The notes below the pieces were generated by a model. That model did not search any database. It had not been told where the DNA came from and worked only from the letters and a program-made list of their open reading frames with translations. From the UHGV virus genome UHGV-2083606: DNA of 50,236 nucleotides; one strand, written 5' to 3'. Shown piece by piece: positions 1 to 50,236 of the stretch (position 1 is its first letter; the number at the start of each line of letters is the position of its first letter). Source of the stretch: a virus. Position numbers and translations under genes: made by a program.

Positions 1-90
1 TAATCATCCATCTTATTTGTTCCTCCTTATTTGTTTTATCTCTCTTAACTTGTTTATATAATAACATATATGCTTTATTATGTCAATATT

Positions 91-321
91 TTATGCAAAT
101 ATTTTTTTAGGACTTTTTCTAAAATGTTCATTTGCATGTTCCTTTACTGTTTTTAATGTTTTGGCTTCTGAATACTTTTGTCCATTTACATACAAATAAT
201 ACTTTCCTGTTACTGGTTCTTTTTCAATAACATATTCGTTACTTGATATCCATAACTTATCAACTATTCTTTCTGCTTCCCATAAACCATCAATTCTTTT
301 GTCTTTCTTAAATTTCATCAT
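91..321 (-). CDS. hypothetical small protein (76 aa)
   Basis: ORF with AGGAGG ribosome-binding site about 8 nt upstream; preceded by a sigma70-like promoter at about 378-405. Confidence 0.5.
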   Translation of the reverse strand: MMKFKKDKRIDGLWEAERIVDKLWISSNEYVIEKEPVTGKYYLYVNGQKYSEAKTLKTVKEHANEHFRKSPKKIFA

Positions 322-377
322 TTTTATTTTCCTCCTAGTTTGTTTACTCTGTTTTTGTTTTCCTTAACTTTAATTAT

Positions 378-405
378 ATTATAACACAATATAACAGAAA
401 GTCAA
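378..405 (-). promoter_or_regulatory. sigma70-type promoter (TTGACT-16-TATAAT)
   Basis: Minus-strand hexamers with 16-nt spacer. Part of a roughly 75-bp element that recurs at about 24135-24215. Confidence 0.4.
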
Positions 406-447
406 TATGTTTTTATATAATATTTTATATTTATTTATATAATAAAA

Positions 448-471
448 TAAGCACCCTTAAATGAGTGCTTA
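448..471 (-). terminator. putative intrinsic terminator
   Basis: 7-bp inverted repeat (taagcac/gtgctta) overlapping the stop codon of the radical SAM gene, followed on the minus strand by a U-rich tract. The loop is large. Confidence 0.35.
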
Positions 472-1506
472 AATCTTACCAAGTGCTTTCTGTGTTCTCT
501 TAAATGTACATTCTTCATACATCAGTTCTTCCATTGTTGAGTTCTTTTGTCTCTCGTATGTTCCTCTGCTTTGGTCTAATGCATGGAATATACTACCTGT
601 TCCAATAACTTTCATTGATTCTGTTGGTTCTGTTTTATCACCGTTTAGAAGATGATTACAGTTAAATGTGTTTACTTGAAACAAATCATCACAGCCACAG
701 CAACATAAACTATCACCCATTTGTCTCAACCTGTTTTCTCCAACGAAGAACTTCATACCGAGTTTATGTGCTTTTGTTTTAAACATTTCAAAATGTTCTT
801 GTAACATTTGTTTGTTATAACATAAATCTGCACCAACTCTTTCAAGCTCATGTTTGTTGTTCTTTGGTTTTCCACTATTGTACTTCATACCCTCAAATAT
901 TACACCGTATGCTCCCGCATTTTTAAAATCATTCAGACTATTTTTTAGAACGTCATGTTTTACTTGTGGCAAATATGGCTGGCATCTAACAATAACTCTC
1001 TGGACATTTTTACTTAATGTTTCTATCATCTTTAGTCTTTCAATATATGTTGGTGCGCCCTTTTCTATGTTATCGTAGTATTTACTAACACAACTTATCT
1101 GCATAACAACATTACACTCTTTTAAAACATCTAAATATTCTTTGTCAATACATAACTTACCTTTTGTACTTATAACAACTGGGTATTTTGTTTCGGCTAA
1201 CAACTTCAAAATATTATACGTACTATCAATGTTTTGTTTGTTGTTTTTTTCTATTGGCTGAAATGGGTCTGACATTCCACCCCAATGAACTGGTATATCC
1301 CAATCACACCAGAATGTGTGTCGCTGTCTATTCCCCTCTGTAAAGCTTTTTAGACTGTTATAACTACCTTTCACTGGCTTTATCTTTTTAATATCCTTAA
1401 AACGCTTTACAAAGCAATATTCACACGCATGTGAACAACCTATATAGTTATCAAAATGTATTGGCATGTCACATATTGCAATTTGACTTCCACAATCTAC
1501 ACTCAT
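469..1506 (-). CDS. radical SAM protein, SplB/COG1533 (spore photoproduct lyase-like DNA repair) family
   Basis: N-terminal CxxxCxxC cluster motif (GCSHACEYCF). Downstream HWGGMSDPFQP motif resembles the G..TDPYQP.E signature of COG1533. Extra C-terminal Cys cluster (CCCGC). Confidence 0.65.
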   Translation of the reverse strand: MSVDCGSQIAICDMPIHFDNYIGCSHACEYCFVKRFKDIKKIKPVKGSYNSLKSFTEGNRQRHTFWCDWDIPVHWGGMSDPFQPIEKNNKQNIDSTYNILKLLAETKYPVVISTKGKLCIDKEYLDVLKECNVVMQISCVSKYYDNIEKGAPTYIERLKMIETLSKNVQRVIVRCQPYLPQVKHDVLKNSLNDFKNAGAYGVIFEGMKYNSGKPKNNKHELERVGADLCYNKQMLQEHFEMFKTKAHKLGMKFFVGENRLRQMGDSLCCCGCDDLFQVNTFNCNHLLNGDKTEPTESMKVIGTGSIFHALDQSRGTYERQKNSTMEELMYEECTFKRTQKALGKI

Positions 1507-2051
1507 TGTTTTACCCCCGCTTTTTTTCTTATTATCTCTTGTACCTTTTCTTTGTTTTTGTTTAGATATTTCATAATTGTTTCTTTTTCATCTTTTGGAA
1601 AAGCAAGCGAAACAACAAAAAAGTTCTTTTCTATTTTGTCTTTTGTTTCATACTCAAAAGCACCTGTTAAATCAATATCTTCATCAAACCCAAACAAGTC
1701 CATGTCTATATCTTCTGTTAGGTTTTCCAGTTCTTCATCAAGTAAACTATAATCCCATTCACTTTCATTCAATTTGTTATCTACTAACCTGTATGCTTTT
1801 ATTTGTTCTTCTGTTAAATCTTCTAAACAAACTGTAGGTACTTGTTTTAGTCCTGCCTTCTTTGCTCCTAGTATTCTACCATGTCCAGCTACTACACTAT
1901 TATGTTTGTCTATTATTACTGGTTGTGTAAAACCAAACTCTTTAATGCTGTTTGCTATTTGTTCTACTTGTTCTTTACTATGTTTCTTTGCATTCTTCTT
2001 ATATGGTTTTAGTTCTTTAATTGGTTTATAAACAATGTTTAGTTCTTCCAT
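1503..2051 (-). CDS. ParB-like nuclease domain protein
   Basis: ParB N-terminal domain-like motifs (KELKPY, VVAGHGRILGAKKAGL) and an acidic middle region. Overlaps the radical SAM gene by 4 nt (translationally coupled). Confidence 0.6.
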   Translation of the reverse strand: MEELNIVYKPIKELKPYKKNAKKHSKEQVEQIANSIKEFGFTQPVIIDKHNSVVAGHGRILGAKKAGLKQVPTVCLEDLTEEQIKAYRLVDNKLNESEWDYSLLDEELENLTEDIDMDLFGFDEDIDLTGAFEYETKDKIEKNFFVVSLAFPKDEKETIMKYLNKNKEKVQEIIRKKAGVKQ

Positions 2052-2188
2052 GTTCTTCTATCCTTTCTATGTTTTATTTATATATGTTCTATACTTCTTT
2101 GTTATGCTTGCCTTTGTTCTGTTATGCGTTTGTTCTATGTTTTACTATATAGCTTTTTATTATGCACATGGTGTTCTGTTTATTTTAC

Positions 2189-2464
2189 CTACATATAGCT
2201 TAATAATTTACCCATGTATTTTACGCTTTTAACCTTACAGTTTTTTAATGATAGTAACATTATACTTTTATGTTTTGCTTCATGTATGTTTTCTGCATAG
2301 CATATTGTTTTATTTGTTTGTTCTGTTTCTTTTCCGAAATCATCTAGCTTTGTATATATTACTAGGTACTTACTTTGTTTTTCATCTTCTATATCTGCAC
2401 TTAGGTTTTGCATTTGTTCTAATTCTTCTTTTGCCTTACTATATGCTTTTTCAGCAATACCCAT
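2189..2464 (-). CDS. hypothetical protein (91 aa)
   Basis: ORF only. Confidence 0.4.
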   Translation of the reverse strand: MGIAEKAYSKAKEELEQMQNLSADIEDEKQSKYLVIYTKLDDFGKETEQTNKTICYAENIHEAKHKSIMLLSLKNCKVKSVKYMGKLLSYM

Positions 2465-2552
2465 TCTAAACCTCCTATCTGCCTTTTCTAGCCATTTTAT
2501 TTATATGCGCTTATACTTTATAGGGTTAATGATTTAAAACGCTTATATAGGC

Positions 2553-3077
2553 TTATTTACCACCATATACTTCATTTCCCCATTCTTCATCTTCGCTTTC
2601 TTCTTCAAGCCAATCTGTTCCATTTTCTGCATCCCATATTTCTTCGTCATCATGTTTGTTTGGTTCATATACATCACCTTGTGTTATTAGATTGATTGTT
2701 ACTTCATTCTGTACTTTACCTGTTTGTTTGAACATATCTAACTTATCCATCATGTTTACAATTTCTTTAATTGCCGCTACATCACCAGTTAAGCCTTTTT
2801 TAAACAGTGCTACCATTAATAAGTTTTGGTTTGTTAGTTCACCACTTTTGAAACCCATATGCATTAAAACTTGTTTTTGTTTTTGTGTTGTTATATCCAT
2901 TGTTAGTAATGCTTTCATGGCTTGCTGTAATGCCATTTTTTCTTCACGTTTTTTTTTTCTTGCTTCAACACCTAACTGTCCAATCCTTTTTCTTTCTTCC
3001 GGTGTTCTCTCATTCATTGGAATTAAGTTTTCTACTCCATTACGCAATACTTTTGGAGACTTCTTATTTGTTGCCAT
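2553..3077 (-). CDS. hypothetical protein with basic N-terminus and acidic Trp-containing C-terminal tail
   Basis: N-terminus is rich in K/R (RKRIGQLGVEARKKKREEK). C-terminus is DDEEIWDAENGTDWLEEESEDEEWGNEVYGGK. Ribosome-binding site AAAGGAG. Possibly DNA-binding. Confidence 0.5.
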   Translation of the reverse strand: MATNKKSPKVLRNGVENLIPMNERTPEERKRIGQLGVEARKKKREEKMALQQAMKALLTMDITTQKQKQVLMHMGFKSGELTNQNLLMVALFKKGLTGDVAAIKEIVNMMDKLDMFKQTGKVQNEVTINLITQGDVYEPNKHDDEEIWDAENGTDWLEEESEDEEWGNEVYGGK

Positions 3078-3375
3078 TTGTTTCTGTTCACACTCCTTTT
3101 ACTTTTTGTTCCATAATATCAAATAAGGCAAGGAAGTTCGCTTTGTTTTGCTTCTCCCTCACCAATATTTCTTTTTATATAAAAACAGTAAACATATAAA
3201 ACTATACAAGTGTACGAGGTTTATGTATACGAACGAAATTATTTTATAAGTACAAACATGGCTTTTTATTGTTTTGTTTTATACATCCACTGTTTTTATC
3301 CTTTTATATTTTGGCTAACATTTATGGCTGTTACTTATACATTCCTATCCTAGAATATTTCCTTAGTTCCATTTT

Positions 3376-3404
3376 ATTATAGCATGTTACTATCTATTTG
3401 TCAA
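3376..3404 (-). promoter_or_regulatory. consensus sigma70-type promoter (TTGACA-17-TATAAT)
   Basis: Perfect -35 and -10 hexamers with 17-nt spacer on the minus strand. About 290-nt leader before gene 2553..3077. Confidence 0.45.
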
Positions 3405-3615
3405 GTAAAATTTGAAATTTTACACAATAATAAATTTATATTTTATTTATGTTTTCTTTGTTTGTTTTGCCTAAAAAGTAAATCTCTTTATTTCTTGGCT
3501 TTTATTCTTTCTGCTTTCGCCTTTTCATTTGCTTCATAATATTCTAAATACTTGGTACACGTTTCATGGCAATGTAATATTCTTTCTCCGCAATTCTTAC
3601 ATGGACTGTGTAACA

Positions 3616-3990
3616 TCATATTAATCCCTTTCTTCTTAAGTAATCCTCTACATCACATAAATATAATATTGCTTCCTGTGTATCCTGTTCCCTAATACTT
3701 ACTATTCCATCTGTGTCTTTTACTGTGTACCTGTATTCTGATATTGGGAATCCGTCTTTTGTTTCATTCTTTAGCTTCCGCTTTACTTTTGTTATAAAGT
3801 TTAATATGAATACTACAGCCAATGTTATCACAATGCTTTCTAATGCCCCTATATGGCTTTTTATCAACGCATATGGGAGTAATATATAAATAATACATAC
3901 AAGTTCTTCAAAATGCCCTACAAGCCAATTACGAGCCTGTACAATAGTTTCCTTTGAAGAACTTGCTATTGCCTCAAATAGTTTACTCAT
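3616..3990 (-). CDS. small membrane protein (predicted 2-3 TM helices)
   Basis: Hydrophobic segments IIYILLPYALI and ITLAVVFILNFI. Confidence 0.5.
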   Translation of the reverse strand: MSKLFEAIASSSKETIVQARNWLVGHFEELVCIIYILLPYALIKSHIGALESIVITLAVVFILNFITKVKRKLKNETKDGFPISEYRYTVKDTDGIVSIREQDTQEAILYLCDVEDYLRRKGLI

Positions 3991-4352
3991 AGTACCTTGC
4001 CTTTCAATCCCATTTTTAATGTTTCCAATTTTGTTTCAAGCCTTTTTCTGTATGGTGGAGTTTTGCACACTTCACATCTGTATTTATTTTCTTTGTTAAA
4101 AAACGCTCCGGCAAACTCTTTACATATTTCACAGTTATGCTCAAACACTTCTTTTTCATCTGCCATAACATATACTTCTAATTCTACACAACCAATTCCA
4201 CTACTTTCATTCTTCTTTATATTGTAGCTTATGTTTTTTGAATTATTCTTTGCTACAATGTTTGATGATATCCATTTACAACATTCAAGGTATGCCTGTT
4301 TCATTGTTTTAGCTTTGAACTCTTTACTTATAATCTTTTCTGCTATTAACAT
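3987..4352 (-). CDS. hypothetical zinc-finger protein
   Basis: C-terminal CxxC...CxxC (CEICKEF ... CEVCKTPP). 4-nt overlap with the downstream gene. Confidence 0.5.
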   Translation of the reverse strand: MLIAEKIISKEFKAKTMKQAYLECCKWISSNIVAKNNSKNISYNIKKNESSGIGCVELEVYVMADEKEVFEHNCEICKEFAGAFFNKENKYRCEVCKTPPYRKRLETKLETLKMGLKGKVL

Positions 4353-4356
4353 GGCT

Positions 4357-4824
4357 TTAATCCTCCGATAACTCTTGCTTTGCTTCTACTGCACTTCTAT
4401 CTGCAAGCTCATTTAATGGGTCTCCATTATGTCCTTTTATGTGTATCATATTTATCACCATTTTCTTTTCATACACTAACTTGAACATCTTTTCCCATAT
4501 GTGTTTATTTTTCACTGGCTTATCCTCTTTTGTTTTCCATCCATTTTTATACCAGTTTAAAAGCCACCCTTTTGTTATAGCATTCACAACATATGCGCTA
4601 TCACAATACACTGTCACCTTTTTTGCTTTACTCTTAAAGGCTTTTACTAATGCCATATATACTGCTGTTAATTCCATTTCATTGTTTGTTGTGTTTCGTT
4701 TGTTCCCTTTTGTTACACTTGTTTTGAATCCGCTGTCACATTTTACAAGTTCAACATAGCTCCATCCACCTATACCGGGGTTTCCACTACAAGCACCATC
4801 TGTATAAAATATCAATTCTTTCAT
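4357..4824 (-). CDS. rnhA: ribonuclease HI
   Basis: Canonical RNase H motifs YTDGACSGNPGIGGW, TNNEMELTA, CDSAYV, KGHNGDPLNELADRSA. Confidence 0.9.
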   Translation of the reverse strand: MKELIFYTDGACSGNPGIGGWSYVELVKCDSGFKTSVTKGNKRNTTNNEMELTAVYMALVKAFKSKAKKVTVYCDSAYVVNAITKGWLLNWYKNGWKTKEDKPVKNKHIWEKMFKLVYEKKMVINMIHIKGHNGDPLNELADRSAVEAKQELSED

Positions 4825-5258
4825 TCATTTGTCCCTTTCTTTGCATCTGCTTTAATGTCTGCATATAATTTCACAATAATCTTTGCAACTAACTCCCACA
4901 ATGTTTTACCATACACTGTTCCAATCCAATCATGTTTTTCTCTTACTTTTATACAACAACATGAATAGAACACAAACTTTCTTGTTTCATTAAGTTGTTC
5001 ATAATACGGCATAAAACTCTGTGTTCTATAGTTATACCTTATACAGATTCCTTGCATTGCTTTTTCTAATATTTCAAGTGGTGCAATCTCTGTTTTTGTA
5101 TAGTTTTGTTTTTCAAGCATCTTTGCAACCGGTTTTACTTTCCAAAGAAAATTATTTAATGTTTTTATGTTCTCCTGTTTTGTGCAATCTAAATTTAAAA
5201 TCTCTTCTGTTTTCATTGTTTTATTCCTCTTAATTAAAAAAGGCAAGAAATAGAACAC
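4821..5258 (-). CDS. hypothetical protein
   Basis: ORF, 4-nt overlap with rnhA. Confidence 0.45.
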   Translation of the reverse strand: MFYFLPFLIKRNKTMKTEEILNLDCTKQENIKTLNNFLWKVKPVAKMLEKQNYTKTEIAPLEILEKAMQGICIRYNYRTQSFMPYYEQLNETRKFVFYSCCCIKVREKHDWIGTVYGKTLWELVAKIIVKLYADIKADAKKGTNE

Positions 5259-5314
5259 TTCCTACCTCCTGCCTTTTATCAACATCTATGCAACATTTGT
5301 TTTATTTATTTGTT

Positions 5315-5995
5315 TTAGATTTCCCAATCATCATCTTCGTCATCCTCTACTTCTTCTGCTTCGGACTCTGCATCAGCGGCTTTCAGAAGTTTAACATATG
5401 CATCTGCTTTCTGTTTTGGTTTTGTTTTAATGCCACGTTCTTTACACATTTTGAAAAGTTCCATTGCTGTTTTACCCTCATATGGGTCTTTCTCTTCTTC
5501 GTCCTCTGTATCCCAGTCATCATCTTCAACAACTGGCTCTGCTTTCTTTGCTTTGCCTTTAGAGGCTTTCTTTGTTTCTTTCTTAGGCTCTTCCTCGTCA
5601 AGCTCGCCTCTGTCAAACTTTTCAAGGAGTTCAATCAGTGCATCTTTCTTTCTTGATTTACACTTAGAAGAGATTCCTCTTGCACAACAGAGTTTGTAAA
5701 GGTTTGCACCTGTCATATCAGTGTAGTCAAGTTCATCATCCTCTACTTCTGTTTCAACTTCTTTTGTTTCCTCTTCTACTTCTGTTTCAACTTCCACACC
5801 ATCTTTAAGTCCTGTTTCAAGGACTCTTGCTGTAACCTTTGGAAGTGCTTTAAGAATTACAAGAATCTTATCACCAGCTACCGCTACCTCTCTTGTAAGC
5901 ATTGGATAACGTGAACCAATCTCACAGATGTTTTCTTTGTTCTTTCCCTCAATAATTTCCTTTGCCGCTTCATAGGCTGTCCAATTCTTTGCCAT
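5315..5995 (-). CDS. hypothetical protein with two SAP/Rho-N-like motifs and acidic C-terminal tail
   Basis: Motifs ANLYKLCCARGISSK and AMELFKMCKERGIKTK. Poly-acidic stretches; terminal DDEDDDWEI. Confidence 0.6.
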   Translation of the reverse strand: MAKNWTAYEAAKEIIEGKNKENICEIGSRYPMLTREVAVAGDKILVILKALPKVTARVLETGLKDGVEVETEVEEETKEVETEVEDDELDYTDMTGANLYKLCCARGISSKCKSRKKDALIELLEKFDRGELDEEEPKKETKKASKGKAKKAEPVVEDDDWDTEDEEEKDPYEGKTAMELFKMCKERGIKTKPKQKADAYVKLLKAADAESEAEEVEDDEDDDWEI

Positions 5996-6069
5996 TTTTC
6001 ATTCTCCTTTTTCTTTTACTTTGTTCTCTTAATTTGTTTCTTGAATCTGCTTTATTTGTTTACTTTTAA

Positions 6070-6098
6070 ATATTAACATATGTTTTTATTTTTGTCAA
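6070..6098 (-). promoter_or_regulatory. putative sigma70-type promoter (TTGACA-17-TAATAT)
   Basis: Minus-strand hexamers in the 130-bp intergenic region upstream of gene 5315..5995. The atattaacatatgttt sequence is shared with the promoter at about 23504-23532. Confidence 0.3.
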
Positions 6099-6126
6099 TA
6101 GTTATTTGATAAAATAAAACATTAAT

Positions 6127-6420
6127 TTATTTACTTTCTTCTTCACAGCATTCACATGTCTCAGCATGTTCTACAAGTCCAACAGCTTCACATGCTTCTA
6201 AAACACAGTCAAGCAATGCAATTAAACCATCTTCATCAAGAATGCCTAAACTGCCTTTAAGAAATACCTTTGTTTCTTTTCCATCTTCTTCTGTTACAAG
6301 CTGTTCTGCAACACTATAACCTACTTTGTTTGTTTCACTGTTGTACGCTTCTGAAATCACAACATTTCTTCTGTCCTTAAAACGCTTTGAGGAAAGTTCT
6401 CTAAATGTTAATCTTCCCAT
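6127..6420 (-). CDS. hypothetical protein
   Basis: ORF; C-terminal Cys/Glu-rich tail. Confidence 0.45.
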   Translation of the reverse strand: MGRLTFRELSSKRFKDRRNVVISEAYNSETNKVGYSVAEQLVTEEDGKETKVFLKGSLGILDEDGLIALLDCVLEACEAVGLVEHAETCECCEEESK

Positions 6421-6794
6421 TCTTCTCCACCTCCCTCTTCTCCATTGTCTGGAAGTTCTAATACTGCCATAAACTTAAGCATGATATACTCTTCGTCCAC
6501 CAATGAACAAATGTTATCTAAGTTTACATTTTCCACAAGTGACTTAAATGGGATTGTTGCATTTCCATCTTTATCAAAGTTAATTGCTCCAATAGTAAAC
6601 ATACCCAAATTTACTGCCCTGCTTGTAGCTCCTTTTGCATGTAAAGTAATATCATTGTTTAATCCCTGTAATAACTCTACGCTTGTTAAGATTTCATCAT
6701 ATCGGAGTTTAAACTTAACCTGTACTGTTTTGTTTTTTCCAATAGTTAAACCCTCAAAAGTAGCTATCCCTTTTTGTTGTAACTTTCTTTCCAC
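6408..6794 (-). CDS. hypothetical protein with acidic Trp-containing C-terminus
   Basis: C-terminus is PDNGEEGGGEEWED. Confidence 0.45.
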   Translation of the reverse strand: MERKLQQKGIATFEGLTIGKNKTVQVKFKLRYDEILTSVELLQGLNNDITLHAKGATSRAVNLGMFTIGAINFDKDGNATIPFKSLVENVNLDNICSLVDEEYIMLKFMAVLELPDNGEEGGGEEWED

Positions 6795-7450
6795 TGTTTT
6801 GTTTTTCTCCTTTCTGTTCTAAACTTCTGTTCTTGTTTTCTTATTTCTTGTTCTTTTTGTTTGAAATAGTTATTTCTAGCATTTATGTTATGTTTTACTT
6901 TATTAACATCTATAACATTAATACTTTGTTTTGTATTACTATTTCTATTTGAGTTAGAATCTAAGTTGTTTAACTTATCTGTGTTAGGCATGAAGCTAAC
7001 AGCTTCAGAACCCCCTCTTTCTTTCTCCCCCTTATAATACTCTTCTTCATTTTGGTTGTCAATACCCTTTTTGCATATTTTATACTTTTTTAAGAATTCT
7101 TCATCTTCTTCTGCAAGCTTATTTATTACATCACGCTCTATAAGCTCCCTATATGCCTGTATATCCTCTTCTTTTATTGCAACCCATACTTCATCCCTGT
7201 TAATGAATTGAAAAGCAAATAAAGGTATTTTATGAGCTTCTAAAGCATGGTGTTCTAGTACATGTAATACACTTTGTTTAATACTGAAACTTTCATGGTC
7301 TGTACTTTTTAATTCACAAAGAAAGTGTTCATTTTCACCATCACATTTTTCTATCCACCCAGCACCACTATTTTTTGTAGGTTTTAAACCTAGCCTGTGC
7401 ATTACTTCTGCTTCATTCTTTCTGTACCACTTTGTACTACGTTTATTCAT
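6764..7450 (-). CDS. putative PD-(D/E)XK-type nuclease (VRR-NUC/Hjc-like N-terminal domain) with low-complexity basic C-terminal half
   Basis: N-terminal pattern E..V....G...NSGAGWIEKCDGENEHFLCELKST...SIKQ resembles the VRR-NUC / Holliday-junction-resolvase fold. The C-terminal half is rich in K/N/E. Confidence 0.4.
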   Translation of the reverse strand: MNKRSTKWYRKNEAEVMHRLGLKPTKNSGAGWIEKCDGENEHFLCELKSTDHESFSIKQSVLHVLEHHALEAHKIPLFAFQFINRDEVWVAIKEEDIQAYRELIERDVINKLAEEDEEFLKKYKICKKGIDNQNEEEYYKGEKERGGSEAVSFMPNTDKLNNLDSNSNRNSNTKQSINVIDVNKVKHNINARNNYFKQKEQEIRKQEQKFRTERRKTKQWKESYNKKG

Positions 7451-7844
7451 GTTTTGTTAGTTCCTCGCACTTCTTTCTGTATTTACAAGTCCCACATACA
7501 ATGATAGGTCTTTTACCATAAGATTTTCCAAAACACTTCCCTCTTTCTTTTGCTTCAATCATACATTCTCTTTCATATACACATAAATTACATTTCTTAT
7601 CCCCATTAATATGCCAACCAAAACAACAGCCTTCTGACTCTTCGTCACTTATATCTGTTAATTTTGTTCTTTTGTTTTCCCAACTTGCTACCACTTCCAA
7701 AACATCTATAATCTCTTGTGCCGTTATGATATCAAGACCAACGTTCCTTATTCCACAATTGCTACAATTTTCAATTTTTTCTTTTACTTTGTTTGCAAGT
7801 TCCTGTACATTATATTCTTTTTCAATCTTCATCTGTTTCTCCAT
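7443..7844 (-). CDS. hypothetical Cys-rich protein
   Basis: Multiple CxxC pairs (CSNCG, CNLC, CGTCKYRKKC). Confidence 0.5.
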   Translation of the reverse strand: MEKQMKIEKEYNVQELANKVKEKIENCSNCGIRNVGLDIITAQEIIDVLEVVASWENKRTKLTDISDEESEGCCFGWHINGDKKCNLCVYERECMIEAKERGKCFGKSYGKRPIIVCGTCKYRKKCEELTKHE

Positions 7845-8034
7845 CCTGTTCTTTTAGTTTTTGTTTTGTTAATGCTTCAAGGTATTTGATATATCCCAAG
7901 CCAAGTCTATGTGTGCTTTTGCTTCTGTAGTTCTTTCTTGCTTCATTTAATTCTGCTGTTCCAAACAAGTCTTTAAATCTTGTTTCTGTTTGTACTATTA
8001 CATAGCTATAGTTACTTCCTTTTCCATTTAACAT
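7822..8034 (-). CDS. hypothetical protein
   Basis: ORF. Confidence 0.4.
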   Translation of the reverse strand: MLNGKGSNYSYVIVQTETRFKDLFGTAELNEARKNYRSKSTHRLGLGYIKYLEALTKQKLKEQDGETDED

Positions 8035-8194
8035 TTATTCTCCATACCTCCATTCTAAAAAATATATTCTTCTTAAAATAGCATTTCTAAGATTTAATCG
8101 CACCCTTTTATTGAGTTGCTTAATACATTCTGCCATGTATTTTCTTAATTCATTTACACATTCTTCTAAGATATCACACTCTTCATACATTGCT

Positions 8195-8719
8195 TTATTC
8201 ATACCCCCATTCTAAATGTGCTAATATGTACATCTTCTTTATAATAGCCTTTCTAAGGCTCATATATGTCTCTATGCTGAACTTTTCTTTTCCATCAATA
8301 CAATTTGATATATAAACAGTTAAATCATCTAATTTATCATCTATTGTGTAGTAATCATGGCAATACGTATCCATAGTATTCCATTTCTTTATCGGACAGT
8401 ATACACAACGAATACGACTATAATTATTATCTTTCATAGATTCTATTGACTGTGAAGCATGAGCGACATAACAAGCGGCACAATTAGCATTTGCTAGTAA
8501 GTTGTATTCTTCCTCTTCTGTTATTTTGCCCCTAACACATAAATGAAGTAATGCTGTTCTTTTTATATTAAATACATTCAACTTATATGATAATTGTCCA
8601 TTTTCTTTGTAATATTTAACATCATTTATATTGCTTGTTCTAGCACTAAATGCTTTTAATACTTCTTCCCAGAGCATTGTATGTATTTCGTTGTACCTTT
8701 TTAATATGTTTTGTTCCAT
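8195..8719 (-). CDS. hypothetical Cys-rich protein
   Basis: ORF; CAACY, CVYCP motifs. Confidence 0.5.
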   Translation of the reverse strand: MEQNILKRYNEIHTMLWEEVLKAFSARTSNINDVKYYKENGQLSYKLNVFNIKRTALLHLCVRGKITEEEEYNLLANANCAACYVAHASQSIESMKDNNYSRIRCVYCPIKKWNTMDTYCHDYYTIDDKLDDLTVYISNCIDGKEKFSIETYMSLRKAIIKKMYILAHLEWGYE

Positions 8720-8734
8720 GTTTGTTTTACCTCC

Positions 8735-9196
8735 CTACTTCTTCCATATGCCATCATTTACTGTCCAATGTCGTATTTCTCCATCCCACCATTTTGTTAT
8801 GTATTTCTTTTTACCTTTTGATGCATGATACACGCCATCTTTTAACATTTGTTCTAAATCAAAATCAAACAAGAAATGCTCTACCGGATTTTTTTGAGCC
8901 ACATATCCTCTAATTGCACATACTCTTTGCAATGAATATTCTCTTGTCATTATTTTTTCATACTCTTCATGGGTCAGCTCATTCAATTCTCCACTATACC
9001 AAATTAAAATCCCATGAGCATTTACTCTTGGCTTCTTTACTTTACTTTGTCTCCTTTTATTCTCTCTTCTTTTTAGCTGCTCTTTTGTTAGTTCATAATC
9101 TCTTTTCAATGTTGAACAATTTCCTCTCACACGTCCAATTCTTTGAAACGTATTACGATTTTTATCATCATACTCTCTTCTTTTTCTTTCGAACAA
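8735..9196 (-). CDS. hypothetical basic protein
   Basis: ORF. Overlaps the upstream zinc-ribbon ORF by 29 nt in another frame; could be one gene joined by a frameshift. Confidence 0.45.
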   Translation of the reverse strand: MFERKRREYDDKNRNTFQRIGRVRGNCSTLKRDYELTKEQLKRRENKRRQSKVKKPRVNAHGILIWYSGELNELTHEEYEKIMTREYSLQRVCAIRGYVAQKNPVEHFLFDFDLEQMLKDGVYHASKGKKKYITKWWDGEIRHWTVNDGIWKK

Positions 9197-9407
9197 CTTC
9201 TATATTGGCTTTATAATACGCTCTACTACGTGCTTTCTGTTTTTCACTATTGTTATAATAATATTTTGTTTGGCTAATTTTACTGCACTCTCTGCACTGG
9301 TCAGAAACACCGTCACTTCTTGTTCTATTTTTATTAAACATTTCTATAGGCAATTCCCTTTTACATTTAGAACATACCTTTGTTCCTTTTTCAAAATCTG
9401 CTTTCAT
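9168..9407 (-). CDS. hypothetical zinc-ribbon protein
   Basis: CSKCKRELPIEMF...DQCRECSK motif, as found in the N-terminal region of many phage nucleases and regulators. Confidence 0.45.
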   Translation of the reverse strand: MKADFEKGTKVCSKCKRELPIEMFNKNRTRSDGVSDQCRECSKISQTKYYYNNSEKQKARSRAYYKANIEVVRKKKKRV

Positions 9408-9416
9408 TTTGTTTTC

Positions 9417-9731
9417 CTATTCACCTTTTATAATTTGTTTTGCTAGTTTACCAATGAACTGTTTGTCCATTCCATTCAGCCGACTAAACAAATCAAATCC
9501 TGTTGTCCCATCAAAATCATAGAAAACATATCCATACTGTGTATTTATTCTAATTGTTTTCTGTGAATATTCTTTTTGTTCTCTCACTAACTGTTGCGCC
9601 ACTTCATCAAACTTTTTATCACTCCATTTAGGACTATCCTCTTCATAGTACAAATAACTATGTATTAAAACAACTCTTTGGAGGAAATCTATTTTTAATT
9701 TATCTGTCCAATATACTGGGAAAATATACAT
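9417..9731 (-). CDS. hypothetical protein
   Basis: ORF. Its start ATG directly abuts the TAA stop of gene 9732..9944. Confidence 0.45.
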   Translation of the reverse strand: MYIFPVYWTDKLKIDFLQRVVLIHSYLYYEEDSPKWSDKKFDEVAQQLVREQKEYSQKTIRINTQYGYVFYDFDGTTGFDLFSRLNGMDKQFIGKLAKQIIKGE

Positions 9732-9944
9732 TTATTCCACCTCTATCACATACATTTTTTTATCTAAATCAAACGATATACCTTTTATAAATTTTACTTT
9801 TATACCGTCCAATACACTTAACGACATATCAATAGCTTTTACTCTTTTGCCTGTTGAAAATTCAACTAACACTTGGTCATAATTTCCATACATAAAACCA
9901 GCTATAAATTGTGTTAATGTATCTATTTCAATTTCTTTACACAT
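9732..9944 (-). CDS. hypothetical protein
   Basis: ORF. Confidence 0.45.
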   Translation of the reverse strand: MCKEIEIDTLTQFIAGFMYGNYDQVLVEFSTGKRVKAIDMSLSVLDGIKVKFIKGISFDLDKKMYVIEVE

Positions 9945-9948
9945 TACT

Positions 9949-10161
9949 CTATACCCTCCTGTTCCACTCTTCTATTACTTGTTCAACAGAATTTGTAGCT
10001 ATTAATTCTTGTGACACTCCTTTTTGATAAATCTTATCTACTTTTGAAGAAGTTCTAACTCCACATGATAAACATATAACATGTACACCATTTTCTACAA
10101 ATAAAACTGCTTTACCTCCACAAAACGGACAAGGCTTTAATACTGAATTAATACTTTCCAT
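9949..10161 (-). CDS. Lar-family restriction alleviation protein-like
   Basis: Signature LKPCPFCGGKAV...VICLSCG and C-terminal EEWNRRV, as in Lar_restr_allev family proteins. Confidence 0.55.
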   Translation of the reverse strand: MESINSVLKPCPFCGGKAVLFVENGVHVICLSCGVRTSSKVDKIYQKGVSQELIATNSVEQVIEEWNRRV

Positions 10162-10252
10162 TTGTTATACCTCCTTTGTTATTATATTTTCTTCTAATCT
10201 GTTTTAATCTCCCTATTTGTTTTATATCACTGTTATCTTGTTTACAAATAAT

Positions 10253-10281
10253 ACTATAATACATTTGTTATTATATGTCAA
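10253..10281 (-). promoter_or_regulatory. putative sigma70-type promoter (TTGACA-17-TATAGT)
   Basis: Minus-strand hexamers about 90 nt upstream of the Lar-like gene. Confidence 0.4.
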
Positions 10282-10314
10282 TAACTATTTTAAAAATAAA
10301 CAATAACTATTTTA
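10279..10314. repeat. 14-bp direct repeat CAATAACTATTTTA x2 (period 22) within a 460-bp AT-rich non-coding region
   Basis: Exact duplication; flanked by ATATA tracts and CTTTATAAA repeats. Iteron-like. Confidence 0.4.
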
Positions 10315-10631
10315 ACTTTTATAAATATAAGCTGTATAGCTTTATAAAGAAAAATATATATAAATATATATACAAAAAGAAAAATTGTTCTTTAAAAATT
10401 TATTTGTTTTATTCCTCTTCGTTTGCAATCTTGTTTAAATGTTATATTATTCTTCTTTAAATATTCTCTTACGTTATAAACTGTTTCCTTTTAACCTTAA
10501 AATATTACATTCCATTATATGACCCTCCTATTTAACGATTTAAGACACTTTATGCCTTTAGCCTATACTTTTATTACTGAACTATATAAACAAGCTAGAA
10601 ACTTAAAATACAAGCTCTAAAGGTATAATAA

Positions 10632-10654
10632 AAGGTAGCTTTTTAGGCTACCTT
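10632..10654 (-). terminator. intrinsic terminator
   Basis: 8-bp stem (aaggtagc/gctacctt), 7-nt loop containing the AAA gene stop codon, followed on the minus strand by UUUUAUUAUA. Confidence 0.55.
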
Positions 10655-11785
10655 AAACTCTTCCCTAAATACTTTCATGTATTTGTTATTACAAAGTCTG
10701 TATTTATTAAATGTATTAATTGTATCAGCTCCCAACCCTTTAAATACTGCAATCTCTAACAATGTATTAATATCAATTCCAGCTTTCTCAAGTTTTGTTA
10801 CTGCCATAATACATCTATAACTAAATGTTGCTCTGATTCCATTTGTTCTAGCCTGTGTTCTGAGTTCTTCGATAAAATCAACAAGCTCTGTGTTTCCCTT
10901 TGCAAGGTTAAGTTCTATTCTTCTATCATAATCAAACTTAATTGTAACAAATCTATCAAGTGTTGCTTGGTCAAGAACAAGTCTTCCTGTGTACATTTCA
11001 TCAGCACCACTTCCAACAGTATTTCCAGCCGCTACAACTCTAAAGTTTTCATTTGCTTCTACCCTACCAGTTGGAAACTCAAAATACCTATTAGCAAGTG
11101 CCGCATTGAGTAATACTAATACTTCTGGAATACTTGCATCCATTTAATCAAGGAAGAATAAACCGCCTTTTGTAAACGCTTTATAAAACTCTGTTTCATG
11201 GTAAACACCACCAGCATCAATGAATCCTGTGATTTTATATTCTTGCTGTACACTGTTTGTGAAATAGAAATCCAAACCTAAATCCCATGCAATCTGTTCA
11301 AGTGTAAAGTTCTTTCCTGTTCCTGCATCCCCTACAAGGTAAACAGCTTCATTCTGTTCAATACAAGTTTTAATTAAATTATATTTCTCATGTCTGATTT
11401 CTTTTTCTTCTTCCACTAAAGAAATTTCTTTTACTGGTTCTTCCTTTTTAGGTTTTACTACTGGGTGAATAAGCTCCACAGAAGTTTTATTTGTTTTACT
11501 TTTTCTTCCTTGTGTTTTAAGTTCGTTTGTTGTTCTGTTTTCTGAACGGAAATTTTCCGGCTCTTTATACTGTGTACCATTTCCATTTTCATCAAACGTG
11601 TAATAATAGAAGATGCCTTGAATCTCAAAAACATAAATGCCATTCTTCTGCATTTCTCTAATTTCTTTTGTATGTTTTCTGAATGTTCTTTTCAGTGTTA
11701 CAACACCAAAATCTGTTTTTGTTCTGCACTCCACATGCATATCATCAATCTTTGTTACACTTTCAAATGTTCTTCCTATCATCAT
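10643..11785 (-). pseudogene. AAA_5 (MoxR/CbbQ/McrB-like) ATPase reading frame interrupted by an in-frame TAA exactly at the Walker B glutamate position; also has a non-canonical Walker A
   Basis: ORFs 11144..11785 and 10643..11143 are in the same frame, separated only by TAA. Read through, the junction gives GGLFFLD-TAA-MDASIPEVLVLLNAALANRYFEFP...FRVVAAGN, which is the hhhhDE Walker B, sensor-1 and downstream helix pattern of AAA_5. Walker A reads GDAGTGKN, with Asn where Ser/Thr is invariant. Confidence 0.6.
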
Positions 11786-11877
11786 TTATGTTCTCCTTAT
11801 TTGTTATCTGACTTATTTGTTTGTTCCTTACATCTATTATGATATACCAAACAAACAAATAAGTCAATAGTTTTGTT

Positions 11878-12675
11878 TTAATTTATTTTGTATTTTTCAA
11901 TGTTTGTTATCTCTTCTTCTATAACATTTCTTGGAACATAATATTCGCCTTTGTATAAATGTTTTACTTCTTCCCACCCTGTACATTGACCATAACCGCT
12001 ACCAAAATCTTTGCAATCATCTAATCTTTCAATCAATCCGAATACTATTCTTCTAAACATACTCGGATGTGCTAACGGAAATGCAAGCTGTTTTAAATTC
12101 ATACGCTGTGAGCTGTCTTTTACTTTCACTCTAATATCAATATAACCCTTTGACTTTCTGCTTCTTGTTACAACACTAACAAATACATTACAACGCATAC
12201 CTTGTTTTTCTAACTTATCTACAGCCTGTAAGAACTTTACGCTTTCACGCATCATTGTTTGTGTTGATGTTGCACCGCTATAACCAAAATCTTTTGTTAT
12301 GTTTACAACTTTCTGTTTTTGAACAACTTTTTTATTGTTTATCATGTTTGTTGGAATACCTTGTAAATATCTTGGAACACTACATTGAAATCCTGCAATA
12401 TCATAAAACGCTTTGCTTCTATATCCATTGTTATTCACATTAACTTTAGCATCCAGTTTACTTTTTAACTGTTTTGCTCCATCTTCCCAACCATGAAACA
12501 ATAACTCCCTTGCTTCTTCCATTGTATGTGTTCCTGTAAAACCATAATTATTACTATCAGAAGCATGGTATCTTTGATAGGGCAATGTTCTTTCTGTTAT
12601 ATCAATATAATTAACAACATCTGCTATTGAATTAAAACTAATATTTATATCATTGTTTGTTTCTGTTCTTTTCAT
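11878..12675 (-). CDS. hypothetical protein (265 aa) immediately upstream of the AAA_5 gene
   Basis: ORF with AAGGAG ribosome-binding site and its own promoter. No recognisable motif; no clear MIDAS/VWA motif. Confidence 0.55.
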   Translation of the reverse strand: MKRTETNNDINISFNSIADVVNYIDITERTLPYQRYHASDSNNYGFTGTHTMEEARELLFHGWEDGAKQLKSKLDAKVNVNNNGYRSKAFYDIAGFQCSVPRYLQGIPTNMINNKKVVQKQKVVNITKDFGYSGATSTQTMMRESVKFLQAVDKLEKQGMRCNVFVSVVTRSRKSKGYIDIRVKVKDSSQRMNLKQLAFPLAHPSMFRRIVFGLIERLDDCKDFGSGYGQCTGWEEVKHLYKGEYYVPRNVIEEEITNIEKYKIN

Positions 12676-12716
12676 CTTTGTTATCTCCTTGTTTGTCTTC
12701 TCTTGTTTACAATTAC

Positions 12717-12745
12717 TATATTACACTATTTGTTTTGTTTTGTCA
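12717..12745 (-). promoter_or_regulatory. putative sigma70-type promoter (TTGACA-17-TAATAT)
   Basis: Minus-strand hexamers directly downstream of the RuvC terminator. Coordinates approximate. Confidence 0.4.
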
Positions 12746-12766
12746 AATACTTTTTATAACAAAAAA

Positions 12767-12788
12767 AGGAACGCTTTTATACGTTCCC
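12767..12788 (-). terminator. intrinsic terminator
   Basis: GGAACG/CGTTCC stem with 8-nt loop, followed on the minus strand by a run of 7 U. Directly after the RuvC stop. Coordinates approximate. Confidence 0.55.
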
Positions 12789-13402
12789 TAAAATGTTTCT
12801 TCTTTTAGTTTTTGTTTTGTTTTAGGAACGAACCCATACATAGCAATACAATAACTATCTGCTAAATCATCATTTATTTTACACGGTACTTTCTCAGCTC
12901 CTATTTTAACGTTTATAACGCCTTTCTTTCCCCTACCCTTATATTCCTCGGCTATATACTTTAAAAGTCCTTTCTGCTTCAAATAAAGGATTGTAGGATA
13001 CTTGTTAGGATTTATTCCATATTTATTCTCTTTTGGTTTACTTGTTCCAACAACTGCGTTCTTCCAACTTTTGGTGTCTACACTGTACACTTTTATGTCG
13101 TATCCTAAAAATACATCCAATATTGTTACAATCAAACCGCCTGTTGTAATTAAATACTGTGAACTCATATGTCCACCGCTGAACGTTCTTATTCGCTCTA
13201 TAATGCATTTTATTTCTATAGACTTATACTTCCTTAATAGCTTATCTAAAATGGATTCTAGGTCACTTCTAAGGTCTTTACGCTTATCATAGTTATTTTT
13301 ACATCCATCAAAGTTTACACTATACATTTTAATTAGCTTTTTATCTTCTAGTACTGTGATTCCAGTTCGTGTATAACTTTCATCAATTCCTATTACAACC
13401 AT
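12788..13402 (-). CDS. RuvC-family Holliday junction resolvase
   Basis: N-terminal VIGIDESYTRTG (RuvC GIDPG..TG catalytic Asp/Glu motif) and C-terminal NDDLADSYCIA (RuvC DAADALAIA-like). Confidence 0.75.
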   Translation of the reverse strand: MVVIGIDESYTRTGITVLEDKKLIKMYSVNFDGCKNNYDKRKDLRSDLESILDKLLRKYKSIEIKCIIERIRTFSGGHMSSQYLITTGGLIVTILDVFLGYDIKVYSVDTKSWKNAVVGTSKPKENKYGINPNKYPTILYLKQKGLLKYIAEEYKGRGKKGVINVKIGAEKVPCKINDDLADSYCIAMYGFVPKTKQKLKEETF

Positions 13403-13856
13403 GCTCTCTTATATACCTTTCCTTTTTAGCTTTTGCAAGTTTCTTTCTGAACTCTATTTTATCCTCCCTTATGTTCATCTTTGTATCGTTACATTCGCAA
13501 AATTGAATTCTTTTTATATGCTCGGAAATCCATGTACTTTTTACAAGTTTGAATGTTTTGAGATTCTGATTATATAAAAGATATTCATTACCTACTTTTC
13601 CACAATATAGAATTGTATATACATGTTCTTCTGATTTTAATTTGAACAGTGTTCCAATTTCTATTCTGTTGCAGTCACTACATCCCATTGTTTTAAGTTC
13701 ACTGTCCTTTTGAATACTTCCAACAATATAGTCTCTTCTGCTAAACATACATCTATATCTGTATCGGTTTAATATACTTTCTTCTTTTTCCGCTTTATTT
13801 AAGTAGCAACATTCTGCACAACTTATTTTTCTCATGCTTTTAACCACTCCAAACAT
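13383..13856 (-). CDS. hypothetical Cys-rich protein
   Basis: CAECC, CSDCN, FCEC motifs. Confidence 0.5.
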   Translation of the reverse strand: MFGVVKSMRKISCAECCYLNKAEKEESILNRYRYRCMFSRRDYIVGSIQKDSELKTMGCSDCNRIEIGTLFKLKSEEHVYTILYCGKVGNEYLLYNQNLKTFKLVKSTWISEHIKRIQFCECNDTKMNIREDKIEFRKKLAKAKKERYIREHGCNRN

Positions 13857-14233
13857 TTTTCTTTGCTTGTAAATACTGGATAAATGTCTCGCTGTGTTTT
13901 TCTGATGCCAGTATCTATTGTGCTATTAATACATAAAAAGTTTTGTTTATAGCTTTCTATGTTTTCCTTTTTATCTGTTACACACTTAATAGGTTTTAAA
14001 TTATACAATGTTTCTTCTTTGCGTACTATACATTCTTTTACAATGCATTTTAAAACAACATTCTTTTTTGCCTTTTCCCTTTTACTTACAAATACAAGAA
14101 AACATTCTTGCTCCGGTAAAAGCCTTAAATATGTTTTGTGTACGTTCTGCATTCCTTTACACTCCTTTGTTTCGCACTCCATGCAATCTAGGTATGTTAC
14201 ACGGAGTGCATATGCTTTACAATATTTTGCCAT
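13832..14233 (-). CDS. hypothetical Cys-rich protein
   Basis: ORF; CMECETKEC motif. Confidence 0.5.
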   Translation of the reverse strand: MAKYCKAYALRVTYLDCMECETKECKGMQNVHKTYLRLLPEQECFLVFVSKREKAKKNVVLKCIVKECIVRKEETLYNLKPIKCVTDKKENIESYKQNFLCINSTIDTGIRKTQRDIYPVFTSKEKCLEWLKA

Positions 14234-15090
14234 TAATTAGACAGCCTTTCTTTTGCTTTTCCATAACACACATCTTTCATGTTACATTCTTCTGCCATCT
14301 TACAATTATACCCTGTGCATTTCTTGTGCCTTTGCACAAGTTTGTTTTGTTCCAGTAGCTTTGTTTTACTTTCCTGTATTATTTCCAATCTCCCAATATA
14401 TTGTGCAATTTCACTTGGATTATATTCATAATGGTATACTTTAAATTCCTGTGTATTTTTATCATCACACAAAACTATTCCATTGTGTATTCCAGTTAGA
14501 TACATATAAAGCTGGCATTGTTTTCTACCGCTTGCATGGTACTTTTGTTTTTTAAATGTGAATGTATTTACACTTTTAATTTCTACAATGTATGGTATCT
14601 TTTCCACACTATCATCATATACGCTTTCAAGCTTGTAATCTGCTGGTATTTCGCATATTATATCGGGGGTATATGATAAGTCAAATTCATCAGCAAAACG
14701 GCTATAATCGCAATCTAGTGGCTTACACAAGCCACCCCTAATAAATAACCTTTGCCACTTCTCATGTATTGCATCACCCTCACTGAATATTCTCCTTAAA
14801 CCTACTGGAACTTGTTCTCCCTGTAACTGTTTGTAAAATAATGATAATACTTGCTGTCGTATACAAAACTTATCATCTGATACAATTACTGCACTTGCAT
14901 GTAATCCTTTTCTTTCTGTTGTTTCTGCACCCCTTGTCATTACACTCTTAAGGAATTTAAGTTCTTTCGGAATGTCTTTATCTAAATAGAATAAACCATT
15001 TAACATCTGTTCTATTTCTTTTTCTTGCGTACTTTGTACCTTTGTAAATGTTTTGTCTGCATCCTTTTTAATATCGTCTATTATTCCCAT
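14233..15090 (-). CDS. Cas4/RecB-like PD-(D/E)XK exonuclease with Fe-S cluster cysteines
   Basis: DIICEIP...VEIKS...QLYMY (PD-(D/E)XK plus QxxxY) nuclease core. One N-terminal Cys and a C-terminal CxxxxC...C...C cluster, as in Cas4/AddB-type nucleases. Confidence 0.6.
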   Translation of the reverse strand: MGIIDDIKKDADKTFTKVQSTQEKEIEQMLNGLFYLDKDIPKELKFLKSVMTRGAETTERKGLHASAVIVSDDKFCIRQQVLSLFYKQLQGEQVPVGLRRIFSEGDAIHEKWQRLFIRGGLCKPLDCDYSRFADEFDLSYTPDIICEIPADYKLESVYDDSVEKIPYIVEIKSVNTFTFKKQKYHASGRKQCQLYMYLTGIHNGIVLCDDKNTQEFKVYHYEYNPSEIAQYIGRLEIIQESKTKLLEQNKLVQRHKKCTGYNCKMAEECNMKDVCYGKAKERLSN

Positions 15091-15259
15091 TTTCTTCTCC
15101 CTGTTCTGAAATAGATAATATGTTTGTTTGTTTCAAACCAGTAGTTGTACAGAATCTTGTTCTTGCTTTCTTTTCTGTCTCAGCATAACAGAAGAATTTA
15201 TGTTCTGCACTTCCACCGCTTGTATAAGTTCGCTTAAATACTATACAATAAAATATCAC
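15068..15259 (-). CDS. hypothetical small protein
   Basis: Short ORF between the nuclease and recA; weak support. Confidence 0.3.
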   Translation of the reverse strand: MIFYCIVFKRTYTSGGSAEHKFFCYAETEKKARTRFCTTTGLKQTNILSISEQGEENGNNRRY

Positions 15260-16176
15260 TCTAACATTTCCTTGTACTTTTTCTTATGTTCATCCATAAT
15301 TTCTTTTCTAACAGAATCGAGGTCTGCAAAATCAACAAAACCACGTTCATAGAATAATGGGATTTCACAGCTCTGCATTGGATTACAAACTTTACTTTTT
15401 ACAACTTTAACTTTCATAATCATTCCTATACGCTCTTTCGCTTCTGTGTTGAATGGATTGTGGTTAGGAATTTCAATATAGCCTTTTCTTGCTACTTGTA
15501 TTCTGAGTGATGCACTATGTTTTAATTTATGACCGCCCGGAGTTTGTATATTATCTCCAAAAGGTAATGCATTCATTTTATCTCTAATCTGATTAATAAA
15601 TATAACTGTTGTTCCTGTTTGTTCTATTACATCCTCAAGTGTTGGTAAATACTTATCCATCAACCTAGCTACACCACCGATACGCATTTCCTGTTCACTG
15701 TCTGTATTTACCGCTTTTCTGATTTTGTCGATATCATCCTTTGGTTGCATTGATGGTACACTGTCAATCATAACAAGCGGTATTCCCTCTTCCGCAAACC
15801 TTATCGCCCTGTTAAATGCTTTTTCTCCATATCTTGCTCTATATACAATCATTTGTTTTGGTCTGTTCCCGAATAGCTTTGCTCTCTCTCCATCAAATGT
15901 TCCCTCAATCGGAATATCCAAACACATATCATGCTGAGCGCATAGCTGATAACCTAATGTTGTTTTTCCAGCACTCTCTGCACCAAATATCTCTATGACT
16001 CTTCCTTTAGGAACTCCACCTCCAATAATGTTATCAAGGTCAACAAGTCCTGTACTCCATCTTGGAATTTTAAGTGCATCCGATTTACTTCCTAAACTGT
16101 AAACACTTCCTTTTTCCTTTTTGTCAATCTCTGACATAAGTTTTAATATTCCATCTTTATTCATTCCCTTTGACAT
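15256..16176 (-). CDS. recA: RecA-family recombinase
   Basis: Walker A context GRVIEIFGAESAGKTTL, MIDSVPSM, VIFINQIRDKMN...TPGGHKLKHSASLRIQVAR. Collinear with the bacterial RecA core. Confidence 0.85.
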   Translation of the reverse strand: MSKGMNKDGILKLMSEIDKKEKGSVYSLGSKSDALKIPRWSTGLVDLDNIIGGGVPKGRVIEIFGAESAGKTTLGYQLCAQHDMCLDIPIEGTFDGERAKLFGNRPKQMIVYRARYGEKAFNRAIRFAEEGIPLVMIDSVPSMQPKDDIDKIRKAVNTDSEQEMRIGGVARLMDKYLPTLEDVIEQTGTTVIFINQIRDKMNALPFGDNIQTPGGHKLKHSASLRIQVARKGYIEIPNHNPFNTEAKERIGMIMKVKVVKSKVCNPMQSCEIPLFYERGFVDFADLDSVRKEIMDEHKKKYKEMLE

Positions 16177-16513
16177 GCGTGTATTCCTCCATATATCTGT
16201 TACATAAATCTACGAGCTTATCAAATATTCCATAATCAAAATATGTTTCCATTGTTAACTTCAAAACCTCTGCTTCGTCGAGATACCATTTTGCTTTTTT
16301 TAAATCTTCATTACCATTTTTATATTTATATCTGCTCAAATACTTATATGCATTTACAATACAAAAATCAGTTACTCTCTGATTCCCAAAAATCAATCTC
16401 ATGTTATCAATACATTCAATGCTACAATTCCCATCATAATGTTTTGGATGGTTTACATTATCATGTTTCTTTCGTTCTTCATTCTCCATTGTTTCAATAA
16501 TTTCTTTCATCAC
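16157..16513 (-). CDS. hypothetical protein, DUF3310-like (HPKHYDG motif)
   Basis: NHPKHYDG..IECID motif common in small phage proteins of unknown function. Confidence 0.4.
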   Translation of the reverse strand: MMKEIIETMENEERKKHDNVNHPKHYDGNCSIECIDNMRLIFGNQRVTDFCIVNAYKYLSRYKYKNGNEDLKKAKWYLDEAEVLKLTMETYFDYGIFDKLVDLCNRYMEEYTHVKGNE

Positions 16514-16517
16514 TTTT

Positions 16518-18044
16518 CTACCTCGCCATTAATGTGCTATTATATTTTACTACCCTACTCATATATTTATGTTTGTTAAATTCAAGTGCACCCTGTTCTT
16601 TCAGAATATCAATCACCCTTGTTGTAACACTTCTTCCTTTGCATCTATCATAGAAATTATCGTAAGACTTGAATACACCCTTTCTGCGCTCTTCCTCAAT
16701 GGTTTCTGCGGCTTTTTCTCCAATGCCCTTAATAATACTCAACCCTTGCTGTATAACGTCCTCTCCATCCATTTTACGCAATGAGGTTTTAGCTGAGTAG
16801 TTTACATGCGGCAACATAACCACAGCACCATCTTTTACCGCAAACTGTGAATACTTAAATATATCTGCATCATTGTCTGCATACTTCATTTTCACATACC
16901 AAAACTGTGTTGGGTAATGTACTTTATAGTACATTTGGTCAATACTAATAAGCGCATACGCTGTGCTATGACCGGCGTTAAACCCATAGATTAGCATTGA
17001 CGCCCATATTGAATTAGTTTGTTCTTTTGTTAATCCCTCTTGCTTGCATCCTCTGTAAAAGTCTTTCTTCATTTGTTCGATAATTGGAACGTATTCTGGT
17101 TTTGTTAAATTCTCCGCTTTCTTCATAATCTTTAACATATCGAAACTCTGCTGTGGTGTTAAGTGTCCAACTTTCTGCGCTACTTCAACTGTTTGCTCTT
17201 GATATAACATTGTTCCATATGTTGCTTTTGTGTATTTGTAATATGGTGTTGTTGTATCCACCTCTCCTGACAACTTATTATGTGCATATGTTTCATGCAT
17301 GTGCAACTGTAATGGTGCTGGTCTGTTTAATGCGTTCACCGCTATGATATCATTAACACAATCACACTGAATCATATCAAGAATCTTTTTAGGTGCTGAC
17401 TTCTCCATCTGAAATATTCCGTCTGTTCTCCCCTCTCTAAATCCCTCTATAACCTCTTTGCTTTCTTCATCTTCTTCTGTTATTGTATGCCCTGTTTTCT
17501 CTCTAAGCTCACGCATTTCCGACATTGTTTTAAGTCCAAGCATGTCAAACTTTACACAATTAATATGCTCTAAATCATCTTTGTCAAAACAACTGCTTAA
17601 TGCTCCTGTCTTTCTATCTCTCATAATAATACAAGTATAATCACTTATATCTGTTCCAACCACAGCAACCCCAGCCGCATGTTTTCCAAGATACTTTATT
17701 TTACCGTAAAGTTTTGAGAAATGTTTTATAATGTTATCATACTTTCCGTTAAATTCTTCTGTTCTGTATCCATTCAATAAGTTACTCATGTTCAGTTCAT
17801 CATCTACTATAAATCCCTTAATATATGACTTAATTTCAGCAATAACCTTTTTGTTTTCATCTGCTTCAAACCAATCAACATCTTTTGTTGTTTTTAATTT
17901 GCAAACACTTGCCAAATCATTCACAAGATTATCAACTCCATACATCCCATAAGAACAAATCTGTATTGCTTTGTTTGGATATTTGTTTATAACATAATCA
18001 ATTACTTCCTGTCTCCTATCTCGTTCGAAATCTAAGTCAATATC
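16518..18044 (-). CDS. dnaE: DNA polymerase III alpha (DnaE-type) exon 2
   Basis: Frame open upstream of the annotated ATG back to 18044. Encodes DIDLDFERDRRQEVIDYV...GKHAAGVAVVG...FDMLGLKTMS, which are the DnaE palm and finger motifs. Confidence 0.8.
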   Translation of the reverse strand, partial: DIDLDFERDRRQEVIDYVINKYPNKAIQICSYGMYGVDNLVNDLASVCKLKTTKDVDWFEADENKKVIAEIKSYIKGFIVDDELNMSNLLNGYRTEEFNGKYDNIIKHFSKLYGKIKYLGKHAAGVAVVGTDISDYTCIIMRDRKTGALSSCFDKDDLEHINCVKFDMLGLKTMSEMRELREKTGHTITEEDEESKEVIEGFREGRTDGIFQMEKSAPKKILDMIQCDCVNDIIAVNALNRPAPLQLHMHETYAHNKLSGEVDTTTPYYKYTKATYGTMLYQEQTVEVAQKVGHLTPQQSFDMLKIMKKAENLTKPEYVPIIEQMKKDFYRGCKQEGLTKEQTNSIWASMLIYGFNAGHSTAYALISIDQMYYKVHYPTQFWYVKMKYADNDADIFKYSQFAVKDGAVVMLPHVNYSAKTSLRKMDGEDVIQQGLSIIKGIGEKAAETIEEERRKGVFKSYDNFYDRCKGRSVTTRVIDILKEQGALEFNKHKYMSRVVKYNSTLMAR

Positions 18045-18387
18045 CTACCTTAGTCGTTCGTTTCCAAACTATCAAAGCTAGACTATATCTTCCACTACTG
18101 TGGCATTCGCACTTCGGAATGGTGCTTATCTCCATCCCTACACTTGTTACTCTCTTCACAAACTAGTCGTTACACCTTCATATACTACTGTATATGCTTG
18201 GCACGGTATTCCCTCTATCTCACCTTCACTGGTTTAGGGTTTCTTAGTCAGATTATTCGTCTATGGTCTATGCCCTATTATCCTGTTGTAACATTTCAAT
18301 AAGGAGTCTTATTTTTCTGATACCGTTAGCATATTATAATAATACACACCATTAAGCAATGTTCACGAATGATGCCCAATTAAGTTT
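18045..18387 (-). ncRNA. group I self-splicing intron (no ORF) interrupting dnaE
   Basis: 343 nt with higher GC and many stops in all frames. The 5' splice site lies after U; the intron ends in G. Internal guide sequence GGGCA can pair with exon UGCCU, giving a U.G wobble at the splice site. R-like element UCUGACUAAG and S-like element AAGAUAUAGUCUA are present (P7 GACUA/UAGUC). The exons join in frame to give ...KKSLP|DIDLDF. Confidence 0.7.
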
Positions 18388-19581
18388 AGGCAATGACTTC
18401 TTTTCCTTTCTCATAAATCTACTAAAATCTAGGTTATATTTTATGCTGTCTACTTCTGTGATTCCTACTGCATAAGCTACAAGACAATTACAAACAGAAC
18501 CTCTTCCCTTTCCTGTTTCAATTCCATTTTCTTTCGCCCATGTTATATAATCTCTAACAATAAGAAAATAATCTGCAAAACCATGGTAATTAATTACTTC
18601 CAATTCTTCTTTACATCTTTTCCAATATTCCTTATTCCATTTGTTTCTGTTTTTCAATCCCTGTTTTGTTAATGTTTCAAGTTGTTTTGCTCCATTATCT
18701 GATATCTTAGGAAGTTCTAATTCTAAACCATCTAGTATGTTATCTTCTACTTTATTATATATTTCTTTCATGTTATCTGCAAATCGTTCTGCAAGTTCCA
18801 TTGGTCTTTTAAACTTCTTTTTATAGATGTTCGCAAATCGTTCTGTTATCTCATATTCTGTAGGCATGTACCTTTCACTGTATGTTCTTTTTACATCCAA
18901 TGTTGTTTTTCCGATTTCATGCATTTTACAATATGTATCAAAATCTTCTTTGCTTCCAAAATGTGAATCACTTGTTAGAATACATTTTATTTTCTTTCTT
19001 TTTGCCATTCCCATAAGTTCATAGTCTGTCCTTTGCTGTGTACCTTGTGCATCTATCTTATATGGCTGTATTTCAACATATAAATCTTCTCCGAATATTT
19101 CTTTGAATTTATCTAACAAACGTTCTGCTGTGCTTCTATGACCATTTAAAATAGCTTGTGACGTTGCGCTTGCTATACAAGCTGTTGTACATATAAGTCC
19201 ATCTGAATACTTTTCTAACAACTTAAAATCAACTATTGGCTTATAGTAGAATTGTTTTGTGTTTGCTTCTGTCATAATGTGACATAAATTTTTGTATCCT
19301 TGCAAATTCTTCACAAACAAATTCAAATGATAACTCTTTCTTTTTGGATTTTCTTTATTGAATTTTGGTTGGAAATATATTTCGCATCCCATAACTGGTT
19401 TTATTCCAACTTCATTACATGCTTGGTAATGTTTTATAAGTCCACTGATAGAACCATGGTTGCTTATCCCTAATGCTCTATATCCTAATTCTTTTGCATG
19501 TTTTGCTAACTGTTCTGGCTTACCGAATCCATCAAACAATGAATATTCATCGTGTCTATGTAAATCGAAAAAATTTCCCAT
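18388..19581 (-). CDS. dnaE: DNA polymerase III alpha (DnaE-type) exon 1 (PHP domain)
   Basis: FDLHRHDEYSLFDG PHP motif and ADYFLIVRDYITWAKENGIETGKGRGS. Ends ...LDFSRFMRKEKKSLP; the last 11 codons of the track ORF are intron-encoded. Confidence 0.8.
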
Positions 19582-19615
19582 TTATATCTTCCTTTCTGTT
19601 CTCTATGTTCTACTT

Positions 19616-19644
19616 AATTATAACAAAAGGGTTGATTTTGTCAA
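19616..19644 (-). promoter_or_regulatory. sigma70-type promoter (TTGACA-16/17-TATAAT-like) embedded in the terminator hairpin
   Basis: TTGACA lies in the 3' arm and loop of the hairpin, with ATAATT/TATAAT 16-17 nt downstream. Precedes dnaE exon 1 (ribosome-binding site AAAGGAAG). Confidence 0.45.
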
Positions 19645-19647
19645 CCC
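19629..19647 (-). terminator. intrinsic terminator after the SSB gene
   Basis: Perfect 7-bp stem GGGTTGA/TCAACCC with 5-nt loop, followed on the minus strand by UUUUGUUAUAAUU. Confidence 0.6.
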
Positions 19648-19670
19648 CTAACACGTAACTTTATTTTGTT

Positions 19671-20519
19671 TTACTCTTCCCAATCGTCCTCTTCTTCATC
19701 CCAATCGTCATAATCATTTTCTTCGTCCGCTTCTTCCAAAAGGTCAATGTAATATTCTTTTGACTTCTTCGGTTTACAATCAATGTCACGCTCTTTACAC
19801 AGCTTATAAAGCTCCTGTGGCTTCATGCTTTCATAGTCATTTGTTTCGTCCTCTTCTTCATCCCAGTCATCTGTTTCTTCGACTTTTGTTTTAGCTTTTG
19901 TTTTTGTTTTGTTTGATTTCTTCTTAGGTTCATCCTCTTCATCAAAATCTTCATTGTTATCAGATGGATATGCCTTATCAATGTATTTTAAGATTGCTGA
20001 ATCAGACAATGGCTTTACTTTGTTATTTCTAAATTTTGCTTTGTCTAACGGAATAACAGAATATGTTGTGTTCTGCCCTTTACCAATTCTTTTAATCTCA
20101 TAATCTCTATCAAGAAGCGTTCCATATGTTTCATATAATGAAGCAAGTGCTGGAACTGGTGAACAGTTATTAACTGCCGCCATTAACAGTTTTACTTCTT
20201 TGCTTTCGTAATCGTATACACTCCACACATACATCTTTCTTGTTCTTAAGTTTTCATCTTCGCAATACTCACAAGTTCTGCCAAATTCCTCTTGGCATGG
20301 AACGTTTACACCTAAAGCAAAACTGTCATGGAACTTGATTTCTAAACCATCTTCCATATCTGTTAAGAAATGAACTCTTGCTTTTGAATCTTCTTTGAAA
20401 AACATGAATTTTCCTTTACTTGTTCCACTCTTACTGATTTCACTTTTAATGTCTGATAACTTAATTTTTCCCATGTTGTTTCTCCTTTTATTCTTTTGAT
20501 ATGTTTGTTTTATACTCAC
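19671..20519 (-). CDS. putative T4 gp32-like single-stranded DNA-binding protein with SAP-like motif and acidic DDWEE tail
   Basis: His-x10-Cys-x7-Cys-x2-Cys (FHDSFALGVNVPCQEEFGRTCEYC) resembles the gp32 zinc site. Long acidic C-terminal tail ending DDWEE. Position between primase and polymerase. Confidence 0.5.
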   Translation of the reverse strand: MSIKQTYQKNKRRNNMGKIKLSDIKSEISKSGTSKGKFMFFKEDSKARVHFLTDMEDGLEIKFHDSFALGVNVPCQEEFGRTCEYCEDENLRTRKMYVWSVYDYESKEVKLLMAAVNNCSPVPALASLYETYGTLLDRDYEIKRIGKGQNTTYSVIPLDKAKFRNNKVKPLSDSAILKYIDKAYPSDNNEDFDEEDEPKKKSNKTKTKAKTKVEETDDWDEEEDETNDYESMKPQELYKLCKERDIDCKPKKSKEYYIDLLEEADEENDYDDWDEEEDDWEE

Positions 20520-20871
20520 CGATTTCTACCGCACAAAACTGTTTTGGATTTATGATATAACCACCGAACTCTACAACTGCATTTGCATCTTCAAGATAAC
20601 ACTTTTTAATCACAGCGTTAATTCTTTCTATTGTTTCACGCATTTTTTGTTTTGCTCTTTTTACAAGCTCTGTTAGAAGCATTTCATCAAAACTTGCTTT
20701 ATCTTCATCACGTTTAAATCCAAACATAACTTCATAATCCATACAAATCAGTTTGTATTCTTCACTCTCTTCATTATACTCTCCACCTATCTCTCTGTCA
20801 ATCGTTAATTTTTCCAATGTATCTTTGTGATACAAATTCATTTTACAAGTTACTTTATATTTCAGTACCAT
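20488..20871 (-). CDS. hypothetical protein
   Basis: ORF. Confidence 0.45.
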   Translation of the reverse strand: MVLKYKVTCKMNLYHKDTLEKLTIDREIGGEYNEESEEYKLICMDYEVMFGFKRDEDKASFDEMLLTELVKRAKQKMRETIERINAVIKKCYLEDANAVVEFGGYIINPKQFCAVEIGEYKTNISKE

Positions 20872-21817
20872 GCTTTCTGACCCTCCTAGAACGCTGTTTA
20901 GCGGCTTTTATTTCTTCCTCTGACATTTCCCCCACATCCTTTTTATCAGCTGGATAATCAAAGCGTATCACATTAAAAAACCGCTTTAAATACTCTGTTC
21001 CTTTTATTCCACATTCATCATTGTCTAATGCAGATATTACTGCTGTAATTCCTTTTTGTTTTAATTTGTTCACTTGTTCATCTGATATATGCCATCCAAG
21101 TATTGCAACAACATTTTTTATATGTCCTCTTGTTTTAAGACTTAAATAATCCATGTATCCCTCACATATATATGGAATGCAGTTCTCTTCATAAGTTCCA
21201 CATAGTGTGTCACGCTTTCTGAATCCCTCATTATACAAGTACTTTCTTTTCTTTTCAACATGCGGATTCATTGTTCTTCCTACCCATCCCATAAACTTTC
21301 CATTGTCCAATATTGGAAATATAAACGGATAAGCAACATTATAATTGTATTTACACTTTGAAACATTCAGCGCACGTTTACTGAATCCACGTTTCTTCAT
21401 GTATTCAATTATTTGTTTTTCGTCCTTACTATTTGCTTCATTCCAATCTGTTGTTTTTAATCCATAGTAATAATCTTTTGCTTCAATCAATGCTTGCTTG
21501 CTTTGTTTCTTTCTTTTTCTTTTAACCCTTATCTGTAGCTTTTCGATTTTATCACTATGCAATATTTGTTCTAACAAACAACACGCCTGTAAATCATTTA
21601 GCTCCGGGTGTGCTTTCATAACAAAATCTAACGCATTGCCTTTCGCTTCACACCCAAAACAAAAAAATGTTCCATCATCTAAACATATTCTCATTGATGG
21701 GTTTATATCATCATGGAAAGGACATATTATATTAAACTCTGTTGTTGTTATTTCTTCAACAATTCCATAATAGATTAATACTTTCGCAAGTTCCTTTCCT
21801 CCGTATGTTCTTATCAT
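20855..21817 (-). CDS. DNA primase (DnaG-like zinc-binding domain plus TOPRIM)
   Basis: CHC2 zinc finger CPFHDDINPSM...CFGCEAKGNALDFV. Toprim-like EGYMDYLSL and ISALDNDECG downstream. Confidence 0.8.
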   Translation of the reverse strand: MIRTYGGKELAKVLIYYGIVEEITTTEFNIICPFHDDINPSMRICLDDGTFFCFGCEAKGNALDFVMKAHPELNDLQACCLLEQILHSDKIEKLQIRVKRKRKKQSKQALIEAKDYYYGLKTTDWNEANSKDEKQIIEYMKKRGFSKRALNVSKCKYNYNVAYPFIFPILDNGKFMGWVGRTMNPHVEKKRKYLYNEGFRKRDTLCGTYEENCIPYICEGYMDYLSLKTRGHIKNVVAILGWHISDEQVNKLKQKGITAVISALDNDECGIKGTEYLKRFFNVIRFDYPADKKDVGEMSEEEIKAAKQRSRRVRKHGTEI

Positions 21818-21827
21818 GCATCTCGTT

Positions 21828-22364
21828 CTAGCCTTTCTGTTCTGTTATCTTAATGTATGGCTCTGATATTTCAACATCACAGCATTTTCCTAACTGTGCT
21901 TTGTCCTCTTTACTTATTTTGCCTGTTTCATACATTCTGTCTAACTTTGTTTCGTCCATACTTTCTTCAACATCAATGAACTTTTTGAACTTCTTCGCAT
22001 CTACTCCACACTGTTTCAAATACTTAATAAGTCCATCCATATCATTTACTTTATATGTTTTATTCACAACTGTTTTGTACAACTGTTTTGAAATGTTCTG
22101 TTTTAACTTTTCAAACTTCCATGTTAGCTTCTTTCTTCTAACTTTTGTTACTTTAAGCTTCACATGGTTTGTATAATAGTTCATCCCATCTTTTAACTCA
22201 ATGTCAAAAGTTTCTTCTCCTTTTGGGAGATTTGTAAACATAAAATTTGTAACTGCAAGCTGTTCTTTTTTTCTTACTTCATCATAATATTGGTCAAACT
22301 TCTTTTTCTCTTGTTGTGCTTCATATAGTCTTCTAACACTCTGTTCTATCTGTGCTGTGTTCAT
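21828..22364 (-). CDS. hypothetical protein
   Basis: ORF. Confidence 0.45.
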   Translation of the reverse strand: MNTAQIEQSVRRLYEAQQEKKKFDQYYDEVRKKEQLAVTNFMFTNLPKGEETFDIELKDGMNYYTNHVKLKVTKVRRKKLTWKFEKLKQNISKQLYKTVVNKTYKVNDMDGLIKYLKQCGVDAKKFKKFIDVEESMDETKLDRMYETGKISKEDKAQLGKCCDVEISEPYIKITEQKG

Positions 22365-23001
22365 TCTTCTGTCCTGTCCTTTCTTTGTACTCTCTTACTG
22401 CCTGTCTCTGTGCATATAATACTGAATTGATATCTTTTGGATATGTTCTGACATTTACATCACGAATGAAAATAAGTTCATCAAACGTAAGTTCCTTTTC
22501 TTCTCCTACTGGTGTCTGAACTCTTACAAGTTCCTTTCTTCTGTTTACTCCGACAACTTTTGCTGTTCCGAGCTTCTTTAAGAGTTTTCCGTGCTTTGTT
22601 TCAATAAATCTAACATAACAAATCATGCATCCAACCTGTAAAACATTGTCATAAATACGCTGTTCTTTTCTTGAGCCATATTTCATCTCGATTTCTTCAA
22701 GTGTTGCAAATTTTCTTTCTTCTGTTTCATCTTCAATTGTTTTAACCTCTTCTGTCTCGAATCCTTTTATCTCAACCCATGATTCATCATCTTCGTTGCT
22801 TGGTGCTGGCTGTTTTTCTACTTTTGTTTTACTTTTTTCTTCAACCCACGCTTCATCAAACTCATTAACTTCATTCTCATAAGCATTAAGTCTATCAATC
22901 AACTCCTGTTTTGTGAACTTGTGTCCTTTACTTTCCAATGTGAGTCCTCTGTTTCTTGACTGCTGTTTTAACTCTGCAACTTTCATTTCTTCAAATCTCA
23001 T
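22333..23001 (-). CDS. hypothetical protein with N-terminal SAP/Rho-N-like motif
   Basis: MKVAELKQQSRNRGL motif. Ribosome-binding site AAAGGAG; own promoter. Confidence 0.5.
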   Translation of the reverse strand: MRFEEMKVAELKQQSRNRGLTLESKGHKFTKQELIDRLNAYENEVNEFDEAWVEEKSKTKVEKQPAPSNEDDESWVEIKGFETEEVKTIEDETEERKFATLEEIEMKYGSRKEQRIYDNVLQVGCMICYVRFIETKHGKLLKKLGTAKVVGVNRRKELVRVQTPVGEEKELTFDELIFIRDVNVRTYPKDINSVLYAQRQAVREYKERTGQKNEHSTDRTEC

Positions 23002-23033
23002 TTGTTTTGTTCTCCTTTTCTTTTTATGTCTTA

Positions 23034-23062
23034 ATTATATCACTCTGCTTTTTCTTTGTCAA
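23034..23062 (-). promoter_or_regulatory. consensus sigma70-type promoter (TTGACA-17-TATAAT)
   Basis: Perfect hexamers and 17-nt spacer on the minus strand, about 35 nt upstream of the gene 22333..23001 start. Confidence 0.5.
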
Positions 23063-23065
23063 TAT

Positions 23066-23257
23066 TTATTTTAAAACAATTATACTAATTAATGCTATCA
23101 TATATAGCATTCCAAACAATGATAAACAAGCTATAATATCATTAAAATCCTGTTTTGTTATGCCCCATTCTTTCCAAAAGGCTCGGAACGCTCTTTTGAA
23201 TATCTTCACCTTTCTTTTTACTTTTCTCTGTAGCTTTCTGTAGTTATATGGTGTCAT
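23066..23257 (-). CDS. small hydrophobic protein
   Basis: ORF with TM-like C-terminus (FGMLYMIALISIIVL). Confidence 0.4.
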   Translation of the reverse strand: MTPYNYRKLQRKVKRKVKIFKRAFRAFWKEWGITKQDFNDIIACLSLFGMLYMIALISIIVLK

Positions 23258-23263
23258 TTTGTT

Positions 23264-23461
23264 TTATCTCCTTTCCGAAATGTCCAGCAGTTTCTTTACT
23301 GAAATCTGAAATTCCTCACTTGCTCTATGCACTTCTAACACTCCTATATCTGTCATGCATTTCAGATATCCATACAACTTGTTTTCTGCTTCCTCAAAAC
23401 TAGCCAATCCTCTTCTGTATGTTGCTAATACGATTGTTTCAAACTCTGCATATTTTACCAT
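23264..23461 (-). CDS. hypothetical small protein
   Basis: ORF with GGAGG ribosome-binding site. Confidence 0.4.
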   Translation of the reverse strand: MVKYAEFETIVLATYRRGLASFEEAENKLYGYLKCMTDIGVLEVHRASEEFQISVKKLLDISERR

Positions 23462-23503
23462 TTTGTTTCCTCCTAATTTGTTTTCTTTCTTGTTTCTAAA
23501 ACT

Positions 23504-23532
23504 ATATTAACATATGTTTCAAATACTGTCAA
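23504..23532 (-). promoter_or_regulatory. putative sigma70-type promoter (TTGACA-17-TAATAT)
   Basis: Minus-strand hexamers upstream of gene 23264..23461. Confidence 0.4.
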
Positions 23533-23535
23533 CAT

Positions 23536-23688
23536 TTATTTTAAATATTTTTTAGCAAATTCTTCGTTGCTCATTGTTTTCATATCATAAACATATTCAA
23601 TAGCATCTGCACTGCTCATTCCCAAACCATCAACAAGCTCTCTAACCATGCCTGTTAAATTATTATTTTTAATAAATTCTTTCTTCAT
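23536..23688 (-). CDS. unannotated small ORF (50 aa)
   Basis: MKKEFIKNNNLTGMVRELVDGLGMSSADAIEYVYDMKTMSNEEFAKKYLK. AAAGGAG ribosome-binding site. First ORF downstream of a consensus promoter. Below the 60-aa cutoff of the track. Confidence 0.35.
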   Translation of the reverse strand: MKKEFIKNNNLTGMVRELVDGLGMSSADAIEYVYDMKTMSNEEFAKKYLK

Positions 23689-23737
23689 CTTTGTTTTCTC
23701 CTTTTCTGTTTTGTTTGTTCTCTCTTAACTTAATTTA

Positions 23738-23766
23738 ATTATATATCAAAGGGCTGATTTTGTCAA
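23738..23766 (-). promoter_or_regulatory. consensus sigma70-type promoter (TTGACA-17-TATAAT) embedded in a terminator-like hairpin
   Basis: Perfect hexamers with 17-nt spacer. The hairpin sequence AAGGGCTGATTTTGTCAACCCCT is a near-copy of the hairpin at 19627-19649. Confidence 0.5.
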
Positions 23767-23769
23767 CCC
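23751..23769 (-). terminator. putative intrinsic terminator (one mismatch in stem)
   Basis: GGGCTGA/TCAACCC stem with one C.A mismatch, followed on the minus strand by a U-rich tract. Lies 16 nt after the stop of gene 23785..24126. Confidence 0.4.
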
Positions 23770-23784
23770 CTTAATTATATTTTT

Positions 23785-24126
23785 TTAATTAAATAAACAA
23801 TATCTTGCATAACTATAACCTTGTGTATTTACAAAAAACTTTTGTTCTGTTTTTTCGTTTACAATCATTATAACATATTGTGTGTAATCTTCTTCACATC
23901 CACAAGGAACATCTTTTAAAAAATTAAAATCTTTTAACAAATTATTTTTGAAATAAGTAAATTCTTTATCATTCATAATAAATGCCGTTGAGCAAATTGC
24001 CTTTACATTACAATATTCATTTTCATCTAATAACTGTTCTGTATATTCCTCAAGTGTATTGTTCTTATTCAAATTAGGCTCTGCTAAATTTAATTTCATC
24101 TCCGTTTTGAATGTTCTTTTCTTCAT
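23785..24126 (-). CDS. hypothetical protein
   Basis: ORF with AGGAGG ribosome-binding site. CGCEED motif. Confidence 0.5.
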   Translation of the reverse strand: MKKRTFKTEMKLNLAEPNLNKNNTLEEYTEQLLDENEYCNVKAICSTAFIMNDKEFTYFKNNLLKDFNFLKDVPCGCEEDYTQYVIMIVNEKTEQKFFVNTQGYSYARYCLFN

Positions 24127-24176
24127 TTGTTTTGTCCTCCTAGTTTGTTTTGTTTGTTTACCTTTAACTTGATTAT

Positions 24177-24204
24177 ATTATAACATACTTAAAATAAAAG
24201 TCAA
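24177..24204 (-). promoter_or_regulatory. sigma70-type promoter (TTGACT-16-TATAAT); second copy of the repeated promoter/leader element
   Basis: About 75 bp highly similar to 331-420, covering the promoter, leader and ribosome-binding site. Confidence 0.4.
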
Positions 24205-24311
24205 TAGTTTTTACAATACTTTTTATAAAATATTTTAAAATAAATAAAGCTATATAAAATATATAAATATATTAATTATATTATATATAATACATAGCTT
24301 TATGTTTTATT

Positions 24312-25046
24312 TTATTTATCTATTTTATTATGTTTTGTTTCTTTCTTCTTCCACTTATCTGTATAAGTATCATTATATTTATCCTTATACTTCTTATGGT
24401 ATTTGTCCTGCATGTTATGAATTGCTATTACATCATATCCAGTACCGTTAAGCTGTTCGCACATTCTGTTTATTTCTTTTAGCTCTTTTGTTACATCCTG
24501 TATAAGCTTTGAAATATATTCAGCATCAGCACCCATTCCATTGTTCATGCATTTCTGCCACTGTTCTTCATACAGTTCTTTTGTTTCATGTTCCCACTGT
24601 TTATACTGCTCCATTGCATTCTTCACGAATTTAGGAAGAACACTGTCGTTTACATCATCTGTTGTGTATTTACTCCAATCTCTTGGAATCATCTGTGGAA
24701 ACTGCACTTGTCTTAATGGGATTAACTTCTGATGAAGATTTATGTATTTGTGGTGTAGCTTTCTTTTGTTTGCACATTCATCCATGTACTGACATTCTAA
24801 CTTTCTTTTGAATCCTTGTAAACCAAGGAAACAGAAATAGTCTGCAAGCTGTTCATGGAAACTTAATGCTTTCTGCATGTGTTCATCAAGTTTTATATAC
24901 ACTTCTTCTGCAATGCTTTCTTGCATACGTTTGTTTCTTTGTGTTCCCATATATGGTTGCTGTTCCTGTGTATTCCATCCCTGTTCTGTGTTTGCTTTGT
25001 TTGTATTTACGTTTTCGTCATATTTCACACCATTTACTTCATACAT
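24312..25046 (-). CDS. hypothetical protein (244 aa), Lys/Tyr-rich C-terminus
   Basis: ORF; no recognisable motif. Confidence 0.5.
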   Translation of the reverse strand: MYEVNGVKYDENVNTNKANTEQGWNTQEQQPYMGTQRNKRMQESIAEEVYIKLDEHMQKALSFHEQLADYFCFLGLQGFKRKLECQYMDECANKRKLHHKYINLHQKLIPLRQVQFPQMIPRDWSKYTTDDVNDSVLPKFVKNAMEQYKQWEHETKELYEEQWQKCMNNGMGADAEYISKLIQDVTKELKEINRMCEQLNGTGYDVIAIHNMQDKYHKKYKDKYNDTYTDKWKKKETKHNKIDK

Positions 25047-25058
25047 TGTTTCGCCCTC

Positions 25059-25433
25059 CTATATTACTGGGAAATTATAGCTTGTTCCGCATAACTCACA
25101 GCTACTAACCATAAAAGTACCAACATCTGTTGCAACATTTGTGTGGTACACTTTTCTACTTCTTAACTGGTCTGCATGAACATTATTTCCACACTTTGTT
25201 CTAAGCACATATTGCGTTGTTCCTGTTCCGATTGTTATAGCTACCGTTTCTGCACTTGTTACTGTTGGAATTGCCTGTGCAATGCAAATACATACTCTTT
25301 CTTTGTTGCTATAACTTGCCTGTGGTATGTTCAAAACCAAAACACCATCTTGAACTACTACACTGTTTGTTTTAACAAAATGTACACAACCACCGCATCC
25401 ATATCCATTATTATTATATAAACTACATGCCAT
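25059..25433 (-). CDS. hypothetical Cys-rich small protein
   Basis: GYGCGGCVHF at the N-terminus; seven further Cys; Thr/Val-rich beta-like segments. Confidence 0.5.
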   Translation of the reverse strand: MACSLYNNNGYGCGGCVHFVKTNSVVVQDGVLVLNIPQASYSNKERVCICIAQAIPTVTSAETVAITIGTGTTQYVLRTKCGNNVHADQLRSRKVYHTNVATDVGTFMVSSCELCGTSYNFPVI

Positions 25434-25547
25434 TTTATATCACCCTTTCTAACCCTTTTAATTAAACGAATAGGGCGGTTTTTATGCCGCCCCTACAAAT
25501 ATATCACGCATAAGCGGAAACTCTCTTAAATCATCAAATAAACACCT

Positions 25548-26255
25548 TTAGCATCCACATGCATTATTGCAAGCTGTTCCAAAATGTGAAAACATATGTG
25601 CGCTTTCATATGGACTACAAGTCTGATATGCTGGAATTGGTGTTGGTCTTAATGTTGAAATAAGTGTTGCGTTCTGTGCCTGCTGACTCAGCTGGAAGTT
25701 TGCTGTCTGCAACTGGTCACGTAAGCTCTGAATCTCATTCTGTGTCATTAATGCTCTTGTTGCATCACCATCTGCTTTAATAGCGTTCACAATATCACAA
25801 GTGTTTCTTGCATTCTCATATCTTACAGAATCAATACTTCTCTGCGTTGTGCAACAGCAATCCGCAAGCTGTGAAGCAAGTGCATTTGTGTTCTGCATTC
25901 CCGCTACTGCTACATTATTGATTGCTTGCTGTGTTCCATTAAAACCATTCAGAAGCGAAGTATTAACTGCATAGAATCCATCACAAATTCCATTCTCCAA
26001 ACCATTCAGTTTGTTCATAACTGCTTGGTTATCAAACCCTCCCTGAATTGCACTATCTGTATATGCGCTTGCTGTACTATTCATACCATTACCACCCCAA
26101 TTTCCAAAGTTACCTCCCCATGCAAGTAGGAAGAATAAGAAGAAAATCCAGCTTCCATTACCATCGCCGAACATTCCATTGTTTTCTTTTCCGAGTGCTA
26201 ATGCATCAGCTACACTCAATCCATTTCCATCCATTCCCATAATTGTTACCTCCAT
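25548..26255 (-). CDS. hypothetical Gly/Asn-rich membrane protein with C-terminal Cys cluster
   Basis: One TM helix (WIFFLFFLLAW) flanked by GNGG/GNWGG repeats. CCC and CNNACGC motifs. Q/N-rich predicted coiled region. Confidence 0.5.
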   Translation of the reverse strand: MEVTIMGMDGNGLSVADALALGKENNGMFGDGNGSWIFFLFFLLAWGGNFGNWGGNGMNSTASAYTDSAIQGGFDNQAVMNKLNGLENGICDGFYAVNTSLLNGFNGTQQAINNVAVAGMQNTNALASQLADCCCTTQRSIDSVRYENARNTCDIVNAIKADGDATRALMTQNEIQSLRDQLQTANFQLSQQAQNATLISTLRPTPIPAYQTCSPYESAHMFSHFGTACNNACGC

Positions 26256-26289
26256 TAATAATATTTATATAAGCCGCTATATGTACACT

Positions 26290-26487
26290 TTAGCGGTTCA
26301 TACCACCCATAAATGCTTGAAACTGTTTATAAGCCTGTTCTATATCTATTCCTCTTTGCTTACATAAGTTTCTAGCTACTTGCTCAAGCTCTTGTTCCGA
26401 TTTACCTTGCGCCATTTCTTCTGCTCTTTTAAAAAGCGGATTATTCTGCATCATTTGTTTGCTCAACTTCTGAAACATAAGCCACAC
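26290..26487 (-). CDS. hypothetical small helical protein
   Basis: ORF. Confidence 0.4.
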   Translation of the reverse strand: MWLMFQKLSKQMMQNNPLFKRAEEMAQGKSEQELEQVARNLCKQRGIDIEQAYKQFQAFMGGMNR

Positions 26488-26875
26488 CCTCCTTGAGTTC
26501 TTTTATTCTTTGTTTCAATTCACTTACAACATTTTCAAACTGTTGTTTAGATACATATTCAATATTTACTTTATTTTCTGTTGGTTTTAATATATATGTT
26601 TTAAGTTCTGCTGAACCATCTAACAATATTTGCTTTGTGTAAATACAACCATTTGCAATATCCGTAAAAACAAATAAGCTGCCATCTAAATCAATCATAC
26701 TTGCTTTCGCTTCATCATAGCTTGAAACTGGTCTACCTTTTAGCATCTGTGTTTGACTCTGATTTTGCATATATGGCTGTTGGTAATTATATTGCTGTTC
26801 CATCTGTGCAATTCTATTTTGTGTTAATTGTTGCTGATATGGATTCATCCCATACCCTGTATAATTGTACATCAA
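26441..26875 (-). CDS. hypothetical protein with Q/N/Y-rich N-terminal low-complexity region
   Basis: First about 45 aa are more than 50% Q/N/Y/M (prion-like composition); a globular C-terminal half follows. Confidence 0.5.
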   Translation of the reverse strand: MMYNYTGYGMNPYQQQLTQNRIAQMEQQYNYQQPYMQNQSQTQMLKGRPVSSYDEAKASMIDLDGSLFVFTDIANGCIYTKQILLDGSAELKTYILKPTENKVNIEYVSKQQFENVVSELKQRIKELKEGVAYVSEVEQTNDAE

Positions 26876-27029
26876 TCACCACTCCTTTCATGCTTTTAAT
26901 ATATCACACTTTTAATGTTTTGAAATATAAACAAAGTATACTAGGAATAACCTTAAAGAATATGTGCAATAAAAAAGGAGTGCTTTCGCACTCCATCAAA
27001 TCATTCTACCTATTTTCATAAGCATCTTT

Positions 27030-27284
27030 CTATGTTTCTTTTTTAACTGCAATTTCTGATAAACCAATTTCATCAGCTATGCATTGCAAAGTTTTCTTCT
27101 CCTTATAATGCATCCATAAAATCTGCTTTTCTTCATCACTTAGCATTGTTTGCTCCATCAAATCACCAAACTCTTTTACAGAACTTATGTCCTTTAGCTT
27201 CGTCCTAGTTTCTGCGTTCTTTTTATCCATGCTTACCACTTCCCATAAACTTTCCGCATACTGGACATTTCTTAGAATTACCAC
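27030..27284 (-). CDS. small sigma-70 region-4-like helix-turn-helix protein (putative transcriptional regulator)
   Basis: LSDEEKQILWMHYKEKKTLQCIADEIGLSEIAVKK is a sigma region 4.2 / LuxR-type HTH signature. Only 84 aa. Confidence 0.45.
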   Translation of the reverse strand: MVILRNVQYAESLWEVVSMDKKNAETRTKLKDISSVKEFGDLMEQTMLSDEEKQILWMHYKEKKTLQCIADEIGLSEIAVKKET

Positions 27285-27371
27285 CTTGCTTATTTCTACT
27301 CTTCGGAACTTTAACCTTTGACCTTGTTATTGTTCTTGTTTTTGTTACATGTATGCTTGCTTTCGCCATCC

Positions 27372-27668
27372 TTAATTCTCACCACCTTGGTTATGAACCG
27401 CATTATCATTATATTGATTTCCACTTACGTCATTGTATTCTGCATTTGCACTGTCTCCACTTGTTTCAATGTCAACATCTTTTGTATTTTCTTCCTGTGC
27501 TGTGTCATAATATTCAAATTGTGATTCATACCAAACAAAACAACCAAAACTAAATGCTGATTGCAAGAACATTAAAACAATTAAAATGATAATTATAATA
27601 TCTTTTAACTTGTTTGAACGTTTGTACTCTTTCTGTACGTCTAACAGAACTTCACCAAATTCTTCCAT
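27372..27668 (-). CDS. small membrane protein with acidic C-terminus
   Basis: Single TM helix (IIIIILIVLMFLQSAFSFGCFVW). Confidence 0.45.
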   Translation of the reverse strand: MEEFGEVLLDVQKEYKRSNKLKDIIIIILIVLMFLQSAFSFGCFVWYESQFEYYDTAQEENTKDVDIETSGDSANAEYNDVSGNQYNDNAVHNQGGEN

Positions 27669-27683
27669 ACTTGTTTCACTTCC

Positions 27684-28679
27684 TTAAATTGTTGCATCTT
27701 TGTATTTTCCATTTACTTTTACTTTTACAATTCCTGTACTGTATTTTCCATCTTTTCTATACATCATACCAGTTTTGTACTTGCTACTTTGTTTTGTGTA
27801 GCAATTAGCTTGTAACTTAAATATTGCATATAATGTTATATTTGCTGTTATTATGCTCGTTTCTTCAATATATGAACCACTTCCATTTTGATTTGTATTC
27901 CAGCCTAAAAATTCATAGTTCAGCCTTTTTGCTGTTGGCAGTTCTCCTAACCTGTCTCCATAATATACGGTTCTTACAATCGAACCATAACCATTAACAG
28001 TTCCACCATTTGAACCGGCATCAAATTTGACAGCACAACTTATTCTATCCCATACTGCATATAAATCTACATTTCTTTCATATATCCATGTCCATGGCTT
28101 TCCAATCCACGAAGTCCAGTCCGTTCCATTACTTTCCCTCCAGCCTTTAAACACATAGCCATTTCTTGTAAAAAAGTTTTTTTGTGTAACATAACTAGAA
28201 CCATAATAAACTTGTTCTGACCAGCTATCCTTTTGATTCCACAAACCACCATTTCCATGATAAGTAATTGTGTATCTATCTACTGCCGGAATTGTAAAGT
28301 TTACATTTGCTGTGTATGAATTTCCTCCACCATATTCGATTCCAGTAAACCTAGCAGAACATGTACCAATATAACTAGATGTGTATCTGTCGTATGTTTT
28401 GCTGTATGTTCCAATTAAGACTTGGTTTGCTGTATCCCAACTATGTCCAGAACTTGTGTTGATATTTCTACTTCCAATACTTGAACTTGCTGAACTGTCC
28501 CAATCAAAATAAAATGTATTAGAACTATCTTGACAAGAATATTGTGACCAATACCATATTTGCACTGTTACTTCCGTTTGGGTTTTGCTGTTAGAAGAAT
28601 CAACATATAAACCAATACAACCTTGATATTTTGTTCCTGTTGAAACGGAACTCCATTGTGTACCGCTTGGTGCTGACAT
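27684..28679 (-). CDS. receptor-binding protein / tail fibre with two Listeria-Bacteroides (flg_new) repeat domains
   Basis: YTITYHGNGG...FTRNGYVFKGW and VKFDAGSNGGTVNG...YEFLGWNT match the Listeria-Bacteroides repeat consensus. Ser/Thr/Tyr-rich N-terminal domain. Position after the tail tip genes. Confidence 0.6.
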   Translation of the reverse strand: MSAPSGTQWSSVSTGTKYQGCIGLYVDSSNSKTQTEVTVQIWYWSQYSCQDSSNTFYFDWDSSASSSIGSRNINTSSGHSWDTANQVLIGTYSKTYDRYTSSYIGTCSARFTGIEYGGGNSYTANVNFTIPAVDRYTITYHGNGGLWNQKDSWSEQVYYGSSYVTQKNFFTRNGYVFKGWRESNGTDWTSWIGKPWTWIYERNVDLYAVWDRISCAVKFDAGSNGGTVNGYGSIVRTVYYGDRLGELPTAKRLNYEFLGWNTNQNGSGSYIEETSIITANITLYAIFKLQANCYTKQSSKYKTGMMYRKDGKYSTGIVKVKVNGKYKDATI

Positions 28680-28691
28680 ATATCACACCTC

Positions 28692-29432
28692 CTAATCAGT
28701 AATACGGATATAGATATCTCCGTCTTTTCCTGTTGAATCACTAGGTTCTGATGTTCCTTGTCTGATTGTTGGCATTGCATCTATCTTTTTGTTAATCTCA
28801 TTAATTTGATTTTGTAAACTTGTTGCCACATCTCCGCTAAGCTGTCCTTTAATTCCGTTAAACCATTCATTGAACATTGACGTAAATTGCGAAAATAAAT
28901 CAGATGTACTTATTTGCTGTACAACTCCTGTTACGAATCCACAAACCTCATTGTAAGGTCTCATATCTGTTACGTCTGACTGAACGAGAGTCGACGCACC
29001 GACTGGCTTTCTTATTGTTGCTAGTTGTAGCTCATTAACTGTTGACGTTCTTGAAACACTTACATCATTTTGTTTTAACTCGATTGAAATTTTTCTGTTC
29101 ACTTTATCAAGCCTAATAACAATAGAATCTTCCTGTACATATGATGAACTATTAACTGGAATTGTTAGCGTTTTATTTTCTGTTAACTCATAGTAATATC
29201 CATCTATATAGGCACTTCCTGCTTTTACTGTTACTTTCAATCCGCTCTGAATTGACACTTTCAACCCGTCTGTAGGGTTTACAAAAACACCATTACCGAT
29301 AAACTTTGAAAAATAGCTTGCAAAATCTTCTGCATTATATGTTCTGTCATAAACACCGCTACTTGTTTCTACCGCATTAAAAAAACCATACCTTTCAGCC
29401 ATATTGACCACTCCTTTCTTATCTCTTAACAC
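28692..29432 (-). CDS. tail fibre / upper baseplate protein (conserved N-terminal YGFFNAV...AEDFA motif)
   Basis: MAERYGFFNAVETSSGVYDRTYNAEDFASYFSKFIGNGVF, as seen in structural proteins of Firmicute siphophages. Confidence 0.5.
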   Translation of the reverse strand: MLRDKKGVVNMAERYGFFNAVETSSGVYDRTYNAEDFASYFSKFIGNGVFVNPTDGLKVSIQSGLKVTVKAGSAYIDGYYYELTENKTLTIPVNSSSYVQEDSIVIRLDKVNRKISIELKQNDVSVSRTSTVNELQLATIRKPVGASTLVQSDVTDMRPYNEVCGFVTGVVQQISTSDLFSQFTSMFNEWFNGIKGQLSGDVATSLQNQINEINKKIDAMPTIRQGTSEPSDSTGKDGDIYIRITD

Positions 29433-31080
29433 TTACGACTTTTACAGTCAAATTTGAGTGAACACCCCCGCGAATATTCTCTTCCACAGAGTTTGATTTT
29501 TTCAACCATATCTCATCACCTTCCTGTACTTCAATCAATACATCACATGACGTACATGACATATAGCTACCTTGCGTACTAGGAGAACCAATCGCACTTG
29601 AAATCTCTTTATATTTTGCTCCATTTCTCCATATTTCACAGATATAAAATAAATAATCACCTGTTGAAGTACGAGAAAATATTGTAAATGATACAAGAAT
29701 TGACTTAACTCCTTTTCCTATTTTTATCGCACCATTTCCACCGATTAGCATTCCATTAGATGTATCATCCGCTATTGTGTTAAAATATAAATATTGCTCG
29801 CCTGTTCTTAATACATCACCGCTAGGCATCTGCACTGTCATACACTTTATTATGCTTAAGCTGTTCAACGAATTTTCAATATACTTAACATTTACTTCTG
29901 TCTGTTCAATTTTTTTCATTGCAACTTTAGACTCATCCACAATGTCTTTGATTCTTAAGCCATATGTGAACTCTAAGTCTATGATTTCTCTATCATCTTG
30001 CCTTGTCACTATTACATTTGTAATCTGTGCATCAAATTCCATTCCAAGTTCTTCATCTGCGATTGTAACAAAATCTCCTATGTTATAATCTTTTTTATAT
30101 GTATATTGTTTTGTTATATCTGTAACCGTTGCTGTGTATTCTTCACTTAAATCATTGTCTTTAGCTTTTTCATCTGCCCTTTGTTTCATAAGTTCTTCAT
30201 ATTCTGCATCAGTTAACTTTTTGTTATCCTGTTCACTTTGAATATCTCTTGCATCAACCCATAGTTCTTTCCTGTTCCACCCTTTACGCTCTCCAAAAGT
30301 AACATCTGAATTAACGTCTATATTATACCACTTTCTGTCTGTTCCCTCTCCCTCTCCTGCAATATATACTGTATTTTTCAGCTTACTTCTATCGACTATA
30401 TAATCTGTATTTGCTATATTACTTAGAGACTGAGAAAATACCACAGGACTAACTACTTTATTTCCTCTATGTCTTGTTCTATCTTCGCCAGCACCAATTA
30501 TAAGCGTCCATCCATCTATATTATATGGATTTTCTCTGTTGATTACTACAACATTAGGCTTTAAGACAATTCTTAACTTATCTGCTTCTGCAACTTCACT
30601 AATTTCATCCCACAATGAACCGCCTGTCACTTGCTTATCTATAATACTGCATACTTGTTTTAATCTTTCTTCATCCTCGAATTCAACTGAAAGTGCAATA
30701 TTTCTATTGCTATCGTCTGACATTATAAGATTTTGTTTTACCAACTCTTCAATATATTTATAACTTTTTCCTTTAAATGTCACTTGTCCTTTAATAACTC
30801 TATATTCTAACAGTTTTAATGCAAGACTACCTTTTATTACAAACACCTTGCTTGTTTCACTATCACTTTCACGTTTTACTGACTCAATAACACCAAAAAC
30901 ATCATCATCAAACAGAACATAAAAGTTTTTTGTTTTGTCCATCAAACATAAGTTCTCTTTATCAAGCATTGCATTTATTTGAAATGTTCCTATTTCTCTT
31001 GCCTTATACTGATACTGCGAATATTCATACTTACGGAGAACATCAACTATACGCATTGTATCGTCTAATATTGTTATCAT
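29419..31080 (-). CDS. tail-associated protein Tal (prophage endopeptidase-tail N-terminal domain family)
   Basis: Size, position after Dit, and conserved N-terminal domain. Confidence 0.65.
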   Translation of the reverse strand: MITILDDTMRIVDVLRKYEYSQYQYKAREIGTFQINAMLDKENLCLMDKTKNFYVLFDDDVFGVIESVKRESDSETSKVFVIKGSLALKLLEYRVIKGQVTFKGKSYKYIEELVKQNLIMSDDSNRNIALSVEFEDEERLKQVCSIIDKQVTGGSLWDEISEVAEADKLRIVLKPNVVVINRENPYNIDGWTLIIGAGEDRTRHRGNKVVSPVVFSQSLSNIANTDYIVDRSKLKNTVYIAGEGEGTDRKWYNIDVNSDVTFGERKGWNRKELWVDARDIQSEQDNKKLTDAEYEELMKQRADEKAKDNDLSEEYTATVTDITKQYTYKKDYNIGDFVTIADEELGMEFDAQITNVIVTRQDDREIIDLEFTYGLRIKDIVDESKVAMKKIEQTEVNVKYIENSLNSLSIIKCMTVQMPSGDVLRTGEQYLYFNTIADDTSNGMLIGGNGAIKIGKGVKSILVSFTIFSRTSTGDYLFYICEIWRNGAKYKEISSAIGSPSTQGSYMSCTSCDVLIEVQEGDEIWLKKSNSVEENIRGGVHSNLTVKVVSVKR

Positions 31081-31083
31081 GTT

Positions 31084-32028
31084 CTACATCCCCCTTATGT
31101 TGAAATACTGTTCTCTGTACTCAAAACTAACATCCATAACACCATCACTTGGCTGTGTTTCATATGAATAGTAATTTTTTCCTAAGAGGATTTTAAACAG
31201 TTTATAACCAACTTCCATATTCCCAACTATCGAGGCTTCATCCCCACTTAAGGTATGTAACTTAACACTTTCTTCGCCTATATTTGTATTTATGATAATC
31301 TCTTCCCCAGCCGATATGCTTAAATCAGAAAATATTATTTTTGCATTTTCTGTTATGCTGTTTACTTGCTGTGTTATTAGATAATCACTAACAGCTTTCA
31401 TCCTTATAATACATCCGACTGGAACATCACCATTATTTTCAATCAAAATAATTTTCTTTCTGCGTTCGACTCCCATTGTAATTCCTTTTGTTTTAGGTAT
31501 TGTCAACGGGAACTTGAACATATTTTCTGCATCTGAAAGATTTATTATTTTTGTTTCTTTGTAGAACATTGGATTGAAACATTCGAACTCCAAAATAAAC
31601 TTACATAGAACTTCATTGTTTTCTTTATAAGTATTAGAATATTTTGGTGGTGCTGTTGGTCTTGCATCTAAGTAAAATCCATTTGCTTCAATCACAATTT
31701 CTTGATATATAGAAATCATTCTATCTAGTTCTTCCTTTTTGTCTTGTACTGCTGTTTCACAATTATCCCAGTATTGCTCCCATGTACTTGCCTGTTCTAC
31801 GTCCTTAGCAACAACATATCCTGTTATAGTTGGTTTTCTTGTTCCAACTGTTAAACCAGCATAAGACTGCCCTATTTGATAAGGCACTCTATATGCTGAC
31901 ATTTCTACGCTAGGTGTATCCCAGTCAATTTCATCAATGATATAATAACCATCTTTTGAATCAATAACAATACTGTCTTTTGTTACGCTATTTGTTAGTA
32001 TAACTTTTTTGACCATTGTTTTCACCAC
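31084..32028 (-). CDS. distal tail protein (Dit)
   Basis: Position immediately after the tape measure; length 314 aa. Confidence 0.6.
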   Translation of the reverse strand: MVKTMVKKVILTNSVTKDSIVIDSKDGYYIIDEIDWDTPSVEMSAYRVPYQIGQSYAGLTVGTRKPTITGYVVAKDVEQASTWEQYWDNCETAVQDKKEELDRMISIYQEIVIEANGFYLDARPTAPPKYSNTYKENNEVLCKFILEFECFNPMFYKETKIINLSDAENMFKFPLTIPKTKGITMGVERRKKIILIENNGDVPVGCIIRMKAVSDYLITQQVNSITENAKIIFSDLSISAGEEIIINTNIGEESVKLHTLSGDEASIVGNMEVGYKLFKILLGKNYYSYETQPSDGVMDVSFEYREQYFNIRGM

Positions 32029-32032
32029 CTTT

Positions 32033-35000
32033 TTAAAATCCTAACAGTAACTCCCTTTTTGCTTTTTTCATTTGTCTTGCATACTCATATGCGTTTGGTT
32101 TTGTATTGTAGAAATTAAATGTGTCTCCACTACTATTTTTACCTCTACTGTTATTATACTCTTCATTCTCCTGTTTTGTCAATACCCTTTCACCTTTATG
32201 CAACTCTGCTATATATCCATTAAACGGTACATAATCCAAACCGTTTGCATGCTTACCATTTACACTCTTAGCGGCTGACTTTGCCTCATTCGCACCACTT
32301 ACAACATTCTTAAATCCGCTAATTATTCCACTTACAAAACTTCCTATCTTACTTGCAAAATCACTTACCCAACCGAGTATGCTTTCTCCTATACTCTTTA
32401 ATCCATTCCACAACTGCGACAAAATATTTCTACCAGCACTGTACATCTGACCTCCTATTGCTAATATCTTACTAGGTATTTGCGATACTATACTCCATAC
32501 TTTACTTGGTAGTTGTTGCAAGAATGAAATAAATCTTGAAACAAAGTTTGTTGCTGTTTGAACTCCGCTCTGTACAAGCTGTGAACCCCATGATATTACT
32601 CTACTTATAGTTTGTGATAGCCATTGATATATTCTGCTAGGTAATGTTGATATCCATGTTACGACATTTGTTACAAAGTTTGTTGCGGCTTGAACACCAG
32701 TCTCAACTAAGTTTGTCCCAAACTCAATAACTTTGTTTATTGTATCAAGCAACCATTCCCATATTCTGCTTGGTAATGTTGCGAACCATGTTACAATATT
32801 TTCAATTATCACTGGCAATTCAGTTGTTGCCCATTCAATACAAGACTGACCGAACAGATATATATGTCCAAGCATTTCACCTATTACATAACCAATCTTA
32901 TACGGTAACTGTTCAAACCATGTTGTAATTGCATTTATTGTGTTCGGTATTGTTTCATTCACAAAAGTGTTGAATGCGTTCGGTATTGTTTCGGCGAAGA
33001 AACTTATAATATTATTAACAAAGCCTTGTATTGTTTCAACTGCATTATTAAATACCTCTGGAATTGTTTCTGTAAAGAATGTTTTAACACTATCAAACGC
33101 TCCCAAAATAATCTCTGGAAGTCTGCTGAAAATATCAGACACTTTGTCAAAGAACTCTTGAAACTTTTGCGCCGCTTCATCAAGTCCAAACTTCTCTAAT
33201 ATCTTCGCTCCTATATCTCCTATAGTGCTTAAAATTGTGCTTCCAATACTTGTGAACGTTTCTACTACGTTGTCAAACAATCCTTTTATGCCATCTGCAA
33301 CTTGTTCAAAATCTCCTGTAAATATTCCAATGAATATATCCATTATACTTAAAATGTTGCTTAAAACAAACTGTATAATATCTACAACTGTAGAAAAAGC
33401 ACCCTCAAATACTGGTGCAAATATATCGCATAATGTCTCCCATGCTGTTTTAATTACATCTGTGATACTTTCAAAATTAAAACCTAATTCATTTATCTTA
33501 CTTACAAATTCATTCGCAAAATCTGAAAACACTTTCTTTAATTCATTGAATGTATTTGTTATGTTATTTCTAAATTCTTCATTTGTTTTCCACAATGTAA
33601 CAAACATTGCAACCAATGTTCCAATAACTGCAACAACTCCTAGAGCTGGTGCTATCACTGAACTAAAGGTCGTTGCAATTTTTGTTATAACACTTGGTAT
33701 TCCACCCATGCTTGCTATCAATTCTGATTGCCCCATACTAAGAAGCTGTATTGTTTTTGTTACACTTCCAATAACTCCACTTGCTGTTTTAACAGCTGTA
33801 ATTATAGTGCCTATTGTACTTGCAACTTTTGACAAAATAAGCAAAACTGGACCGATTGCGGCAATTACAAGACCCGCTTTTACGATAAAATTCTGTTGTT
33901 CTTCTGACAATTCATTGAACTTTGTTACAAGATTTGTAAGCCACTGAATAAAGTTTCTTATGTTTGGTATTAATACATTTGATATAACAATTCCCGCACC
34001 CTCTAATGCTGATTTAAAAAGTGTTATATCGCCCTTTAAATTATCAAGCTGCGTTTGCGCTTGTTTTAATGCAGAATCGTTTGCATTTTTCAACCCCTCT
34101 TTAAAATCATTAACTTTTTCCGTTGATGAAACTGTCATTTTGTTAAACGCTTGCAATCCATATGTTGTGAATATGGTATTTTTATATGCGTTTCTTTCTT
34201 CCTCTGACATTCCACTTAGCTTGCCATTTAATTCGTCTACAACGTCATTAAAATCTCTTGCGTTTCCTTGTGCATCATACACTGAAACACCTAATTCGTC
34301 AAGTGCTTTCTTGGCTGTACTTGTAGGTGTGTACAAATCCATCATTGCTCTGTTTAATGATGTTGCCGCTTCTTCTCCTGTTATGTTTTGTTCCGCTAAT
34401 CGCAACAAACTTAATGTTACACTATCCATATTTTGTCCATAACTCTTAGCTGTTGCTGATGAAGATGAAAGTGCTGTTCCTAATCCTCTAACATCTGTGT
34501 TCGCCATTGTTGCCCCTTTTGCAACTAAATCTGTGACACGCTTTGCTTCATCCATTCCTTTTCCAAAACCTTTTAGTGTTCCTACAACATAAGTGGAAGA
34601 ATCTGCCAAACTTAAATTACCAGCCGCCGCAAGGTTTAATACTTCCGGTAATGCTGTCATTTGCTCTTCTGCCGTTAATCCACTCTGCGCTAATACATTT
34701 AATCCCTCTGCCGCTTGCGTTGCACTGAACGCTGTTGTAGCACCCATATGCTGTGCGAACTTGGAAAGGTTTTGAATCTTATCTGTTGTTGTTCCCATTG
34801 TTGCGGCAACTTGTGACATAGCACTTTCAAAATCTGTTCCAGCTTTAAGTGCCGCCGCCCCTACTCCTGCAAGTGGCAATGTTACACTTCTTGACATTGT
34901 ACTTCCAACTGTAGCAAAGGCACTTGAAAGTCCTTTAAACTTTTGTTCTGCTGTGGCTGATTTATCCCCAAAAACTTTTAGGTCGTTATAAGCGGATTTA

Positions 35001-35068
35001 AACCCTTTTTGAAACTTACTTGAATCAAGTTCCAAATATGCCACAGCAGTTCCCATATTAACCGCCAT
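32033..35068 (-). CDS. tail tape measure protein
   Basis: 1011 aa; Ala/Gly/Ser-rich N-terminal half; hydrophobic segments; three tandem repeats of about 40 aa (TW..TLPSRI..WL..TI..VI..G..LV..GVQ.ATNFV); AAAGGAG ribosome-binding site. Confidence 0.85.
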   Translation of the reverse strand: MAVNMGTAVAYLELDSSKFQKGFKSAYNDLKVFGDKSATAEQKFKGLSSAFATVGSTMSRSVTLPLAGVGAAALKAGTDFESAMSQVAATMGTTTDKIQNLSKFAQHMGATTAFSATQAAEGLNVLAQSGLTAEEQMTALPEVLNLAAAGNLSLADSSTYVVGTLKGFGKGMDEAKRVTDLVAKGATMANTDVRGLGTALSSSSATAKSYGQNMDSVTLSLLRLAEQNITGEEAATSLNRAMMDLYTPTSTAKKALDELGVSVYDAQGNARDFNDVVDELNGKLSGMSEEERNAYKNTIFTTYGLQAFNKMTVSSTEKVNDFKEGLKNANDSALKQAQTQLDNLKGDITLFKSALEGAGIVISNVLIPNIRNFIQWLTNLVTKFNELSEEQQNFIVKAGLVIAAIGPVLLILSKVASTIGTIITAVKTASGVIGSVTKTIQLLSMGQSELIASMGGIPSVITKIATTFSSVIAPALGVVAVIGTLVAMFVTLWKTNEEFRNNITNTFNELKKVFSDFANEFVSKINELGFNFESITDVIKTAWETLCDIFAPVFEGAFSTVVDIIQFVLSNILSIMDIFIGIFTGDFEQVADGIKGLFDNVVETFTSIGSTILSTIGDIGAKILEKFGLDEAAQKFQEFFDKVSDIFSRLPEIILGAFDSVKTFFTETIPEVFNNAVETIQGFVNNIISFFAETIPNAFNTFVNETIPNTINAITTWFEQLPYKIGYVIGEMLGHIYLFGQSCIEWATTELPVIIENIVTWFATLPSRIWEWLLDTINKVIEFGTNLVETGVQAATNFVTNVVTWISTLPSRIYQWLSQTISRVISWGSQLVQSGVQTATNFVSRFISFLQQLPSKVWSIVSQIPSKILAIGGQMYSAGRNILSQLWNGLKSIGESILGWVSDFASKIGSFVSGIISGFKNVVSGANEAKSAAKSVNGKHANGLDYVPFNGYIAELHKGERVLTKQENEEYNNSRGKNSSGDTFNFYNTKPNAYEYARQMKKAKRELLLGF
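32410..32800 (-). repeat. three tandem repeats of about 120 nt within the tape measure gene
   Basis: Repeated peptide unit TWFATLPSRIWEWL.../TWISTLPSRIYQWL.../RFISFLQQLPSKVW.... Coordinates approximate. Confidence 0.45.
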
Positions 35069-35093
35069 TTGTTTCTCCTTTCAAACAATACTT

Positions 35094-35336
35094 TTATTCG
35101 TACTGTTTATAAAAATCTTTAAAATTGTTATAGTGTTTTGTTTCCGCTTTTTTGTTCTGTTCTATGTAATGAGGTTTTTCTCCCTCTGTTAATCTCAATG
35201 TTAATTCACAGCACGCTTCGTTAAAGCAAAAGGCAGTATAACTGTCCTCTATCCCTAACACTTCACTAGGTAAACATTTATACTGCCTTGATATTGCTAA
35301 TACGCTTTCTACCTTTTTACTCTGTACGAAAGGATT
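35094..35336 (-). CDS. tail assembly chaperone frameshift extension (T-like), open only in the +1 frame
   Basis: 80-codon ORF without a start codon, overlapping the last 7 codons of the chaperone gene. The -1 frame is closed. The ORF ends 25 nt before the tape measure ATG. Confidence 0.4.
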   Translation of the reverse strand, partial: NPFVQSKKVESVLAISRQYKCLPSEVLGIEDSYTAFCFNEACCELTLRLTEGEKPHYIEQNKKAETKHYNNFKDFYKQYE

Positions 35337-35724
35337 CTAAAGCTTTTACCCCCTGTTGTGAGTAATTAAAAATAAACATCATCTGTTCATCTGTAAGCTC
35401 AGTCCCTGTACTTTTGATTTCATCATATGTTGGCTCTACAAAAGTTTCACTTGCAATCAAATCAATTACGTCATAGATTTCTTGCATCATACTATTTTCT
35501 TCTGTATCAAGACTTCCACTCTGTACGAATAACTCATTTGTTTTAACAAGTAATGAATTTGGAATCTTTCCCTGTTTTGCCATCCCTAAAATAGATGGTC
35601 TTTTAAGTTTCGCAACAAAAGGCTGACCCTCTGCAAAATCTGGAAGTCTTACGATATTACCATCTGCATATTGCTTTAACTGTTCCAAACTTGTTACCTG
35701 CTCTGTTTTTGCTGTTCTTGCCAT
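35317..35724 (-). CDS. tail assembly chaperone (G-like)
   Basis: Acidic 135-aa protein lying between the major tail and tape measure genes. Confidence 0.6.
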   Translation of the reverse strand: MARTAKTEQVTSLEQLKQYADGNIVRLPDFAEGQPFVAKLKRPSILGMAKQGKIPNSLLVKTNELFVQSGSLDTEENSMMQEIYDVIDLIASETFVEPTYDEIKSTGTELTDEQMMFIFNYSQQGVKALESFRTE

Positions 35725-35749
35725 GTTCTTTCTCTCCTATCTTTTTTAT

Positions 35750-36385
35750 TTAATTTACTACCAAACCTGTTTCTTCTGTTTCAAAATCATCTGACAATGC
35801 AGACGCATCTGTGAACTGTGGGAGTGTTTTCACATAAGAAATCTTATATGGTGCTTCTCCCTCTTTTGGTGCAGAGTTGATTGTATACTCCGGTACACGG
35901 AACACATCATCTTCTGAACTCATTGCAACTGGTGTTCCTTGACAGTTAGGATATGTGATTTTCTCATATCTAACAATCTGACCACTTGCATCATATTGTG
36001 CTGAATAACAATCGAGTTCAAATACTTGTCCTTTGTCTGTACTTCCAGCAACTGGTGGTGTATATGTTAATGTATCACCTGTTCCCTCTACTGTTCCACC
36101 TTGCAGAATCTTAACAAGCTCAGGAATGAACACATTATCTGTTAATGTAATCTGATGTCCAGTGATTGTTGTTGTTGCTGGTTTCTGTGCGATTAATCTT
36201 CCTGATTTTACAAGTTTAATTGCATCTGTTGTTTCCGTCTGCGGTTCTACTCCAACTTTATTCGCTGTGTCTACCGCAATCTCTGTCGCATTTGTATCAT
36301 CACCATCAACCATGCCTGTTCTTACAACAACAAGCGAAACGTCAATGGTTGGGATTCCAACTGCTTTTTTCTGTGTTTTTGCCAT
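35750..36385 (-). CDS. major tail protein
   Basis: Position, size (211 aa) and Thr/Gly-rich beta-type composition. Confidence 0.65.
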   Translation of the reverse strand: MAKTQKKAVGIPTIDVSLVVVRTGMVDGDDTNATEIAVDTANKVGVEPQTETTDAIKLVKSGRLIAQKPATTTITGHQITLTDNVFIPELVKILQGGTVEGTGDTLTYTPPVAGSTDKGQVFELDCYSAQYDASGQIVRYEKITYPNCQGTPVAMSSEDDVFRVPEYTINSAPKEGEAPYKISYVKTLPQFTDASALSDDFETEETGLVVN

Positions 36386-36396
36386 TACTTAACCTC

Positions 36397-36756
36397 CTAA
36401 CGATTTTCTATTTTTCTACAGCCTTGGTATTGAAATGATACCATATGCGCGTTTTTATCTTCATCATAAAAACTTGCTGTTTCATTTCCGACATACATAA
36501 CAAGTGGAAATACTTGTTTCATTTTTTGTTTTGTTTCAAACATGAAGCTTTCAATTCTTCCATATCTGTTTACTGGAACATATAACATAATTGTGTATAG
36601 CGGTCTTTCACTTGAAACTGATTGCTGTTCATAAGTTCCCTCTGATTTTACAACGACATATTCTTTTATACATTCGCCTTTATGCTGTGATGGATAATAC
36701 ACTTCTGTTCCATCTACCGCTATAGTGTCCCTAATCTGTTCTATAATGCTTTTCAT
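36397..36756 (-). CDS. tail completion / tail terminator-like protein
   Basis: Position in the head-tail joining cluster. Confidence 0.45.
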   Translation of the reverse strand: MKSIIEQIRDTIAVDGTEVYYPSQHKGECIKEYVVVKSEGTYEQQSVSSERPLYTIMLYVPVNRYGRIESFMFETKQKMKQVFPLVMYVGNETASFYDEDKNAHMVSFQYQGCRKIENR

Positions 36757-37109
36757 TTGATGTACCTCAATAAGTCCTTATAACCGTCTAAAACTTCCTT
36801 GGAACACGCATTAACAGTTGGCTGTAGAATAGCAAATCTTCTTTCATTACATAACTCTAAATATATACCATAATCAACTCCATGACCTATATATATTCTT
36901 GTTCGCATTTTTCCAATTTGTTCAACCCATCCTGTTAGCCTTTGCCTTGCATGTCCTGTTCTGTCTGTCCACTGCCTGTTCCTCTTAGCATAGTTCTGAA
37001 ACTTTTTTGCACCGCTTGTCGCAAACATTTTAATTGCAACTTGTGATTTTGTTTCTGCTCTCTCTAAATTGTCAAGTAACTGTTTCGCATCAATTCTAAT
37101 TGTTCCCAT
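36753..37109 (-). CDS. HK97 gp10-like head-tail joining protein
   Basis: Size, position and the RTGHARQRLTGWV motif region. Confidence 0.45.
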   Translation of the reverse strand: MGTIRIDAKQLLDNLERAETKSQVAIKMFATSGAKKFQNYAKRNRQWTDRTGHARQRLTGWVEQIGKMRTRIYIGHGVDYGIYLELCNERRFAILQPTVNACSKEVLDGYKDLLRYIK

Positions 37110-37476
37110 TTAACACCAACTCCATTGATATATCACAGACAATGTTAAACTCTTGTATATTATTTTTCTCAATAATCTTATAAGTGTTTTCGTTTATTTG
37201 TATCATATCTCCATTTTTAATCAAAACAGAATCATCATATGCAACCATTAGTTTCGGCTGTCCTTTTGAATGTGTTTTAGAACCATCTGAAACGCTTTTT
37301 GTTATATATCCTTTTTGTGTATGAAACAATCCTTGTACTTCTACAACTTCCTCTTGCTTGTCTGTATCTTCTCCATAGTTGTTTAGTATTGTTCTTTTAA
37401 CTACATAACTTCTGCCATGCGTTTTTATCTCTCGTTTTACTTTGTTTAGTTCTATCTGTAACATTTTCTCATTCAT
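37096..37476 (-). CDS. head closure protein
   Basis: Position. Confidence 0.4.
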   Translation of the reverse strand: MNEKMLQIELNKVKREIKTHGRSYVVKRTILNNYGEDTDKQEEVVEVQGLFHTQKGYITKSVSDGSKTHSKGQPKLMVAYDDSVLIKNGDMIQINENTYKIIEKNNIQEFNIVCDISMELVLNGNN

Positions 37477-37721
37477 CTTAACACCCCACTGTTCACAGAA
37501 ACAAAGTGGGATGCAAGCATCTTGAAATAACTAGAACTGTCTTTTGTAGTTAAACCACTCACATCCAACCCTGTTACCTCTGCTTTGATTATTAATCCAT
37601 CATAGCTTGCTTTTCTAACATCACCGTTATTTTTTTCTAATAGATATTGCAATTCATCCACTTCAAAATATGGTGCTTGTTTTTCTCTCAAGTTGAATTT
37701 TAACTGTTCTAAATTATCCAT
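37473..37721 (-). CDS. head-tail connector / DNA-packaging adaptor (gp6-like)
   Basis: Position directly after the capsid gene; LEQLKFNLRE...DELQYLLE pattern. Confidence 0.4.
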   Translation of the reverse strand: MDNLEQLKFNLREKQAPYFEVDELQYLLEKNNGDVRKASYDGLIIKAEVTGLDVSGLTTKDSSSYFKMLASHFVSVNSGVLR

Positions 37722-37742
37722 CTACTCACCTCCCACATTTGT

Positions 37743-38045
37743 TTACATCTTACTCTGTTGGATTGCTTTCTGAATAATTTGTCTTGCTTCTCTTACATTT
37801 TTAGCTTTTGAAGTATCAATATTATGTTTCTCTGCATACTCCATAAGCTGTTCTTTGTTCATTTCAGAAATCGGAATTGTATCAACTGAATCATCTTCTT
37901 CAATCTGTTCATCTTCTACAATATCATCAATGTTCTGTTTTGTTTCATCAACAATAACATAACCATTCTTTTTGAACATTGTTTCATATGATTGGCGGCT
38001 TACCTTAACGGTATGCTCACCTTTCATAATATTAACCATTGCCAT
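37743..38045 (-). CDS. hypothetical protein with C-terminal helix-extension-helix (HeH)/SAP-like motif
   Basis: MNKEQLMEYAEKHNIDTSKAKNVREARQII. Confidence 0.45.
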   Translation of the reverse strand: MAMVNIMKGEHTVKVSRQSYETMFKKNGYVIVDETKQNIDDIVEDEQIEEDDSVDTIPISEMNKEQLMEYAEKHNIDTSKAKNVREARQIIQKAIQQSKM

Positions 38046-38058
38046 GTTTATTCCTCCC

Positions 38059-39093
38059 TTACGCTACTACATCAAGAATATATACTTGGTCTGCTGTTGG
38101 GAAGTCTGGCAGACAAATCATTGTAACTTTTGTTTCTACATTTACTGGGTCTGCCTTTGTCATAGTTGTAACTGCAACTCCTGTATCTGTAATTGAAACA
38201 TTTGCAACATTACTTGACATAAGGTCTGATTCTTCCGGTGTTGTACCAAACCATGTGTTTCCGAGTTTTCCTGTTGGGAACATAACAAAAACATCTTCTG
38301 GAACATATCTCTGAACTACTCCCTCTTCATCTTTGTATCGTTTGTCATATACTACAATGTCAATTCCGAGTTCATCTTTAATGAACTGTTTAACTTTTGC
38401 ATCTGATACAAAACCAACACCATCTGTCATAACATAGATGGATTTCTTAATTTCTGTATTTGCTCTGATATATCCGAACACCTTTGAAGAACATACTGCT
38501 CTTTCAACTGTTACGCCAGTATCATCAACGATTTTTGTAATTCCTGTTCTGATATCATCAAGGATTGTTGCTGACGGGTCACTCCAACTCTTTGTTACTG
38601 TTACTTTATGGCTTTCATCTACACCATAATCATACTCGTAAACCTGTCCATTTCCTTTCATAGAAATTGTTCCTGTTGTGAGCATCATCATTCTCATGCG
38701 CTCTCTCTGTGCAGAAGCACCCTCGAGAAGTTCAACCTCGTCTGCAAAAATTCTGTTTACGATTGCATCAATGTATGCTTGATTTCCACTCTCAATAATT
38801 TTGTTAAGTTCCTGTCTTAACTCTTCATCAATATACTTGGACTCTTTGAAGAATGGCATGTCTGCGCTTAACTTCTCAAATCCAATTCTCGGTCTTGGAA
38901 TAGCCTGTACATCAAACGCTGATGCTTTCAAAACTACTGGAAGTCCATTAGAACCTTTCAACCATTTAAGCGTGAGTCCGAGTTTCTTATCATTTGGGAA
39001 AAGTTCCTCTCCTAAATATGGATCTCTGTCCTGTTGTAACAATTCCCAGTATGATGTAATTTCAGAACTAATAATAAGGTCATAAATTGTCAT
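38059..39093 (-). CDS. major capsid protein (lambda gpE-like family)
   Basis: 344 aa. N-terminal SYWELLQQDRDPYLGEELFPN resembles Phage_cap_E. Preceded by a gpD-like decoration gene. Confidence 0.7.
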   Translation of the reverse strand: MTIYDLIISSEITSYWELLQQDRDPYLGEELFPNDKKLGLTLKWLKGSNGLPVVLKASAFDVQAIPRPRIGFEKLSADMPFFKESKYIDEELRQELNKIIESGNQAYIDAIVNRIFADEVELLEGASAQRERMRMMMLTTGTISMKGNGQVYEYDYGVDESHKVTVTKSWSDPSATILDDIRTGITKIVDDTGVTVERAVCSSKVFGYIRANTEIKKSIYVMTDGVGFVSDAKVKQFIKDELGIDIVVYDKRYKDEEGVVQRYVPEDVFVMFPTGKLGNTWFGTTPEESDLMSSNVANVSITDTGVAVTTMTKADPVNVETKVTMICLPDFPTADQVYILDVVA

Positions 39094-39118
39094 GTTTTGT
39101 TTTCCTCCTATTTCCTAA

Positions 39119-39514
39119 TTAACAAGCAACGAATTTAATCATTGGCATTGCTTTCTTTACTGTATCTGTAAGTTTTGCTTTTGTTGTTGCATCAATTCTG
39201 TTTGTGTTTACGAACCCAAACAAAAGCAACATTCCGTTTGCATCCCCTGTTGTAACATCTACATCATGTAACAGAACTCCTACTGCATCAGATGCTTCTG
39301 TAGAACTTCCAGCTGTTGCCTCTGTGAATGCTGTTGTTCTTGCATCAAGACTTCCTGTAAGTGGTGTTCCTGCTTTAACAACTTTCTTTGTTCCCTCTGC
39401 AACTCCGAGTGCTTTACTTACTACAACACCCATAGAAACTTGATGTTCTACTGCAAAAAGAATTTGGTTCGTATTTCCATATGTTTCTTTTCTAACTCCT
39501 GTCTGATTTAACAT
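39119..39514 (-). CDS. head decoration protein (lambda gpD-like)
   Basis: 131 aa. AVGVLLHDVDVTTGDANGMLLLFGFVN resembles the gpD core. Confidence 0.55.
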   Translation of the reverse strand: MLNQTGVRKETYGNTNQILFAVEHQVSMGVVVSKALGVAEGTKKVVKAGTPLTGSLDARTTAFTEATAGSSTEASDAVGVLLHDVDVTTGDANGMLLLFGFVNTNRIDATTKAKLTDTVKKAMPMIKFVAC

Positions 39515-39529
39515 TTGTTTTACCCTCCT

Positions 39530-40201
39530 TTATTTAAAATAATGGCTCTTTACTGCTTTTCTTCCAGCAAGTAATCTTTCAGCCATTGTTCCTGCATACT
39601 TTGAATCTCCATTATTTGAATTTTCATTTGTACTCTGTTTATTTTGCTCTGCTGTTCTCTTCACTCTTGAACGTGTTACTGTTCCCTTTTTGTTTGTTTC
39701 ATCTTCCTCAGTTGCAAAATAAATCTTTCCATTCGTACTGTCTTTCATTTCTGCAATTACTGCATTAATGTCTTTATCTTTTGTTACTTTTGCTTTTGCA
39801 ATAATAACTAAATCATCTACAAGTTCAGGTTTTGCTCCTAACTGAATTGCTGAAAGTTTAGCTTCTGCAATTACTCTTGCTTCACGCTCTGTAACAAGTT
39901 CTTTTGTTGTTGCTGTTAACGCATCATCTTTTTTCTGTAAATCAGTCTTGTTTGCTTCTTCATCCTCTTTTGCTTTCTTAACGATTGCTTGTAAAGACTC
40001 TGAATTCTCAACTCCTAAAGATTTAAGATATTCTGCTACAGCATCACCTTTTACTTTTTCAACATCAACATTATTTGCATTCTGCTGTGTACTTGTCTGC
40101 TGGTTTGTGTTATTGTTCTGCTGTGTATTGTTATTGTTTATGTTATTCTGCGCATTTGTTTCTCCATTTGTTCCATTCGTGTTTGTATTTGTTTCTGACA
40201 T
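39530..40201 (-). CDS. scaffolding protein
   Basis: N/Q/T-rich N-terminus followed by helical, charged coiled-coil-type sequence. Position before the decoration and capsid genes. Confidence 0.55.
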   Translation of the reverse strand: MSETNTNTNGTNGETNAQNNINNNNTQQNNNTNQQTSTQQNANNVDVEKVKGDAVAEYLKSLGVENSESLQAIVKKAKEDEEANKTDLQKKDDALTATTKELVTEREARVIAEAKLSAIQLGAKPELVDDLVIIAKAKVTKDKDINAVIAEMKDSTNGKIYFATEEDETNKKGTVTRSRVKRTAEQNKQSTNENSNNGDSKYAGTMAERLLAGRKAVKSHYFK

Positions 40202-40216
40202 TTGTTCTATTCTCCT

Positions 40217-40522
40217 TTATTTATTATATAATGTTTGTAAAATTCTCTCTTCTTTTTGTAACTGTCTTTTCTTTTTCTCAATACCTTTTAAAAATCTCGC
40301 CTTTTCTGTTTCATTTGTTTCACTGTTCATGTTTGCTGTTGCTTTTCTTATTTGTTTTTTCAAAATCAATGTTTTCTGATTATCATAATAAGAATCATAT
40401 TGTTTTCCACAATTCGGACATACTAGAAAAGTCCTTGTTATGTTTTGTTTTCCAACTTGTTTGTTTTCTTCCTTTATCATTGGATAAAAGGATATTTGAC
40501 ACTTATCACATGTCACTTTCAA
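40217..40522 (-). CDS. hypothetical zinc-ribbon protein
   Basis: CDKCQISF...CPNCGK. Confidence 0.45.
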   Translation of the reverse strand: MKVTCDKCQISFYPMIKEENKQVGKQNITRTFLVCPNCGKQYDSYYDNQKTLILKKQIRKATANMNSETNETEKARFLKGIEKKKRQLQKEERILQTLYNK

Positions 40523-40919
40523 TTATATCACCACCCATATACATTGTCAACTCTTTTATAAATATTTTTCCATTTTCATCATAAAAAGTTTTTCCTTTTG
40601 AAACTTCATTAAGCAACTTTCTTTTTTCATTGAGTTTCTTTGTAAGTCTGTCCTTTTTCTTTACCTCTCTAGGACTCACAGTTTCCTTTTTAAGGCGTTT
40701 TCTAATTGCCTTTACAAATAGCGCCTTAATCTCTTTGAACGTCTGTATGGACTCATTATCGTCTATCTGAACGACTTCGACTTCCTTACACCTTACACAC
40801 TCAAAATACAAAATAACATGATGTTTTTTATCTTCGTCATATACATCTTTTTTCAGTAATGACTTTGAATCCAAACTATTTACTTCTCCACATTTGTTAC
40901 ATACTCTTTTTACTTCCAT
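40506..40919 (-). CDS. hypothetical zinc-ribbon protein
   Basis: CNKCGEVN...CVRCKE. Confidence 0.45.
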   Translation of the reverse strand: MEVKRVCNKCGEVNSLDSKSLLKKDVYDEDKKHHVILYFECVRCKEVEVVQIDDNESIQTFKEIKALFVKAIRKRLKKETVSPREVKKKDRLTKKLNEKRKLLNEVSKGKTFYDENGKIFIKELTMYMGGDIIESDM

Positions 40920-40934
40920 GTTCTCTCTCCTGTT

Positions 40935-41930
40935 CTACATAAAATCTAGTGCATATCTATCAATCTCCGGGAACGTTCCTACTGGTGAATTATACCACAT
41001 TCCAATTTTCTTAGCTATATCTGACATACTATCTGATATTACTGCTTCAAAAGTACACATCCCATTAGGATGGTCTAACGGTAATGCATCTTTCGGATAT
41101 ACTCCCTGTCCTAATCCATATTTATCTTCTTTTGCTCTGTTCTCACATATTCTACAAACTCTCCCATGAAAATTACTTGTTATCCATCTATAGCCAATAA
41201 CAAAAGGGTCATTTTTGTTTACTGCTTCAAAACTCTGTTGATATGCGTGTGACACTAATGTTCTAGCAAGCCTTTGTGCGTTGTAATCAACATGACCGAA
41301 ACGAAACTTATCATTTATTTTTTCTCCGACTTTGTTCGCCCTGCCACTGTTTACATCTGTTATTCTTGCTTTTCTAGTGCTGTAGATTACTTTACTTGCC
41401 TTTCTTGCTTTTGGGTCTACATAACTTTCAATATCACGAGCTATCTCATATGCGCTCTTTCCTTGTGCTGTTCCTATTGAGATTATTTTATTTAAACTTT
41501 CCTGTGTTTGTTTGTTATAACCCCATATTGCTTTACTCAATGACCAATTATCTTGATATACATTCCCTGTTATTATGTTTCTAACAACTTGGTCGGGAAC
41601 AAATCTAAATGCTTCATGTATGTCTGAATCTTTAAAACCGCAATATTTTAAAAATGTTCTAGTATCATACACGACCGCTTCCGAAACTGTTGTCATATTT
41701 TGAACAACCCCATTTTTAATATCTTTATTTAGCTGTTCAATCCTTTTTGTAATACTACGTTTTAATAGCATAAGATTTTGTTTTTGCATGTTTCCATTAC
41801 CCATGCTTGCTATTTGTTTTGTAACATCATGGTACAGATTCTCATACATTTGTTTTATATCTTTTTGCATCTTTGCTGTTGTTGTTTGTCTTACCTGTTC
41901 TGCATTTTTTAAACTGAACTTTTGTGCCAT
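40935..41930 (-). CDS. head morphogenesis protein (Mu F / SPP1 gp7 family)
   Basis: FRFGHVDYNAQRLARTLVSHAYQQS ... FHGRVCRICE ... HPNGMC motifs. Confidence 0.75.
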   Translation of the reverse strand: MAQKFSLKNAEQVRQTTTAKMQKDIKQMYENLYHDVTKQIASMGNGNMQKQNLMLLKRSITKRIEQLNKDIKNGVVQNMTTVSEAVVYDTRTFLKYCGFKDSDIHEAFRFVPDQVVRNIITGNVYQDNWSLSKAIWGYNKQTQESLNKIISIGTAQGKSAYEIARDIESYVDPKARKASKVIYSTRKARITDVNSGRANKVGEKINDKFRFGHVDYNAQRLARTLVSHAYQQSFEAVNKNDPFVIGYRWITSNFHGRVCRICENRAKEDKYGLGQGVYPKDALPLDHPNGMCTFEAVISDSMSDIAKKIGMWYNSPVGTFPEIDRYALDFM

Positions 41931-41951
41931 TTCTTACACCCTTTACTGTGT

Positions 41952-43517
41952 TTACATGTTTTCAAGTTTTGTTTGTGTTTCAATTTGTTGTACATTCTTT
42001 TCTACTTGGTTCTGTGTTCCAATATCATCAAGTTCACCTTGTACTTGTGTATTCATGCTCATGCTATCAAACATATTGTTTTCTATTGCTATTTGCATAA
42101 GTTCTTCATCAATCTGTGCATCTGTTTTAAATTCGTCCTTTCTCCACTTCTTAATGTATGACTTTCTACTTCTAGCATTTGCCGCAACCTCTGAAAGGTC
42201 TGATGCTTTTTCATCATCTTCATCTTCCATTAATGCATAATGTTCTAAAATATTAATGTTATACTGTATTTCATCCAATCCTGTTAAAACATACCTTGAA
42301 ACAACTTCATCTTTGTTTAACATTGCAATATCCAAAATACATTCAACAATAAATTCAAGTGCCGGCATCCACGCTTTCATCTTTTCATCACATCTTACTT
42401 GTAATGGATAGTATAATGCTTTTAACGCTTTTCCGCTTGTTATTGTTCCCGCCATTGTTTCTTCTGAAATGTTTGGTATATCAAGTTCTCCATACATTGT
42501 TGTTTTAATTCTGTCTAGTGTTGTTTTAACACTCTCTGTATGGTTCATCTGTGGTGCTAATGTTCCAACTTGTGGATGTACTTCATTCTGACTTTGTTCT
42601 GAACGTAAGTCCCAGTACGCTCCAGCTCCACTACTTAGATTAGCTGTTGTTTCTGCATTCATATCAACTGTATAACGAATAGGATTCATTCCTTTTCTTT
42701 CACTGTCTATATCTGCATTTCCAAGTCTACTGTATCCAGCTTCATACATTGCTAAGTCTTCAATTTCAGATACACCTAGCTTATCAATCAATGTTCCATC
42801 ATTCAGAATAACAACTGCTGGGATATAGTCAAGCTCGATTATCTGTTCTACTACAACTTCCTGCTCTACATTTCCAAGTCCATTATACAATGTAGAACTG
42901 AAATGTATTTTTCCATTTATTTCTTCATATCTGTTCACTAAATATTTCTTTTGGTTTGTTTGTTTTGTTCTGTTCACACTTTCAAAACTTATAAACTTTG
43001 TTAATCTATCTGAGCCATAATCTGTTTCATAATAAAACTGTAAACTATTGTAAAAATGTGTTTGGATTCCATCCTGTTCTGAAAAGTCAACCAAACATGC
43101 TACACGCTTTCCGATAAAACAATCTTTTGCACTTTGTAACAATGTTCTCGAAAAATTACTGTTCTTTAAAACCTTGTTTACTAATGTTTGATACTGCTGT
43201 ATTTGTTCTGTATTTTCTTCATCAACATAATTTTGTTGTATTAAAAAGTCCGGTGTTTGACTAAACATAAATCTTGCTTCTTTATCAATCAATGTTTTCG
43301 CAATTTTAAATCTAACATCTGATGCTACATAATCCCCGGATGTTCCCTCTGTTATAAATTCAGCACCTTTTTTATAATCAATATAGTTTTGTTGTATCTG
43401 TAACAATTCATGTGTATATAAATTATATCCCTCTTCTATTTCATTTCTTAAAACAAAATAAGGAAAATTTCTTAATGCTTGTATTACTTCAACACTATGT
43501 TGTTTATTACTAGCCAT
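41952..43517 (-). CDS. portal protein
   Basis: 521 aa; position between the terminase region and the MuF gene. Confidence 0.75.
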   Translation of the reverse strand: MASNKQHSVEVIQALRNFPYFVLRNEIEEGYNLYTHELLQIQQNYIDYKKGAEFITEGTSGDYVASDVRFKIAKTLIDKEARFMFSQTPDFLIQQNYVDEENTEQIQQYQTLVNKVLKNSNFSRTLLQSAKDCFIGKRVACLVDFSEQDGIQTHFYNSLQFYYETDYGSDRLTKFISFESVNRTKQTNQKKYLVNRYEEINGKIHFSSTLYNGLGNVEQEVVVEQIIELDYIPAVVILNDGTLIDKLGVSEIEDLAMYEAGYSRLGNADIDSERKGMNPIRYTVDMNAETTANLSSGAGAYWDLRSEQSQNEVHPQVGTLAPQMNHTESVKTTLDRIKTTMYGELDIPNISEETMAGTITSGKALKALYYPLQVRCDEKMKAWMPALEFIVECILDIAMLNKDEVVSRYVLTGLDEIQYNINILEHYALMEDEDDEKASDLSEVAANARSRKSYIKKWRKDEFKTDAQIDEELMQIAIENNMFDSMSMNTQVQGELDDIGTQNQVEKNVQQIETQTKLENM

Positions 43518-43549
43518 ATAATACTATACTCCTTTCTATTATATAATAT

Positions 43550-43578
43550 ATTATAATATATAAATATATATAAGTCAA
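43550..43578 (-). promoter_or_regulatory. putative sigma70-type promoter (TTGACT-17-TATAAT)
   Basis: Minus-strand hexamers between the endolysin terminator and the portal gene. Confidence 0.4.
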
Positions 43579-43608
43579 TATTTATTTTATGTTTTATATA
43601 TAACAAAA

Positions 43609-43626
43609 GGGTGGATTTCTCCACCC
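43609..43626 (-). terminator. intrinsic terminator after the endolysin gene
   Basis: GGGTGGA/TCCACCC 7-bp stem, 4-nt loop, followed on the minus strand by UUUUGUUAUAUAU. The flank ATAACAAAAGGG is shared with the terminator at 19629. Confidence 0.6.
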
Positions 43627-43651
43627 CATTAAATATTTGTTTTGGTTTGTT

Positions 43652-44566
43652 TTAGAATAATTGGAATCTATCAATAGGAACACCATATACACCAGCATAT
43701 CCATCTTGTCCGCCTGTTGTTTCATCATTATACTGCCACGAGTAGTATCCTCGTTTTACTGGTGATACTCTGTACTGCGCTTTCTGCCAACTTCCTACTG
43801 GTGGATGGTAAATAACTTCAATAGCATCAATAACTTTACCAACTCCGGCATATCCATTGTTACTATCATTCCAATTACAACCGGAAACATACGGCAACCA
43901 CTTACCACCAAGAACATGAACTCTATATGATACTGAACCTACATCACACTTAATTGCGATATCTGTTATCTTTCTACCCTGTACACCAGCAAAATCTTGC
44001 AAGTTTCGAACAAATGGATATATTGTTCCACCCTCTACTCTTACTGCATATGTAAAATTAACTGGCACGTTATAGTGTCCTCCACTCGGCTGTGGTGTTG
44101 TTACTCCTGTTACTGTTACTCCATTACCATAATCAATGTCACAAAGCTTTAAAAGGTGTGTGAACCTGTTCTGTGACAAATTAGCTATTCTTACACCATA
44201 AGCTGAACCATCTGCGGCAATGTATTTATCATCTCCGAGATAAATTCCAATATGTCCTTTCATCCATACTGCCCAACCAATGTTATTGTTTGTTCTTTGT
44301 GAGATTGGAATAACTTCTACTGCTGTTTCTTTATATTGGTAACTGCCACGCATTTTACCGGTATACCAACTAATTAATCCACTACAATCTACACATACTT
44401 TTCCGGCTTTGTTATCGTCACTATACCAAACACAGTTAGAACCGTATGTTCTTCTTAACTCTCTGATTCTATCCAGTGTTACAACTTCTCCTTTTGCTCC
44501 ATAGATGTACGGAGTTCCTATTTTACTCTTTGCGAAATCAATTAACCCTTGTGCTGTTTTACTCAT
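43652..44566 (-). CDS. endolysin, NlpC/P60-family peptidase with C-terminal repeat domain
   Basis: Catalytic Cys (VCVDCSGLISW) and His (GHIGIYLGDDKY) motifs. C-terminal tandem repeats containing NNGYAGVG / QDGYAGVYG. Confidence 0.75.
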   Translation of the reverse strand: MSKTAQGLIDFAKSKIGTPYIYGAKGEVVTLDRIRELRRTYGSNCVWYSDDNKAGKVCVDCSGLISWYTGKMRGSYQYKETAVEVIPISQRTNNNIGWAVWMKGHIGIYLGDDKYIAADGSAYGVRIANLSQNRFTHLLKLCDIDYGNGVTVTGVTTPQPSGGHYNVPVNFTYAVRVEGGTIYPFVRNLQDFAGVQGRKITDIAIKCDVGSVSYRVHVLGGKWLPYVSGCNWNDSNNGYAGVGKVIDAIEVIYHPPVGSWQKAQYRVSPVKRGYYSWQYNDETTGGQDGYAGVYGVPIDRFQLF

Positions 44567-44621
44567 ATACCTCTATAATCTCATTATATGCCCTTAGAAT
44601 CAATTTTAATATGCTACACTA

Positions 44622-44867
44622 TTATTCCTTAGCTTCTACTTCTTTAATGCCTGCAATGCTCGTTAAAAGGCTTACAACACCAGCTACTACACTTGCAGAT
44701 ACTACCATCTTCCAATCTACTGAACTAATAACCACACTAGAACCAATTACACCAATAGCCGCCTGTGCCATTGTTTTAATTGCTCTTATGCTTGCCGCCT
44801 TAAGCCATTCAATAGTATTTACGCTTGGTTTAAATACACAATTCTTAAACATGTTTTTTACCTCCAT
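44622..44867 (-). CDS. holin
   Basis: 81 aa; two TM segments (AAIGVIGSSVVISSV and VVAGVVSLLTSIAGI); charged C-terminus. Confidence 0.6.
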   Translation of the reverse strand: MEVKNMFKNCVFKPSVNTIEWLKAASIRAIKTMAQAAIGVIGSSVVISSVDWKMVVSASVVAGVVSLLTSIAGIKEVEAKE

Positions 44868-45171
44868 TTTCTAATTGACATAACTCTAATGCATGTTTTG
44901 CTTCTCCTATTTCTTTTTCATTTCTCTCTATTGCATCCCACTGCTGTTTTTGTCCTTTTCTCACATGTTCTTTATATTCTTCTATTTCTTTGTTTTGTTT
45001 TTCTAGTTTCTCATTTTGTTCTTTCATTTCTTTTGCAAGCTGTTCAACTCTTAACGTTAATTCTGTCATAGCTTTTGTGTTCTCGCTTAATGGTCTATAT
45101 ACTGCTGTAAATATTCCAATAAGCGAACTTAAACCTAATACCACAATACCTATCATTTCTGCTGTTGTCAT
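44845..45171 (-). CDS. XhlA-like lysis-associated membrane protein
   Basis: N-terminal TM helix followed by a coiled coil (LTLRVEQLAKEMKEQNEKLEKQNKEIEEYK), as in the haemolysin XhlA family. Confidence 0.5.
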   Translation of the reverse strand: MTTAEMIGIVVLGLSSLIGIFTAVYRPLSENTKAMTELTLRVEQLAKEMKEQNEKLEKQNKEIEEYKEHVRKGQKQQWDAIERNEKEIGEAKHALELCQLENGGKKHV

Positions 45172-45202
45172 ATTTGTTTTATCTCCTACTTTTTAATAAA
45201 AG

Positions 45203-45694
45203 TCAACCAACTACATTTACGGATAAACCTTTGTCAAAAAATACGATTCGATAAATACCCCAATCGTCAGCGAATCTTGGAATTGTTATAACGCCTCCGT
45301 TACCGCCAGTAACACCTACCGCATTAGATGATATAAGCACTTTTGATTTCGAAACGTCTGCATTGCTAAACGCTATGCAAATTGGTTGGGCAGCCTCCGA
45401 CTGACTACATATTAGAAGAAGTGCAACTACGGTTCTGGCTCTTGCCGCAGTTCCAGAGAATTGTAGCTTTCGTTCAACGTTAAGTTGACTAATATAAACC
45501 GAATTTATTTCAAGTGCTTTATTACTATTTAATTCAACAATATCCTTCTTATTCTTTGTAATTTGTTCAGAATCTTCTTTACTTATTCCACCTAAATCAC
45601 CATCACTTGGAGCTGGCGGAATAAACTGTACTTCTTTTACTTCTCCTGTTGCTTTATCTTTTGCATTAAAATATTCTGCTTTTACTCTTTCCAT
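45203..45694 (-). CDS. hypothetical protein
   Basis: ORF. Confidence 0.45.
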   Translation of the reverse strand: MERVKAEYFNAKDKATGEVKEVQFIPPAPSDGDLGGISKEDSEQITKNKKDIVELNSNKALEINSVYISQLNVERKLQFSGTAARARTVVALLLICSQSEAAQPICIAFSNADVSKSKVLISSNAVGVTGGNGGVITIPRFADDWGIYRIVFFDKGLSVNVVG

Positions 45695-45766
45695 CTTTTA
45701 TACGCCTCCAAACACCACAGCACGCTTTGTACTATCATAATATATTGCTACGCTCTTTGCTATGTT

Positions 45767-46327
45767 CTATAGTTCTGCTTTCTGTTCATTTGCTACTCTT
45801 AATAATTCTGCTTCAAGTTGTTTATAATAGTCCCTTACTTCTTCTTCCTGCTCCTGTGTTCCACTTACTTCCAATCCATCCAATACTATACCATTTTCAA
45901 GTGTTGTATTCCATTCATTTGTTATAATTCCATCCGTTCCAATTTTAATCGCACAAACAATAAAAGATATAATACCTTTATATGCTGTTACTTTTCTGCT
46001 TAGTTCCCAGCTAAATGTTACATAATCTTCTCCGTCTGTTGCTAGGTCTGTTACAATATATTTGTCTTTTCCGCTTTCCAACCCGCTTGCATTTTGATAA
46101 ATAACTCTTAAGTCTAGCTTACTTAAATCTATTCCATTTCCAACAAACCTTTTACATCTGAAATATTTTCTTTCACCTTTTTCATCACTCATTACACCGA
46201 ATATTCTTTCTGTGTCTGGTATAATCATTGTTCTTGTATCTGCATCTATCTCTATTACATCATTTGTTTCTGTTGTTTCTTTTACTGCTACTTCTTCCTC
46301 ATTTAACAGTTCATCTACACTAAGCAC
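45767..46327 (-). CDS. hypothetical protein
   Basis: ORF. Confidence 0.45.
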   Translation of the reverse strand: MLSVDELLNEEEVAVKETTETNDVIEIDADTRTMIIPDTERIFGVMSDEKGERKYFRCKRFVGNGIDLSKLDLRVIYQNASGLESGKDKYIVTDLATDGEDYVTFSWELSRKVTAYKGIISFIVCAIKIGTDGIITNEWNTTLENGIVLDGLEVSGTQEQEEEVRDYYKQLEAELLRVANEQKAEL

Positions 46328-46341
46328 TTCTTACACCTCCT

Positions 46342-46650
46342 TTATGTTTGTTCTATATATGCTCTATTTGTTGTTATTCTTGTTTTGTTACTTTTTCCTG
46401 TTAATTCAAAATAAAACATACTTCCATGTGTTACTGTTACTGGAACTATAACTCTATCTTGTAGAATTTCATTTGTTTGTTTTCCATCTACATCATAGAA
46501 ACTTATAACTCTTTTTGTTTCTTTCCATTCTTGATTAAAATGAAATACCAAACACAAATAATTATCAGAACCCCTTACAATGTTTTCAAAATCACATTGT
46601 TTGTTTCTTCTTAATAACTGTCCAGTAACATCAAAGTGTAATTCTCTCAT
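46342..46650 (-). CDS. hypothetical protein
   Basis: ORF. Confidence 0.45.
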   Translation of the reverse strand: MRELHFDVTGQLLRRNKQCDFENIVRGSDNYLCLVFHFNQEWKETKRVISFYDVDGKQTNEILQDRVIVPVTVTHGSMFYFELTGKSNKTRITTNRAYIEQT

Positions 46651-46907
46651 TGCTTTCCACCTCGCCTAATTATTCCGCTTGCCACTGTTCTTTCTACTGT
46701 TTCATCATGTTCTATATTTACTGGTTCTGAATCATAAGTTGCAAATACTGGCTCTCTTTCTTCTATGATTGCCATGCACAACTCTATACCATTGTACAAA
46801 CCGCAACTATAATCATCACCAATTTTTTGTTCTTGTATTCCTTTTAACTGTTTTATACTATTCTTAATTGTTTTTAATTTCTTCCAACTTCTCAACATTC
46901 TTAGCAC
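46647..46907 (-). CDS. hypothetical protein
   Basis: ORF, 4-nt overlap with the downstream gene. Confidence 0.4.
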   Translation of the reverse strand: MLRMLRSWKKLKTIKNSIKQLKGIQEQKIGDDYSCGLYNGIELCMAIIEEREPVFATYDSEPVNIEHDETVERTVASGIIRRGGKQ

Positions 46908-46966
46908 CTCCTGTGAGCTTCTATTTACCGCATATATTCCATTTTTATTACTTACCCTTACAACTC

Positions 46967-48325
46967 CTAACCATGCTTACTGTTTGTCTTTATTTGCTTA
47001 ATATCGGCTACTGTATACTGGTCTAACGCATACCATAAGGCACTAAACGTGTGCGGGTCGATATTAAATTCATCATATATTACATTTCCATTTGCATCTT
47101 TCGCATATGTCAAATCTTTCAATTCCTTTATTGTATTCCTACACTTAGGTGAACAAACAATCTTTTTAAAACGTTTCATCTTCTTTGTGTTCTGTAACCT
47201 ACTTCCTACATACTTTTTACAAGCATACATATTAAAACCCTCTTGCCTGTAATACTGTATAGCTTTTGGCTCTGCTGAATCCGCAAATATTGGTTTCTTA
47301 CACCTCTCAGCTCTTTGCTTTGTTTTCTTTACTCCATCCAACAGAATGAATTTGTTATCTGTTATATGATTTCTATATACTTCATCATAGATATATAGTA
47401 TTTTGTTTTTGTCATCTACTGCACAACTTATCAATGCATTATAGCTTGTTTCAAAGCCAAAGTCCAAACCAAAGAAATGATATTTGCTTGGTATGTTTGC
47501 TATTGTGTTTGTAAATTGTTTTGCGTCCTTTGCAATCGTAAACTGTGGTAATACTCTTGTTCCACTTGCTCCAAATCTTCCCCACCTTGCTACTGCCCAT
47601 AAGTGTGGGTCATTAATCTTTAATCCATCAAGACGCTTTATATATGATGCTGGCAAGAATGGATTATCGTCTGCAATACTATGATGATAATATACTCCAT
47701 TCTTTTTGTTTACTAGTGTTCTTCTTTTGTATATCTCCTGTTCTTCCTGTATTACGTGTTCTTTTCCTTTATCATCTGTATGAACAAAAAATGTATTGTA
47801 TACCCAGTTCTCTTTCCCTACTGGGTTTGTTGTCATAATAAAGTGTAGTGACATCTTAGGCTCTCTAATGCGTCCTAGAAGCTCTGTATAAGCATCATAA
47901 CGTATTTCACTGCACTCTTCCATCCAAACAATAGATACACCATGTATGGACTTTATCTTCTCTACATTGTCCATTCCTCTAAATATAATTCTGCTACCAT
48001 TTGAAAATCTTACTTCCATTGGTGACATAACCGCTACAGCCTTTCCATTCTTAGGCAAGTGCTGATTAGGTAACGATTCATCACTTAACATGTTCATCTT
48101 TTCTAGTATTTCTTTGAATAATGCAAAACATGACTCTTTTATTGTTCCATATACCTGTCTTACAACAAGACAGGTTCTTCTTTCTTCTAATAGTTTTAAT
48201 ATGATTTTAAGTGCTACATGGTAACTCTTACCACTACCATATCCACCAAATAAAAGGTATTGTTCATAATTCCAATCTGTTAAAAAAGTGGAGAACCTTT
48301 TCGAAACATCAATATTAACATCCAT
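46967..48325 (-). CDS. terminase large subunit
   Basis: Walker A GGYGSGKS, Walker B VWMEE, C-terminal nuclease domain (GLDFGFETS, ADSAEP). Confidence 0.9.
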   Translation of the reverse strand: MDVNIDVSKRFSTFLTDWNYEQYLLFGGYGSGKSYHVALKIILKLLEERRTCLVVRQVYGTIKESCFALFKEILEKMNMLSDESLPNQHLPKNGKAVAVMSPMEVRFSNGSRIIFRGMDNVEKIKSIHGVSIVWMEECSEIRYDAYTELLGRIREPKMSLHFIMTTNPVGKENWVYNTFFVHTDDKGKEHVIQEEQEIYKRRTLVNKKNGVYYHHSIADDNPFLPASYIKRLDGLKINDPHLWAVARWGRFGASGTRVLPQFTIAKDAKQFTNTIANIPSKYHFFGLDFGFETSYNALISCAVDDKNKILYIYDEVYRNHITDNKFILLDGVKKTKQRAERCKKPIFADSAEPKAIQYYRQEGFNMYACKKYVGSRLQNTKKMKRFKKIVCSPKCRNTIKELKDLTYAKDANGNVIYDEFNIDPHTFSALWYALDQYTVADIKQIKTNSKHG

Positions 48326-48447
48326 GCTTCTTTTTCTCCTTTCTGTTTTGACTTGTTTGTAATAACAGAAAAGGACAGATACATCACTGTGTATCTGCCT
48401 TTCTGTTTGAATTAATTATACCATATTATATTTTATACGTCAATGCT

Positions 48448-48969
48448 TTACTTGAATATTTTATCTAAAATATCTCCAAGATTATTAACTACTTTATCCA
48501 TTGTTTTAAACAGTTCTTCATAAGATTCTCCATACACTTCTTTCATGCATTCATCTCTGTGATTAATAAGATTCTCAAATATTGCATTTTTCATTTTCAA
48601 ATCTTCATCTTTAATTTCGCTCATGCACATCACTGAACCGACTGCATTCATAATTGTTGCTTGACTTTCAAGCAGAGTATCAATCTTTCTCTTTAATACA
48701 TCTAACTTGCTTTCTTCATTAATTTCTTTTGTTTCTTTCATTTCTTCTCTCTGCTGCTCACTTTTACTTTCAACAACTTCGAACACTTCTTTTCTCCATT
48801 TAATTACATTCTCTAAATGGTATGAACCAAACCCAATGTTATGATACTTTCTTCCAACTTTCCTATACATAATTTCATAATATGGCTTGAGTTTACTGTC
48901 TACAAGAATCGCATCATCTACAATTATCTTAATATCATACACTGGTATTTTCTTTTCATATTCACACAT
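48448..48969 (-). CDS. hypothetical protein (possible small terminase subunit, by position only)
   Basis: 173-aa ORF immediately upstream of the large terminase gene. No recognisable HTH. Confidence 0.35.
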   Translation of the reverse strand: MCEYEKKIPVYDIKIIVDDAILVDSKLKPYYEIMYRKVGRKYHNIGFGSYHLENVIKWRKEVFEVVESKSEQQREEMKETKEINEESKLDVLKRKIDTLLESQATIMNAVGSVMCMSEIKDEDLKMKNAIFENLINHRDECMKEVYGESYEELFKTMDKVVNNLGDILDKIFK

Positions 48970-49030
48970 GTTTTGTACTTCCTTTCTGAAATAGATATTT
49001 ATTTGTTTTCTTTTAGGCTTTACTACCTAA

Positions 49031-49103
49031 TGGAGCATGTGGGACTCGAACCTACAACTTACCGCTTATGAGGCGGTTGCTCTAACCATTGAACTAATGC
49101 TCC
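49031..49103 (-). tRNA. tRNA-Met: tRNA with CAU anticodon (Met, or Ile2 if lysidine-modified)
   Basis: Manual fold: 7-bp acceptor GGAGCAT/ATGCTCC, D-arm GTTC/GAGC, anticodon stem ACCGC/GCGGT with loop CTCATAA, T-arm with GGTTCGAGTCC. No encoded CCA. Confidence 0.75.
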
Positions 49104-49190
49104 TTATGTGTTGCTTTCATGCGCTTGAACACTACTCACAACACTTTAGCAAGAAAAGAAATTTGGTTTGCACACCTTTTATAGTGTGCA

Positions 49191-49262
49191 ACTGCCTAGG
49201 TTGGATTCGAACCAACGAATGCAGGAGTCAAATTCCTGTGCCTTTCCACTTGGCTACTAGGC
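49191..49262 (-). tRNA. tRNA-Gln: tRNA-Gln (UUG)
   Basis: Manual fold: perfect 7-bp acceptor, anticodon stem CAGGA/TCCTG with loop ATTTGAC, T-arm GTTGG-TTCGAAT-CCAAC. Confidence 0.7.
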
Positions 49263-49426
49263 AATGTTATTGTTTTCATTACGGCAATAATTGCTCACAA
49301 TAACTTTTATGAAAGAAATAATTTTAAGTTGTGTTTTAATGACTTTAACACCTGTCAAACTTTTCAGCAAGTTCCTTTGATATTTTGAAATCACTTCATT
49401 TGTCTCTGTTCTGATTCTGTATGTTT

Positions 49427-49636
49427 TCATTTGTTTTCTCTCCTACCATAATTATAAACTAAACCATGGTCTTTTCTTTCATCATAAGATGCAACAATAT
49501 TTCCCGAAATATTATCATACAATTTATATCTGCATCCTGCGCTCTTTACTGTTACATCATAAATATACATACTTCTTAATTTGTAACAAAAATCATTATA
49601 ACTATTTGCCTTTACTGTAATAATTGTTTTCTTCAT
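49427..49636 (-). CDS. hypothetical small protein
   Basis: ORF with GGAGA ribosome-binding site. Confidence 0.4.
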   Translation of the reverse strand: MKKTIITVKANSYNDFCYKLRSMYIYDVTVKSAGCRYKLYDNISGNIVASYDERKDHGLVYNYGRRENK

Positions 49637-49689
49637 TGTTCTGTTCTCCTTATTTGTTATCTTTTACTGTTTTCCTTGTTTCTGATTAT

Positions 49690-49718
49690 ATATTAACATA
49701 ATTACTTGTGTTTGTCAA
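49690..49718 (-). promoter_or_regulatory. putative sigma70-type promoter (TTGACA-17-TAATAT)
   Basis: Minus-strand hexamers upstream of gene 49427..49636. Shares ATATTAACATA with two other promoters. Confidence 0.35.
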
Positions 49719-49727
49719 CAACTATTT

Positions 49728-50030
49728 TTAATTGTTTACCATATCTAAAAAGAAATCAATATCTTCATCAGCATTGTGTAAACTATCTAAATCTATATTT
49801 TTGTATTTCTCTTCTAACTCTATATTCCTATCAATTCTCTGCCTTTCATCAGCATAATAACTTCTTATTACACTTGCAGGTGTTCCGTTTGTTCTTTCTA
49901 ATGGAAAAATGCTGTATCCTCTATAAATAAACATTCCAGTATCTTTGTCATATATCATATTATATTTCATTTCTTTATTCATCTTTGTTCCTCCTGTTTT
50001 GTCAACTACTTTTTTATACTTGAAGTGCAA
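49728..50030 (-). CDS. hypothetical protein
   Basis: ORF. Confidence 0.45.
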   Translation of the reverse strand: MHFKYKKVVDKTGGTKMNKEMKYNMIYDKDTGMFIYRGYSIFPLERTNGTPASVIRSYYADERQRIDRNIELEEKYKNIDLDSLHNADEDIDFFLDMVNN

Positions 50031-50236
50031 CCTTACAAATACCTAAATCAACAATTTGAACACTATCACTTTTAATGACTTCCTGTACATCCTCCTTTTC
50101 TAATGGTTCATATAGTAATTCTTTCCATGTTATTCTCATATTTAGCTTTATTCTATTGTAGAACTTCTCTGCTTGTTCTTTTGACATATAATCGCTACGC
50201 TCTATACGTTCACTATCGTTTCCAAATCTTACAACA

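Follow-up and report, generated by a model that had tools for sequence, protein, structure and literature searches.

The window examined here is a stretch of 50,236 nt, the virus genome record UHGV-2083606, from a ~50-kb siphovirus-like gut phage related to the Clostridium_AP phages CS266P1-4. On its minus strand, two open reading frames (ORFs) are parted by a single TAA, and when they are read as one protein this TAA stands exactly where an AAA+ ATPase carries the catalytic glutamate of Walker B. Does the stop reflect a programmed or evolved arrangement, or a gene that was broken recently? A sequence-only reading of the locus had listed a recently decayed gene, a deliberately split protein and site-specific stop-codon readthrough as possible explanations, and had regarded both catalytic signatures, Walker A as well as Walker B, as degenerate. 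The interrupted gene has the following features.

11785..11144, minus strand: 5' fragment of the AAA+ gene, 213 aa, from ATG 11785 to TAA 11146..11144; by the layout of P0001, an intact homolog modelled with AlphaFold, residues 1-80 are its N-terminal beta-rich domain and 84-130 its disordered linker, followed by Walker A and by the Walker-B strand as far as Asp213.
11332..11309, minus strand: Walker A GDAGTGKN, codons 152-159, with Asn159 at the canonical Ser/Thr position.
11146..11144, minus strand: TAA ochre codon at the Walker-B catalytic Glu codon, which is GAA in all relatives.
11143..10643, minus strand: 3' fragment of the AAA+ gene, 166 aa, starting at the native Met215 codon and holding helix alpha3, sensor-1 Asn255, conserved Arg268 and Arg278, and the lid domain with Arg324.

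The minus-strand sequence bore out this layout and the Walker A motif GDAGTGKN, both as first described. The 213-aa ORF ends in GGT TTA TTC TTC CTT GAT TAA (...K-G-G-L-F-F-L-D-stop), and ATG 11143 follows the TAA directly, in the frame of the upstream ORF. ATG 11785 is preceded by a strong SD sequence, AAGGAG, at a distance of 7 nt, and translation from this codon must end after Asp213. Where the gene family has a complete hhhhDE Walker B with its catalytic Glu, the window allele has LFFLD-stop; the sensor-1 Asn and the conserved arginines (N255, R268, R278 and R324) are all present in the 3' ORF.

Profile searches identified the two ORFs as parts of one domain. With Glu put at the stop, the fused 380-aa protein matched Pfam AAA_5 with 41.5 bits (cutoff 22) over profile positions 2-139 of 139; the halves searched singly stayed below the cutoff (13.6 bits or no match). 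The fused protein also matched phrog_249 at 4e-58, and the separate halves mapped to positions 50-200 and 202-365 of that profile, so exactly one profile position is absent. The proposal of a single gene was to be given up if the ORFs did not align jointly to one AAA_5 domain. They did align in this way, and profiles and relatives agree on one AAA_5 gene with a single GAA to TAA change at the Walker-B Glu.

In the AlphaFold model of P0001 (pLDDT 87), residues 1-80 form a beta-rich N-terminal domain, which is followed by a disordered linker (84-130), the AAA+ core (131-283) and a helical lid (288-376). Foldseek searches with this model returned NorQ (9qh8, 9qh4) and CbbQ (6l1q, 5c3c) as the best matches (E 6e-14 to 1e-12, TM-target ~0.7), ahead of dynein, Rea1 and McrB for the core plus lid. 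Judged by its modelled structure, the ATPase is closest to NorQ/CbbQ, of the MoxR class. NorQ and CbbQ are MoxR-class ATPases that work with vWA partners (NorD and CbbO). The phage ATPase resembles them in its Pfam AAA_5 core and a weak CbbQ_C match in the lid; its gene forms a conserved two-gene cassette with that of a putative partner, whose best structural matches are the Rea1 MIDAS domain and the NorD vWA domain. Unlike NorQ and CbbQ, the phage ATPase has GKN instead of GKT in Walker A, an additional N-terminal domain with a long linker, and a gene that lies in a replication module and is broken in the window. The additional part corresponds to residues 1-80 of P0001 (window 11546-11785), a beta-rich domain that a disordered linker of ~45 residues, rich in Lys and Glu, connects to the AAA+ core; NorQ and CbbQ have no such domain.

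Viral cobS/cobT pairs offer a second comparison. The match to phrog_249 (PHROG 249, 'porphyrin biosynthesis') links the phage ATPase to these pairs, and a weak PDB match to CobS (9ujv, 3e-3) was also obtained. Two-gene cobST-like clusters are widespread in tailed viruses (PMC8651126). However, the ATPase is not a CobS equivalog, because its score against NCBIfam CobS (TIGR01650), 22.1 bits, is far under the cutoff of 558.55. In contrast to cobS/cobT, the putative partner is a DUF7192 protein rather than CobT, the order is partner first and ATPase second, and nothing ties the pair to cobalt chelation. Searches of the DUF7192 neighbour found neither a CobT nor any NCBIfam match, and PADLOC returned no meaningful defence-system match for the ATPase and the DUF7192 protein.

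The asparagine of Walker A required a comparison across the family. A phmmer search of 1.84 billion representatives delineated the ATPase family as 7,869 clusters (50% identity) at E <= 1e-3. In the 149 best 50%-identity representatives (P0260-P0408), the residue after GK was Asn in 125, Ser in 20 and Gly in 4, and the D-E pair was kept in all 149. All 80 IMG/VR relatives (L023-L102) carry GKN. In an alignment of 46 sequences reaching down to 34% identity, K158, D213, E214, N255, R268, R278 and R324 were invariant. Set against the Walker A consensus GxxGxGK[S/T], the family keeps the Gly residues and Lys158 without exception and has Asn at the S/T position; Asn159 aligns with the Thr of Midasin GKT. 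Because Asn prevails in the representatives and in all 80 relatives while the other catalytic residues are kept, GKN is not a sign of decay. By this comparison of sequences it represents the ancestral and conserved wild type in a family that is otherwise complete in its catalytic residues, and it is unrelated to the lesion; the view that both catalytic signatures are degenerate does not stand, since GKN is the family norm. The Ras S17N-type P-loop substitution is also a change of GKS to GKN, and there too Asn takes the Mg2+-coordinating Ser/Thr position. Unlike in Ras S17N, the Asn of this family is the conserved wild type in thousands of proteins with all other catalytic residues, and it is presumably compatible with activity.

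The stop codon has a very different distribution. Exact copies of the 213-aa and 166-aa products were found on 5-7 long contig records (ENA, JGI and Logan) with lengths from 38,979 to 51,379 bp. One of them, ENA ERZ650692 NODE_649 (38,979 bp, 17x coverage), matches the window along 20,501 nt at 100% identity, and the TAA-bearing records all represent the same strain. Given its presence on several contig records from three sources, the TAA allele is not an assembly quirk of the UHGV-2083606 record, and it survives different assemblers.

Outside this strain the codon is intact. P0001, a 380-aa homolog with 98% identity whose 90%-identity cluster has 183 members, has Glu at the site, and its DNA reads GAT GAA ATG where the window reads GAT TAA ATG. 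Glu was present in 14/14 aligned proteins, and GAA was found in relatives L001 and L002 and in 12/12 IMG/VR contigs matching the surrounding 32-mer. The IMG/VR relatives (53-98% identity) were all uninterrupted (80/80), with D-E and with no internal stop or frameshift. The back-translated pattern FFLD-TAR-[M/I]DASIPEV, with TAA or TAG at the Glu codon, gave 0 matches in JGI metagenome contigs and IMG/VR viral contigs. The comparison with homologous phages that had been proposed, on whether GAA or TAA is conserved, thus shows GAA in every relative and TAA as private to one strain.

Candidates for further interrupted copies were rejected. P0128 (166 aa, 'CobS') was considered as a second, diverged TAA lineage, but JGI contig L020 has GAT GAA ATG and is chimeric or rearranged upstream, and the Logan contigs of P0128 (L017-L019) merely start 1 nt ahead of the ATG. 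The single in-frame stop seen in L080 marks the natural C-terminus of its protein. As a separate observation, L017, L018 and L019 (Logan SRR35196830, SRR30480142 and SRR25638848) all begin at 'AATGGATG', 2 nt past the G/T site; such shared contig starts in three independent runs suggest assembly-graph branching at or near the Glu codon in other samples.

The mutation is a G to T change at window position 11146 (gene G640T). Between the window and its nearest intact relative, IMGVR_UViG_3300045988_072896, there are 5 nt differences over gene nt 79-1143: four lie close together at nt 82-129 and the remaining one is G640T, which is thus the sole difference from nt 130 to the gene end (1,014 nt). 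The 166-aa 3' fragment is identical to that of this relative. With no secondary decay in the gene since G640T, the event must be very recent. The dN/dS of the ATPase gene against relatives is 0.03-0.09; by this measure, purifying selection on it is otherwise strong, and the gene is normally needed. A single step can turn 144 of the 380 codons of the restored gene into a stop, by 170 mutational paths in all; 1 of these strikes Glu214 and 5 make a stop abutting an ATG. A stop at exactly the catalytic Glu beside an ATG is a mild a posteriori coincidence, and one that a motif-scanning reader would naturally notice.

Two sister strains carry other disruptive alleles of the gene. In L022:2372-3511 (ENA ERZ28662686 scaffold_389; 4 contig records), a 1-nt deletion in an A-run at ~gene nt 108 (~codon 37) causes a -1 frameshift within the N-terminal domain, and the gene caller places a new start at Met45 (336 aa). 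In L021:2501-3496 (Logan SRR10682112; 2 contig records), 10-nt direct repeats, TGATGAAATG, bound an in-frame deletion of 147 nt that removes residues 215-263 (49 aa: helix alpha3, beta4 and sensor 1). The copies of this repeat correspond to window 11141-11150 and 10994-11003, and the first window copy carries the TAA. The frameshift and the deletion indicate that knock-out alleles of the ATPase gene segregate at low frequency in nature.

The ATPase gene is the second of two genes in a cassette with the following further features.

12789..12766, minus strand: terminator-like hairpin upstream of the cassette.
12718..12746, minus strand: promoter-like TTGACA-17-TAATAT ahead of the DUF7192 gene, a consensus match only.
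11878..12675, minus strand: intact gene for a DUF7192 protein (phrog_1909), 265 aa, a divergent vWA-like putative partner.
11839..11867, minus strand: promoter-like TTGACT-17-TATCAT ahead of the AAA+ gene, a consensus match only.
10654..10632, minus strand: terminator-like hairpin overlapping the AAA+ gene end and closing the two-gene cassette.

The 265-aa gene had been described as lying between a terminator and a promoter of its own; instead, the terminator-like hairpins bracket both genes. The accompanying suggestion that its product may be a partner of the ATPase gained support: the DUF7192 gene is directly upstream of the ATPase gene in 72/72 loci with upstream DNA, and its product is very likely the partner. 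The DUF7192 model (pLDDT 79.5) gave NorD as its top two Foldseek matches, of modest score (prob 0.75 and 0.60), and the MIDAS motif DxSxS shows no conservation, so the assignment of a vWA/NorD-like fold from this model is tentative. We read the cassette as a pair of a MoxR-type ATPase and a vWA-like adaptor. It sits in a replication/recombination module with a primase, a split DnaE, RecA, a Cas4-like exonuclease and a RuvC-like resolvase.

Other genes of this region deserve mention in their own right. The DnaE-type DNA polymerase III alpha gene (minus strand, 16518-19581) is split into 19581..18352 (409 aa, PHP and N-part) and 17945..16518 (475 aa, finger/HHH). The 406-nt gap between these ORFs holds no sizeable ORF in the window; relative L001 has an HNH_3 endonuclease ORF there (L001:2496-2984), and no Rfam intron reached the gathering threshold in the gap. 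Among the small minus-strand genes downstream of the cassette (9417-10161) are those for a Lar-like restriction-alleviation protein (10161..9949, 70 aa) and an Nlig-Ia-like protein (9731..9417, 104 aa), both assignments being taken from the Pfam marks of L016, an identical contig.

Taken at its most probable, the TAA is a genuine ochre mutation, recent and private to one strain, by which an accessory phage MoxR-class ATPase is inactivated or crippled, with some reinitiation possible; we hold this account with good confidence. Among the three explanations proposed at the outset, the recently decayed gene fits best. Under this account, the change of GAA to TAA at window 11146 would have struck the gene for a NorQ/CbbQ/CobS-like AAA+ ATPase that is normally paired with a vWA-like DUF7192 protein. 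The 213-aa fragment retains the N-domain, the P-loop and the Walker-B Asp and lacks the catalytic Glu, sensor 1, the arginine residues and the lid. Since the stop abuts the native Met215 codon, reinitiation is possible, and some ribosomes may restart at UAAAUG to make the 166-aa remainder. UAAAUG is a classic geometry for bacterial translational coupling and reinitiation, and reinitiation was reportedly addressed by Adhin and van Duin in 1990 and in studies of T4 rIIB and lacI.

The start of the second ORF differs from the true starts in the cassette, which have AAGGAG at 7-8 nt spacing. No SD sequence at functional spacing (5-12 nt) was present in the 30 nt upstream of ATG 11143, and the sole purine-rich stretch there, AAAGGCGG, is ~21 nt away. 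With no SD sequence and with neither fragment being a complete ATPase fold, the most likely outcome is loss or severe reduction of function. The gene lost would be an accessory gene of the replication module whose loss the strain tolerates. The allele resembles classical phage ochre mutants (T4 rIIB, MS2 coat), in which a one-base UAA lies inside a conserved gene and a start codon abuts the stop. It differs from them in being a natural allele of a metagenome-assembled gut phage and not a laboratory mutant. One finding speaks against a null allele: the gene is under strong purifying selection, with 0/80 relatives broken, and yet TAA is the consensus base in several assemblies of the strain. A null allele of such a gene should be costly, and its place at consensus means that some function may persist or that the allele may be positively selected. 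The mild coincidence of the site is a further point against this account.

The consensus state of TAA despite this selection is also an argument for a functional split, in which the UAA stop and AUG reinitiation would yield two polypeptides that reassemble into an ATP-binding, hydrolysis-dead AAA+ protein lacking only Glu214. Such a protein would have been selected in this strain, for example as a trap or regulator, or as an escape from host defence sensing an active ATPase. The coupling geometry of the UAAAUG junction, the loss of the Glu codon only, the opening of the second ORF at the native Met215 and the independent disruptive alleles in close relatives (L021, L022) also agree with it. 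Nevertheless, comparative support for a deliberately split protein is missing: all relatives have GAA, the split is confined to one strain and conserved nowhere else, and the second ORF has no ribosome-binding site of its own in the form of an SD sequence. The mutation is too young for any selection signature. In the model, the cut falls inside the alpha-beta-alpha core just after beta3, where neither fragment would be an autonomous fold. The N-domain frameshift of L022 and the 49-aa sensor-1 deletion of L021 are different lesions, and as such they point to simple loss and not to a Glu-less design. We therefore regard a functional split as unlikely.

Still less probable is an artefact of sequencing, assembly or library preparation, with a true base G and an intact gene. 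The difference from the nearest relative is one base, and the TAA records appear to be one strain (100% identity) and could stem from one sample or library. Against this, the same allele is on 5-7 contig records from three sources and at least two assemblers (a SPAdes NODE at 17x and Logan), and a consensus substitution error at 17x is unlikely for Illumina-type data.

About as improbable, in our estimate, is a natural 'Walker-B trap', in which either two co-translated fragments or a rare E to Q product of Gln readthrough would bind ATP and the vWA-like partner without hydrolysis and would be favoured in this strain. If it were true, evasion of a host defence triggered by the active ATPase could serve as an example of the benefit, and the sister-strain frameshift and deletion would be parallel escapes.

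The last alternative, readthrough or suppression, was assessed from codon usage, tRNAs and RNA elements. The phage encodes only two tRNAs.

49031-49103, minus strand: tRNA-Met(CAT).
49191-49264, minus strand: tRNA-Gln(TTG).

None of the phage tRNAs is a suppressor tRNA. A tRNA-Gln(UUG) is near-cognate to UAA and is not a suppressor; Gln tRNAs read UAA as near-cognates at a low level, and bacteria typically show a basal rate of UAA readthrough far under 1%. TAA ends 35/60 minus-strand ORFs of at least 100 aa, including the ATPase gene itself and the DUF7192 gene, and is the commonest stop of the phage, which rules out genome-wide TAA recoding. Other same-frame ORF neighbours, considered as signs of recoding, are separate genes (Dit and a minor tail protein; portal and a head morphogenesis protein). 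The Rfam search of the window found no intron and no recoding element. Stop usage, the tRNAs, the Rfam result and the missing SD sequence together leave nothing that points to a programmed event. Reading of the UAA by the near-cognate tRNA-Gln(UUG), giving a full-length protein of the Walker-B E to Q type, or by a host suppressor is the least credible alternative. The phage tRNA-Gln(TTG) gene speaks for such site-specific readthrough; against it, there is no suppressor anticodon, TAA is the main stop, and the stop is not conserved in relatives, which all have GAA (TAR pattern 0).

As a young nonsense allele in one strain, the stop codon itself has very little significance. The TAA allele is useful mainly as a natural knock-out, which shows that the phage can do without the ATPase at least in short-term propagation. 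Of more use are two by-products, the GKN trait of the family and the tentative vWA-like assignment of DUF7192. The former is an uncommon P-loop variant that has become fixed in a very large family of phage AAA+ proteins, with Asn nearly universal and the other catalytic residues kept. Together, these facts about the family lead to a hypothesis that can be tested for two abundant but uncharacterised genes of gut phages, namely that they may encode a MoxR-type remodeller and its adaptor.

Follow-up and report, generated by a model that had tools for sequence, protein, structure and literature searches.

In phages, group I introns are textbook features of polymerase, ribonucleotide reductase and terminase genes, and introns without an open reading frame (ORF) as well as collaborative homing are already known (PMC3984707). 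Among the described systems, the closest to the locus studied here is the intron in gene 31 of the Bacillus phage SPO1, which encodes the endonuclease I-HmuI and is given as a published self-splicing intron in the reference list of PMC3984707 and in PMC3428280. The td intron of phage T4, which is of subgroup IA2 and encodes the GIY-YIG endonuclease I-TevI, offers a second comparison. Closer still in host gene are the introns in the DnaE genes of Enterococcus phages EF1 and EF5, Bacillus phage G and Clostridium phages CS266P1-4 in GenBank, all of which carry an HNH endonuclease ORF.

Our subject is a 343-nt insert in a DnaE-type polymerase gene of the virus genome UHGV-2083606, whose stretch of 50,236 nt is called the window below. 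We conclude that this insert (18387 to 18045, minus strand) is very probably a group I intron of the SPO1 type in the gene of a DnaE-type replicative polymerase, and that it would splice to give one polymerase of 906 aa.

Like the SPO1 intron, the one in the window has no P2 between P1 and P3 and sits in a replicative polymerase gene, the polymerase being of family A in SPO1 and DnaE in the window. By direct reading, the SPO1 sequence follows the layout of the window: CCCAG (P3), UGAAC, a hairpin, GGUGU, a hairpin, GCUAAC and P4 come in this order, then P6 as GCC-AAG-[P6a]-AA-GGU, GCAAC-GACUA, P7.1, GUA and P7.2, and at the 3' end GAAGCG-CUGGG (P3'), P8 and AAGAUAUAGUC. The two introns differ in P5, which is short in SPO1 and has in the window an extension of roughly 65 nt together with a J5/4 hairpin. 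They also differ in the location of the ORF, which is in the P8 loop in SPO1 and in the P6a loop in the relatives of the window's intron, while the window has none; the endonuclease of these relatives is homologous to I-HmuI. The T4 td intron is collinear with the window in its 3' half (UAACGACUA, P7.1, GUA, P7.2, P3', P8 and GAGAUAUAGUCU) and its P4/P6 junction resembles that of the window (CCGUGCYAA). In td, by contrast, a P2 hairpin precedes P3 on the 5' side and J3/4 follows P3 directly; td differs further in its endonuclease, in its host gene and in giving no match to our model of the 5' segment (R2, described below). The DnaE introns from GenBank belong to the window's own family. They lie at the same site, between ...LP and D[IV]D..., and have the P1 guide of the window, whereas the copy in the window is ORF-less.

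Results

The interrupted polymerase gene

The DnaE-type polymerase gene lies on the minus strand and is split between 18388 and 18387 and again between 18045 and 18044 (Table 1). The first-pass annotation, which was made from the sequence alone, had read both sides of the insert in the way that we find them. The upstream ORF (19581..18352) codes for a PHP domain and for the first part of the catalytic domain of Pol III alpha; its polymerase part ends in ...RFMRKEKKSLP, with ...AAG TCA TTG CCT for the last four residues (K S L P), and is followed by 11 further codons (KLNWASFVNIA) and a stop. The frame of the downstream ORF is open upstream as far as 18044, where it reads DIDLDFERDRRQEVIDYV and begins with GAT ATT GAC (D I D). 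The Pfam domain DNA_pol3_alpha (PF07733) passes from one piece into the other: the upstream piece matches profile positions 2-102, and the downstream piece continues with 103-260. The conceptually spliced protein of 906 aa aligns without a gap across the junction with Taq Pol III alpha (2HPI), ...KKSLP and DIDLDF... standing against ...RVSMPDIDTDF.... Counted from this alignment, the two aspartates at the junction are Taq D463 and D465, which we take to be the catalytic pair. The insertion point is between the Pro codon and the first Asp codon of the PDIDxDF motif, and the predicted ligated junction is GTCATTGCCT joined to GATATTGACTTAG (...CCU joined to GAU...). In the downstream ORF translation could start in frame no earlier than at the ATG at 17945, which lies 33 codons beyond the junction; between 18044 and 17945 there is no ATG, GTG or TTG in that frame. 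Because no such start lies between these positions, the C-terminal piece made from an unspliced transcript would lack the DID motif, and splicing appears to be needed for the downstream product to contain it.

As had been proposed, the insert is unlike its flanks in composition, with a GC content of 0.382, while the neighbouring stretches of 343 nt on either side have 0.29-0.31. The earlier statement that all frames are closed is right for the sense strand, where each frame has 9-12 stops, and wrong for the antisense strand, which has open stretches of up to 82 codons. On the plus strand, opposite the intron, two short ORFs of 45 and 52 aa were called mechanically at 18100-18302 of the window, and nothing supports their status as genes. 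Within the 343 nt no terminator was found, and promoter-like sites are below the chance expectation.

Intron-less alleles

A search of IMG/VR with the ligated peptide returned alleles that have no insert. One of them (L125) encodes the predicted junction peptide without interruption at 100% identity, three others (L126, L127 and L173) have an uninterrupted DnaE with a 98% match to the junction peptide, and dozens more match at 68-84%. The intron-less DNA reads ...TTGCCG followed directly by GATATC... exactly where the window has ...TTGCCT, the 343 nt and GATATT..., and the intron-less alleles of sister phages have …TTGCCN and GATAT… contiguous at the predicted junction. Since these alleles are contiguous exactly at that point, the boundaries of the insert are proven, and they are exact to the base. 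Removal of the intron restores the host frame exactly, by comparison with the four alleles (L125-L127 and L173), with the Pfam profile (position 102 passing to 103) and with 2HPI.

We also compared the exon bases near the junction (18373-18403 and 18030-18044 of the window). The same four intron-less alleles show 13-40% differences from the window exons within 15 nt of the insertion site, and about 2-9% differences beyond 100 nt. Position -1 is changed in every intron-less allele (CCT to CCG or CCA) with the peptide still 98-100% identical, and the intron-bearing alleles have 0-1 differences in the exon stretch near the junction. The divergence of the junction flanks in the intron-less alleles could come from a constraint imposed by P1 and P10, from co-conversion or from resistance of the homing site to the endonuclease.

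Predicted fold of the intron

The features of the gene and of the fold are collected in Table 1.

Table 1. Positions of the exons and of the predicted structural elements of the intron in the window
Feature	Coordinates	Strand	Remarks
DnaE exon 1	18388..19581	minus	PHP domain and first 102 profile positions of DNA_pol3_alpha
DnaE exon 2	16518..18044	minus	rest of palm, fingers, HhH; stop codon included
Group I intron (predicted)	18045..18387	minus	343 nt, ORF-less, SPO1-type, assigned to IA2
P1	18373..18392	minus	exon UGCCU (18392-18388) and intron AA (18387-18386) / UU-GGGCA (18379-18373)
P3 5' strand CAUUCG	18366..18371	minus	at least 13 compensated variants
Hairpin A, P3-P4 interval	18350..18361	minus	CAUU-GCUU-AAUG; loop UGCUUA complements P7.2 loop UAAGCA
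Hairpin B, P3-P4 interval	18329..18347	minus	GUGUAUUA-UUA-UAAUAUGC; 100% paired, 4/6 pairs compensated
P4 5' strand ACGGUAU	18320..18326	minus	J3/4 UA just before; invariant; RF00028 alignment of SPO1 homologue agrees
P5, extension and J5/4	18243..18319	minus	CAGA 18319-18316 / UCUG 18252-18249
J5/4 hairpin	18211..18239	minus	CCCU...AGGG, inner ACC/GGU
P4 3' strand AUACCGU	18203..18209	minus	comparative fold
P6 and P6a	18174..18202	minus	P6 GCC/GGU, internal loop AAG/AA; P6a CAUAUAC-AGU-AGUAUAUG (18196-18179)
J6/7 GUAAC and P7 5' strand	18164..18173	minus	GACUA 18168-18164
P7.1 / GUA linker / P7.2	18163-18142 / 18141-18139 / 18138-18116	minus	IA2 signature
J7.2/3 GAAGUG and P3 3' strand CGAAUG (18109-18104)	18104..18115	minus	pseudoknot: P3 and P7 interleaved
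P8 CCAC-AGUA-GUGG	18092..18103	minus	3'-half comparison
J8/7 AAGAUA and P7 3' strand UAGUC-U	18080..18091	minus	S element of the first-pass annotation
P9 and terminal G at 18045	18045..18077	minus	CUUU/AAGG around GUUUG-GAAA-CGAAC

The elements at the splice sites are those that had been named before. An exon U (U18388) precedes the 5' splice site, the guide GGGCA lies 11 nt into the intron (intron positions 11-15; 18377-18373) and is complementary to exon UGCCU, and the intron ends in G18045. The 5' splice site is marked by a U18388·G18377 wobble with the internal guide, as in group I introns, and G18045 is in the place of the 3'-terminal guanosine (omega G). All 24 distinct DnaE-resident members have the -1 U, and the intron ends in G in all of those whose 3' end is resolved. 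P1 shows a compensatory change in L001 (UACCU/GGGUA). The P10 pairing of the window is weak and amounts, by eye, to about 3 bp.

The core has the P3-P8 and P4-P6 domains of a group I intron, the P3/P7 pseudoknot, a P7 with a bulge and a J8/7 of the AAGAUA type. The extension of P5 includes the pairing CCUUAUU/AAUAGGG (18304-18298 and 18279-18273). In P7 a sixth pair, A18170-U18080, spans the bulged C18169. The guanosine-binding helix of other group I introns likewise has a pair across a bulge, and by analogy G18168-C18081 would be the pair that binds guanosine. Introns of subgroup IA2 are recognised by P7.1 and P7.2 linked by G-U-A, an exonic U-G in P1 and a 3'-terminal G (PMC3428280). As far as these sequence features go, the intron of the window is of subgroup IA2 by that criterion.

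Part of the earlier structural reading has to be revised. The S element was correctly recognised: AAGAUAUAGUCUA near the 3' end makes up J8/7 and the 3' strand of P7. The R-like element of the first-pass annotation is indeed present as a sequence (UCUGACUAAG, 18252-18243), but it is the 3' strand of P5 with J5/4 and not a strand of P7. It co-varies with the 5' strand of P5 (AAAG/CUUU versus CAGA/UCUG), and the two elements do not form P7 together as had been claimed, the version found in L002 and L030, CUUUCUAAG, being unable to pair with UAGUC. The real 5' strand of P7 is an invariant GACUA (18168-18164) within GUAACGACUAG, and we assign it because of the alignment with T4 td and the co-varying sixth pair across the bulge. 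A first hand model that used the earlier R element, with ACGGUAU/AUACCGU as P3, was dropped: L002 has no GACUA there, and GUAACGACUA is invariant. A UAAGAC/GUUA pairing in the P5 extension was rejected as well; it would form a pseudoknot with CCUUAUU/AAUAGGG, its 5' strand is invariant and its 3' strand is often mismatched.

The loop of hairpin A (18358-18353) is complementary to the loop of P7.2 (18131-18126) in the window, and cognate loops co-vary across the family (ACUCA/UGAGU, GCUCA/UGAGC, GUUCA/UGAAC and UACCA/UGGUA among others). In a permutation test that counted Watson-Crick pairs only and was restricted to the loops, the Watson-Crick runs had a mean of 4.56 nt in cognate and 3.32 nt in non-cognate combinations, and 0 of 5000 permutations reached the observed sum. 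A looser test, with G·U allowed and wide regions, was not discriminating (5.5 vs 4.9). We regard the two loops as a candidate tertiary kissing contact. A literature search for a name of the P3-P4 hairpins ('P3.1') gave nothing relevant.

Covariation support

The fold was examined in alignments of 18 diverse compact members (full fold) and of 34 members (3' half). From the 18 members RNAalifold recovers de novo P3, hairpin B, P4, P5, the J5/4 hairpin, P6 and P7.2. In the full hand model P7 and P3 form a pseudoknot, and for the controls the 3' partners were slid by 1-3 columns. In this model 86.4% of cells are paired, compared with 34-41% in the slid controls, and the covariation score is 0.411, compared with at most 0.10. 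Both sides change in 52 of the 75 pairs, and none of 500 shuffles reaches the observed values. The 3' half is 94.9% paired in the 34 members with a covariation score of 0.701.

P3 is always formed by the 6-mer before UGAAC and the 6-mer after GAAGUG, beside P8, and occurs in at least 13 fully compensated versions. Pairing reaches 97-98% in P7.1 and P7.2, and every pair of these two helices shows changes on both of its sides. Across its one-nucleotide bulge P7 gains a sixth pair. Of 108 distinct halves, 102 have a standard pair there, and all four Watson-Crick types occur; two control pairings gave 11/108 and 27/108. P4 and the five GACUA/UAGUC pairs of P7 are invariant, and as they never vary they give no covariation evidence. 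The folding energy of the single sequence is no better than that of shuffles (z -0.64).

Covariance models and proven introns

Half-models were built for the family, R1 from the 3' half with the window included, R2 from the 5' segment, and R3 from 21 members in non-DnaE host genes only. R1 scores 72.6 bits on the window and finds the T4 td core with 51.1 bits (E 2.5e-8), over the full span of the model and with P7, P7.1, P7.2 and P8 in register. R3 scores 56.6 bits (E 4e-10) on the window at 18174..18078 (minus strand) and 49.5 bits (E 1.4e-8) on the td core, and has no match in the intron-less allele L125. Since R3, without any DnaE sequences, finds the site at this E-value and the intron-less alleles prove the boundaries, the insert is beyond chance. 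The sole match of R2 outside the window is a marginal one in SPO1 (L223 902-983, 16.6 bits, E 0.05). R1 has no match on SPO1, because the ORF of SPO1 sits in the P8 loop. The partial Rfam alignment of SPO1 agrees with the assignments of P4, P6 and P7.

Weak half-model matches at 47946-48038, 1373-1446 and 13607-13682 (E >= 0.095) were rejected as noise; the one at 47946-48038 (minus strand, 17-18 bits, E 0.1-0.2) has many broken pairs and lies inside an uninterrupted 452-aa ORF (46967..48325). Near the end of the window are genes for tRNA-Met (CAT) and tRNA-Gln (TTG), on the minus strand at 49031-49103 and 49191-49264.

A scan with the Rfam model RF00028 (Intron_gpI) had been suggested as a check, and the lack of a covariance-model hit as a refutation. 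This model gives no match in the window, even when the local region is scanned at E<=10, and gathering and permissive scans gave no Intron_gpI match in the window or in five related loci. The refutation is unsound: the controls, T4 td (L204, 40.3 bits) and SPO1 gene 31 (L223, 25.4 bits), also fall below the gathering score of 50. Because these two score below 50, the silence of RF00028 does not discriminate for phage IA introns, and the miss is a limit of the model, not of the sequence.

The intron family and its endonuclease

At least 119 IMG/VR contigs contain the core motif GCTAACGGTAWMAGNNNAATAAGAC, and the genes that host it there are many and varied. It is also present in 18 species-representative genomes, which belong mostly to gut Clostridia and other Bacillota and include none of the classic Bacillus introns that have been studied by experiment. 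In GenBank the DnaE insert of EF1 is annotated 'Phage intron', and the endonuclease of phage G is named only 'homing endonuclease'. In CS266P1-4 (L001 and L003; OP172775-8) the halves of DnaE are hypothetical proteins and the intron is unannotated, the only named ORF being 'DNA endonuclease I-HmuI'. EF1 (L002, MF001358) has a second group I 3' core at 5285-5418 (R3 43.2 bits, E 3e-7), about 2 kb downstream of the DnaE intron and between or within hypothetical genes. Enterocloster phage CB473P3 (L005, OP172757) has a family member at about 2450-2980 in a different, unannotated gene context. It has a typical 5' half and about 270 nt between the P3' strand and AAGAUAUAGUC, apparently in the P8 loop, and this insertion may be a decayed ORF.

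A series of alleles from sister phages comes from IMG/VR (L006-L016, L088, L105, L125-L127 and L173, nearly all from metagenome 3300045988). Eight sister phages carry the intron with a full 161-aa HNH ORF (823-824 nt). In L088 the intron is 656 nt long; an in-frame deletion has removed the HNH core, and the 105-aa ORF has no Pfam hit. Five introns, that of the window included, are ORF-less (343-344 nt), and several intron-less alleles are also present. All four stages of the homing cycle, as well as the homing-site divergence of the intron-less alleles, can be seen in essentially one metagenome.

Pfam places the 161-aa protein in HNH_3, and I-HmuI (PDB 1U3E) is a homologue at E 4e-15. The ORF of this protein occupies the position where the window has a P6a hairpin of 7 bp with a 3-nt loop. 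The longest ORF with a Met start there is 3 aa, so the earlier statement that there is no homing endonuclease ORF is correct, and the endonuclease ORF by which a mobile group I intron is recognised is absent from this intron. Among the ORF-less variants P6a, P7.1 and P7.2 have changed in ways that preserve the pairs, a pattern that suggests selection on structure.

Alternative explanations

The insert might be a decayed group I relic that no longer splices, in which case this copy of DnaE would be a pseudogene or the phage defective. Such a relic could well have lost its endonuclease ORF, have a short P10 and be passed over by RF00028, all of which we see here. However, every core helix is intact and scores like those of the relatives (R1 72.6 and R3 56.6 bits), and the five ORF-less and eight endonuclease-bearing variants keep their pairing through compensatory or wobble changes. 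Additionally, the -1 U and the flanking exon bases are conserved in the intron-bearing alleles only, as expected under selection on P1, and both exons have intact frames and full domain matches. We consider a relic unlikely.

A genuinely split polymerase, in which two polypeptides assemble and the insert is an intergenic spacer, is very improbable, even though gene callers give two ORFs and the GenBank relatives are annotated as two proteins. With the first downstream start 33 codons past the junction, the DID motif (Taq D463/D465) would stay untranslated. The lack of a terminator and the scarcity of promoter-like sites in the insert speak against separate expression, the intron-less alleles encode one continuous protein, and the covariation of a ribozyme is not expected of a spacer.

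DnaE genes that are split with an endonuclease gene between their halves do exist (PMC2677866), and the relatives studied here have such an endonuclease, so that one could think of a 'fractured gene' rejoined at the protein level by split inteins. The split inteins of DnaE need 88-105 residues on the N side and a C-terminal part (PMC2677866), while here exon 1 has only 11 non-polymerase codons after it and exon 2 has none before it. Intein halves are thus missing at the break, Pfam finds polymerase domains only, and we give this explanation practically no weight. Another kind of insertion (a group II intron, an IStron, a MITE or an IS remnant) would account for the absence of the insert from sister alleles and is of equally negligible probability, as an ORF-less insert of 343 nt falls far short of the size of a group II intron, the ends AAACUUAAUU...CUAAGGUAG have no terminal inverted repeat, the flanks ...TTGCCT and GATATT... 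show no target duplication, and the fold is that of group I.

Discussion

The boundaries of the insert, its fold, its family and the intron-less and endonuclease-bearing alleles are shown by the comparisons above; from established group I chemistry we infer the catalytic activity of the intron, and any mobility is putative. The pre-mRNA would fold so that exon UGCCU pairs with the guide GGGCA in P1, the U·G marking the point of cleavage. P7 would bind a free guanosine at G18168-C18081, beside the bulged C18169, and this guanosine would then attack after U18388, and the terminal G18045 would take over the guanosine site of P7. Ligation of the exons to ...CCU and GAU... would restore one polymerase of 906 aa. 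The intron cannot home by itself because it has no endonuclease gene. The I-HmuI-like HNH endonuclease of the sister phages could plausibly mobilise the ORF-less intron in trans.

A broader proposal, tentative and rather doubtful, is that introns of the SPO1-type layout (no P2, two hairpins between P3 and J3/4 of which the first kisses the loop of P7.2, and in many cases an extended P5) could form a subclass of their own, very abundant in gut phages, that the present Rfam model is unable to see. In the phage population of the window the ORF-less form might then be more than debris: it might persist through mobilisation in trans by the I-HmuI-like nickase of co-infecting sister phages, or because it protects the polymerase allele from that enzyme.

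This class of intron is already known, and the DnaE insert of EF1 already carries a label; what is new is an ORF-less member with good comparative support. For biology there is little new in kind, group I introns of phage polymerase genes being classical. The practical consequences concern annotation. Scans based on RF00028 will detect too few phage IA introns and miss the intron family of the window, and the two split or 'hypothetical' polymerase ORFs in the phage of the window and in CS266P1-4 are to be read as one gene. The endonuclease-bearing, endonuclease-decayed, ORF-less and intron-less alleles also provide a natural series, located beside the active-site motif of a polymerase, in which the homing cycle can be studied.
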